In this document: one piece after another, positions 1 through 64,000 of the stretch
Numbering within the stretch: position 1 is the stretch's first letter
Layout: each line of letters opens with the position of its first letter
Assembly (NCBI GenBank): GCA_951406725.2
Contig: OX597825.1
Span: 16,988,001 to 17,052,000 of the forward strand
Reading direction: 5' to 3'
Source: Octopus vulgaris
Lineage: Eukaryota
DNA length: 64,000 nt
Notes under the pieces: model-generated
The model's input: the letters and a program-made list of their open reading frames with translations, nothing else
Databases searched by the model: none
What the model was told of the DNA's origin: nothing
Program-made: the position numbers and the translations under genes

Positions 1-502
1 GCTCTTATGGTAGGTAGCTTACTTAATCGGTACTATTCTTGGTATTCAATTACGGCTTAGAAGATAAACATCGTGCCATGAATATATTTAAAAATCACTT
101 ATGTCGACGGGAAAAAAAGAAAAAAAAAACCTTTTCTCACTTATACGTTAAGTATAGATGGAATTATCAACTGACAGTGCTAGGGCTGAAATCGATATTA
201 CAAATTAAGGAGAGACAAATTTTTAGGTGTGACAATAATAAAAATTGGCTGCGCTATAGGGTGTGATAACGCTTGTGTCTATAACTGCGATGGAACGGCA
301 ATATAAGTGTCTACATTATACGGTTACAAACTAAAAATGCTTCAGAATTGAAATAAATGTCATACTGTATTTAAATATATCTCTTTAATTCACGTAGGAT
401 ACTAGATTAAAATTATATTACCACTGACATCGTTTTCCTACTACCTGGTTACCTAGCATCGACAAAAGTGTATTAGTAAGACATAGATATAGCTTAACCG
501 GG

Positions 503-540
<38 letters not shown>

Positions 541-643
541 GATAGATATATACACACAGGAGAGTATTGTAGTTCGCTGGAAGCATTGTATATTGTTTGG
601 GAAATATAACGTGTCTTGAATGGTACAACTCTACACTGTTGTG

Positions 644-722
<79 letters not shown>

Positions 723-1048
723 TAAGTCAACTATTGTTAGCGGTGAGGAGCTAACGATATATATTGTATATAATGGGTGCAGAGTTGCACCGATAACCAG
801 CTGGCGGAGATTCTGCCTGGGGTTAAACTTGTAGTAACATGTTACAGCCACTTTGATGCTGAAATGTATTGAAAGATATAGTAATAATTTATTCTCAAAC
901 ACAGAAGAATTCGTTACTGAGAAGCTTAGCTTAATCACAGGGATGTGCATTCGAGTCTCATGGCTAGCCTGTAACGATTTTTCTGCAATATATAGTTAGT
1001 TTATCCTGTTCATTCTATTGTATTAGCACTATCATGCGTTTGAGAATA

Positions 1049-1106
<58 letters not shown>

Positions 1107-1371
1107 CATTCATAAATTTCCGTTACTATTTGAAACGTTCAGGAAATACTGAAAAATACGAATAATACCATAGAGTTTATTGGTAAATAGAAACAAAACC
1201 AATAAAATTTTATGATAAACATCAGTAGAGTTCTGCATGGGCTGGATTGGTTCATTGATGGATCTGAACGGTATTGGATACAATAAATTGTGGAACTTGT
1301 AAAGATATTTTATGTCCACACTCTATACTCTCTCTCTCTCTCGCTCGCTTGCACATACATACATACATACA

Positions 1372-1458
<87 letters not shown>

Positions 1459-1926
1459 GTAGATATATGTCTGTGTGTGTGTGTTTCCCTGCTCATGGAA
1501 ATTGTGCTTGTATACTTAGGATTTTCAAATGAAAGTTTAGATATTAATGCTTTAGATATTATTTAGTAGAAAGCGATACTGGTTTTACTAGAAACAATAT
1601 GCTCGCGGTTATTACAATATCCTTTGTGATTTACTTTGCTTATTCTTACTCAAATATTATAGTTCAACATCTAAAATATATCGTGTATCAATAAAGTTAT
1701 TGTGTATAACGCTTTCTCTAGATTGAAGCTTACTCTACGGTAAAATGCATGAGTCATGGAAAAATTACTGATTGAGGTTTAGGGAGAAGATGGAAGATTT
1801 AATCCACTGAGAACTACTGAGAGAAAGAAATATGGACTTTAAATGCAATGAATCATCTGAGTATAAAGCAATTTTTGTCAGGAAAATTGGAAATTTAACC
1901 TAAGAGAAACACAAATAAGAAATGTA

Positions 1927-2346
1927 TACTCTTTTCTCTTTTTACTCTTTTACTTGTTTCAGTCATTTGACTGCGGCCATGCTGGAACACCGCCTTTTTT
2001 TAATCGAGCAACTCGAAACCGGGACTTATTCTTTTGTAAGCCCAGTATTTATTCTATCGGTCTCTTTTGCCGAACCGCTAAGTAACGGGGACATAAACAC
2101 ACCAGCATCGGTTGTCAAGCAATGCTAGGGGGACAAACACAGACACACAAACACACCAACGCATATATATATATACATATATACGACGGGCTTCTTTCAG
2201 TTTCCGTCTACCAAATCCACTCACAAGGCTTTGGTCGGCCCGAGGCTATAGTAGAAGACACTTGCCCAAGGTGCCACGCAGTGGGACTGAATCCGGAACC
2301 ATGTGGTTGGTAAACAAGCTACTTACCACACAGCCACTCCTACGCC
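1927..2346 (-). mobile_element. tRNA-derived SINE family A (internal microsatellite)
   Basis: Minus-strand head with A box TGGCTGTGTGG and B-box-like GTTCAGTCC, then CCTTGGGCAAG. Near-identical copies at 20548 and 28308. Confidence 0.85.
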
Positions 2347-2960
2347 TATGTATGTGTATATTTGATACTGAATGCATTAATGTGAATTAATAGATGCAAT
2401 ATAAGGTTAAACTACGTGGCTTTCTCTAATTCTTAATAATAGCCAAATCAATTAATTACGTCTTCCGTAAGACACATCAAGAATGTTTATGAAAAACGAA
2501 ACTATTCGCTTCGGTCACCATTCAAGCTATTGAAAGCCAAAGAGTTTAACCACTGTTTTTAATTTCACTTCATTTAAGCATATGTTTATTAAAACTATGA
2601 ATATGATTGCGAATATATATGATTTGCATAATTTAAGTGTGTTCTGAACTCCACTTTCACACGCACACACACACAAACACACATACTCACACACAGACAC
2701 ACATACACAAACACACATACTTTCACACACACAGACAAGCACACACAGGCGCACAGTAACACAAAGACACACCTACGCACACATGTTTATTAGTACGTTT
2801 GTATTTCCGTCTATATTTGTCCTTTATGTTTAACGTGTATGTGTACTGTGTGCATGTGTGAGTGTGAATGTTTGTGTGTGTATGAGTGTATGTGTGTGTG
2901 TATGTGTATATGTGCGTGTGTATGTGTATGTGTGTGTGTGTGTGTCTGTGTGTGTGTGTC

Positions 2961-3012
<52 letters not shown>

Positions 3013-4057
3013 TGTGTGTGTATGCATCTCTTCGATGTGCTGAACTTTTAATTCATACAGTGAGTCAATTCCTATAGTGCAACAACGTATAATATATCTT
3101 ATATGCCATGTTTAAAAATCCACACGTTCTCTGTTATGAAATAATGACAGACTAGCTGCCGAAAATCAACCGGTAATATCATGTATTGTGAAGAAAGCAC
3201 ACACCTGAAAACTATGAAAGCACATAACCGAAACATTTTGTTAAAGCAAATAGAAAATCATGATAAAACGCGAAACCCATTAGGCGGCATCAGCCCACAC
3301 ATGATTTTGTTACACATTATTAATATATTCCTATACAACGAATGACTGACAAATACTGCGAATCCATATGAGAGAAAGATTAACAGTAATTTCCAAGGTT
3401 GTGTCATAATTAAAGGGAAGATTGTTTGCAAATATTATTAGTCGAAACGCCGAACACATATCAATAAATCATGCTCTTGCAGGGCAATATACATCAGACA
3501 GTGAATGGAGACAGAAGAATATCCGATAGGTAATATTCAAATGAGAAAAAAAAAAAAGTCAACTCTTCATTAATATGCATCTTTATATCACACAATGGGT
3601 TTCTGGCAATACATATTGCTAACGTTAACAAGTAATTACCAATTTATCATAGCGAAAAACAGATAAAATATTCCTTTTAAAATAACACATTATTGATCTG
3701 GTATATTTCACTATCTAATTCAACCGATAATACGAGAAAACCTGACCGAGATAAATGGGGCCTCAATCGCCCAGGCAAAAGTTAATGTGATGTTTTCTGT
3801 CAGTCTCCAGCTAAAAGAAGATGCGAGTAGCAAAGACAATATTGACAGCCGAGTAAAGAGAGATACAAAGGGGTTTGGATATAACGTAAGTAGGTCTCTA
3901 ACTCCTCGTAGGACGACGACGTGCAAACGTAGGATATCATATAGTTTGAGCAAATGAATATGGTACAAGATTTCATCGGCATACTATGAACAGGGTCAAT
4001 AACCGCTGGCAGCGGGAAGGCAACGTACACAGTGGAGGACTAGCAGCGATAAAATAC

Positions 4058-4095
<38 letters not shown>

Positions 4096-4222
4096 ATTTA
4101 AGAATGGTCATTTTGACGGTTTAGCCAATATTATTATGTGTGACGTGTGTGTGTACTGCGTGCATGTGTGTGTGTGTGAGTTAGTGTGTGTGTATGTGTG
4201 CGTGCGTGCGTGCGTGTGAGTG

Positions 4223-4267
<45 letters not shown>

Positions 4268-4448
4268 ATATATGCATGTGTACAAACACATGTCAAAAGA
4301 AAATTATATATATATATATATATATAAACTTAGCTAAACACTTAGATATGTTTCGACCAAACATTGGTCCAGGCCATGTCTAACTTAATAGCATCACCTG
4401 GTATTTATATACACAAATATACAGAGGAAATATGCATACATGCATATA

Positions 4449-4536
<88 letters not shown>

Positions 4537-5377
4537 CATATACATACACACAAATACGCACACACACACTCACACACATACACACACATATATATGTGTA
4601 TGTGCGTATCATATAGGTACAGATACGTATTTATACACGTATATAGATGCTTGTGTGTTCACATATAAATATACATATGTATATGTGTACAAAGATATAT
4701 ATATACACATGTATATATGCGTTTAAGTGTGTGTGTATGTGTATGTGCGTGTAGAAATCAACAGAGATGATTTTAAATGTGTGTATACATGTAGGCATTC
4801 TTATGCATACACACATACATATACGTATATACATACATATATGCTTAACACAAACACGTGTAGGTATAAACATTTAAAATTGCCAAGAACTTTAACAAAA
4901 TCGTTCTTTATATATTATAACAACTATATGAATTATTTTGCTTTTACAAAACTTTTCAATATATACGTGTGTGTGTATGAGTGTGTCTGTGTGTGTGTGT
5001 ATCTGTGTGTGTCTGTGTGCACAATCATGTCTATTAACTGTGTGTGTATATATGTGTGTATACTGCTGTTAGTGTTACCGTCTTGATACTATAACCATTA
5101 ATACAATATTCAGAAGTAAATATGCACTGAGCAAAAGGCTACATCAGTCATTGTCAAAAATATATTAATTCTTCCCGCAATTAGCAAAGACAACTCTGGA
5201 CATATTTTCTCATTATTCGGTTTCTTCAGTGTTCCTTCTGTTTCTCTGCAGTGTCTGTCAGAAGCACTGCTAAGGGAATCACCTAATTGATTTGCATTAG
5301 GAATAAATATACATTAAGAATAAATTTCTGTGATATTAGTTGCGCACGTGTGTGTGTATGTGTATGTGTGTGTATGC

Positions 5378-5454
<77 letters not shown>

Positions 5455-5498
5455 TATATATATGTATTATATATATACGGTATATATATTTTTATGTT

Positions 5499-5533
<35 letters not shown>

Positions 5534-5658
5534 ATATTTATATACATATATTACATATATTTATATATATAAGTATATATATATAAAACATATATCCATA
5601 TATCTATCTATCTATCTATTTCTATATATATATATGTATATTTATATATATATATATA

Positions 5659-5960
<302 letters not shown>

Positions 5961-6506
5961 ATATATATATATATATATATATATCTTTATAAATTACTCT
6001 GTGACTGTACGCCTTTCTGTGTATGTGTATGTGTGTAGTAGGTTAGTGTGTGTGCGAAAGTCCCTGCCTCTGTATGCGTATTTCATTTAATTTTGTCGTG
6101 TGAAATTAATGGCTGCTTGTCTAGGTGACTTTCAAATCGAGAAGCTGCAAATAGTCAACGGCTTCAGTTGCAGTGGAGCAAATGAAATTAATACTCTTCA
6201 TAGAATGGCATTCAGGAAGTATACTTTCTTTCGTTTCTTATCACTAATACTGTACACACAGACACACACAGACACACACACAAACGCACATGCACACACA
6301 TGCACGCACATGCATACGCACGCAAAAACACGCGCGCACATACACACACCTACGACCTATATATATATATTTCTATGTAAATGTGTATATATCTTATACT
6401 TATGTGTATGTATGTGTGCATGTAGCACGAATATACATAGTTAAGTGTGTCTGTGTGTGTGTTTAATTGAGTCTCTGTCTTAGTCTATTTATTCATACAC
6501 ACACAC

Positions 6507-6552
<46 letters not shown>

Positions 6553-6630
6553 AATCTATCTATATCTATATATATCTATATATATATATGTATATATATA
6601 TGTACATACGCATACATATATGTATATATG

Positions 6631-6669
<39 letters not shown>

Positions 6670-6675
6670 ATGTAT

Positions 6676-6757
<82 letters not shown>

Positions 6758-6761
<4 letters not shown>

Positions 6762-7050
6762 TGTCAATCGACAATGGAAAAAGTATATGTATTTGTGAAG
6801 GGATCTGACTTCTCGTCGACAACCATGATTGTCACACGCTGCTGATAGGTAAACACCTTGAAACTCTGGTCCGTGTGTATCATGAGTTGAAGACGGGGAG
6901 GATGACTTCCCTTCACAAATACTGAGAGGACACAGATAGTGTGTCCATAGCCAGCTGGAGGAGATATCTTAGGGGTTAGCCATATTCAAATGGCAAATAT
7001 GCGTCACGATGTGTTACTGCTACTGTTTATAACTCGCTCTGAGATTTATC

Positions 7051-7053
<3 letters not shown>
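6758..7053 (+). mobile_element. Copy of the ~340-nt HHR family (HHR at 6833-6877)
   Basis: Alignable to 22676-22965 plus 22610-22655. HHR reads CACACG-CTGCTGA-T-AGGT AAAC ACCT-T-GAAA-CTCTGG-TC-CGTGTG. Lies between (TA)n tracts. Confidence 0.75.
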
Positions 7054-7090
<37 letters not shown>

Positions 7091-8589
7091 ATATTCATAG
7101 ATATAGATTGATAGATAGATAAATATATTATTCGCGTTTTGATTACAAGCGATGCACGTTACCAGTACTTCCGATGCGATTCGTAGCAACAGAGGAAGCC
7201 ACACCATATTTTCGTTATAGTATCCATGTGAATAAAGTTAGAACTCGCTAGCTTGTACAGGCACGGAGTCTGCGCATGTACGTGTGTTAGTAAATGTAGT
7301 CGAAGCTAAATTCCAAATACGTATTATCAGTCTGCTGTAATACAATACACTTAAATTTACGTGAATAATAATTTAATTTACCAGAGAAACGGATACTGTA
7401 TCACATGATATGCTTAATGTTCAATGATGTTGAATCCAGCAGTATTTTCTGTCTTTTCAGAAGCACAATATGTGAAGATTCTCCTCTCACAATAATAAAT
7501 GAATCAATTTATACTTCATGATTTCAGACGTAGTGTCTGAGGAGTTGTATATTGTGTGCACCATAGAAAATACGCCTGACGTATCTTAAAATCAGAAGCG
7601 GACGACAGTTTTGGATGAACCGATTATAGACGCCTTCCTACTCAATATCAATTGCGTGAACACTTCGACATTACCTATATACTTTATTCTAGTTAACCAA
7701 TAAAGTGTACTTTCTGAAAAGATTGGTATGCATTCTGAAAAGATTGGATCACTAAACCACGTTTTTAAATTTATCTGTGGATCGAAGTCATATACCATTG
7801 GGTAAGAGCGTTCCGAATCTGAGGTGATAGCAAGGGCAATTTTTAATTGTAGCATTTGGACATCGCTGAGTTACGCTGATTCACCTGATTCCCGAATGCA
7901 AAGCCGTTTTATAGTTTTTTGAATTCAGGTTTTGATTTCGTTACTTGCGTACGTTAGGGCTGTGATTATAAACTTTGCAGGCCTTCTAAGAGCATCCAGA
8001 TTTATTATGTAAAAGTTCATCTTAAACAGTTACAAATCAATTGCTGCGGAAACATTGCCTTGTTTACTTTGAATTTCTTTCTCAGCTATATTTTAAATGC
8101 CCGATAGAACAGATATTCTATGTAAGAATGACGTGTCGCAGTACTTTGCTTTACATGTAATCTGGAAACGAAACACTGGACGGGTGACGAGATGCAAACA
8201 GTGGAGAGATTTGGAAGTGTCAGTTCCCGGAGAGGAAGGACAATCTACTTCAATCAGGAGCGGAAGATATTAAAGTTACAGTAGAAAATGCAGACAGGGA
8301 GAAAATAGAAAGGGTCGTCTCAACACTTTTATCGGTGAGAAGCTATTCAGCAACTTAACGTATTTCAGTCGAGTAAGGTTGTCTTGGAAAATGAATGCCA
8401 ACAGCAATCAGCTAATTCACGTTCGACTGTGCGCGTAACATACTGAGAATTTATAGACAGGTTATCGCTTAAATTCTCGCTATTCTGCGATAATTTGATA
8501 TTTCTTATACATACATACATACATACATACATACATACATAAATACATACATACATACATACATACATACATACATACATACATACATG

Positions 8590-8716
8590 AGACCGATAGA
8601 GTAAGTACTAGGCTTACAAAGAATAAGTCCTGGGGTCGATTTGCTCGACTAAAGGCGGAGCTCCATCATGGCCGCAGTCAAATGACTGAAACAAGTAAAA
8701 GAGTAAAAGAGAGAGT
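8590..8716 (+). mobile_element. SINE family A 3' fragment
   Basis: Reverse complement of 1930-2064. Confidence 0.75.
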
Positions 8717-9901
8717 ATCGCATTGAAAAATAGTATTTATACAGGAATTATGTTCGTAACCCACGATACTTGTCAATACTTTAGCTAGATGCTTTGAGAG
8801 GTAAAACCAAATAAAGAAATAGAATCAGAAATATTTATAATTGTAGATGACAAATTGTATCGGTGGGAAAGATAATAACCAGAGCTTCCAACTGCGGGGT
8901 TCGGGGCAAAACTGGAGAAGCTATTTGTATCTCAGCATCACTTTCACGTTCTTAAGTAAGGGTTTGGGTGGCTTTGCAGATATTTGTAAGGGTAACAAAG
9001 TACACAGCTTTCTGTTCTGATCAAAACAATTTGGGTCATTGTCTATAAGCGTCAGCTGACCAGGTTTTGACGATGCAAGATTTCGCGGGTGACCACTCTG
9101 GTAAAGCCACCACTATCTTATTTGATAACAATCAACTAAATATGCTACTATAGCCAGGTAACTACTGACCTGAATCTAGCAGACATCACGTGGTGTATAT
9201 TATATAAAAGTGACTACCATACAGTGTTCGAGCAGTTAAAGGACTGTTTATGAATTTACATAGATTTCTTTTACGTAGTAAGAAATATTGGCTTCCATTA
9301 AACTCAAATATGCTTCTCTTATCATTAATATTCCGTATGCAGTTTTCATGAATACGGCTATGGTAATATGTTTTGGTTTTATAGGTATTCCACAGTTAAT
9401 ATGTTGGGAAATAATCTAATTATAATTCTGAGTTAATTAGTAATGTTAACTTATGAAGAAAACAGTTTTGATATTCTAACTAAATTCACAAAAAAAAAAG
9501 AAAATGTAGTTTCAGATTTATAAAATAACGTTACCACGAGAACCAGAAATTAAATCAAAAGCGAGAGCTTGAAGCAACCATTTTTGTAGATGTAGTTCAC
9601 AGAGGATTTAAAAAAAACAACAACAAAAGAAACATAAGTGTAAACGATTTTTTAAAACCTTGATTTCATATTTTCATATTACAAAATACATTTCAGGCAG
9701 TGGATATAATAGCCGAAAGGTTCCTATTCCGAATATACAGAGTTATTCGTTTCCGATCCTCAGCCGATTAACCGAGCCTGAAATCCTTTTCTAATATCCA
9801 TACATACATACATACATACATACATACATACATACATACATACATACATACATACATACATACATACATACACACATATATACACACATACATACACACA
9901 T

Positions 9902-9969
<68 letters not shown>

Positions 9970-9984
9970 GACCTCTGCCCTTCT

Positions 9985-10397
9985 GCAAAGAAACCTATTT
10001 TTGAAAATTTGCTAAACAGTGACACTGATCATAGTTTAATCGAAGGAGCGAGGTGCAAAGTAAATGCAGTAATAATAGGAAAATCAGTGGGGCCCCATTT
10101 AAGCGGCCCTTTAGAAACTGAACCTCCTTACGATATTCCCTGGGAGTTCATGGTACGAGATTCATTGCCATTGAACTGATTTCGTCGCCAATGCCATGTA
10201 TTTAGTTTAAAAGGCAGTTAAAATAAGAGGGGAGGGTCAGTGGAACCCCAATTAGGCGGCCTTTAAAAAAATAAGCACTAGGATTAGTGGGGTTGCTGGT
10301 TTGAGTTTCGCTGTCCTTGCACCAAGGGTCTATGAGGAGTTAACGAACTTAAAAACGTAACGGACAGAAACATCAGTGAAATTTATATTAAGAAGAA
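9985..10397 (-). mobile_element. Possible non-autonomous Helitron 5' fragment
   Basis: Minus strand begins TCTTCTTAATATAAAA...TGTTTCTGTCCGTTACG. Internal direct repeat CAGTGG..CCC.ATT.AGCGGCC at 10085 and 10238. Confidence 0.35.
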
Positions 10398-10442
<45 letters not shown>

Positions 10443-11214
10443 CACACACAGACATACACACACACATATATATATGTTTGTGCGTGTATGTGTGACTGTG
10501 TATAGATACATAGACAGACAGAAATATAGACAGATAGAAAAATATTTTGATAAATAACTAGATAGGTAGGTAGATAAAGGATTCGATATCTCAAGGTTTT
10601 AAGATAATCTACCCTTGCTCATATGAGTCATAGTGTGAAGTTATAAATACGCAGTGTAATATTAAAAGCGCACTGTTGTATTTCTAATAGTCGTTTTTGT
10701 AGAACCTATTCACGTCACTAACCGCAAGCTACCTGGCCAATTATTGTTGGCATAGCCACGATTGTTATGTACAATTGCGAATGCATAATATGACTTTATT
10801 ATGTGTCTTGAAACATAGCCTAATCATGTGAGGTTATGGTAAATGTAATTAAAATCCAAGTATGTGATTAAACGTCGATAATCCTATCATTTACTAGCTG
10901 TGGGATCTAGCAAGAAATGAGCGAGCGCAATCAACGTATTTATGTTAGTATGTTCAGCGATTTCTTACAATAGTACAAGGCTAATATTTTGGTTATTCCG
11001 TCATCATTATTCCCTTGGAACAATGGTGACTGAATAAGTAAATTATCTGAATAAGTGAAATTAATTATAGTTTAGGATATTCTAATATAGTACCCTCATA
11101 ATAATTGCCTCTTCTTATTTTCGTATCTCATGAAACGAACGATACACACCATATTACTTGAAGCCTGACGGTTAGACAATGCATGCTCCTGTCAGTATTT
11201 CTTAACAAAATATA

Positions 11215-11466
11215 AGCAATAATAAAACTCTGAACGCGGTATAAACAGTAGCTGCACGACAATGGGAAGTATATTAGCCACTTAAATGTGGCTAACCACT
11301 AACGGTGGATGCTACTGTAGCTTGTAGCCCCAGGAGAACATCTTCTCCAGCTGGCTATTGACACCCTTTCTGTGCCCTATCAGTATTTGCAAAGGGGAGT
11401 CATCCTTCATATCGGCGACCTGACGTGATACGCACGAACCCGGGTTTCTGAATAGTTACCCGTCAT
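11215..11466 (-). mobile_element. Copy of the ~340-nt HHR family, truncated inside the ribozyme core
   Basis: Reverse complement aligns to 22765-22965 and beyond. Minus strand reads ATGA-C-GGGT AACT ATTC-A-GAAA-CCCGGG-TT-CGTGCG. Confidence 0.72.
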
Positions 11467-11720
11467 ATATAACTAAACTATAACTATAACTATATATACC
11501 TCAAAATACCTCAAAAGTTATAACTAAATATAGTTTTCGGGGTATTTTTGTCTGCCAATCTTATCAAAGACTATATTTTACTGTCGAGATAAAATACGAG
11601 TGATTCCGCCGCGTCAATGTAACTGTCCCAATAAATCGTAGTTCACACGTTATGAGATTTTTCATTAATTTTAATTAAGTAAAATTACTATGTTGTCTCA
11701 CCTGTCTTAATTGAACTGCA

Positions 11721-12045
11721 GTGAGGGCGCGTGGCTTAGTGGTTAGGGCATTCGGCTCATGATCGTAAGGTTGTGAGTTCCCGGCGACGCGTTGTGTCCT
11801 TGAGCAAGACACTTTATTTCACGTTCCTCCAGTCCACTCAGCTGGCAAAAATGAGTTGTACTTGTATTTCAAAGGGTCAGCCTTGTCACTCTCTGTGTAA
11901 CGCTGATTATCCCCGAGAACTACGTTAAGGGTACACGTGTCTGTGGAATGCTCAGCCATTTGCACGTTAATTTCACGAGCAAGCTGTTCCGTTGATCGTA
12001 TCAGCTGGGACCCTCGTCGTCGTAACCGGCGGAGTCTTTTTTTTT
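11721..12045 (+). mobile_element. tRNA-derived SINE family C (CORE-like body) with a 230-bp flanking duplication
   Basis: A box TGGCTTAGTGG, body GTGTCCTTGAGCAAGACACTT and a T-run tail. 11491-11720 matches 12046-12275. Confidence 0.88.
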
Positions 12046-12553
12046 TATATATACCTCAAAATACCTCAAAAGCTATAACTAAATATAGTTTTTGGGGTAT
12101 TTTTGTCTGACAGTCTTATCAAAGACTATATTTTACTGTCGAGATAAAATACGAGTGATTCCGCCGCGTCAATGTAACTGTCCCGATAAATCGTAGTTCA
12201 CACGTTATGAGATTTTTCATTAATTTTAATTAAGTAAAATTACTATGTTGTCTCACCTGTCTTAATTGAACTGCATTCATACTGATGCTATTGATTATTT
12301 CTAATCACAAAGGGTTCATTATATTAAGTATAAAGTACATTAGCAATCACTATACCTTATACTAAAAGCACTGGGTGTGTAATTATAACACAAACGGGAA
12401 TTAAAAAATAATGTACTTAACGAACAAAGCAAAATAATTCAATGAACCTAATCCTCTCCATAAACATATCTGTTGTGGGAGCCATTACTTGCACTGGAAA
12501 CAGCTTTCTCTCACTATCTCTCTCCTTCTCTCTCACCCTTCTCTCTCTCTTTC

Positions 12554-12590
<37 letters not shown>

Positions 12591-12679
12591 AGAGAATTCA
12601 CGAACAAAACAAAAGATGAAGACAGGTGGTGAAGAAAACAAATAGCTGTATTAGTAAGACGCTCGGGAATTGAAATAGT

Positions 12680-12715
12680 CTTTTACGTTTCGAGCCTACG
12701 CTCTTCCACAGAAAG
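12680..12715 (-). ncRNA. Minimal hammerhead ribozyme motif, degenerate (in repeat ~12587-12741)
   Basis: Minus strand CTTT-CTGTGGA-A-GAGC GTAG GCTC-GAAA-CG-TA-AAAG, between (TA)n tracts. Confidence 0.58.
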
Positions 12716-12738
12716 GAACACAGAAAGAAACAAGGAGA

Positions 12739-12814
<76 letters not shown>

Positions 12815-12817
<3 letters not shown>

Positions 12818-13097
12818 AGTGCCGCCTCAACTGGCTTCCGTGCCGGTGGCACATAAAATGCACCAATCCGATCGTGGCCGCTGCCAGCCTCGCCTGGCAC
12901 CTGTGCAGGTGGCACGTAAAAAGCACCCACTACACTCACGGAGTGGTTGGCGTTAGGAAGGGCATCCAGCTCTAGAAACACTGCCAGATCAGACTGGAGC
13001 CTGGTGCAGCCTTCAGGCTTCCCAGATCCCCGGTCGAACCGTCCAACCCATGCTAGCATGGAGAACGGACGTTAAACGATGATGATGATGATGATGA
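12815..13097 (+). mobile_element. RTE-type LINE/SINE 3' end with (GAT)n tail
   Basis: GC-rich block with TGGTTGGCGTTAGGAAGGGCATCCAGC, ending GGACGTTAAAC(GAT)n. Confidence 0.6.
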
Positions 13098-13692
13098 TAT
13101 ATATATATACATCTATTTGTACGTGAGTATAGATAAATATGTAGATGTTTCAGTGTATCTATATATGCTTGTGCGTGTACGAGCGTGTGGTTGTTGGTGT
13201 CTGTGTGTTTGTCTCTCTCTATCTGCTTGATAGCTGGTGTTGGTTTGCTTACGTTCCTGTAACTTTGCGTTATAGGAAAAGTGACCAATAGAATATATAA
13301 ATAAATAAATAAATAAGTACTATGGTTTGATATGTTTGACTAAACCTTTAAGAGCGGTGCCTCAGCAAGGCTGTAACAAATAAAAGATAAGAAATTAAAG
13401 ATTAACAAAATTAAATATTCCTAAAGTAAAATACTGATATTCATCTAAATTTACTGTCCATTAATGGAAAACTAACAAGTGTCACTGTGTTTACGAAGTC
13501 TTTTATATATTAATTGTATGTATTTTCTGTCTTGTAAATTATACGAAACGAGAAAAGAGCTTATCGTTCATACTAAAATCAAACAAAATCAATGCTGGAA
13601 CAAGCACGCTGTCAGAGTCGTTAACACGGGCAGGATATTTAGAAACATTTGTATCCTGGTTTTCCTTTTCGTTTGCGTTTTCCTATGTTTTC

Positions 13693-13729
13693 TGTTTCCG
13701 AAGACGAGCTATGCTCGAAACGTTAGACA
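13693..13729 (+). ncRNA. Minimal hammerhead ribozyme motif, degenerate (in repeat ~13590-13830)
   Basis: TGTTT-CCGAAGA-C-GAGC TAT GCTC-GAAA-CG-TT-AGACA. Confidence 0.62.
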
Positions 13730-13927
13730 ACTGCACTTTTACATCTCTAGGACTTTTATTAATACTTTACATGTGCTATGGCCTCATGTTGTTACTATTT
13801 TTTCCATGTATTTTCTCCGTTTTGTTTTAGTGTATATATATATACATATATACATAATGTGACCGCGTGTGTACCGTTGGCGACTTTTTCCTCTGTCTTC
13901 CCTTCTTTGGATATTTCCCTTTCCTAT

Positions 13928-13962
13928 GTTTCTGACGAAAAGCTCCGCTCGAAACGTTAAAT
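13928..13962 (+). ncRNA. Minimal hammerhead ribozyme motif (in pLTR-like repeat ~13857-14071)
   Basis: GTTT-CTGACGA-A-AAGC TCC GCTC-GAAA-CG-TT-AAAT, with palindromic ACGT stem III. Confidence 0.7.
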
Positions 13963-14067
13963 CCTCCTTCTTTCCTTCTTTTCTGAGCGTCCAATAATAC
14001 TATACTTGTTCCACGTCCTCGCGTTGTTGAGTTTTCTCTTTGTGTTTTCATGTTTGGAGTAACTTTA

Positions 14068-14129
<62 letters not shown>

Positions 14130-14146
14130 TATATGTATGTATATTG

Positions 14147-14199
<53 letters not shown>

Positions 14200-14755
14200 C
14201 AGGTGGGGGCGAGCGCGCGCGTGTGTGTTTAAGTGAACATGTGCGCGTGTGATATTATAGTCTCAGGCATGACTGAAACGTCTTCCATCATACATCTAAT
14301 GGTTCTGGATCGACCTAAGGCTAAAACAAAAACGAAGATCTATAAGGTATCTAGCGGAGTATAAACATTTATTGCGAAAGATCAGCTAGGACAAAAAAAT
14401 ACACTGCATCAATAGGTATTGAAAATTATAGTTCTTTAACGTGAAAGAAAATTAAATTTGTATAAGGATTTAGAAGTGCAGTGATGTCTCAAGGCTAAAT
14501 TTGCATTACTTTAGAAATTAATACAATAATGATAATGATATCTATGTTGTTCTCAATTGGTAATAATAATAATAATGAAACCAGCAATAAAAATAATTAT
14601 GAAAATAATAGTAATACATGCTCTAACTTATGTTGTTATATGTATCTTTACGTGTATGAAAACATGTTATACTCAGGAGGAGGTAAAGGTTTTTTGTATT
14701 TTTCTTTCTATTGATAGTGTTATCATCAATAGTAGCGCTATTAGTAACACTAACT

Positions 14756-14818
<63 letters not shown>

Positions 14819-14862
14819 TATTATCATTATAATTATTATTATCATTATTATTATTATTATTA

Positions 14863-14906
<44 letters not shown>

Positions 14907-14948
14907 GATATTATTGTTATTATTATTATCATTATTATTATTATTATA

Positions 14949-14994
<46 letters not shown>

Positions 14995-14995
14995 G

Positions 14996-15625
14996 AGCGG
15001 TGAGCTGGCAGAATCGTTATTACTCCGCGTGAAATGTTTAGTGGTTGCTCACCCGTAACTACGTTCTGAGTTCAAATTCTGCCGAGGCCGACTTTGCCAT
15101 TTATCCTTTCCAGGTAGATAAGGCAAGTACTAGTGTAACACTGCGGTCGAAGAAGTCGACTAGTCCCCTCCTCCAAAATTACTGGCCTTGTGCATATAGA
15201 AGTAAGGATTATTATTTGGGCGGCGATCTGGCAGAATCGTTAGCACATCTGACAAAACGCTTTGCGATATTTCGTCTGTCGCTACGTTCTGAGTTCAAAT
15301 TCCGCCTAGGTCGAGTTTGCCTTTCATCCTTTTGGGATCGATTATATAATACCAGTTGAGCACTGGGGTCGATATAATGGACTTAATCCGTTTGTCTGTC
15401 CTTGTTTTTCCTCTCTGTGTTTAGCCCCTTTGTGGTTAGTAAAGAAATAGGTATATAAATGCTTAGCGGTATTTCCCCCGTCGCTACGTTCTGAGTTCAA
15501 ATTCCGTTGAGGTCGACTTTACCTTTTATTCTTTCGGGGTCGATAAACTAATTACCAGTGGAGTAGTGGGGTTGACATAATCAACTATCCCCTTCCTGTA
15601 AAGTTCAGGCTTTGTACCTATAATA
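14996..15625 (+). mobile_element. SINE family B cluster (3 units)
   Basis: Same unit motif three times, following (TAA)n. Confidence 0.8.
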
Positions 15626-16159
15626 GTATTCTTATTTCTACTACTGCCACTAATTTATTTTTCTTCTTGTTTATGTTGTACTTAGTGGTAATTGTAGCAG
15701 AGCTGGATATATATGAAACTATTGATATAAGAAATACAAAATAGAAGCGAAATAATGTCTAATGCGACAGGCCAATTAAATACAAGTACAATCGTTCGAA
15801 ACATACTAAATATTATATCAAAATACGTAAACTTATTCTTATAATGAGCGGAGAAATCACGAATAAAAATCAATGCTCAGCCACAGAAACACACAAACAC
15901 ACACATACGCGCGCAAATGGACACACGCATATATTTGTCTATCTATCTATTGATCTATGTATCTGGCTGCAAGTATGGTTAGGAATGTGAGTGGTTGTGC
16001 GCAGAAATGTGTTTAACAAGGTATAAATGTATGTAGATATCCGAGTGTGCGTGGATAATTAAATGAATGGTTCAATGGTTGACTGGAAATAACAAGAAAT
16101 AATACAATAATGAGCAATATTCATAACAATCGTTTTTCTCATATCATCAGTTGTCTTTG

Positions 16160-16760
<601 letters not shown>

Positions 16761-17834
16761 GTGGAGGTGTAGGCGTATGTTTGTGTGATCATATAGAGAT
16801 AAATAAATAAATATACATATATACTCAAATGTGTACATTTAAAGACGCACATATTTATACACATACTCTTTCCCCCTCTGTTTGCCTATATATATATATA
16901 CATACGTAAACTGATTTGGCTTCTTTTAAACAAAACACAGTTTCTTTATTTGATAATACTCTGTAGTTGCTGCCACACAACCACAGCATTATTGATGGAT
17001 ATATTCTGCAGGTTTCTTTTTTGATTATTTTTCTCTTTTCTATCGATCTCTGTTCTGGCTTTGATTTTTTTATTTTTTACTCACTGTCTTTTGTTCTTTT
17101 TTTCTTTCCTGCTCTCAATGCTGGTTTTGTTTTTTGTTATTATTATCTTTTTAATTTTTTTTTTTTTGTAGCCATTACTATTGTTGCTGTTGCAGTTTCC
17201 TGGTAGACCTCGCTAAGATATTTTTTTCTGAAACAACGTTTACATATAATATACATACAACGGTCAATGTTCACTTTTGGATCGCTTTCAACTTTCGACT
17301 GATTATTGACAAGGCGAAAATCACTTCCTCCTAATACGTTCGCCCGGAATCTTTCAAAATCACTTATTTCTCAAAAGTAGGATTGGTAATATCTTTGAAT
17401 TATTCCCTAAACGACTGACTTTTCAAATTTATATTTTGTTTCATATTTTTCCCTCGTCTACTTCTTATGTATAAATCTATTTTCCTTTACTTGGCCTAAC
17501 ATCTAGATTTAGCATTATGCTCTAAGATTATTATTATTTTTTTTTGGTTTCTGCGCTCATACATATATACATACATACATACATACATCTGAAGATATAC
17601 GTAGATATACGTACCAATGTATTACACACATGCGCACACAGAGAATGAACGAGCGGGAAATGCATACAATGGCAGTAAAAATGTCAAAACATGAAATCCA
17701 AATGAAAATAAATGGGAGAGGAGATAGGACAACTATTCATGAAGGAAATCAAAGAAAGAAAATGTAAACGGAATAAAAAGACGAAACGAAGTCTGCCGCA
17801 AAAATAATAAAAATAAAAATGTATGAAATATTAC

Positions 17835-17915
<81 letters not shown>

Positions 17916-17970
17916 TACATATATATATATACATATGTATATATATATATAGATATACATATATATATAC

Positions 17971-18027
<57 letters not shown>

Positions 18028-18243
18028 TCTATATATATGCACACATACATACATATGTACATACATAGATACATTCGTACGTACATGTGTATGTATATAT
18101 AAATGTATATATGTGTGTGTGTACAGACGTACATGTACAAATATATAAATTTTACTTGTAGCTTTCGATTACTACTTCACCAAACTACATTTGAATTATT
18201 CTTGAGCAGAGAGATAGGGAACGAAAAAGCTAAGGAAAGGAGG

Positions 18244-18304
<61 letters not shown>

Positions 18305-19082
18305 TAGATGGGGAAAGAGACATAGAGACAAACAGCGTGACCTGTATGTGAGCATGTGTGGGTTTTATGAAAAGAAATAGTGGCCGGGTAAGACAGAAGA
18401 AGACGGGTTGGAAGTAGACGGGGGATATGTAATGTTATACGTACAGCTGGAAATGTGTGTGAGTAGGAGGAGTTTAGAGAAAGATAATGAGCAGTCTGGA
18501 TTATAAAGCCAAAGAGAAATGCAGTACATAAACTGGCAAAGGGAAGGGACATCGATCAACTTTATGACCAAATATAACATAATTAGAGTTTTGCATGAGA
18601 GAGGGTTTGGAGATGGTTGCTCTGAAATTTGAGGTGGATCGATAGAAAAGAAAAATATGAATTGCGCATATGCGAATTGCAGAAGTTTTACAGAAGTCTT
18701 AGGCTTATCGTAATTTCCCTGTCTGCACAAGCTTCCCATTGCCAGTGCTTGGTGGTATTATCATTGCAATTGCCAATTATAGTATAGAGAAATATAGCGA
18801 AATATTGAATTGAGCAATGCACAAATTCCATATTACTTGACCTAATCTGAAACCGGTCTATATCGTTGTTTGCTAAGCTCCAACTAGAGATGCATATCTA
18901 CTATTCGTAAGCAATCGATGAAGTGCAGAGATCCAGAAGTCAAATAACAAAAGAATAACAACGGAGTTTTTACTGATATGATTCTTTGGCAATAGTTGAA
19001 AAATTGTTTTGGTTTACATAACCACATATCTCTAAAGCAAGAAACGTATGCATACATACACACATACATGTATATGTGTGTA

Positions 19083-19191
<109 letters not shown>

Positions 19192-19198
19192 GTATGTA

Positions 19199-19252
<54 letters not shown>

Positions 19253-19720
19253 GATAGATATATATATTTATTGATAGATAGATGGATAAATTGATAGATA
19301 GATACATACATACATACATACGAACATACATATATGTATATTTGCATATACATATATGTTTGTGCAGTAAGTTATTATATAAAGTTTAGAGACGAAGAAC
19401 AAAATAGGCTGGAAAGTAGAGTGAAAATATTAAGAATTTAGTGATGAATCCAATGTAGGTTTTTCGAAAAAATCAACCAAAATAAATTACCATTGATGTG
19501 TCTGATTATTATATTAAAGTAACTAATTGTAATAGAACCCTATGTTTTAGAAAACATGTTCCAATGATTTGTTCTAAAGCACCCTGATTCTGAAAGTTAG
19601 GTACGTTCAACTAATGAATAGGCGGTTATATCTTGATAGCGATGAGGAGATAAACTCAGATCAAATACTGGCTGGAAGGATCCTCAGGTTTGGGAATTTA
19701 AAAATACTGATTAACTCAGC

Positions 19721-19985
19721 GTGGAGACGCAATGGCCCAGTGGTTACGGTAGCAGACTCGCAGTCGGAGGAAACGCCTAAAAGCTCCATGAATCTCTGGC
19801 AGGGGGTGGTGGTGATCCTTGTTGTACTCTTTCGCCACAACTTTCTCTCACTCTCTCTTCCTGTTTCTTGAGTAACGCTGCGATGGACTGGCGTCCCGTC
19901 CAGCTGGGAGGAACATATACGCCACAGAAACCGGGAAACCGGCCCCATGAGCCTGGCTAGGCTTGAAAAGGGCGACGTTTATCGT
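19721..19985 (+). mobile_element. tRNA-derived SINE family D with 11-bp TSD
   Basis: TSD ATTAACTCAGC at 19710-19720 and 19986-19996. The 3' part has CTGCGATGGACTGGCGTCCCGTCCAG (V-SINE-domain-like). Confidence 0.85.
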
Positions 19986-20473
19986 ATTAACTCAGCGTTT
20001 CTAAAATATGATTAGAAAAAATACTAAAAACAAAAATGGTGTACACTCATTTTGATGAGGGGCTTCGACGCATGTTCCACTGATATGAAATCAGAGGCCT
20101 TAGATTTTATCGATAATACTGATACGAAAGATGTACGCATAATATATTCCTGTTTCCCAAAATTAATAATGCGGGAATGTGTAGATAAGGGGCATTTTCT
20201 ACGAGTTTGTAATTCACGTGTGATAATGCAGGAGAAAAAAAGCATTAGGTCCGTACACAGTTATATAGTTTCCGGTAATTATATTATTTCCTTGATAACA
20301 TTATTTTGATATTGCTGCACCTTTTATGTGTCCAAAGTTTACGGCGGGTGCAACCTACGGAGTTTACACCTACACCTTTTCGACAGACCGAGCAAGGTCG
20401 GTGCAATGTGTCTCTCAAACAAACACACACACACACGCACACACACTCACTCTCTCTCTCTCACTATATATAC

Positions 20474-20547
<74 letters not shown>

Positions 20548-20549
<2 letters not shown>

Positions 20550-20767
20550 TCCTTTACTCTTTTAGTTGTTTCAGTCATTTGACTACGGCCATGCTGGAGC
20601 ACCGCCTTTAATCGAGCAACTCGACACCGGGACTTATTCTTTTGTAAGCCCAGTACTTGTTCTATCGGTCTTTTTTGCCGAACCGCTAAGTAACGAGGAC
20701 GTAAACACACCAGCATCGGTTGTCAAGCAATGCTAGGGAGACAAACACAGACACACAAACACACACA

Positions 20768-20817
<50 letters not shown>

Positions 20818-20980
20818 CGAAGGGCTTCTTTCAGTTTCCGTCTACCAAATACACTCACAAGGCTTTGGTCGGCCCGAGGCTATAGTAGAAGACACTTGTC
20901 CAAGTTGCCACGCAGTGGGACTGAACCCGCAACCAGATGGTTGGTAAACAAGCTACTTACCACATAGTCACTCATGCGCC
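20548..20980 (-). mobile_element. SINE family A
   Basis: High identity to 1927-2346. Confidence 0.85.
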
Positions 20981-21019
20981 TATATATATATATATATTAT
21001 AAATTATAAATTATCAAAT

Positions 21020-21250
21020 ATATATATTTGTATTTATGTGCTATCTCTGTATATTCCACTGATGAGGCAAAGCATTTCTTATACTGAGCCACAAATCCGG
21101 GATCTGGAATTATTCAGTAGTGTTTTGCTAGTTCAATATTGTCTTTTTGTCTTCTTTCCTGGTGCTGTATGAACATTTAATGTGGTTTTAGAGTCAGGTT
21201 TTGGCTGCTATTTCCAGCGTGGTGCTATCTCTTAGATAACCTAAATCATA
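21020..21250 (+). mobile_element. pLTR-like repeat with degenerate HHR (21053-21110)
   Basis: ATTCCA-CTGATGA-GGC...GCC-A-CAAA-TCCGGGA-TC-TGGAAT. Homologous to the reverse complement of 28930-29155. Confidence 0.65.
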
Positions 21251-21366
21251 ATATTATATATATACATATATATATATATATATTTACGTACACACATACA
21301 TACATGCATATATATATGCATGTGTGCATGTGTGTATGTATATATACATACATACATACATACATT

Positions 21367-21410
<44 letters not shown>

Positions 21411-21979
21411 AGTATGTATGTATGTATGTATGTATGTATGTATATACACGCCTCTACATACGTACATACACTTACATACGCAGACATTTGCTGTAAACAA
21501 TATGAAATAATCTAAGCGTCTTCAAATTAGCATATGCGGAAAAGCTTTTCCATGAAGAAAAAAGCTGTTTTCCTTTCCGCCAAATCAACCACTCCAATAT
21601 TATGGATTAATATCATTGCTAAACACAGAATACGAAGTATAATGTCAATATATTTCGCTTTTACTCTATCAGTTGAATTATTGCTTATTTACTTGCTTTT
21701 TCGTTGTCTATCCAACTGTCTGTTTGCTTGTTTGTCGGATTGTCTTTCTGGCCGCTTCTCCGGGTTTCTGACTGTCACTTTCAATGCCTGTTTCTCTCTG
21801 TCTCTGTCTCTCTCTTTCACTATCTATCTAACCATCTATCTATGTATTTATCTTTGTGTCGACCTATCTCTGCGTCTCTTTGTGTCTCTTTGTCTGCCAT
21901 ATATTTATATCAAATTCCTTTAATACCTATGTATTTGTTCTTACAATTTTTTTTTATTGGAAGGACTTCATGCAAAAAA

Positions 21980-22423
21980 TAGTGGTACGATAGAGTAGTT
22001 GTATACTGTCTAAATAGTAGTGGTGTGATTCCCTCCATGGGACTGTCTCATTAAGTTGACAGTATACAACTACTCTATCGTACCACTACTGCTTATATCT
22101 CTTTGAGATATTTAGAAATGTAATATTTCTATTTTTGTAATCAGTGGATTTATTTCACGAGACTTCTTATATGTTAACAAGGCCTAGACAAGCATCTCCA
22201 GCTAGCAGGCCATGCTACTCCAGACTGATGACGAGCAAGACTCAGAAACTAGTCTCTGGATGCAGGCTTCGCTGGGTGGAGGTGCTTGTCTCCCCCTTGC
22301 AAACATAAAGACACAGGAAATGTGTCAAGGCCGACAGGAGGCATTGATGTTTCCTTGGGCTAAATAGCAGTGAGGGATTCCCTTCATGGGAATCTCACAT
22401 TAAATTGACAGTATACAACTACT
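21980..22423 (+). mobile_element. Retrozyme-like element (350-nt monomer, partial tandem, inverted 5' end)
   Basis: Direct repeat starting at 22011 and 22361 (period 350). Perfect 31-bp inverted repeat 21980-22010 / 22058-22088. Central HHR. Confidence 0.75.
22219..22260 (+). ncRNA. Type I hammerhead ribozyme with palindromic stem III
   Basis: TCCAGA-CTGATGA-C-GAG CAAGA CTC-A-GAAA-CTAG-TC-TCTGGA. GUC triplet at 22252-22254. Stem I is extended by 22186-22200 pairing with 22277-22291. Confidence 0.82.
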
Positions 22424-22516
22424 ATATCTATATACACCTGTTTGTTGTTTATACATCTGTCTCCCTTTTTTGCTTTTCTGTAAATTCCAACTATATATAT
22501 ATATATATATATATAT

Positions 22517-22965
22517 AGAAAGTGTGTCTATGGCCAGCTGGAGGCTACAAACTACAGTAGCATCCACCCTTAGGGGTTAGCCTGATTCATATGGCAAATA
22601 TACGTCACGATGTGTTGTAGCTACTGTTTATAACTTGCTCTGAGATTTATTATTGCTTCATTACACTTTTTCGATATCAGTGTCTTTACGATACTGGAAA
22701 AAGTTTTAAGTATTTGTGAAGGGAACCTGCTTCTCATCGACAACTGTGATTGTCACATGCCGATGACGGGTCAATACCCAGAAACTCGAGTCCGTGTGTA
22801 TCATAAGTTGGAGACGGGAAGGATGGCTTCCCTTTGCAAATACTGATAGGGCACAGAAAGTGTGTCTATGGCCAGCTGGAGGAGGTGTCCTCCTGGGGCT
22901 ACAAACTACAGTAGCATACACCCTTAGGGGTTAGCCATATTTATATGGCAAATATACGTCACGAT
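22517..22965 (+). mobile_element. Retrozyme-like element, ~340-nt monomer in 1.3 tandem copies
   Basis: AGAAAGTGTGTCTATGGCCAGCTGGAGG...GTCACGAT repeated at 22517 and 22855, with an internal HHR and (TA)n flanks. Confidence 0.78.
22754..22798 (+). ncRNA. Type I hammerhead ribozyme motif (CCGATGA variant)
   Basis: CACATG-CCGATGA-C-GGGT CAAT ACCC-A-GAAA-CTCGAG-TC-CGTGTG. Confidence 0.75.
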
Positions 22966-23262
22966 ATATATACATATATACATATTTTTCGACCTGGTTC
23001 AAAGCCCAATCTTCCGCGTTCCTTTACAGGGCTTAGGAAAACTGATGGAATAACTGCAATAAGTGAGTGAATCTAAAAATGTAATATGCTGAATAAAATC
23101 ATGATTAACTGATCCTATTATAATATATTTTACCCAAAGCCTGAGACTATTGAGCGCCATCTAGTATTTCTCCATTTTTCATAATTGAGAACCTTTGAAA
23201 AGTCTACCAGTTTTGATATTTATTCTTCTCTGAACACCGCACTCTGACATGAGAAATATATA

Positions 23263-23662
23263 TATTTATATTATATAGAGGGTACTATTATTCATAGGTA
23301 CCGCACGCTAGGAGGGACTATTGCAGTCAAAACTACTTAAATAAACTACTTGAATTCGTTGCACTGAAGAGCATAGAATGCATATTCTGCATTGATTGCG
23401 AAATCACAGGTGATATGTAACTAAATTCTGTTTTTAAATGACTCGCTTTGAAGTTTTGCATTCGGTACAATTTGTTTATTTTAGTAGTTTTGACTGCAAA
23501 GGTCCCTCCTAGCGTGCGGTAACTATGAATAATAGTACCCTGTATATAATATAAATAAGTATTTTCAAAGTTGAAAAAAATTTACAGATTTTTTCTCTTA
23601 CGAGGTTTTTCACGCTAACTACTTCATAATTTCTTATAAAGATTTTATCCTTATTTTTAAAT
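23263..23662 (+). mobile_element. Non-autonomous HHR-bearing PLE-like element with inverted 5' copy
   Basis: 84-bp inverted arms (23263-23346 / 23474-23557) enclose an HHR. A ~100-nt tail runs into (TA)n. Confidence 0.75.
23358..23421 (+). ncRNA. Type I hammerhead ribozyme, canonical core
   Basis: GTTGCA-CTGAAGA-GCA...TGC-GAAA-TCAC AG GTGA-TA-TGTAAC. Stems I, II and III all pair. Predicted cleavage after AUA (23415). Confidence 0.85.
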
Positions 23663-23683
23663 ATATATATATATATACATATA

Positions 23684-23741
<58 letters not shown>

Positions 23742-24326
23742 GTAGAATGGCATCTATCACAGAAACTGAATAAATCACTGGTTTCAAAATGTCAGCTTAT
23801 ATACGCAACAAAACACCAGTTTACATAATACGTTCTATAGACGAATATGCGTTTTATGTATAGGATATTTAGAAATATTTCTGTGCGTCCGCTACCGCAC
23901 TGTACAAGTACTTATGAGTATATAGTGTATACGATTCATAGACTCTTTCAAACTCGTAGACTCTTTCAAAGTAACGATAAGTAGTTTCTTAAAACTGCCA
24001 TCTACATAACAAAGAATTTGTCACGCACCAGCTATCGCGCACTTAAAAAAAATGCATACATACAAATATACATACATGAATAAATACATACATGCATACA
24101 TACTTATGCATAAAAGATAAATAACAGATATTTTCAGTGGATAATAAAATGTCGTGAACAATATTCGCAGCAATACAATAAACTCAGAAAACCACTCGGA
24201 ATATACATATAAATACATACATACATACATACATACATATATGCCTACATACATACATACATACATGCATACATACATACATACATACATACATACATAC
24301 ATACATCATGCATACATGTATGTATA

Positions 24327-24363
<37 letters not shown>

Positions 24364-24600
24364 AAAATAGATACATACATATATATATATACTTGCACAC
24401 ACATATATAAATCTATATTTAAATATAAGTATCACTATATATATATATGTAGGTATGTATGTATCTATATACATATATATATATCTATATACATATATTT
24501 ATATATATATATTAACAAAATATGTATATATGCTAACAAAATATATATATATTAACAAAATATGTATATATGCTAACAAGGGAAAAATACAATCATACAG

Positions 24601-24641
<41 letters not shown>

Positions 24642-24709
24642 TGTATATGTATATATATACATATATAATTATAAATATATATATATATATATATATGTAT
24701 GCATATATA

Positions 24710-24756
<47 letters not shown>

Positions 24757-24783
24757 GAAGGTTTGGAGATGATGTACAGGTAT

Positions 24784-24999
24784 TATATATTAGAAAAATT
24801 GAGGTAATCAGATCAGATGGTTCATATTTGTAGATATTTATTTATATATTACATTTTTTACATATATATCATATCATTCGGATTAGCGCTTGCTCCCATT
24901 CTAGTGGGTTTTCAAATCAAATCAGTTGTGGGTAGTTTGAACCTTTTTATAGTTTCGTAGTAGTGGGTGAGGAGGAAGTGAGACAGAGAGAAAATATGT

Positions 25000-25067
<68 letters not shown>

Positions 25068-25076
25068 ATTTATATC
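24784..25076. repeat. Pseudo-LTR (3'-terminal copy)
   Basis: Reverse complement of 27507-27795. Confidence 0.92.
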
Positions 25077-25277
25077 TGAGAGTGAAGAAGTGTTATTTCC
25101 GTTGGTCTGCTGGACCCCCTGTGGTTTTATAAGAACTTTGGCTGTCCATTTCAATGTCACTGAGTGTGTGTTGTGCATAGGTTGGCCTGGCAAATGTCAT
25201 TTGGGGTCACACTTTCTATGATCATTCTGTGGAGGTGTGTGTGTGTGTGTGTCTCTCTGTGTGTCTGTGTGTGTTTT

Positions 25278-25315
<38 letters not shown>

Positions 25316-25834
25316 TGTGTGTGTGTCTGTGTGTTTGGAGAAGGGGAGAGAGACAAAAAGAGAAAAGGGAAAATAAAAATAATAATAATAAAAATAAAAA
25401 ATTAAAAATTAAAAAAATAAAATAAAATAAAAACAAAAAATAAAAAATAAAATAAAAAAATATAAAGAATAAATAAAAATATAAAGAATAAAAAATAAAA
25501 AAATAAAAATAAAAATAAAAATAAAAATAAGGGAGGAAGTGGAGAAGAAAAAATATTTTTGTGTGTTGATATTTATACCAACACATATATATACACACAC
25601 ACAGACTTATACATAAAATATTTGAAAAAAACCTTTTTATCGGTTCAAAATGAACAACCAAATTATACCATCTTGAAAGTTGTATGTCATAGGAAAGTTA
25701 AAATTAAAGTGACAATTAAAGGGTAAAGATGGAAGTGAATTATAAAGATAATAATATAATATGATGTATATAACAGGCAATACACACATCTACACACACA
25801 CAGATTTTTCCTTCAATGTATGTTGAGTAAAGTT

Positions 25835-27506
25835 TCAGCCATTTAATTTGGGGGAGAACTTAGCTATGAAATGTTTTTCCATATTCCTCCTGAAGGGGGT
25901 GTCATTCTTCGGACACTTGTAGAAGGGAAATATCTTAAATTTTCCTTCTCCACATGTAGCTAGGTGTGTGCTTAGTGGTATTTTGCGTAGTTCTTCCTGC
26001 CGAATATGTTGTCGGTGGATCCTGGCTCGCTGGCACAAAGAATTACCAGTTTCTCCTACGTAATTCTCCTTGCATGTGGGGCAGGTTATGCAGTATATGA
26101 CGTTCTGCGTCTTGCAGTTCATATCTGCATTTACTTTGAATATGACACCATTTTTAAATCTTATCTCTCTGTTGCTCTCTATGTATTTGTAGGTGGGGTT
26201 GCTGCAGGTCCCACATCTACCATCTCCGCACTCTTTTGCAAAGAATTCCGTTTTAGTTTCTGAAGAGAATTTCGCTCTTGTTAGGTGTTTTTTTAGGTTT
26301 TTGTCCTGTCGTCTACTGTTTTTTATGCTATATTTGTTTAATATGTTTTTCATTTTGGGGCTCTGTAAGGCTATTGGTAGGTTTGAATGTATGGTTTGGA
26401 AGATGTTGGTAACTCCAGGGTTGTGTGTGTTTATAAAAGGGATAGTGTTTTCTTTGTTTTTTGTTTTGGGTGTCCTGAGTTGTGTGATGTCTAGTTTTAA
26501 TGCTCTTGTGATTCCATTTTCTATTAGTTTAAGGGGGTATTTTTGCTCTAGGAGGAAGCTTTTGAGTTCATCTAGTCTTATTAATCGTATTTGTGAATCA
26601 GTTACTATGCTACATATTCGTCGTGCCATACTATATGGGATGTTTCTTTTTGTGTGGGATGGGTGGCAGGAGTGGAAATTTAAGTATTGATGTGTGTCAG
26701 TTTTTTTGTAGTGGATGTCTGTTGTGACGATGGAGTTGTGTATTTTGATGTTGATGTCTAGGAAGGGAAGTTCGTTGTGGCTGGTATCTATTGTGAAATT
26801 GATAGATGGGTGCAGCGTATTGAGGATGTTGTGGAATGTTTGTAGGTCCCCTTCTGATCTGTTCCAAAAGATGAAACAGTCATCGAGGTAGCGTTTCCAC
26901 TTTTTCTTGATGTCTTCTCTGAAGTCGTGTTCGAAGACTTTCCCTATTTCGTCATATAGTTTTTTCTCCAGGAAGCCCATCACTAGGTTGGCATATGAAG
27001 GTGCGAATTTTGTACCCATAGCCGTGCCTTTTATCTGTCGGTATGTCTTGTTGTTGAATGAGAATGTGTTTTCTTCTAGTATTAGTTGGGTGGCTTGGGT
27101 GATAAAGTTTGTCTTGAAGCGTTCATCTATAAGTTCTCTGTATTTTTCTATTGATTGTTTTATAGCTTCTAGACCTAGGGTGTGTGGTATGTTTGTGTAT
27201 AGATTTGTGACATCAAAGCTTGCAAGTATGGTGTTTTTCGGGACTGTATTTGGAATGTGTGTGAGGAAGTCTATGTCATCCCTTATGTAGCTTGGAATCT
27301 GTGGGCATAGAGGTTTGAGGAGTATATCTATGAAGTGGCTTAGTTGTTGTGTTGGTGCCTGGGGTCCTGCCACTATTGGTCTCATCGTGAGGTCTGCAGG
27401 TCTTTGTACTCTTATGTAGTGGTTCCTCTGTTCCTTTATGGCTCTCTGTATTTCCGAGCTTTTATGAATTTTAGGTAATCCATAAAAGTTGCTTTCTTTG
27501 GTTTGT
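25835..27506 (-). CDS. PLE reverse transcriptase + GIY-YIG endonuclease (5'-truncated, about 556 aa uninterrupted)
   Basis: RT motifs FYGLPKIHK, MRPIV, SFDVTNLYTNIP, QIKGTAMGTKFAPSYANL, RYLDD, LPFLD, YKKTDTHQYL and HPSHTK. Cys linker CGDGRCGTC. Endonuclease NVIYCITCPTCKENYVGETG...HRQH...HL. The first ~37 aa of the listed ORF come from the inverted pLTR. Confidence 0.95.
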
Positions 27507-27515
27507 GATATAAAT

Positions 27516-27579
<64 letters not shown>

Positions 27580-27781
27580 ACATATTTTCTCTCTGTCTCA
27601 CTTCCTCCTCACCCACTACTACGAAACTATAAAAAGGTTCAAACTACCCACAACTGATTTGATTTGAAAACCCACTAGAATGGGAGCAAGCGCTAATCCG
27701 AATGATATGATATATATGTAAAAAATGTAATATATAAATAAATATCTACAAATATGAACCAGCTGATCTGATTACCTCAAT

Positions 27782-27795
<14 letters not shown>
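27507..27795. repeat. Inverted pseudo-LTR at the 5' truncation point
   Basis: Reverse complement of 24784-25076, joined directly to RT coding sequence. Confidence 0.92.
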
Positions 27796-27824
<29 letters not shown>

Positions 27825-28307
27825 ATATGTGTGTGTTCGCGTATGCATAGCTACATACGTATATATTTAAGTAAAATAAACCAACCATTGTAAGTGGTTA
27901 ATGTAGACCTTTGAAATATATCAAGCAAACTTCTTCTTTTTGATAGAGATATAATTGGAATACAATATATCGTTGTCATGTATAAGAATAAAGTAAAATC
28001 TACTTCATTATTCGATAAGCTGTCTTCACAAAACGTTCCTATCTTTCAGTAATTGAAACCTTTAAAAATGCTTGCAATATAATACAGTATATTGCGGATT
28101 CAAAGACCTAAAGTTTTGAATATATACTTCAAAATACCCTAAGCATCCACAAGCACTGACGTAATAATACATGTCCATACTCTCACACGCGCTCATACCC
28201 ACATACTCATTCATATTTATGCATTGATATATGTGGGTGGGTTTGTACATAAACGCGTGTAATAGAGTATGTATTTGAACGATTTGAGACTTGATATATA
28301 TATATAT

Positions 28308-28526
28308 ACTCTTTTACTCTTTTACTGTTTCAGTCATCTGACTGCGGCCATGCTGGAGCACCGCCTTTAATCCAGCAACTCGACCCCGGGGCTTATTCTT
28401 TTGTAAGCCCAGTACTTATTCTATCGGTCTCTTTTGCCGAACCGCTAAATAACGGAGACATAAACACACCAGCATCGGTTGTCAAGCAATGCTAGGGGGA
28501 CAAACACAGACACACAAACACACACA

Positions 28527-28578
<52 letters not shown>

Positions 28579-28743
28579 TACGACGGGCTTCTTTCAGTTT
28601 CCGTCTACAAAATCCGCTCACAAGGCTTTGGTCGGCCCGAGGCTATAGTAGAAGACACTTGCCCAAGGTGCCACGCAGTGGGACTGAACCCGGGACCATG
28701 TGGTTGGTAAACAAGCTACTTACCACACAGCCACTCCTGCGCC
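28308..28743 (-). mobile_element. SINE family A
   Basis: High identity to 1927-2346. Confidence 0.85.
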
Positions 28744-28846
28744 TTAATATAAATATAAGTGTATGCATAAACTTATGCATAATTTCTATCTGCAAGTATA
28801 CATGCATAAAGACAAACACATTGCAACGAACGCGCAATATATTTAC

Positions 28847-28920
<74 letters not shown>

Positions 28921-28929
28921 CAGCTATAA

Positions 28930-29155
28930 ATAAGGGTATCTGAGAGATACCACCATGCCGAAATAGCAGTCAAATCCCTGACTCTAAAAACCACCTAAAA
29001 TGCTCATATCGCACCACAAGATAAGACAAAACGACAAATTAAACTAGCAAAAAGATATTACTAGATAATTCAAGATCCTTGATTTCTAGCTTTGCTTCAA
29101 ATAAGCTCTGCTTTCATCAGTTGCATATACCAGATGGGCACATAAATACAAATAT
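28930..29155 (-). mobile_element. pLTR-like repeat with HHR motif (29068-29126)
   Basis: Minus strand ATGCAA-CTGATGA-A-AGC...GCT-A-GAAA-TCAAGGA-TC-TTGAAT. Same family as 21020-21250. Confidence 0.65.
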
Positions 29156-29224
29156 ATATATACAGAACACACGTTATACTTACATATACGAATGTCCATA
29201 CATACATATATGCACATATGTACA

Positions 29225-30445
29225 AGGCCAGATTCAAATTGCTAAGGCTTTTAATTCTGCGCCACACAAAAGACTTATGGTGAAACTCTCTGCATTGGGT
29301 GTAAGCGATGGTCTCTATAACTGGTTGAAGTCCTTCAATATCGGCCAAAAACAAGTTGTCACGGTTTAAGGACAGCACTCTTCACCCTATGTGATGACAT
29401 TTGGTGTACCACAGGGATCTGTTTTTGGCCCCCTTTTATTTGTTGCATATGTTAACGACATAGATGCCAACTTAAAGAATGCCACAGTGCTGAAATATGT
29501 AGATGACATCAAGCTGTACCTCGAAATATAGTGAACAGATCCTATACACTATAACTATTTATTGCAATCAGACCTGGATACAATGCAGCAGTGGATCTTT
29601 TACTGGCAACTCAAGCTGGCTGTGGACAAATGTACCACCATGCATTTTGGGAGGAAAAACCCAGTGTCTACTTTCTCCCTCCACAACACTAATCTCAAAA
29701 AGTCTTCTTGTGAACGTGACCTGGACATTATTGTCGACAGCGATTTGCATTGGACAAAACACAGTGCTAAAATTGCCAAGAAGGCAGAGGGTATCTTGGC
29801 ATCACTGACCAAGTTCTTTGTGAGCTGTCCTCCGGCTATCTGGAATTTGCATCACCTGGAATTTGCATCATCGGTCTAGAACCTCTATCTTGCCCAGAAC
29901 ATCGTCTGGAAACTGTTCAGCGATGTGCAACCAAGAGAATACCCTCTACCAGGCATTTGCCATATTCTGAACGCCTTACTTCCCTGGGCATGGATGCATT
30001 GAAACTCCTACGTCTGGCAGCTGATTTGGCAGACACACATACAATTATTAACCATCTTACTAACAATAACTCTGAGCACCTTTTCAAACTCCACCTATCT
30101 AACACCCGTGAACATGTTTACAAAGTCAGAAAACAGCACAGCTCCCATGACTTTCGGAAACATTTTTTGACGCTAAGAGTTGCTGAAGCATGGAACAAAG
30201 AGCCGGCATCAGTTGTTAGTTGTCGGAGCACTGCATCCTTCAAAACTTCCATGCTTCCTGAGATTCGCCAACACTACACCTGATTTTCTCCCCTCATACA
30301 TACACAAGATACATACACAAGCATGTATCTGACTCATACACTGTTCACTTCCCAGATATGTGTACATTAATGCATATACTTTATACGCACTTTTGACAAG
30401 TTGTGGTGCGCCTGAGCACTGTATACAATCATTTCATTATATATT
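29225..30445 (+). mobile_element. CR1-type LINE 3' fragment, decayed RT
   Basis: KAFNSAPHKRL, GVPQGSVFGPLLF, KYVDDIKL, ERDLDIIVDSDL, YSERLTSLGM and RVAEAWNK spread across frames with stops and frameshifts, followed by a 3' UTR. Confidence 0.85.
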
Positions 30446-30736
30446 ATATATATACGTATGTGTATATGCACGCTTGTGTATGTGTGTGTGTATACATATT
30501 TATATGCCCCTTTAGTCTATTTTGGGCAAAAGCTTCGTAACTTGCGCCTAAAATCCCTTACACTTCTCGTTGTCGGTTACCACTTGTTAATGCCATTTCC
30601 TGTGGTAATCCACTGGTATAGTAGTTATATACATATGGAAATCTATTTCGCTTAGGATGAAGATAATAATAACAATAACTCGAAGATGGATATTCACAGG
30701 CTAGGAATTTCTATACTCTTGTTGTTGTTGTTGTTG

Positions 30737-30802
<66 letters not shown>

Positions 30803-30809
30803 TATGTTC

Positions 30810-31075
30810 GGCGACATTTCACTGATCGCTGCGTTCTCAGTTCAAATTCCGGCGCGGTCGACTTTGCCTTTCATCCTTTTAGGGTCGATAAATTAAATAA
30901 CAGTGAAACACTGGGGTCGATGTAATCGACTTTACTCCTCCCCCAACATTTCACGCCTTGTCCCTTTAATAGAAAGGATTGTTATTACTATTATATGTAC
31001 GGAGGCGGTGATTTGGCAGATTTATTAGCATGCCGGACGAAATGCTTAGCAGTATTTCGTCCGTCCTTACATTAT
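30810..31075 (+). mobile_element. SINE family B fragments
   Basis: GTTCAAATTCC...GTCGACTTTGCCTTTCATCC motif. Confidence 0.7.
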
Positions 31076-32090
31076 CTAGTTTTCTGAGTAGGGTTAGGAT
31101 TAATAAACAGAGAGAAGTCACAGCCATGTATAACAAAATCCTGAGATCTCTCTAAGGTTTATGACTATTTTCTAGATACATACTCTAAATGATGGGAAAC
31201 TACTATGCACCCCTACAATTCCATCGGTATGACATGATCGACTGTCCCGAAGTGGCATTTATATCGAATAATACATTATCAAATTGGCAGAAGGATGTTT
31301 CTCTAGTCGACAAAAATAATTCAAATACACAAACAGACACACAGACGCACACGCACGCACATCCATAGACACACACACACACACAATCTCATACGCAAAC
31401 ACACACTTACGACATGTCACTGCAATGGCTATTTCGTTTCGACTCAAGCTACAAAAGAGAAGAGAGAGAAACGACGAGGAAATGTTCGCTGTTTGAATAC
31501 GCGCATAAGCGCAATGATTTTATAAACTGATTAATGGAAATTCGTATCTATCTCTCGTGACTCCTTCGAAATTCTGCTTCATTTCATATCAGATATTATT
31601 TCGTGAATTGACACTTGGACGTTTAGACATGAGAGTATAGACCAGCTTAAATAAATTGGATTAGATATCCACGCTGCTCAGCCATTCTCTTCGCACGTGG
31701 CTTTCATGATTGTTCCCGTAAAGCATCTACGGTTAAACCTTCTCAGATGAACATCAAATACTAAACCAAGCAACTCAGTGACGTCTACAATGACGTGTCG
31801 TATTAAGACGTAGCTATCTTATATAGGAAATTGGTTTTATACATAAGCGAATCTGCTTCTCTCTGTCTCTCAGCCACACATACACTCTCATACTCTCTTT
31901 CTGTCTATTAACCTAAATAACTAAATACAATGAATGCATAAATGTGTCGATATATTAGTCTATGTAGCGGTATAACTAACTGACCAATTTTGCATATATA
32001 TGTATGTGTATGTATGTTTGTGTATGTATGTGTGTGTGTGTGTGTATTTAAATGCATATTCATATATCAATATATCTAAAATTGTAAAAC

Positions 32091-32853
32091 GGGGAGCTGG
32101 TAGAATAGTTAGCACGCCGGGCAAAATGCATAGCCGTATTTCGTATGCCATTACGTTCTGAGCTCAAATTCCTCCGAGGTCATATTTGCCTGTGATCCTT
32201 TCGGGGTCGATTAAATAAGTACCAGTTACGGACTGGGGTCGATATAATCGACTTAATCCGTTTGTCTGTCCTTGTTTGTCCCCTCTGTGTTTAGCCCCTT
32301 GTGGGTAGTAAAGAAATAGGTATTTCGTCTGCCGTTACGTTCTGAGTTCAAATTCCGTCGAGGTCGACTTTGCCTTTCATATTTTCAGGGTCGATTAAAT
32401 AAGAACCAGTTACGTACTGGAGTCGATATAATCAACTTAATCCGTTTGAATATCATTGTTTGTCCTCTCTGTGTTTAGCCCCTTGTGGGTAGTAAAGAAA
32501 TACGTATTTCGTCTGCCGCTACGTTCTGAGTTCAAATTCCGCCGAGGTCGACTTTGCATTTCATCCTTTTCGGTGTCGATTAAATAAGTACCAGTTACGT
32601 ACTAGGGTCGATATAATCGACTTAATCCGTTTGAATGTCCTTGTTTGTCCTCTCTGTGTTTAGCCCCTTGTGGGTAGTAAAGAAATAGGTATTTCGTCTG
32701 CTTTTACATTCTGATTTCAACTTTCGTGTTGGTCGAATTTGCTATTTATCCTTTTGGGGTCGATATATTAAGTACCATTTGCGTACTGGAGTCGATCTAA
32801 TCGACTGGCCCGCTCCCTCAAAATTTCGGGCTTTGTGCCTAGAGTAGAAAAGA
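32091..32853 (+). mobile_element. SINE family B, tandem array (4 units, period ~184 bp)
   Basis: Unit motif at 32153, 32337, 32521 and 32707. Confidence 0.85.
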
Positions 32854-33309
32854 ATATATCTAACCTTGTCACAAGCGACTTGGTGGTGGTCACAACGCAT
32901 GCGTTCTATCGCAACTCGTATAGAAAGTTTCGGCGAGTTCTGGTAAAATACTTTTATGTCTTTCAGAAGTCTACTTGTCCGGAAGAAAGTAATAAACTTT
33001 CAACTTTCCATACATTCTTTATTTGAACAGCTCGAGAAATTATTGGAATGTAATATTTGATCTGCTTCTATCAAAGGTACAAATCGAATATCTGTCGTCC
33101 ATAAGAATGCAAACAACACATTATATTCTCAAATTAATAACGTAATAATTTCAAATTATTCTTTTTTTCTTGTATATATAATACAGGCTTCCTGATAGAG
33201 AAGCCTATATTATATATATGTTCATATATATATATATATATTTATGGCCTCACTACACCGCTTGGTTAACGGTGTCGGTTTCTTACGTCTCCGTTACGTA
33301 ATAATTGAA

Positions 33310-33586
33310 CGACAACGAGGATTTCTGTTCAACAGAACAGCATACGCGTGAAATTAACGTGCAAGTGGTTGAATTCTCCATAGACACGTGTAACCTTAAC
33401 GTAATTCTGAGGGACATTCAGCGTGATACAGAATGACCCTTTAAAATACAGGAACTACTCATTTTTCCTAGCTGAGTGGACTGGAATAACTTGAAATAAA
33501 GTGTCTTGCTGAAGGACACAACGCATCACCAGAAATTGAACTCACGACCTTACGAATATCCTAATCCTTAACCCATGCGCTTTCAC
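33310..33586 (-). mobile_element. SINE family C, diverged
   Basis: Reverse complement aligns with 11721-12025. Confidence 0.75.
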
Positions 33587-34807
33587 GGTTCTGCAAATAG
33601 GCCCATACAATAGGTACCTGACTTAAGAAATAAATATTGGAGTCGAGAATATTAAAGACCCGCAGATTTCTGTAATCGACTCTTGTAAGTGCTATTCGGG
33701 GCTACCAGGTAACAAGCTAATATGGTACATCATCCCCCAAAGCTCCGTGCAAAGATGAGACCAAAAAGTCAATCGAAGTGACAAACCGGTTATAGTACAC
33801 ATCTGCCAGTCACATGACTATTGTCAATCTTCCACCATGTGTATTACGGTCAACATGTACATCTTGCCATTTACTCACAACTAACCACATCACTCCCATC
33901 ACAAGTACACCCGTTTTAAAAGGGTAAAGCTTAAGAAGAAAATAAACGATTGATTCCATTACCTCTGCATCAAATAATAATAATAATAGTCCGTAGGTTA
34001 ACGTATTTATAAGCATATAATATCGAGATATACTGAATGAAGTTCATAGAAAAGATGGCATATTAAACTGATAATGTTATTCTCGTAATTGTAACTTTCT
34101 ATTGGTTCTAAACATAATAATAGAGTTCATGCTAAAATGAGCTATAGCCAGTTATATTCGTATAAAAATCCTTTCGCTTTTGTAATGTCTGTCTAGATTT
34201 CGTTAATCAGCGGCTTTTACAGACATCTGACATCATATAAGTATGTTGTAGTCACTAGTTTGCTGTTTCAATACAGTTTATTGATTTAGCGGAGGAATTT
34301 TTCGTTCAGTTTTGAAACAGAAATTAACATAAAAAGGTAAGAGTAAAATAATAGCGAAACTGAAGATTGTAATTTTCTATTGAAACCTGATAATTATATT
34401 AATTGAAGATATCATTTGTGAAAGATGGTAAATACATAGTCAATGCATGTAAAGATTTTGCTTCCTCGACTTTCTGCTCTAAACTTTTGCCTTCATACCA
34501 GCTGCAACTTGTAACAGTTTCTTTGTCATTTTATTAGAGCTATCGCTGTGTAAATTATATAAACATACCAGCAATTTAAGACTAAATCGAGATCAGAGTT
34601 CCAAACTTAGCAGTCTTAGAATAAATTTTCTTTAGAAATCTACAAATATAAAGTCACCATATAATCATAACAAGAAAACGACGCTCTAAATCTAAACTTA
34701 TATTTGATAATTCGGCCAGTGACATTAATAGCTCAGTCGCGAACTATTTTCATGAGAGAACAAAGGTACTACCATGTCGTTGATATATCTGCAACTAAAT
34801 CTAGTAG

Positions 34808-35113
34808 TCTGTTGTGTCTGGGGAGAGTCATTTTCTTTTTGTGCCTTATAATGGAACACACTCAACGGTAAACTTTCCACTTATCTCTTATTTTTATTTT
34901 CCTAAAATTTTCGTTGCCTCTTGCAACCTTTTCAATAGTCTTCACTATTTTCAAGAGTCAAGACTCAACCTTCTCAAGAGTCAAGACTTTTGAAATGGTT
35001 GCAAGACGCAACGAAAATTTTAGGAAAAAATAAGAAAAGAGTGGAAATTGTACCGGTGAGTGTGTTGCTTTATAAGGCACAAAAAGAAAATGACTCTCCC
35101 CAGACACAACAGA
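34808..35113. mobile_element. MITE-like palindromic element
   Basis: TCTGTTGTGTCTGGGGAGAGTCATTTTCTTTTTGTGCCTTATAA... is mirrored at the right end, giving about 135-bp imperfect arms. Confidence 0.8.
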
Positions 35114-36166
35114 ATATGCTTCAACACACGAACTCCCATAAAGAATCTTGCAAACCAAATCCCAAAACGAAATAAATCTAGTAGACTTCACTCAAATCAT
35201 CTACTGTGTTATTAAGAAAAAGCACACATTAGATAATGTGGTCTGTGGGTGATGGTGTGCACAAGCGACTAGATGTTTAAAGCAGGAGCGTTTTTATAAA
35301 ACACCTCATTCAAGGCTGATCTAGAGATAAACAGACGGAAACAAGTAATGTGAGCTGGGCTTAATACTATATGACGTCTAACAGGAGAGGAAAATATGGC
35401 TTTGTATGTCCTTGTTTCTTTGTTTTGTAATCAGAATGTCGATCTCTATATTATGGGTTTTATTTTCTCACTTAAACACTTCAGAAGGAGAACCATCATC
35501 TTCGCTGCTAACACCAACCTGATAGTCCCTTTCCTGAACGCGAAATTTGAATATACATAACACACGAGTTCCAAACACAGAAAAAATATGCCCCATTGAC
35601 GAACTACCTCAATATATAAGCATACGAACGTCGCATACACACAGAATGTAATATAAGATACTGGAAAACAATTTACTATCCAACATGACTGTTTGCTCAA
35701 ATCCAGGGGCGATATCAACCGAAAATATGACATCCAAAAGTAGTGCTCCTTGATTTATTGTTTTCTTTCCGAGAATCTCCTGTTCCGCTGGATGGTGAAT
35801 GTGTACATTTGGTAACTAAGTGCCTTTACGTATATTTACTTTTTTATTAACATAGCCCCACGATAACAAATATATGAGACTCAACAAACAGATTTAATGC
35901 AGCCTATCCAAATTATTTGTTGACCATATCAATTAACGATACAGAAAATATTTCATGATGCAAATATATTATAGCATTCTACGGTTAAGGAGGAAATTAA
36001 TGGATGCCAAACAAAACATAATACAACTATAAGGAAATAGGAATAATTATTATGGAAAAAAGTCAAATCTAGGTCAAAGATATTTTTCCCATTTACACAA
36101 ACATGTATACTTCTTTCACTCTCTCTCCCTCTCTCTCACACTATCTGTGCGCGTGTTTATATGCAT

Positions 36167-36233
<67 letters not shown>

Positions 36234-36937
36234 CTTCGCTTCTTTGCGCCACATGGGCTCAGCACTCCTTCTTCATGTAACCTCCTCTCCTCGCCTCTCT
36301 CCTCATCACACCTACTTCCTCCACCCACCTCCCCACTCTTGTTCCGACTCCTATTCTCTTAACCCTTGCTCTCCGTCTCTCTTCTCGCTGCATAAAGAAC
36401 AAATTCGTTTCCCTTAATACAGGCAGATAGCACTGAGCGGACATAAAACACCGAATTTTCATATCCTCTCTTGATACCAATGCAAAGATTCAATCTCAGT
36501 ACAAGAATGCTTAAACAAGGGAAACCTGTTCATACAAAAGTACAGATCACACCTCAATATACAAATTTGACCATTTTAAAAATTATACTAAGGAGCCATG
36601 TGTCGCCCTTGCCACCTGTTGCTTCCCTTGGTTCACTCTCTAGACTCATTCTTATTTTTCAAACATCCAAAATAACGAAATCCCTCTGTCACGAGAATTG
36701 ATTACTCTACAATGCCCCTTGAAAAGCTAATTCAAATAACGAAAACCGGTTGGATTTCACGACATACATATAATATGTATATATTTATAAATGTTAAAGA
36801 TGTTAAGCTATATGAAACGAAGGCATTTCTCTTCCAATTTTATATATTTTTAACTCATAATTTTGCCACGTGTTGTATACGGAACATTCAGTACCTTTGC
36901 TCCTTGTGTATTTATATATATATATTTATATAAATAA

Positions 36938-37021
<84 letters not shown>

Positions 37022-37049
37022 TGATATTGATATATATATGTATGTATGC

Positions 37050-37101
<52 letters not shown>

Positions 37102-38321
37102 GTTATTGACTATTATTGTGGAAGTAGGGTAGTACTCTGAACAATAATGTCATTTATCAATATACAAATGCTGTAAAGATATCGACGGAACGTGGATTCT
37201 AACACAGAGAGACACTATCGAAGTGTTCCATTAAATGCAGGTAAATTTCTGTAAAAAAACGTACAATGAGGTGTTTTAAAGCTTAGATTAATATAAAGCG
37301 AAGGCCGCTGAAAGCGTATTCTAATTCCCTTAGTCATAAGCTTATAATAAACATGAAAATAAGAAGCACTTAGCAGAATGAAACTGGACCACAGATGTAA
37401 AAAGAATATAAGGGATAAATAATATATTGTGAGATTATTAGAATGTGTAAATAAGATAAGAACGACATTAAGTTTAAAGAAATAAACTGCTTTGGGATTT
37501 CCAATCTCACATACGTGGTTCGACGACTCCCACAAATAGAAATTTTATTTTAGTAAATACGTATCAATAGAAGGTAGGAAGAGCCGATTTAGCATGTCCA
37601 GTGAGAAAGTTATCGATGAAAAAAAATATGTCAAAAGATGTTTCGTGCATGAAATTTGTACGAATTGTGAATATATATATATATATATATTTGATGAGGA
37701 TAAAATGATAATTCATTAAATTACACGATATACAGTTTACAATGAATGTATGCAAATAAAGAATCTTTTTGCATGCGAAACTGAATTCATATTATCTAGG
37801 TGAGGGACGAAAATTTTGAAATACAAATGATTCAGAAAAAAAGAAGAACAATATCAAAATATTGATTGTGATGGAATTAGCATGGTCATTACTATGCCAA
37901 AAACAAATGCTTAAATCGGTGAGAGCATATTTAGACTCAGAAATTAGGTAATATTAACCAATTAAAGAATCACATGTAATGAGATATAGCGATCATTGAC
38001 TTCATGTTAAATTCTGATAAAGAAGCTGATAGATATCACCCTTTTTAAAAAAATAAATACTTAATAATTATTGAATATTAATAAACTGAGTACATCTGAC
38101 CGTGACTTGGCAATGATATCTTCAGATCGGTTCGAGTTTTATTAACCCTCTTCTGCGATGTATAACATTTGCTGACACCGTTAGAAAATAAGAACTATAG
38201 GGATATATTTTGGGATAAGTGAATCTCATGGAAAACAAATAAAATTTAATAATTCAGATCTAACATATTTGCTGGGTGTAGAAATTTTAAGGGATTAAAA
38301 AAAATGAATACTAATATAAGC

Positions 38322-38645
38322 AGGCGTGGCTGAGTGGTAAGCAGTTTGCTTGCCAACTACATAGTTTCGGATTTAGTCAAATGCGTGCACCCTGGGCAAG
38401 TGTCTTCTACTGTATCCTCGGGCTGACCAGAGCCTTGTTAGTGGATTCGGTAGAGCAACCACATTTGAATCGTTGTCGATTTTCTTCCCCCGTTTTCACT
38501 TTTATTCGACTTTCCGCTGTTTCCGAAGAAGAGCGTCTGCTCGAAACGTTAAACCATCTTTCTTCCCTTTCCTGAGCGTCTGCTAATACATTGCATGTAC
38601 CACGTCCTCGCGTTGTTACTTTTTGTGTTTATTCTTTTTGGAATT

Positions 38646-38710
<65 letters not shown>

Positions 38711-38890
38711 TGTGTGTGTCTGTGTGTGTGTGTGTGTGTGTGTGCGTGTGTTCTGTATATGTGTGAGTGTGTGTGTCTTTGCGTCTGTGCTTGTTTCCTA
38801 CGACCGTTTGACAACCACTGCGTGTGTTTACATCCCGTAACTTTGCGGTTCGCTAAAATGAAACTGTAGAATAAGTGCCGGGCTTTAAAA
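38322..38890 (+). mobile_element. SINE family A, interrupted by an HHR-bearing repeat
   Basis: Head at 38322-38455 (GGCGTGGCTGAGTGGTAAG...CCTGGGCAAGTGTCTTCTAC). The body resumes at about 38790. Confidence 0.7.
38519..38554 (+). ncRNA. Minimal hammerhead ribozyme motif (in repeat ~38456-38650 nested in a SINE)
   Basis: GTTT-CCGAAGA-A-GAGC GTCT GCTC-GAAA-CG-TT-AAAC. Downstream CTGAGCGTC...CCACGTCCTCGCGTTGTT is shared with 13983-14028. Confidence 0.65.
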
Positions 38891-39189
38891 AGTAAAGCTT
38901 TAGTCTAAACACTAAAACTAGTAAAAAGTCAAAAAGTAAGTGGTATTGGTAATAAGGACCTACGACATATTGTATTTTAATGATTTGGAGATACGGGATA
39001 CAGCAGAGTGATCTCTTATTCAGTTGGGTACACAGGAGCCTGAAAGGAAGTGCCCGTAGCGGTACAAGAACCGAACCTACTACCTTATCAATATGACTCG
39101 AACAGCATGAGGACAAACTGCGTCTGCAATATAAGCGGCCTAAGAATGGAACGGCATATATTTATAAGAAAAGTCATATATTGATTCAC

Positions 39190-39620
39190 AAAACGAGCCA
39201 AGTCATTCTTGATAATGTTAGATAAAGGAGAAATATGTGAGAGTTTGGCCAGACGTACATTTACAAATACTCAGTAATCGATGAACTAGAATACAACACA
39301 CACAAAGGAGAAATTTAGGAGGGAATATTATAGACGCATTAGATTAATACCTATTACAGTTCCAAATGCAAAAACACGAACATAGTAATAGCTATCAATA
39401 CTCGGTTCTTTAATAAGTTTTAGGTGTATTATTCTGAACTGGACGTTAAATGAATTCGCAAGATGAGACAAAAAAAAAACAACAACCAAAACATTAAGAA
39501 TACATCATTGAATATATGACAGAATGATTATATTCAATTCGAATACTGGGAGGGAGAAGAGTAACGTGTCTAGAAATCTATAAATATCAAAACATGTCTC
39601 GTGGAGAACAAGTAACATTA
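39190..39620 (+). mobile_element. Very decayed R4/Dong-like fragment
   Basis: KEKFRREYYRRIRLI...IAINT-like post-RT peptide. Confidence 0.45.
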
Positions 39621-41124
39621 AACCAAGTAGCTACATAGAAAACAAAACAGGTATTTTTGAAGGAAGCAGAAAACAAAAACAAAAACAATGGAAATGAATA
39701 TAAAAATCAAGGTCAATGTGATATACACGTATGGAAAGACACAAGAAATAACACAAAAGTGCAACTCTAAAAACTAAGCAGGAAATAGGTGACGGAATTC
39801 TAAAATGCTAAAACGAATCGAAAAACGTCGTATAATTATTAGAATGTTAAAAGAAGGCAATAAAATTGGTGTGTGTGTGATATGTAGCAAATCTAACGTG
39901 TAGAAGTATATGATCTTTCAATCATTGTTAACTGGCACTATTGGTAAATACTATACTACTTTGAAGAGGGCTAATAAAACTGAAACATAACTGAAAATGT
40001 CACTGTCGTGTCAGAATCAAAATTACCCAACAAATTGAGTGGAATATTCTATTTCTAATTAAATTAATATTAATTAAAAGATCATAGGTGTTGCTCTCAC
40101 TTTCTCCAGAATTCATCTTCAAGTTTATGAAAAAACTCCACCTGACTTAGAATGCAGCGCAGGACTCATGTTTGGGGTTCAATGAATTACGGTTCCAGTA
40201 CAGAATAAAGAACTTCTCATCAGTGAACGTCAAAAACACGTATTGAAACAGAACACATTAATTATTTCAAATTAAGTAAGAATTTGAAGAAACAGTTATA
40301 TGTTTTTAAGCTTTAATGACTGTAGGGACACGGCATTTCGTTATGCAGCCATGATATGCTACAAGTATAAAGAATAATTTTATAAATCCATACCGTCTAC
40401 CACTATGTTATCAGTGCTTTTAAGTCACATGTGAAGGTCATTTCTACATATTTTCTATACAAATTATTGTCAGCATTGAATTTGTTACTACGATTCGTAT
40501 CCGAGACGCCAGATGTAAACAAGCAATATGATTGAGGATGCAAAAATGGGAAATGAATGCATATAGCATATTGTGGGAGATTTTCTCCCTTATCAGTGTA
40601 CATCTAACTCATTAATCCTCCCTGAACTCATTGCTTAAATAGCTACTAAATATAGTGGTATAACGTTATAGAGCATACCAATTTATATATGAAACATAAT
40701 CCTAGAGTCTGGTACGTAAATAACAAAATTACTTGTAGGTACACGGCATTTTGTCATGCATCTTTAATATACTACAAAGTATATCGAACAAATTTATATG
40801 TCAATACCGTGCGCAATTCTTAAGTCACGAGTATAGATTTTCCATAGAAAATAATGCCAGCACAAGTTTACGATGTTTCGTATACTGAATACATCTAGGT
40901 AAACAATCCGATCGAAGATAGAAAAATATTGTAAAATACCTATTTTTTCTGTTGTACCTATTTGAAGCATATATAAATGTTAAACACGTGTATGTGTATT
41001 CTGTAGAAAAATATGTCATGTAAAATGACGGCTTGTGTGGCAATACAATACATACATAAAAATACATATATACATACATACACCCACACATGTATACCTG
41101 GTGCACATAGTATTTGAGGACATA

Positions 41125-41520
41125 CATTTTTTTAGGTCATTGCTCTATTTTTTTGTTAACTCTGTATAAACTTTGTTTCAGGAAATAATAATGGCAGACC
41201 TCAGCTTACTCAAGAAACGAAGAGGTGTACTGTTATGGTGAGTATACAGGCTGAGAATAAAGATTTGGAAATATCACGATTTTTAAAAGTTGCCAGATCC
41301 TTCATCTGTAAAGTTTGTAAGGACCTAGAGACTGCAGGTAGAAACGTATCACAATTATCAAAGCATAAAAAGCATTCCAAATGTTCTGAAATCATTAGAA
41401 CACCTGAATTTATCCAGCAAGTTCAACAGACCATTGACTTCAAAGTCAGATGTCCATGAGATCAATTGCAAAAGTTCTCCATGTGCCAGAGGAGACAGTC
41501 AGAAATGATGTAGAAGAAAG
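41125..41520 (+). pseudogene. Tc1/mariner-type transposase N-terminal fragment
   Basis: HTH-like peptides EISRFLKVARSFICKV, RTPEFIQQVQQTID and SMRSIAKVLHVPEETVR in two adjoining frames. Confidence 0.65.
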
Positions 41521-42339
41521 GAAAGGCAAGCATTTTATCAAACTTCCCTCGTTTTTACGTCACTTAAAATCTGTAAGTATGTCCCCGTATTTCATTCCAC
41601 TTACAGGAAACACTCACTGTGCTTATAATTTATATTACACTTATTTACATAATTTTAAATTTCCAAGTTGTTCAGTCGCGTGCCAGTGAATCTCGTTTCG
41701 TAGATGAAGTCTTCTCTATTTTGTACACTGATTTCTCTCAATAACCTTTCTTATTCATTTTTCCATTTCTCGGTAACGATTAACCACCCTACTTCAGGCT
41801 TCATTTATTTCCAGCCTTGTTGCAATAAAATATCTTTTCACATATTACCACTATACAAACTTAATGTTTGCTATGAACAGCTGTTCAATTCAACTCTAAT
41901 TCAATTTATAATTATCTAGATAAATATATCCTTACGATGTATATTCTCAATAGCGTTTTGTTTTCTTAATGGCAGGATATTGCAATGTGATAAGTTTGTT
42001 AATATGGTATATAATTAATTTCACTTTTATTGAACACTAATGAATATGTCATTATCTAAAATAACATTTAGAAACCAAAATCTAAATTTTGATATTAATC
42101 GCCACTGGATGGTCAGTTATGTTGTAGGAGAGTAAGTACATTCGGAAGTGTAATATGCGGCCTTCTTCCTAGTTTGCACTGGCTAGTTATTTTTCGATAT
42201 ATTCAATGTTCAAATTCTGTCGTCGCAGTGGCTGCGTCTATGTATCGGATCAATAAAACTATGAAACATAGCAATATATTAAATCGATAAAATCGACAGT
42301 TTCTTCAAAATACGCCAAGGGTATCATAATTTTGATGAC

Positions 42340-43170
42340 AGGAATTTAAAAATACTGAAGAAGACCTGGCTGATGCTACCATGAAATTATTTAACTGCAC
42401 TGAAAAATAAAATTCCGGCCCATTTACGGTACGCAACCCGTTCATCTATCATACATTTATAACATAACATACTGACTAACTACCATGTAAAATAGGCCCA
42501 CGTGACTCAGGAAACAATAAACTCTTACCACAGACGATTTAAAACTGAAATAAACTATCGTGTACCACAGCCCAATGATGATTAGCAGGCCCTCTTCTAC
42601 TCTCAACTGTGGTCACCGCACAGTGTAAAATCAACGGCTGACATTGAAGCGATCCAGCGAAGCTTCACAAAGACGATCGTCTCATTGCAACAGCTCTGCT
42701 GCTGGAAAAGGCTAGAACAGCTAAGACTCTATTCCCTGGAGCGAAGGCAGGAGAGATATGTAGTAATATACATTTGGAAGATCCTAGAAGGGGACTGTAA
42801 CAAATTTTGGAATTGAAAGCTACACAAATACGAAAACAAGTCACCATTGCACAGTGCGAAAGATACGAACAATGCAGTCACGCTTCAGGACCAGTTACTG
42901 TAAGATTCTGAATTTTAAAGGACCACAGCTTTTTAGGATTCTCCCAAAGAGCCTGATAGATCTACTCAAAGTGGATGTATGTGTTTTCAAAACAAAACAA
43001 ATCTGTCGTGAATCCCAGATGAACCTACCTCGCAGCAGGGGGCGCAAATAAGGGCAGTGACGTCAAACTCTCTTACGCACCAACTGTTACGTTACATATC
43101 CCAGGAGGCTCTCAATATTAACAATGTAGCAAAACGGCTGTACTCCAGCATGACCACAGCTTTGAGGTAA
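42340..43170 (+). mobile_element. Decayed CR1-type LINE C-terminal fragment
   Basis: CSQLWSP...IEAIQRSFT, RLEQLRLYSLERRQERYVVIYIWKILEG and FKGPQLFRILPK-like peptides. Confidence 0.7.
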
Positions 43171-43205
43171 AAATCAAGTAAAATAATATATATATATATA
43201 CATAC

Positions 43206-43236
<31 letters not shown>

Positions 43237-44427
43237 TGTACATGTGTGTATATATATATATATATGTATACATATACACACACTGATATACATATATATA
43301 GTATATATTATATCTTGTGGAGACAGCTGTGCAACAGCTGGTGAATTTATTGCTCTGCGTAGACTATCATTACCCTGTCGACCTCTACCATGACGGTGTA
43401 TTAGTAGCATCATTGTTTACAATATAGAGAGCAAATAGAAGAACGATTATGGTAAACACAAATTTATATTATTTGTTCTTTATATACGTTACAATGTACG
43501 TTACAAGCAAATAACATAACTACATCTTATGTGTGTATATCTGAAAGTAAAGACAATTCTCCATTAGTGAGATATAAAAGCAAAATGAACGTTAACTGGA
43601 CTTTAAACATAGCGATCGCTAGTCTGTCCTGATAAGCTAACAATAACGTATCTATCTAACTTTTATTTAGTCCGTCTTATTTAAAGAACGGAACTGGATT
43701 GCTGCAAGAAAATACCACTGTCTTATTAGGTAAATAAATAAATCTATTTAACCAACGCTTCTCTATATATCATTAAATATTCGACGTAGTCTTTAGAGGC
43801 CTTTTTACTTGTTCGCTTCTTTGATGTTTAGATTAAATGACATAAACTCTGCCGCCGCACGTTTTAATCGGAAAAGAAGTAAATGGAACAATGCAACATA
43901 GAAGCTACAGTACTTCCATTGTGTACTGGATAATCCACGAGGAAAAATCAATATTTACTTTAAACATATAGCATAATGGCGAGTCTTAAAACGAGGTTAT
44001 ATAGACATTACTCAAGTACACATCTTTCACTGCCTAAATTGCTATAAAACAATGGAAGCAATATTAATACTTGAAAATTCTTTGTTAATATCCAATAGAT
44101 TTATGTGTAAATTATTGACAACATGAATGGAAACAATTTAGCATTTTTTTAGGTCACAAGACATCATATTATGTGGTTGATTCGTATCTTTGATTACTGT
44201 ATAAGTATAGGGAACCAGAAATAAGACCTGTTACATTTCCTGGTAGTTATGACACTCAAAATTCATTATTATATTATTTTGTTGTCTTACTGAATTCAGC
44301 CATTATACACACACCATGATGTTGTAAATATAGGAGACTATTGTCCACTGCGCAGGTCCTAACCACGGTACATAATTTGAACAAGGAACGACATGAATAG
44401 GCCTAAATACTGAGCTATTCTGCGTCC

Positions 44428-44495
<68 letters not shown>

Positions 44496-45630
44496 ACTAT
44501 CTATCTATTTTCTGACTGTCTGCCTGTCTGTCTATCTATCTATCTATCTAACTATCTATCTATCTATCTGTCTGTCTGTCTGTCTGTCCGTCTGTCTGTC
44601 TGTCTGTATGTATATCGATCAATCGATCTATCTATTTATCTATATATAAACAAGTACACATACGCAAACACGTACAGACACACACACGCACTCTCACACA
44701 GACAAATGTATACACACACACACACAAATGTACCAATCCCTCTATACATACATAAACACAAGGACATACTTAATGACTGACCTATTATGTGCTGCAAATA
44801 TAGCCCACGTGGTATATGACTCAAAAAGGTATGTGTGTGTGTCTGTGTGTGTGTGAGAAGTAAAATCAGATTTCATATTTCCTTGCTAAAGAACGGACTT
44901 AGAAGATGCGTGACATAATTACTCTATTAAAGACAACAAAAGATATGAATACTAGGATATCCGCTACGGTGGTCACCTAATTCATTACTCTAAAAGCATG
45001 ATATCTATTGTACCGAATGGGTAGAGATTTCGATTACGTCCTCTCTGAGGAGTGGTGAAAAAAGTGTGAAATAGTCGCTGTACGGAGACTCCCTATAACA
45101 TTTTCCAGTAATTCAGTAGCACAGGAATATTGCTTTTCCTTTCTTATTCTTCTTTGTATTACAGTGAAGCTTGGAAATATTTAAATTTATTTCAGATAAT
45201 TCTCATTTACATAGTGTTGTTCTTGAATAGATATTATTCCTCTATGTCTAATTTGATTGATATGCATATTACCTTTATCTAATTAGATACACTAGTGGAA
45301 CATTCCTAATCTCATATCATGAATATATTAGTATAATGGATAGCTACTTAAGAATAACATTGATATTGAATAAATAATTTTTTCTAGATTATTTAAACAT
45401 TTTAATTCATTGACAATCTTCATTTATGGAAAGTGAATTAATATATATAACAATGAATATATAAGGGTGATTTAATATACAATGAGGACTATATAATGAT
45501 GATTCCACTATTGTGTGGTATTTTTCCAGATTTAAAATTCAATATATCTATCATACAGGCGTTAAAACTATATTATGACTAATTTATTGAGAAATAATGT
45601 TAGATTACTTCGGATAGAGAAAATATACTC

Positions 45631-45763
<133 letters not shown>

Positions 45764-45786
45764 TATATATATATATTATATATATA

Positions 45787-45885
<99 letters not shown>

Positions 45886-46162
45886 CAGATTAAAGGCAAG
45901 CTTTAGATAAAAACAGTTTTACAAGACATACATACTTAAAAACAATCCGCCATAATAATGCAAAACATAGGCCGGAAAATTGAAGAAGTAGCTATAACTC
46001 ATTATAGAGGAACTAGAGGCATTTTGAAAATGTAGTTTTCAAATATAATTGTAAATATAGGAAATATCATAATTGGATAGTCGAAAAGAGCACGGAAACT
46101 GTTTACCGAAAAATACATTCTCATCTCTTTAGCTTCACTAACTAGAAGGTTCTCGGTGCGCA

Positions 46163-46217
<55 letters not shown>

Positions 46218-46240
46218 GTGATGACGATGATGACGATGAC

Positions 46241-46317
<77 letters not shown>

Positions 46318-46421
46318 CGATGATGATGATGATGATGATGATGAAGATGATGATGACGATGATGATGATGATGATGACGATGATGATGATGACAAATGAT
46401 GATGATAATGATGACGACGAC

Positions 46422-46453
<32 letters not shown>

Positions 46454-46543
46454 CGATGATGATGACGACGATGATGATGACGATGACGACGATGATGATG
46501 ACGATGATGATGATGAGGATGATGATGATGATGATGATGATGA
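46163..46543. repeat. (GAT)n/(GAC)n microsatellite
   Basis: Direct reading. Confidence 0.97.
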
Positions 46544-47150
46544 ACAGGGTAACGACGGCAACGCTGACAACGAAGACAATATAATGGTGGAACTCCTGAG
46601 TGATAGCATGAGCTAATAAGATGCATAATTATTAGTAGTTTTCGTTCAAAATACGTTCAAACAGTTAAAATAAGCGTTCAATAAAGCATCGAGTGCAACT
46701 ACCTAAACATAATCTATATTGGAGTTCAACAATGTTTTTTCCAGAAATTAATAACATACAGTCAAGCTAAATATCCGGAGATCAGCCACTTGCCATGACA
46801 AGGAACCTCAGCATCATATCAAGTGGGTTCAGAAATGATATCAATAAATACGTTTTTAATCATGTAATTTTTTTTTATGAAGTCTACGCGTGGGATGCTG
46901 GAAGGAAACTTCTCGATACTCCGTATAATGAGTATAAATGGAAATGGGAATATAATAGAGATGTACAGATGTCAGTTAGGAATGAGTCATTTACTATTTA
47001 CCGTTTATAATTAATTGAAAGCTTCATACAAATTACAAACATATATATCATCATTAAATATCCTGTAATCCATAGAATTAGTTCTGTCTACTTATCGTAA
47101 AAAAAAAAAAAAATACGAATCAAAGATATCAATGAATTGGTAGGCTGCTA

Positions 47151-48135
47151 GGCGGCGAGCTGGCAGAAACGTAAGCACGCTGGGCGAAATGCGTAGCCGT
47201 ATTTTGTCTGCCGTTACGTTCTGAGTTCAAATTCCGCCGAGGTCGACTTTGCTTTCATCCTTTCGGGGTCGATAAATTAAGTACCAGTTAAGCACTGGGG
47301 TCGCTCTAATCGACTTAATCCGTTTGTCTGTCCTTGTTTGTCCTATCTGTGTTCTAGCCCCTTGTGGGCAGTAAAAAAATAGGTATTTCATCTGCCGCTA
47401 CGTTCTGAGTTCAAATTCCGCCGAGATAGACTTTGCCTTTCTTACTTTTGGGGTCGATAAATTAAGTACTAATTACGCACTGGGGTCAATATAATCGACT
47501 TAATCAGTTTGTCTAGCCTTGTTTGTACCATCTATGTTTAGCCCCATGAGGGTAATAAAGAAATAAGAAACGTTAGCACGGCGGGGCGTTATGTTCTGAG
47601 TTCAAATTCCGCCGTGCTCGACTTTGCCTTTCATCATTTCGAGGTCGATAAATGAAGTACCAGTTACGCACTGTGGTCGATGTAATAGACCTAATCCATT
47701 TGTCTGTCCTTGTTTGCCCCCTCTATGCTTAGCCCGTTGTAGGCAATAAAGAAGTAAGAAACGTTAGCACGCCGAGCGAAATGCTTAGCGGTATTTCGTC
47801 TGCGTTATGTTGTGAGTTCAAATTCCGCCGAGGTCGACTTTGCCTTTCATCCTTTCGGGGTCGATAAATTAAGTACCAGTTACGTACTGGGGTCGATGTA
47901 ATCGACTTAATACCTATGTCTGTCCTTGTTTATCCCCTCCTTGTTTAGCCCCTTGTGGGTAATAAAGAAATAGGTATTTCCTGTCTTTACGTTATGAGTT
48001 CAAATTCCGCCGAGGTCGACTGGGCCTTTCATCTTTTCGAGGTCGATAAATGAAGTACCAGTTGCGTAATGGGATCGACCTAATCGACTGGCCCCCTCCC
48101 CCAAATGTCAGACCTTGTGCTAAGTGTAGAAAAGA
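47151..48135 (+). mobile_element. SINE family B, tandem array (5 units of about 180-215 bp)
   Basis: Head GGCGGCGAGCTGGCAGAAACG, then GTTCTGAGTTCAAATTCCGCCGAGGTCGACTTTGCC repeated five times. Confidence 0.85.
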
Positions 48136-48479
48136 ATTGGTTTGCTGCTTTTCTTATACAAATTAATGGATCTTTTGACCTAGAAATTATGTATGGTCGC
48201 CATAGTTTTTGTCAGAAGATTTGAAAAATTCATTTGAAAACATTGACAATTTATTACGAATTTTTCTCATCCCCCATTAATCATTCCAAGCTCATTTAAA
48301 ATTTGACACCTGTCTTATATACCTTGAACATATTATGGGTATGATCATATTCTCTCCAGCATTGTCTTTCTATACCTCATGGATGTTCTTGTAGTCAGTT
48401 CTTGAAGGATGTCCTTGTAGCAATTTGTAATTATCGCAACCTATCATACAATAGATCTTCTAAACTATGTCCTTTTACA

Positions 48480-48710
48480 CTTTTAGTTCTTTCAGAAATT
48501 TAAGTGTGGCCATGCTAGAGCACCGCGTCTAGTCGAACAGATCGACTCCAGGACTTATTTTTTGTAAGCCTAGTACTTATTCCGTCAGTTCTGATGCCAA
48601 ACCGATAAGTTACGGGGAAATAAGCACACCACTATCGTTTGTCAAGCGATGCGGCGGTGGGGACAAACACAAACACACAAATACATTCATACACACATAC
48701 ATAGATTCAC

Positions 48711-48793
<83 letters not shown>

Positions 48794-49084
48794 ACCTGCG
48801 TCCATTATAAACCTTCGAATAGGGGAGGTCAGCCGCTTCATCCTGCCAGTCAGACAGCTGCAGACATGTTTCAGGGCATTTGCCCTTTATCAATGCAGCG
48901 TAGTCAGACCCAGCGTATATATATATGTATGTATATATATATATTTCGACGAGACTCTTTCAGCTTCCGTCTATCAAATCCAGTGACAAGGCTTTGGTCA
49001 GCCCACGACACTTGTCCAAGCTTCCACGCCGAGGGACCGAACCCGGAACTATGTGGATGGGAATTACATGGCCACACGTGCGCC
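48480..49084 (-). mobile_element. SINE family A, diverged, with ~120-bp insert in its microsatellite
   Basis: Both halves align to 1927-2346, with extra sequence at 48793-48915. Confidence 0.7.
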
Positions 49085-49943
49085 TATATAACTATGTTTT
49101 TTTTTGTAAATTCTGTTTAAGAAGGCAATGTCTGTCTTGTGTTGTTAAACAGAATAAAAGAACAAACGAAGTGCCATTATCCGTTATAATTTACCCAAGA
49201 CTACATTATGTTGTCCTGTGTTTCCATCCGACTCTACCCACCAAAATATATATTTTCCCATATAAGATAAGTATGTAACATGCACTTCTAAACGACAATA
49301 ATAAGTCCCTCTATAGGCTTAGGTACACTATTAAAATCGTTGAGCTTCTAAATCGAACTAACATAATAGAGTAACAGAAAATAATATTTTACTGCATTTC
49401 TTCATGCATTGTCACTGTTGATTTCGTGTGTTCACTATAAAATGTGTATCTGGTATTGTATGGAATAGTTTCAGTGAAATCCGTATTAGCTGTGTTTTGT
49501 CTTCCTAACAAATCAATATTATTGAATTTTATGTTCCACAATATAGCATGCAACTGATAGATCTCTATATTATTTAGAAGTAAAAGAAATTCTCCACTTT
49601 GGGCAAAAGGCCTGAATGTTTTACTTTTACTTTTGTGTGGGAGGGTAGGTAAATCGATTAAATCGACCTCAGTACTCGACTCCTACTTATCTTATCGACC
49701 CCAAAAGGATGAAAGGCAAAGTCACTGCTGGCGGAATTCAAAGCGAAAAGAAATGGTGCTAAACATTTTGTCTGGGATAATAACGATTCTTCCAGTTGTC
49801 TGCCTTCATTCAGAAATATAATGATAGCAATATATTTGGTCTACGTATAACGGGTCAAGGATGACCAGTCATATATTTAAACTCTTTGTTAAATACTTAT
49901 AAGTAGAGCGCAAGAAAATGTAGAAGTGTAAGTTTTCTCAAGG

Positions 49944-50320
49944 GAGGTGGAGGGAAGCACTCCATCGGTTACGGCGACGAGGGTTCCGGTTGATCCGAAT
50001 CAACGGAACACCCTGCTCGTGAAATTAACGTGTAAGTGGCTGAGCACTCCACAGACACGTGTACCCTTAACGTAGTTCTCGGGGATATTCAGCGTGACAC
50101 AGAGAGTGACAAGGCCGGCCCTTGAAATACAGGTAAAACAGAAACAGGAAGTAAGAGTGAGAGAAAGTTGTGGTGAAAGAGTACAGCAGGGATTACCACC
50201 ATCCCCTGCCGGAGCCTCGTGGAGCTTTAGGTGTTTTCGCTCAATAGACACTCACAATCGAAACCGCGATCCTATGACCGCGAGTCCGCTGCCCTAACCA
50301 CTGGGCCATTGCGCCTCCAC
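49944..50320 (-). mobile_element. tRNA-derived SINE (head D + tail of C) with 10-bp TSD
   Basis: TSD TTTCTCAAGG at 49934-49943 and 50321-50330. A box TGGCCCAGTGG. Confidence 0.88.
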
Positions 50321-51106
50321 TTTCTCAAGGACACGCAGGTTTGAAGTGCATACATTGGATCAAAACATGTCATGGAATTCTGTATTAATTCTAAAACGCT
50401 TTATTCCATTTCCTTATGTTCCTTTAATTTGTGAAGTATGAAACAATACTGGTCAATAGAAAACCAAGTTCAGCTGCATTGACCAGTTCAGGAGCATAAG
50501 TATTATGACTGGAAATTGCTCTGATCGTGCATAGGAGACGAATGCCAATAATAGCTAACAACAAGGCATGATGAACATAAACGTCAATATGTTTGGACGT
50601 AACTATTACATTCAGTCAATCAACAGAAACTTCGACCTCCCAGTGGATGTAGACTTGTCTATAGACAAGATTTCAGTATTTAGGAGCCGTGCTTGATCTG
50701 ATTGGCAGCTGTGACAAGATGTGTACACCCACACATATATATATATAAACCTTTGTATTTATGTGTGCATTGGGTTATCTTATAAACTTCGCTTCTTTCA
50801 AACGTTATTTGAATTAACTTGGAAAGTATTTTTATCGTATTAAACATGGTATATAATTTTGGTGATGAATTAAGATTGCTTATGAAAACTAAGGTTGAAA
50901 ATGAATTGACTGAAAACGAACGAATTCACATAGACATATTATTCCTCTATAAATTTTGTTCATTGTATTTGAAATTAGAATATATATTTCTTTACTACCC
51001 ACAAGGGGCTAAACATAGAGGGGACAAACAAGGACAGACAAAGGGATTAAGTCAATTACATCGACCCAGTGCGAAACCGGTACTTTATTTATCGACCGCG
51101 AGAGGA

Positions 51107-51141
51107 TGAAACACAGACACACAAACATATACACACACGCT

Positions 51142-51185
<44 letters not shown>

Positions 51186-51343
51186 CGACAGGCTTCTTTC
51201 AGTTTCCGTCTACCAAATCCACTCACAAGGCATTGGTTGACCCGGGGCTATAGCAGAAGACACATGCCCAAGATGCCACGCAGTGAGACTGAACCTGGAA
51301 CCGTGTGGTTGGTAAACAAGCTACTTACCACACAGCCACTCCT

Positions 51344-51347
<4 letters not shown>
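51107..51347 (-). mobile_element. SINE family A (5' half) fused to a family B fragment (50985-51110)
   Basis: Matches 2135-2346. Confidence 0.8.
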
Positions 51348-51398
<51 letters not shown>

Positions 51399-51917
51399 CA
51401 TGCATATATACATACTATATCTATACACAGTCATAATTTACACAAAGATCCATATATATGTTTGTGTATGTGAATGGGAGTAGTGTTTCACTGTATATAA
51501 AAAGAGTGGATCAGAGAGAGAATGATAGATATACAGATAGATTATGTATACATAAACACACAGATGTCCGATGCACACACGCACACACTCACACACTTAT
51601 ACACAGACACTGACATACATATATATACACTGAAATATGATGGTAAATACCAATTAAGTCTCCATTCGACTGTAAAATCTCAACTTAAGTTTGTACATTA
51701 CTTGAAATATAAGGAATTTGTTTACATGTCGTTAGATTCCAAATCGTTTGTTGAATTTGTGTCGTTAAACAATAAATTCAATCAACTGTTCATTACATAC
51801 GTCCTGAGTTTGTTATTCCAGTCTCGTAACTTTGATATTTCACTGAAGTTAATTGATATATGATTTATAATAGAACTCAATGCCTTCACTCTCCTTTTAC
51901 ATCAAATCCTGCATGTT

Positions 51918-52129
51918 ATACAAGATGCGGCCGAAATACCTCCCATGTTTGAAAGGTTGACAAAAAGAAAAAGACACAACATTTTGAAAAATTCATTTTA
52001 CTGTTGTTTCAACAAAGAGTTACAGTTTTTATTCATCAGCGAAATAAAAACATCATTGGAACTTGCATTAGTTCATTAGCAACACATAGGTGAAAGTTTA
52101 AAATGTGGGAGGTATTTCCGCCCTGTATA
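51918..52129. mobile_element. Tc1/mariner-type MITE remnant
   Basis: Imperfect TIRs TATACA..GCGG(CC)GAAATACCTCCCA / TGGGAGGTATTTCCGCCCTGTATA with TA ends. Confidence 0.55.
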
Positions 52130-52339
52130 CAGTCTTCTTTGTATATTAATGGATTACTTAATAACTTCTAAATCAATGCAGTTTTCTTGTTCATGTTTTG
52201 TGAAGCCAGAGTGTATTAGTCGTATTAAATTTTTGTCACCACCCTAAAACGAAAAACAAACAAATGAAACTATATTTATATACAATCAACTACCCAACTA
52301 CTGCATACTGTAATAATGGTGCCAAAATGTGGCAATGGC

Positions 52340-52985
52340 AACAATTATAAAGGGGCTGGTCACGTCAATTACTTCAATTCCATTGCTTGACTGGAACTTA
52401 TTTCATCGACTTTGAGACGAGGGTTGTCAAAGTCCACCTCTCTAGAATTTGAACTCAGTACTTAAAGACTTTCGGAAGAAATGGCGATCAACATTTTCTT
52501 CGACACGCTAACGATTCTGCCAACTCGCAACCTTAACATATGATGAAATAATATGTTCTAGTATAAGCGCAAGGCCTTGACTATTTAGGGGAGGGGCTAG
52601 TCGATTGCGTCGACCCCAAAGCATCACTGGCCGCCTCCCTCAAAATGCTGGGCCTTGTACCTAGAGCAGAAAAGAATAGATTTGTCATAGTTTTGACGGT
52701 GAGGTGGCAGAGTCGTTAGCACACTGGCAGAAATGCTTAGCGCCATTCCGTACATCTTTACATTCTGAGTTCAAATTCCCCCCGCTATCCACTTTGCTTT
52801 CTATTTTTCGGGACGATAAAATATGTACCAGTTGAACACTGAGAATAATTTAATCGACAGTGCATCCAGAAAGGATGGAAGGCAAAGTCGATCTCAGTGG
52901 AATTTGAACTCATTGTAAATACGGACAATATTCCACTAAATATGTCGTTCGGCGTGCGAACGAATCTGCTAATTCGCAGCCTTGG
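52340..52985. mobile_element. Cluster of diverged SINE family B copies in both orientations
   Basis: Motif matches on both strands. Confidence 0.65.
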
Positions 52986-53074
52986 CGTTTGCTATAATAA
53001 TACAGGACAACATGTTAGAATCCGATATATAAGAATGGCAAATAACACGCTAGTTAGTTAATTTTTGGCTCAAA

Positions 53075-53643
53075 AAGCAAAAAGTACAGCCATGTAGGGG
53101 GACATGGAGTTATGTACAGGGTGGTGTTCATGTAAAGAGTTCAGGCCACTTGTGGTCAAGGGAGACTTTGAACCGAGCGGTCGTCGGCATCTTCACCATC
53201 TCGTCCGGCAGCTTATTCCACGGATCCGCAACCCGGACGGAGAAAGCGCCTCTTCTTCCATTGAGATTAAATCGACGCAGATAGAGCTTTTCGGGGTCAC
53301 CCCGCAGCCGACGCTCTGGAGCAGGAGTGAAGAACAGCTATTCCGAGAGGTTACACTTTCCGCTTATGATGTTGTGAGCAAAAATGCGATCACCACGGCG
53401 TCGTCGTTTTCCTAGAGAATAAAGTTCGAGCGTCTTCAGCCTTTCTTCATGAGACAAATTCTTGAGACCAAGAACCATGCGGGTAGCCAGCTTCTGGAAT
53501 ATTTCGAGATGCTGTATGTGTTTGAGGAGATAAGGAGAAAAGGCTTGAATCCCGTACTCCAATATGGGTCTCACCAGCGTGACATAGAGCGGTAGGAATA
53601 TGGCTGCTGTGAGCATTCCGAATGACCGTCGAATCAAGAACAG
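53075..53643 (-). mobile_element. CR1-type LINE 3' fragment
   Basis: LYVTLVRPILEYGIQAFSPYL...QKLATRMVLGLKNLSHEERLKTLELYSLGKRRRRGD. Confidence 0.85.
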
Positions 53644-53721
53644 GTGGAAAACGTTAAGTGGTATATAGTCGTACAGGTATTGTGCGTGTGGATTGTGTTT
53701 ATAATATACTCATCATCGCAA

Positions 53722-54158
53722 GGCGGCAAGCTGGCAGATACGTTAGCACGCTGGGCGAAATGCTTAGAGGTATTCCGTCTGTCTTACGTGCTGAGTTCAA
53801 ATTTCGCCGAGGTCGATTTGCCTTTCATCCTGTCAGGGTCGATAAATTAAGGATCAGTTGCATACCAGGGTAGACCTAATCGACGTCCCCCACCAAAAAT
53901 TTAGGGCCTTGTTCCTAGAGTAGAAAAGAATATACCTACCATCGTAAGGCGGCAAACTGGCAGAAAGGTTAGCATACTTGGCGAAATGATTAGCGGTATT
54001 TCATCTGCCGTTACGTTCTGAGTTCAAATTCCGCCGAGGTCGACTTTGCCTTTCATCCTTTCGGGGTCGATAAATTAAGTACCAGTTGCGTTCTAGGTCG
54101 ATCTAATCGACTGCCCCCCTCCTCCAAATTTCAGGCCTTGTGCTTAGAGTAGAAAAGA
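53722..54158 (+). mobile_element. SINE family B head-to-tail dimer
   Basis: Two complete ~210-bp units ending CCTAGAGTAGAAAAGAA or CTTAGAGTAGAAAAGAA. Confidence 0.8.
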
Positions 54159-55499
54159 ATTGGTTTGCTGCTTTTCTTATACAAATTAATGGATCTTTTA
54201 ACCTAGAAATTATTTTCGCTCTAATTATGTATAGTCGCCATAGTTTTTGTCAGTTGATTTGAAAAATTCATTTGAAAACATTAACAAAGTATGAACTTTT
54301 CTCATAGCCATTAATCACTCCAGGTTTATTTAAAATTTGACGTTTGTCAAACACCTTGAACATATTATGAATATGATCATATTCTCTCAGCGTTGTCTTT
54401 CTATACCTGATGGATATTCTTGTTCTCTGTAATCGATTGGCCCCCTCCCCCCAAATTTCAGGCCTTGTGCCTAGAGTAGAAAAGAATATATTCGTTATAG
54501 TTTTGACGGCGATGTGGCAGAGTCGTTAGCTCAGTGGGTGACATGCTTAGCACCATTCCGTACATCTTTACATTCTGAGTTCAAATTCCACCCGGGATCC
54601 ACTTTGGTTTCCCTTTTTCGGGACTATAAAATATGTACCAGTTGAACACTGAGGTTAATGTAGTCTCTCCTGCAAACCTGCTTCCCTTGTGCCAACATTT
54701 TAGCATTGTTTTTGATGATGCATAGTCATGTTGAAACAACATTAAACACCATTATATGTTTCCTTCAAAGGAAGTCCTTAATTGCATGTCTTTGTATTTT
54801 CGATTTAATAGCTGCTATTTATTTGTGTAGATGCGGGTTTATTAAAGCAGCTTTGATCAGTGTTGTTTACTTTACAATTACAGTATCAAATACGGTTCGA
54901 AGTGTATTCAGTGCATCCCAATAACTGCAGCATATTTCAATCAAGCGTATTGATATTACTCTTGGTGCAGGCATTGTGTGATTAAAAGTTTGAATTTGCG
55001 ATTCTACCTTGCTTTATTAATGACTTCTAAGGACACCGTACGTCGTTATGCAACCATAATCTTCTACAAAGAATATTAAACAGATTATAAGCCAATACTC
55101 TATTCTGCTTTGCTGTTACTGTTATAAATTATCTTCTGGTGAATCCCTCCATGTGAATGCATTCGGCTATTAGAAAACTATACAGTCGTTGTTCGAATAT
55201 AGATGTATATTTGCGTATTTGTTGAACTCTATTTTATGATCACAGCGATCCAAAATTGGTTCTACAGTATATGTTGTGTCTCTTATGACTGCATTATTAA
55301 GATAAAGGATGTAACCATTAACGCTGACTTCTGCAACATTTTGCACCTCTGAGTCCCTTTGTCTTTTTGCCTGTCTCTTTCTCTCTTTGCCTCTATTGCT
55401 CTCTCTTATCCACACCTCAGTAACTACCCGTATACTTTCCGTAGAACAAAATCCACTGGAAACCTAGTGTTATATGTTATTTCCCTTACAGAAGGTTAA

Positions 55500-56350
55500 T
55501 GAAAGAAATGATGTGGCTCTGGATATCTCCAGAACATTTGATCATGACCATGCTGGCCTCGCGTACGAGCTCCACCCAACTTCTTTCATTCTGTAGCGTC
55601 CTACCTGATCTCACCTTCGCTGTATCTGGGCGTGGCCCTATCATTCTCACTCTGAGTCAAGTTTGAATTTACCCAGGGTTTTACCTTTTCTATTATTTCT
55701 ATACAATAATAAGCTACTTGGCTCTACATCCAGCAGTGTCCATACTAATGCAGAAGATATGAGCTTCCAGTCGTACTAAACGTACCTCATCTATGTAACG
55801 AAGACTTTACATTCACAACCTCCACTGATTCCGTAGTAGGAGTACTCGAGAGAATCTTCAGTGGAACCACACTAATCTTGTTTCCTTTAACATCAGTAAA
55901 ACTAAGCACTACTTATATTAAGGAAGCAACCCCGGAACATCCCCTTCCCTCACTAAAGGGCAATCAGCTTCAACCCTCACACTTGATCCCAATACTGGGC
56001 TTCACCATTCATGAAGGATCTCTCCTTGTGAAAGAACAGCTTTGGCTTAGCCATGATCGCATCACACAGCCTAACCTCTCACTTTATGTCTAGAAAATAT
56101 TTCAGCCTCCTTAAATAAGTGGTACTCCAGAAAACTCATGTCTGTACTGTTCCCTTCCAGTGACAATGGTGATCTTGCACACAGTCATTCAATGTCCATC
56201 TAGTAAAGGGTCACTCCCTTACTCGCTATTTTTCAGTCGCTAACAACACACAACAGTCTCTGGTCTACAACCCAGCTGTTTCTGCTCTTCCATCGCTCAT
56301 ATAACGACACTTGTTTCTCAGATATGCTCGGGTATCGTACTTTCAGCACA
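55500..56350 (+). mobile_element. Heavily decayed LINE RT fragment
   Basis: VALDISRTFD and PQG-like remnants with many disablements. Confidence 0.45.
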
Positions 56351-57217
56351 CATACAAGAAAACAACTCTTCTTTCTACTTCTCATCAAAATTTAATGATT
56401 TCGCCTTTATATTTGGAATATTATAAATACATTCTATAAACGATAAATTAATATATTGTAAATAATAATTTATAATAAATAATATTATAAATCAATATTA
56501 TAAATAATAATTTAGTGGGAAGCGGTTCGATATGATCCATCAAAAACCTCGCCGGCTGTGTGTCCGGGTTAACACTTGGAAATTACTAATATAACGAGAA
56601 ACGTATGTGTGTGTCTGTGCGGACATTTGTGTGTGCTTCTATGTTCGTGTGTATCTGTGCGAATGTGTGTGCCTGTGCGGATGTGTGTGCCTGTGTATCT
56701 CTGATCGTGTGTATATATGTACTGTAAATATGCTTCTATGTGTGAATGTGTATGCGGTTTTTAAGTATGTATATCAAATATGTAGATTTGTGTATTTAGA
56801 CAAATTAATTCATATAAATACGTGTCAATTTCTGTGAAAATATGTACTTATTTAAACGGGGTTTACACTATGTCGTTCTAAATTTGGTTTAATAATTATA
56901 TCTTCATTGAATACTAATAACAAGAAATCAATAATTACTATATGGCTGTAATGACTATTTCAATATGCAATACATGGTGTTGTTTACTTAATATACTTGC
57001 ATTATAAATAAAGATTTGCATAATTAAAATAATTATCAGTTTATTTGTATAATCACAAACGAGTAACTCGATTTACCCTCAGATACACACACATACACAC
57101 ACACTCACACACGCACATATTTATACATATATGCATGTATATACATGTATATGTATTTATGTGTATATGTTTGCGTGTGTATATACATATACATATACAT
57201 ATATACACAAATATATA

Positions 57218-57288
<71 letters not shown>

Positions 57289-58909
57289 AAACCAAGTGAT
57301 TTTGAACATGTCTCAGTTTCTTTCATGTTATGGTTTTTCCGTACGTTCTAATATATTACGGTGTTATGGTATTAGAATTATATTAATATATGAGAAATAA
57401 AAGCACTCCATTAATGTAAATGCCATACATACTTATAAAATTAATATCATCGTTGATAACTAATAATACGCTATAGAAAGCCACTTTCATTGTTCGTCAA
57501 TGCGTACATTTTTTTCGTCCTCCCTCTCTTTCTTTCTCTCTCACTATCTCTATCTCCCCCAAATTAAGAGAAAATGCACGAAATATTAATAACTCTATTT
57601 CCGAATAAATATTATAATTAGAGAATAACATTACTCTTATTGCAATAGAGAAATACCACCAATAGAATATATATTGAATAGCAATTTGAAATCCTAACAA
57701 ACTGAATGGTTCTCTTAACTTTAAATCACATTTCTAAACAAAAGGAAATATTTAAAAAAAGTTATTGATGATTATTGTTATTATTTTCTCGACTGCTTTT
57801 ACTTTCTATAAGTATTTTGAAGTTAACTTTCATTCAATTGACGGCGATTTAAAACATGTTATTCAATTAAAAATGGTGAAAGACCGCATAAATAAAATTC
57901 CTAAGCAACGTATTTTAAACTGTAAATACGCTCACACAAAAATAAATAATAATTCAGATTTCAGTCGGTTATATATGTGAATTCCTGGCACATAATGGCC
58001 TAAAACGATGAAAATTTCAATGGCAGTATTGATATTTTGAATGAATTCCTTAATACAACAATGTCCGATGCTTTATGTGCTGTACAGTTTGATTGAAGAG
58101 ATTTATGAAAGAAATAAAAAAAAGAAACCTATATAAAGTATAAAGAACGGGAACACATATAGAAAATACACAAAAAAGCCTACTGTTCCCATGCTGTTTG
58201 GCAATGATGCCTGCCGGGTTTTATATTGTAAATGGAATATTCAGTTATCTGTTCATATATTTCTTCCAGTAGCGCATCGGGTTTAATTTAGCCAGTGTTA
58301 GCTGTGGATTGTATTCTCTTACAATTGTATCTGTTCATTATTTGGTCTGACAGTCAAAGGAGCATGATTTTATATCACGTCACGTGTCAATATTCGCGGT
58401 GCTAGTGTTACCCACTGAGAATTCGTACCTAATTTTCGAACATCAAGAGATCATTAAGGGGAAACCATGCATAATAAATGAGAAAGAGAAGATAGAGGTA
58501 CATTTGCATACTAAAAGCCATATAAATCAAGACTAATTTGTAAGGACAGGTATGAGAATCACCTGTAAATCAAAGCCATTCTCAATTCAATCCGCTTGCA
58601 AATTCTCCTCATCATAAGTTTGTTTACCACACATGTTTTAAACGAAATGAAAATATTGCACCCTATAGAATGTTTCCCCTGCAGCCATAGAATTATAACT
58701 GTTCAAAACAGCAACAACGAAAACATCCATAGCTATATCGATCTCTGCCGGCTTGGAACTCACAAAGCGAAGTCCCTCTGACACCTGAGCATAGTACATT
58801 AAAAATTTGAATGACACGGGTGCATCTAATTCTAAACATTGGAAATGCACATACAAATCTGATTTTCTTTCTCATTAATCTTACACTCAAGGCAGTTTAT
58901 CGATGCTTA

Positions 58910-59613
<704 letters not shown>

Positions 59614-61084
59614 TGTATATATATATATATATGTATATATGTATACATATATGTATATATGTATATATATATATATATATATACATGTATATATATATAA
59701 GTTTAGAATTTCCATAGCAGGCATTGTAATTTGCTTTGTTTCATTATCCACAAGACTCTTTCTTGAATTATCAAGTCGTTCGTAAATCATTATCAAGGTA
59801 TAATCCAGATCAGACTTAGGCGGTTGAAGGTTAACGAAAACCTTGAACTAGGAAAATTCGGTTTAACAAGAGAAAAAAGGATGAAGATTTCTGCTCAATA
59901 CTGTAGCTTTCTGAATGTAATCAATGCAACAATTTCTTATTATTTATGTCCTAAACAGAGGAAATTGTACCTGGTAATAAGGAATGTAATAAGCAACTAG
60001 AAATTACTTTGACGGTTTGGCTTTTCTTTAGGGAATTAACAATGTAATTGATATGAAGTGGCTCTAATAGAGAGTTGAATCCAGTAAATAGCAGGGATAA
60101 ATAGGATTTATGATACATGAAATGTAATTGATGAGCATGGTATAAATCTCTGAAATTGTAAAGCAACTACAATTCCCCACTGAAGTTCGATTCTTTCGTT
60201 TTCAACCAATAATGCTTTTCAGAGTGTCATGGAATTAACATGTTCATTTACAGTCTCTCCCGCTCTATACGACAGATGAATGTAATGAAGTAACAGGCGC
60301 AATCTGGACCACCAAATACTCATATACAATGTATTGCCACTTTCCACGTGTGCCATGTTTCTGTTCTTGTCAAAGCAGCAAACAGTGAAATACTCTGTGA
60401 GTTCTATGATAAATTACACCAATGTTAAATAAATTGAATGTAAAGCGGCGAGGTGGATGAATTGTTAGCATGCGGGACAAAACGCTCAGAGATATTTCGT
60501 CTATTTTTATGTTCTGACCGATGTAGACTTTGCCTCTCATGTTTTCGGGGTGGATAAAATTAGTTCCAGTTGAGAACTGGGGTCTATGTAATCTAGATAC
60601 TCCCACCCCGAAACTGTTGTTGGCCTTGTGTCAAAATTTGAAACCAATATAAAAAAAAAATTGTAGCATGTCTCCAAACAGAATGACAAGTCATCCGTGT
60701 TCTTTACGAGTTTTGTGTACTTTGAGTTAATGAAAGAATGTTAGATAATTTTACCCCTGCAAGCGAAGATACAGCGAATAATGGGAGCATAGCATCTTTC
60801 TGGTATATATCCTCTATGCTAATGAAAATATCGATATGATATTCACAGGCATACGGATAAATATTCTTATTTAGAAACACCGGATTTAAGAGGATTTATA
60901 TTGTACTCAAAAGCAGAGCTAATAACAACTGATTAAATATTGTTGCAGACAAGTAATCTGCCACAAAACCGTTGATATGACGTTAATATTAAATGAAATT
61001 AACACGTATAAATCAAAATGTACGAACAAATCCTGTATTTAATTGTGTTGTCGCAATAAAAGGTATGTTTACATATCCGAGTGG

Positions 61085-61470
61085 TCAGGGGGAAAAGAAA
61101 GATAATATTCTCACAGAAATTGTAGTTATTAAAGATTAAAAATTTTCTGAAGATGATCGCTTGCGTGTCCGACCAGAGAAAGCTATAATGTTTTGGCAAT
61201 AAATAGGTTGTTGATATTTTCGAATACTCAGGGAGAAAGGAAAGAAAAAGAGGGTAACATTTTCACAGAAAATTGTAGATATTAACCTTTTAAGATCGAC
61301 TCGAGACGATTGCTTCTATGTCCGACCAGAGAAAACTGTAGTGTTCTTAGAATAAAATGGATGTTTCCATTTTCGAATACTTAGAGAGAAAGGAAAGGAT
61401 AGGTATTCACAGAAGGTGTAGAAATTAATACTTTTGAAGATGATCGTTTGTGTGTTCGAAAACTGTAGAT
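61085..61470 (+). repeat. Diverged tandem repeat, ~135-155-nt unit, about 3 copies
   Basis: TCACAGAA.TGTAG, GA(T/C)GAT.G, GTCCGACCAGAGAAA and TTTTCGAATACT recur. Confidence 0.7.
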
Positions 61471-61646
61471 ATGAAAGTTTCTCTACTTATTTCTAGGGAA
61501 AATTATAATACTCACAGGAGATTGCAGGTCTTCAAGTTTTTCGAGGGTTATATTTCTGTTGTCTTGCTAGGTTGTCTTAGTGTTTCTGTGTCTTCGGCTG
61601 CTCATTTGTCAGAGTAACGAAGCTGTCGAGGCTGGCGCTCATCTCC

Positions 61647-61745
<99 letters not shown>

Positions 61746-61779
61746 GAGTAGTAGTAGTATTTTCTCTTTATCACAGGTT

Positions 61780-62960
61780 TTGTTGGAGCTCCTGGAGTCT
61801 TGCATGCGTAGTGTGCTTACTACATGCAGCGTATAGTACCATATATTCGTTCCTTTCAGCTATCTAATACTTTCCTGATTATTTTGGCTGTGCCAAGGAG
61901 GCCAAACTTTTGAAACAGTTCTACTGGACACTCTATTCCAATTTCCTTTATATTCCTCTTGATGCCTTTTGATACTGTGCTCAAGGACCTAAAAATAATT
62001 GGCATTATCTTCATCTTCTATTTCCATTGCCTGATATAGTGGTTTTGGGAAAGTCTAGGGCATTACTTCGAGACATGGGCAATGGTTTCATGAATTCTAT
62101 TGCACATGCGGCACAGTGGAGACACTTACTCATTCCTAAGGTAGACCTCCAGTTTGTGTCCATAGCGTTTTTCCTCTGCCAGTATAGTGCTCTCAGTTTC
62201 TTTTTTTAGGGTTCCTTTCATCAGCCAATCCCACCTATTTTCTCCAAGCAACTTCTGATGAGGGTACATGGAATTGAATGTGTAGTATCTTCATGCGTAA
62301 TTCTTCTTCACGTCCTTTTTGTATTTCTTCCTTTTTTAAAAAATCTTTTTTCACTGCTCTCATTATCACCTCATTTCTAACTGTCACTAGCAAAGCTTAC
62401 TTACTTTGGGCTAGGTATCTCGTTAAGCACGCGAGTTCGATACGCACGCAGACTTCCACACTTACCAGTCCTCTTCTTCCCTTTGCTCTCTTCGTATATA
62501 GGCGATCAGTATCTGCACGTAGATGATGGACGCCATGCGTCGTTAGGAGCTTTCTTGACCGCCTGTCCATCTCCTTTCGCCCTTCCTCTGTCCACTTGTA
62601 GATTTCAGCAACATAACGAACTATTGCGACTGCACGCAAGGCTTACTGCCGACCTTATGTTTCAGGCACTTAGCTTTGAATTGAATATGCTTCTCATTCG
62701 CCCCAGGTGCTCTCAAATGTGTCTTTTCTTTCCCATCATGGTGTTTGATTCCATCTTTGTAAAGTATTCCCAAGCAATTATAGCTAAATTGAGGTTGAAT
62801 TACCTTCATCGTTTCACCACTTGCCCACTATATGCCTTCTGTCCTGGCAAGCTTTCCTCATATCATCACTGTTGCAGCACAATTTGAGAGTCCACAATCC
62901 ATCTTAATATCATTAGAGAAAATCTGCACAGACTGGAGAGGCTATCCAATTCTGCCTCAG
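61780..62960 (-). mobile_element. Decayed R4/Dong-like (RLE) non-LTR retrotransposon fragment
   Basis: HGVHHLRADTDRLYTKRAKGRRGL and C-terminal QKFGLLGTAKIIRKVLDS*. Flanked by (TAA)n/(TAG)n tracts. Confidence 0.75.
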
Positions 62961-62984
62961 TTTTTGTGAATGACTTCAGGTCGA

Positions 62985-63497
<513 letters not shown>

Positions 63498-63499
63498 GT

Positions 63500-63831
63500 G
63501 TAGGGAAGAACGTGCACCAATATGACACTGGTGTACAATTATATGAAACCCAATATACCTATCATGACTACACACCTGATAAGGGTACACCAGGCACGTG
63601 CATCACAACCACATGTGCGAAACACGGAGATCTCATATCAAGATAAACAGCGCATGGCCTTGCAGGTGTATCCCAGTAAGAATATTCTTCAGGTTGAGTA
63701 GCTTAAACCGCCCAAAAGGTCCCTGAATAAACTTTGTATAAGGACGTTGAACGAAACACCCATGTTTCCAGAGGTGAATGATTCTAACCCCAAAGAATTC
63801 CCCTCAAAACATGTCTATGATGCACCCCCAC

Positions 63832-63832
<1 letters not shown>
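63500..63832. mobile_element. Complex-sequence insert between (TAA)n tracts, possibly an R4/Dong UTR
   Basis: About 330 bp of non-simple sequence bounded by (TAA)n on both sides, near the Dong-like fragment. Confidence 0.35.
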
Positions 63833-63878
<46 letters not shown>

Positions 63879-64000
63879 GTTGTTGTTGTTACTGTTGTTG
63901 TTACTGTTGTTGTTGTTATTATTATTATAATTGTTATTGTTGTTATTATTATTATTATAATTGTTATTGTTGTTATTATTATTGTTATCATTATTATTAT

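Follow-up and report, generated by a model that had tools for sequence, protein, structure and literature searches.

A two-armed insertion of a hammerhead retrozyme family in (TA)n of the Octopus vulgaris genome, with the geometry of Penelope-like elements

The hammerhead-bearing hairpin at positions 23263..23662 of the window, the 64-kb stretch of Octopus vulgaris DNA analyzed here, is very probably a 5'-truncated, two-armed insertion of a hammerhead retrozyme with a unit of ~492 bp in (TA)n, likely made in trans by the reverse transcriptase (RT)-endonuclease of a Penelope-like element (PLE). The copy consists of an inverted arm on the minus strand (23263..23346, unit positions ~u308-391), which reaches the fixed end A of the family (..CCCTCTATATAAT then TA) at an outer boundary blurred into the TA run at 23255-23262, and of a main arm on the plus strand (23349..23662), a 5'-truncated unit spanning u183-492 that terminates at the fixed end B (..ATCCTTATTTTTAAAT). 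The arms meet head to head at 23347..23352 (BLAST overlap -4), at a junction with about 2 unassigned nt or a short TTG microhomology. The initial annotation had described an 84-bp fold-back enclosing a hammerhead, followed by a tail of ~100 nt into (TA)n, and both features are present: the inverted arm pairs with 23474..23557 of the main arm (plus strand) at 79/84 identical positions and 80/84 RNA pairs, with a fold z of -24, and an unpaired tail of ~100 nt of the PLE type lies between ends A and B at 23558..23662 (plus strand), followed by the (TA)n target microsatellite (23661..23739). It should be noted that both ends of the copy merge with (TA)n, leaving no distinct target site duplication to be read.

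This layout would follow from where two cDNAs began and stopped. The 84-bp inverted repeat with its 100-nt tail would arise because both cDNAs cover u308-391, and the length of the tail equals the distance from A to B; the hammerhead sits in the loop because the arms of this copy stopped at u308 and u183. Other copies of the family have the hammerhead within one arm, have it twice, once per arm, or lack it. As an insertion scar of the Penelope type, the long hairpin is not special to the window copy, whose main arm, at ~2.6% from the family majority, has the median divergence of the family.

The hammerhead itself (23358..23421, plus strand) is the sole full match when both strands of the window are searched with a strict type I pattern, and none of its 64 positions departs from the family majority. 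Every part of the canonical core listed in the initial annotation was located: stem I (GUUGCA 23358-63 with UGUAAC 23416-21), the CUGAAGA segment (23364-70), a stem II closed by GCA/UGC (23371-99), GAAA (23400-03), a self-complementary stem III of 4 bp with a CAGG loop (A23403-U23414), and an AUA triplet (23413-15), with cleavage predicted after A23415. Core residues of hammerheads are conventionally numbered from C3 to H17, and the motif has C3 U4 G5 A6 N7 G8 A9, G12 A13 A14, A15.1-U16.1, and H17 in an arrangement of three helices open at stem I. Stem I is predicted to extend past a 1x2 internal loop (23352..23428, plus strand; 23352-56 with 23424-28), with weaker conservation across families, and stem II contains an inner helix of 6 bp, AAUGCA/UGCAUU (23377..23393, plus strand), which shows compensatory changes in sister families. 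The Rfam models gave no hammerhead match at the locus even at E<=10, for which the long stem II insertion may be the reason, and the hammerhead region alone folds no better than its shuffles (z = -0.6). Rfam miRNA matches were rejected as microsatellite or hairpin noise.

Judged by comparison of copies across the genome, the hammerhead is real and not a product of chance. The pattern of core plus stem III has 762 exact matches in the whole genome and none in a reversed control, and these matches divide among several related families. In 14 representative hammerheads from sister families, 90% of cells are paired, compared with 26-41% for slid controls, and 11/25 pairs show double changes, on both sides of the helix; all of these lie in stems I and II, the invariance of stem III being partly built in by the search pattern and the relatedness of the 14 sequences inflating the shuffle control of the covariation test. 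Stem II is bipartite, and its inner helix covaries among sister families. Variation at core positions is 1.0% vs. 3.1%, the lower core value again being partly a product of the search pattern. The loci L084-L109 represent at least five sister retrozyme families that share stem III and the 3' region and differ in stem II length (12-30 nt); complementary motifs, TAGCGTG...CACGCTA, flank end A on either side, and their copies terminate at positions matching A and B.

Within the microsatellite-rich genome of 2.8 Gb, the unit (reference locus L021) is non-coding and dispersed, with an antisense stop-free frame of ~150 aa. A family search returned 3075 candidates, 40 of which were scored, with best non-self matches of 85-97%; exact genome counts of three 20-mers along the unit (256, 237, and 165) imply several hundred arms. 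The unit occurs as 5'-truncated monomers and in head-to-tail arrays of up to ~2.7 units (L021), and tandem non-coding units each with a type I hammerhead are found at L021, L018, and other loci. With its one hammerhead, the window copy lacks this one retrozyme feature, which loci such as L021 possess. The window also holds tandem arrays of 184- and 191-bp units (32136-32806 and 47210-47771), which we take to be a SINE-like repeat.

Nearly all insertions of the family end in (TA)n at A (u~391) or at B (u~493), ~100 nt apart, in end classes that are loose owing to TA microhomology (A = u380-403, B >= u482). Among 80 distinct loci chosen by similarity, 40/43 two-armed insertions carry A on one arm and B on the other and none carries A on both; 35 further loci are one-armed and end at A or B, and two are one-armed with odd ends. 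A second set, which overlaps the first, was taken from the insertions among the first 100 of the 256 matches of one 20-mer (83 loci, 4 of them dropped as later duplicates, leaving 79 insertions): 35/40 two-armed insertions are A/B, none is A/A, one is a complex B/B, and four have one odd end, and the 39/79 one-armed insertions end at A (23), at B (14), or at odd positions (2). One two-armed structure, with B u434-492 and A u45-396, recurs without change at four loci (L162, L173, L174, and L175), of which three have a GIY-YIG fragment nearby; we read these as a single insertion that multiplied afterwards within a larger repeat.

Long inverted repeats in a TA context are also a property of MITEs and fold-back DNA transposons, which are short and non-coding, and TA is the target of Tc1/mariner-type elements. 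The window copy shares all of this, with near-perfect inverted arms flanked by TA, and might be taken for such an element with 84-bp terminal inverted repeats and a captured hammerhead. Alignment of the family copies makes this reading vanishingly improbable, and the variability of the arms already refutes it. The shorter arm ranges from 23 to 440 nt and varies at its inner end, as expected of the PLE-type inversion that the initial annotation had preferred to MITE termini, and the fixed outer ends A and B occur one per arm. The arms are thus of variable length, not terminal, the element extending ~100 nt past the right arm, and they are often absent, as in the one-armed insertions of the second set; terminal inverted repeats of fixed length at both ends were not found, and head-to-tail arrays of units with 5' truncation are likewise unlike MITEs. 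Two other long fold-backs in the window, at 34805-35116 and 58910-59586 (arms of ~150 bp and 178 bp), are without a hammerhead match and are MITE-like or PLE inversions.

The two arms of one insertion resemble each other more than arms from different insertions do. Divergence per site is 0.035 between the arms of one insertion and 0.053 between insertions, and rare variants are shared at 0.0024 within an insertion vs. 0.00015 between insertions, that is, 16 times more often. At u278, 21/22 inverted segment pairs agree where ~48% disagreement would be expected, and concordance is similar at u334 (30/31) and at u335 (33/34, the arms of the window copy being those that differ); these are segment pairs, some of them non-independent. 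We infer that the arms were primed on a single RNA source by the two ends of the cut DNA, and gene conversion could account for part of their similarity. For the window copy, the two-end mechanism is carried over from this evidence on the family: no minor variant is common to its own two arms, which differ at 6/86 sites, and its A arm lies within the span of its B arm, so that, taken alone, this copy could also have arisen by fold-back.

That containment, like the sharing of variants between arms, also fits an inverted arm made by self-priming or snap-back of the first cDNA, or from an antisense template, instead of by a second priming on RNA, and self-priming has been proposed for PLE inversions (PMC3846280). 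Across the family, however, neither arm is contained in the other in 18/35 A/B insertions, each holding sequence that the other lacks, which disfavors simple snap-back copying; some pairs are fully disjoint, as in L162, and A and B each also end one-armed insertions. We therefore regard snap-back as an improbable source of the inverted arm and retain priming at two sites. The arms further bear on the state of the template. Of 117 arms, 63 reach the hammerhead cleavage site, and 9 stop within 6 nt of it by BLAST; on inspection one of these stops is a TA-run artefact, one is a misparsed fragment, and the rest are spread over u247-258, one of them at u250, so that the 5' ends of the 117 arms show no sharp stop at the site. 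About 54 of the 63 arms read through it, and since most arms pass the cleavage site, the template would have been mostly an uncleaved multimer or a ligated circle.

The geometry of these insertions is that of PLEs in the same genome. A search for the GIY-YIG endonuclease returned 6136 candidates, of which 148 of the 150 scored match, many of them in 781-aa frames with RT and GIY-YIG. The autonomous RT and GIY-YIG elements insert in (TA)n and have two ends 40 nt apart, and four inverted PLE copies (L146, L148, L157, and L159) carry one end per arm. A local control for the insertion geometry lies 1.1 kb from the retrozyme copy: a 5'-truncated PLE on the minus strand (24755-27790; RT and GIY-YIG, an open frame of ~560 aa with 45% identity to the 781-aa family) has an inverted 5' arm (27506-27790) and a tail of ~35 nt, in (TA)n. 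PLE insertions with an inverted 5'-truncated copy plus a tail of 30-40 bp are described in PMC8557442, and the inverted-plus-tail structure also in PMC3846280. End B of the unit moreover resembles the outer end of the 781-aa family (ATCCTTATTTTTAAAT vs. ATCCTATTATAAAT). In older PLE relatives a minimal motif, UUGAUAA...GAAA CAUG UA, lies ~60-80 nt before the end and appears to be a U3-A8 variant of the hammerhead. On the strength of insertion geometry and end motif, a PLE is the putative partner of the family. A young autonomous PLE family, seen at L144:744-5990, has an extra open frame of 479 aa upstream of the 781-aa RT-endonuclease frame, and its pseudo-LTR (pLTR) is rich in repeated ATTGG/TGACGT boxes.

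The same likeness could mean that the unit is itself a solo pLTR fragment, left by an autonomous PLE with ORF-bearing copies outside our sample. Insertion geometry and target are those of PLEs, 5' truncation often leaves a pLTR alone, and Xenopus pLTRs are homologous to retrozymes (bioRxiv 10.64898/2026.07.22.740005); sampling of the genome is, in addition, partial. The copies themselves speak against it: those that extend to u1 are followed there by u492 of a further unit, by an inverted arm, or by flanking sequence, never by an ORF, and when 177 loci were searched by tblastn with three PLE proteins, only 6 matched. Among 69 PLE loci sampled out of thousands of candidates (50 with GIY-YIG and 19 from an older family), no autonomous PLE shows homology to the unit; the unit matches among them are nearby inserted retrozyme copies and short AT-rich resemblances only, and no PLE frame for RT or GIY-YIG is joined to the unit. 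The sole direct abutment of unit and PLE, at L101, involves a sister family, and was rejected as a chimera: a young copy (97-99% to its kin) in an old PLE (~85%) is a nested insertion. We consider a solo pLTR unlikely and the reading as a retrozyme mobilized in trans much the better one. A match between u383-409 and the 3' end of the window PLE (22/27) was treated as weak, being AT-rich and out of register.

Folded with ViennaRNA, which takes secondary structure only and leaves tertiary contacts outside the model, the isolated hammerhead adopts its fold 0.4 kcal/mol above the minimum (P~0.06), and in the whole copy the probability of that fold drops to ~1e-6, with or without the left arm. The drop appears once 23450-23470 are included, where a competing downstream helix forms, which is predicted to block the hammerhead in the full transcript. 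Self-cleavage of the window hammerhead as a monomer is plausible, and cleavage, if any, would be co-transcriptional. The earlier claim that this is the best candidate for a ribozyme active as a monomer is upheld as a ranking within the window: it is the most monomer-compatible motif there because the three other hammerhead-like motifs (22225, 22760, and 48893), two of them with variant cores, have minimal palindromic stem III loops, although stem III of the present motif is self-complementary as well. Minimal hammerheads with such a stem III are thought to act as dimers (PMC6765202), and 8/9 Xenopus retrozyme dimers did not cleave in vitro (bioRxiv 10.64898/2026.07.22.740005). The ranking does not extend to the copy as such, whose hammerhead has the ordinary sequence of the family; having one hammerhead only, it is unable to set a monomer free and is probably a dead end.

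The three other motifs lie in repeats of their own. The minimal hammerhead at 22225 (CUGAUGA...GAAA CUAG UC, 6-bp stem I) is inside an element with an internal direct repeat (21970-22430), whose layout looks related to its neighbor at 22517. That neighbor (22517-22965) comprises ~1.3 units of another repeat with a period of 338-354, between TA runs, and contains the variant hammerhead at 22760 (CCGAUGA...GAAA CUCGAG UC). The motif at 48893 (minus strand; UUGAUAA, 6-bp stem II, GAAA CAUG UC, 6-bp stem I) is minimal and variant, sits in a short piece between TA runs, and recurs in L129/L155.

The initial annotation had further proposed that the long stem would be a potential substrate of ADAR or Dicer, and the locus might accordingly be imagined as kept for a functional monomeric ribozyme inside a double-stranded RNA used by these enzymes. 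The core is canonical and intact, with a 4-bp stem III, and transcription of the locus, if it occurs, would yield the 84-bp stem. The sequence of the copy, however, shows little sign of such upkeep: its divergence is the family median, the five mismatches between the arms are without compensation, and among ORFs >=130 aa no host exon was recognized nearby, a length limit that short exons would escape. The ADAR proposal found no support, rare variants of the family having no excess of A>G over T>C (64/11965 vs. 73/16178, p=0.34); at the common A/G sites u334 and u335 the two arms mostly carry the same base, and these sites may mark subfamilies. Contigs from four runs, RNA by our guess, span portions of the unit and are uninformative on strand, ends, circles, and locus. 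A maintained function at this locus is in our estimation most unlikely, and the preferred reading remains that of an ordinary insertion scar.

A mechanism consistent with these observations can be sketched. In vitro, a PLE protein cuts and extends both strands, and two internal start sites on the RNA delimit the tail; the protein is predicted to be a dimer (PMC11167929). For the octopus family, a PLE protein, probably dimeric, would nick both strands of the TA tract, and the two 3' ends would prime cDNA on the same RNA source, one at site B and one at site A. In the window copy the two cDNAs would have stopped after 312 and 84 nt and then been joined head to head; since the B arm crosses the site of hammerhead cleavage, the template was probably a ligated circle or a multimer left uncleaved. 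In multimeric transcripts of tandem source loci, the hammerhead is predicted to separate the monomers by cleavage. A wider reading, which we offer tentatively and hold to be rather less probable than its negation, would have the inverted pLTR plus tail of PLEs arise generally from a dimeric RT that primes both nicked strands at two fixed RNA sites, with the retrozyme lineage having evolved, independently of pLTR homology, a pair of its own that lies ~100 nt apart on a ligated circle, and with the hammerhead turned off by an anti-ribozyme helix after co-transcriptional cleavage.

Among known systems, the family can be placed with the metazoan non-LTR retrozymes (Cervera and de la Pena 2020, PMC7229834; Li, Clavereau and Pollet 2026, bioRxiv 10.64898/2026.07.22.740005), and works like a non-autonomous PLE, not as an autonomous member. 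It shares with the retrozymes of coral, mussel, and axolotl (PMC7229834) a non-coding, low-GC unit with one type I hammerhead, an occurrence as dispersed monomers and short tandems alongside PLEs, and a self-paired predicted circle (z = -4.3, 40 shuffles). The octopus unit of 492 bp exceeds the typical 170-400 nt (PMC7229834) and lies within the range of 51-972 bp given in bioRxiv 10.64898/2026.07.22.740005; its stem II, unlike that of the retrozymes described in these sources, is long and bipartite, and two-armed insertions with two fixed ends are not described for retrozymes in the portions at hand. Also in contrast to retrozymes with a homologous pLTR, none was found for the octopus unit in the 69 sampled PLE loci. 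A search of the literature on cephalopod retrozymes, octopus hammerhead ribozymes, and retrozyme, Penelope, or twin priming, outside subscription papers, Repbase, and supplements, returned no such family. With the endonuclease-bearing (EN+) PLEs (Penelope/Poseidon, Neptune, Naiad), as represented in PMC8557442, PMC11167929, and PMC3846280, the family has in common 5' truncation and partial tandems, an inverted 5'-truncated copy with a tail at one end in (TA)n or AT-rich targets, two initiation sites, and a hammerhead upstream of the 3' ends; the combination of inverted 5'-truncated copy and one-sided tail in a microsatellite is present in the two-armed octopus insertions. It differs in having no ORF and a tail of ~100 nt instead of 30-40, and its full-size hammerhead with a canonical core contrasts with the minimal hammerheads of PLEs, in which stem III is palindromic (PMC6765202).

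Mobilization of retrozymes by PLEs has so far been argued from co-occurrence and pLTR phylogeny. The scars of the octopus retrozymes, with two fixed ends used one per arm, variants shared between arms, and read-through of the cleavage site, match those of PLEs in the same genome; being short, the unit could serve as the substrate in tests of two-site priming with the in vitro PLE system that already exists. The window copy is ordinary, and it is the family that is useful as a record of mechanism: it is a new addition to the animal retrozymes, whose insertion footprint is informative and whose tail is unusually long.
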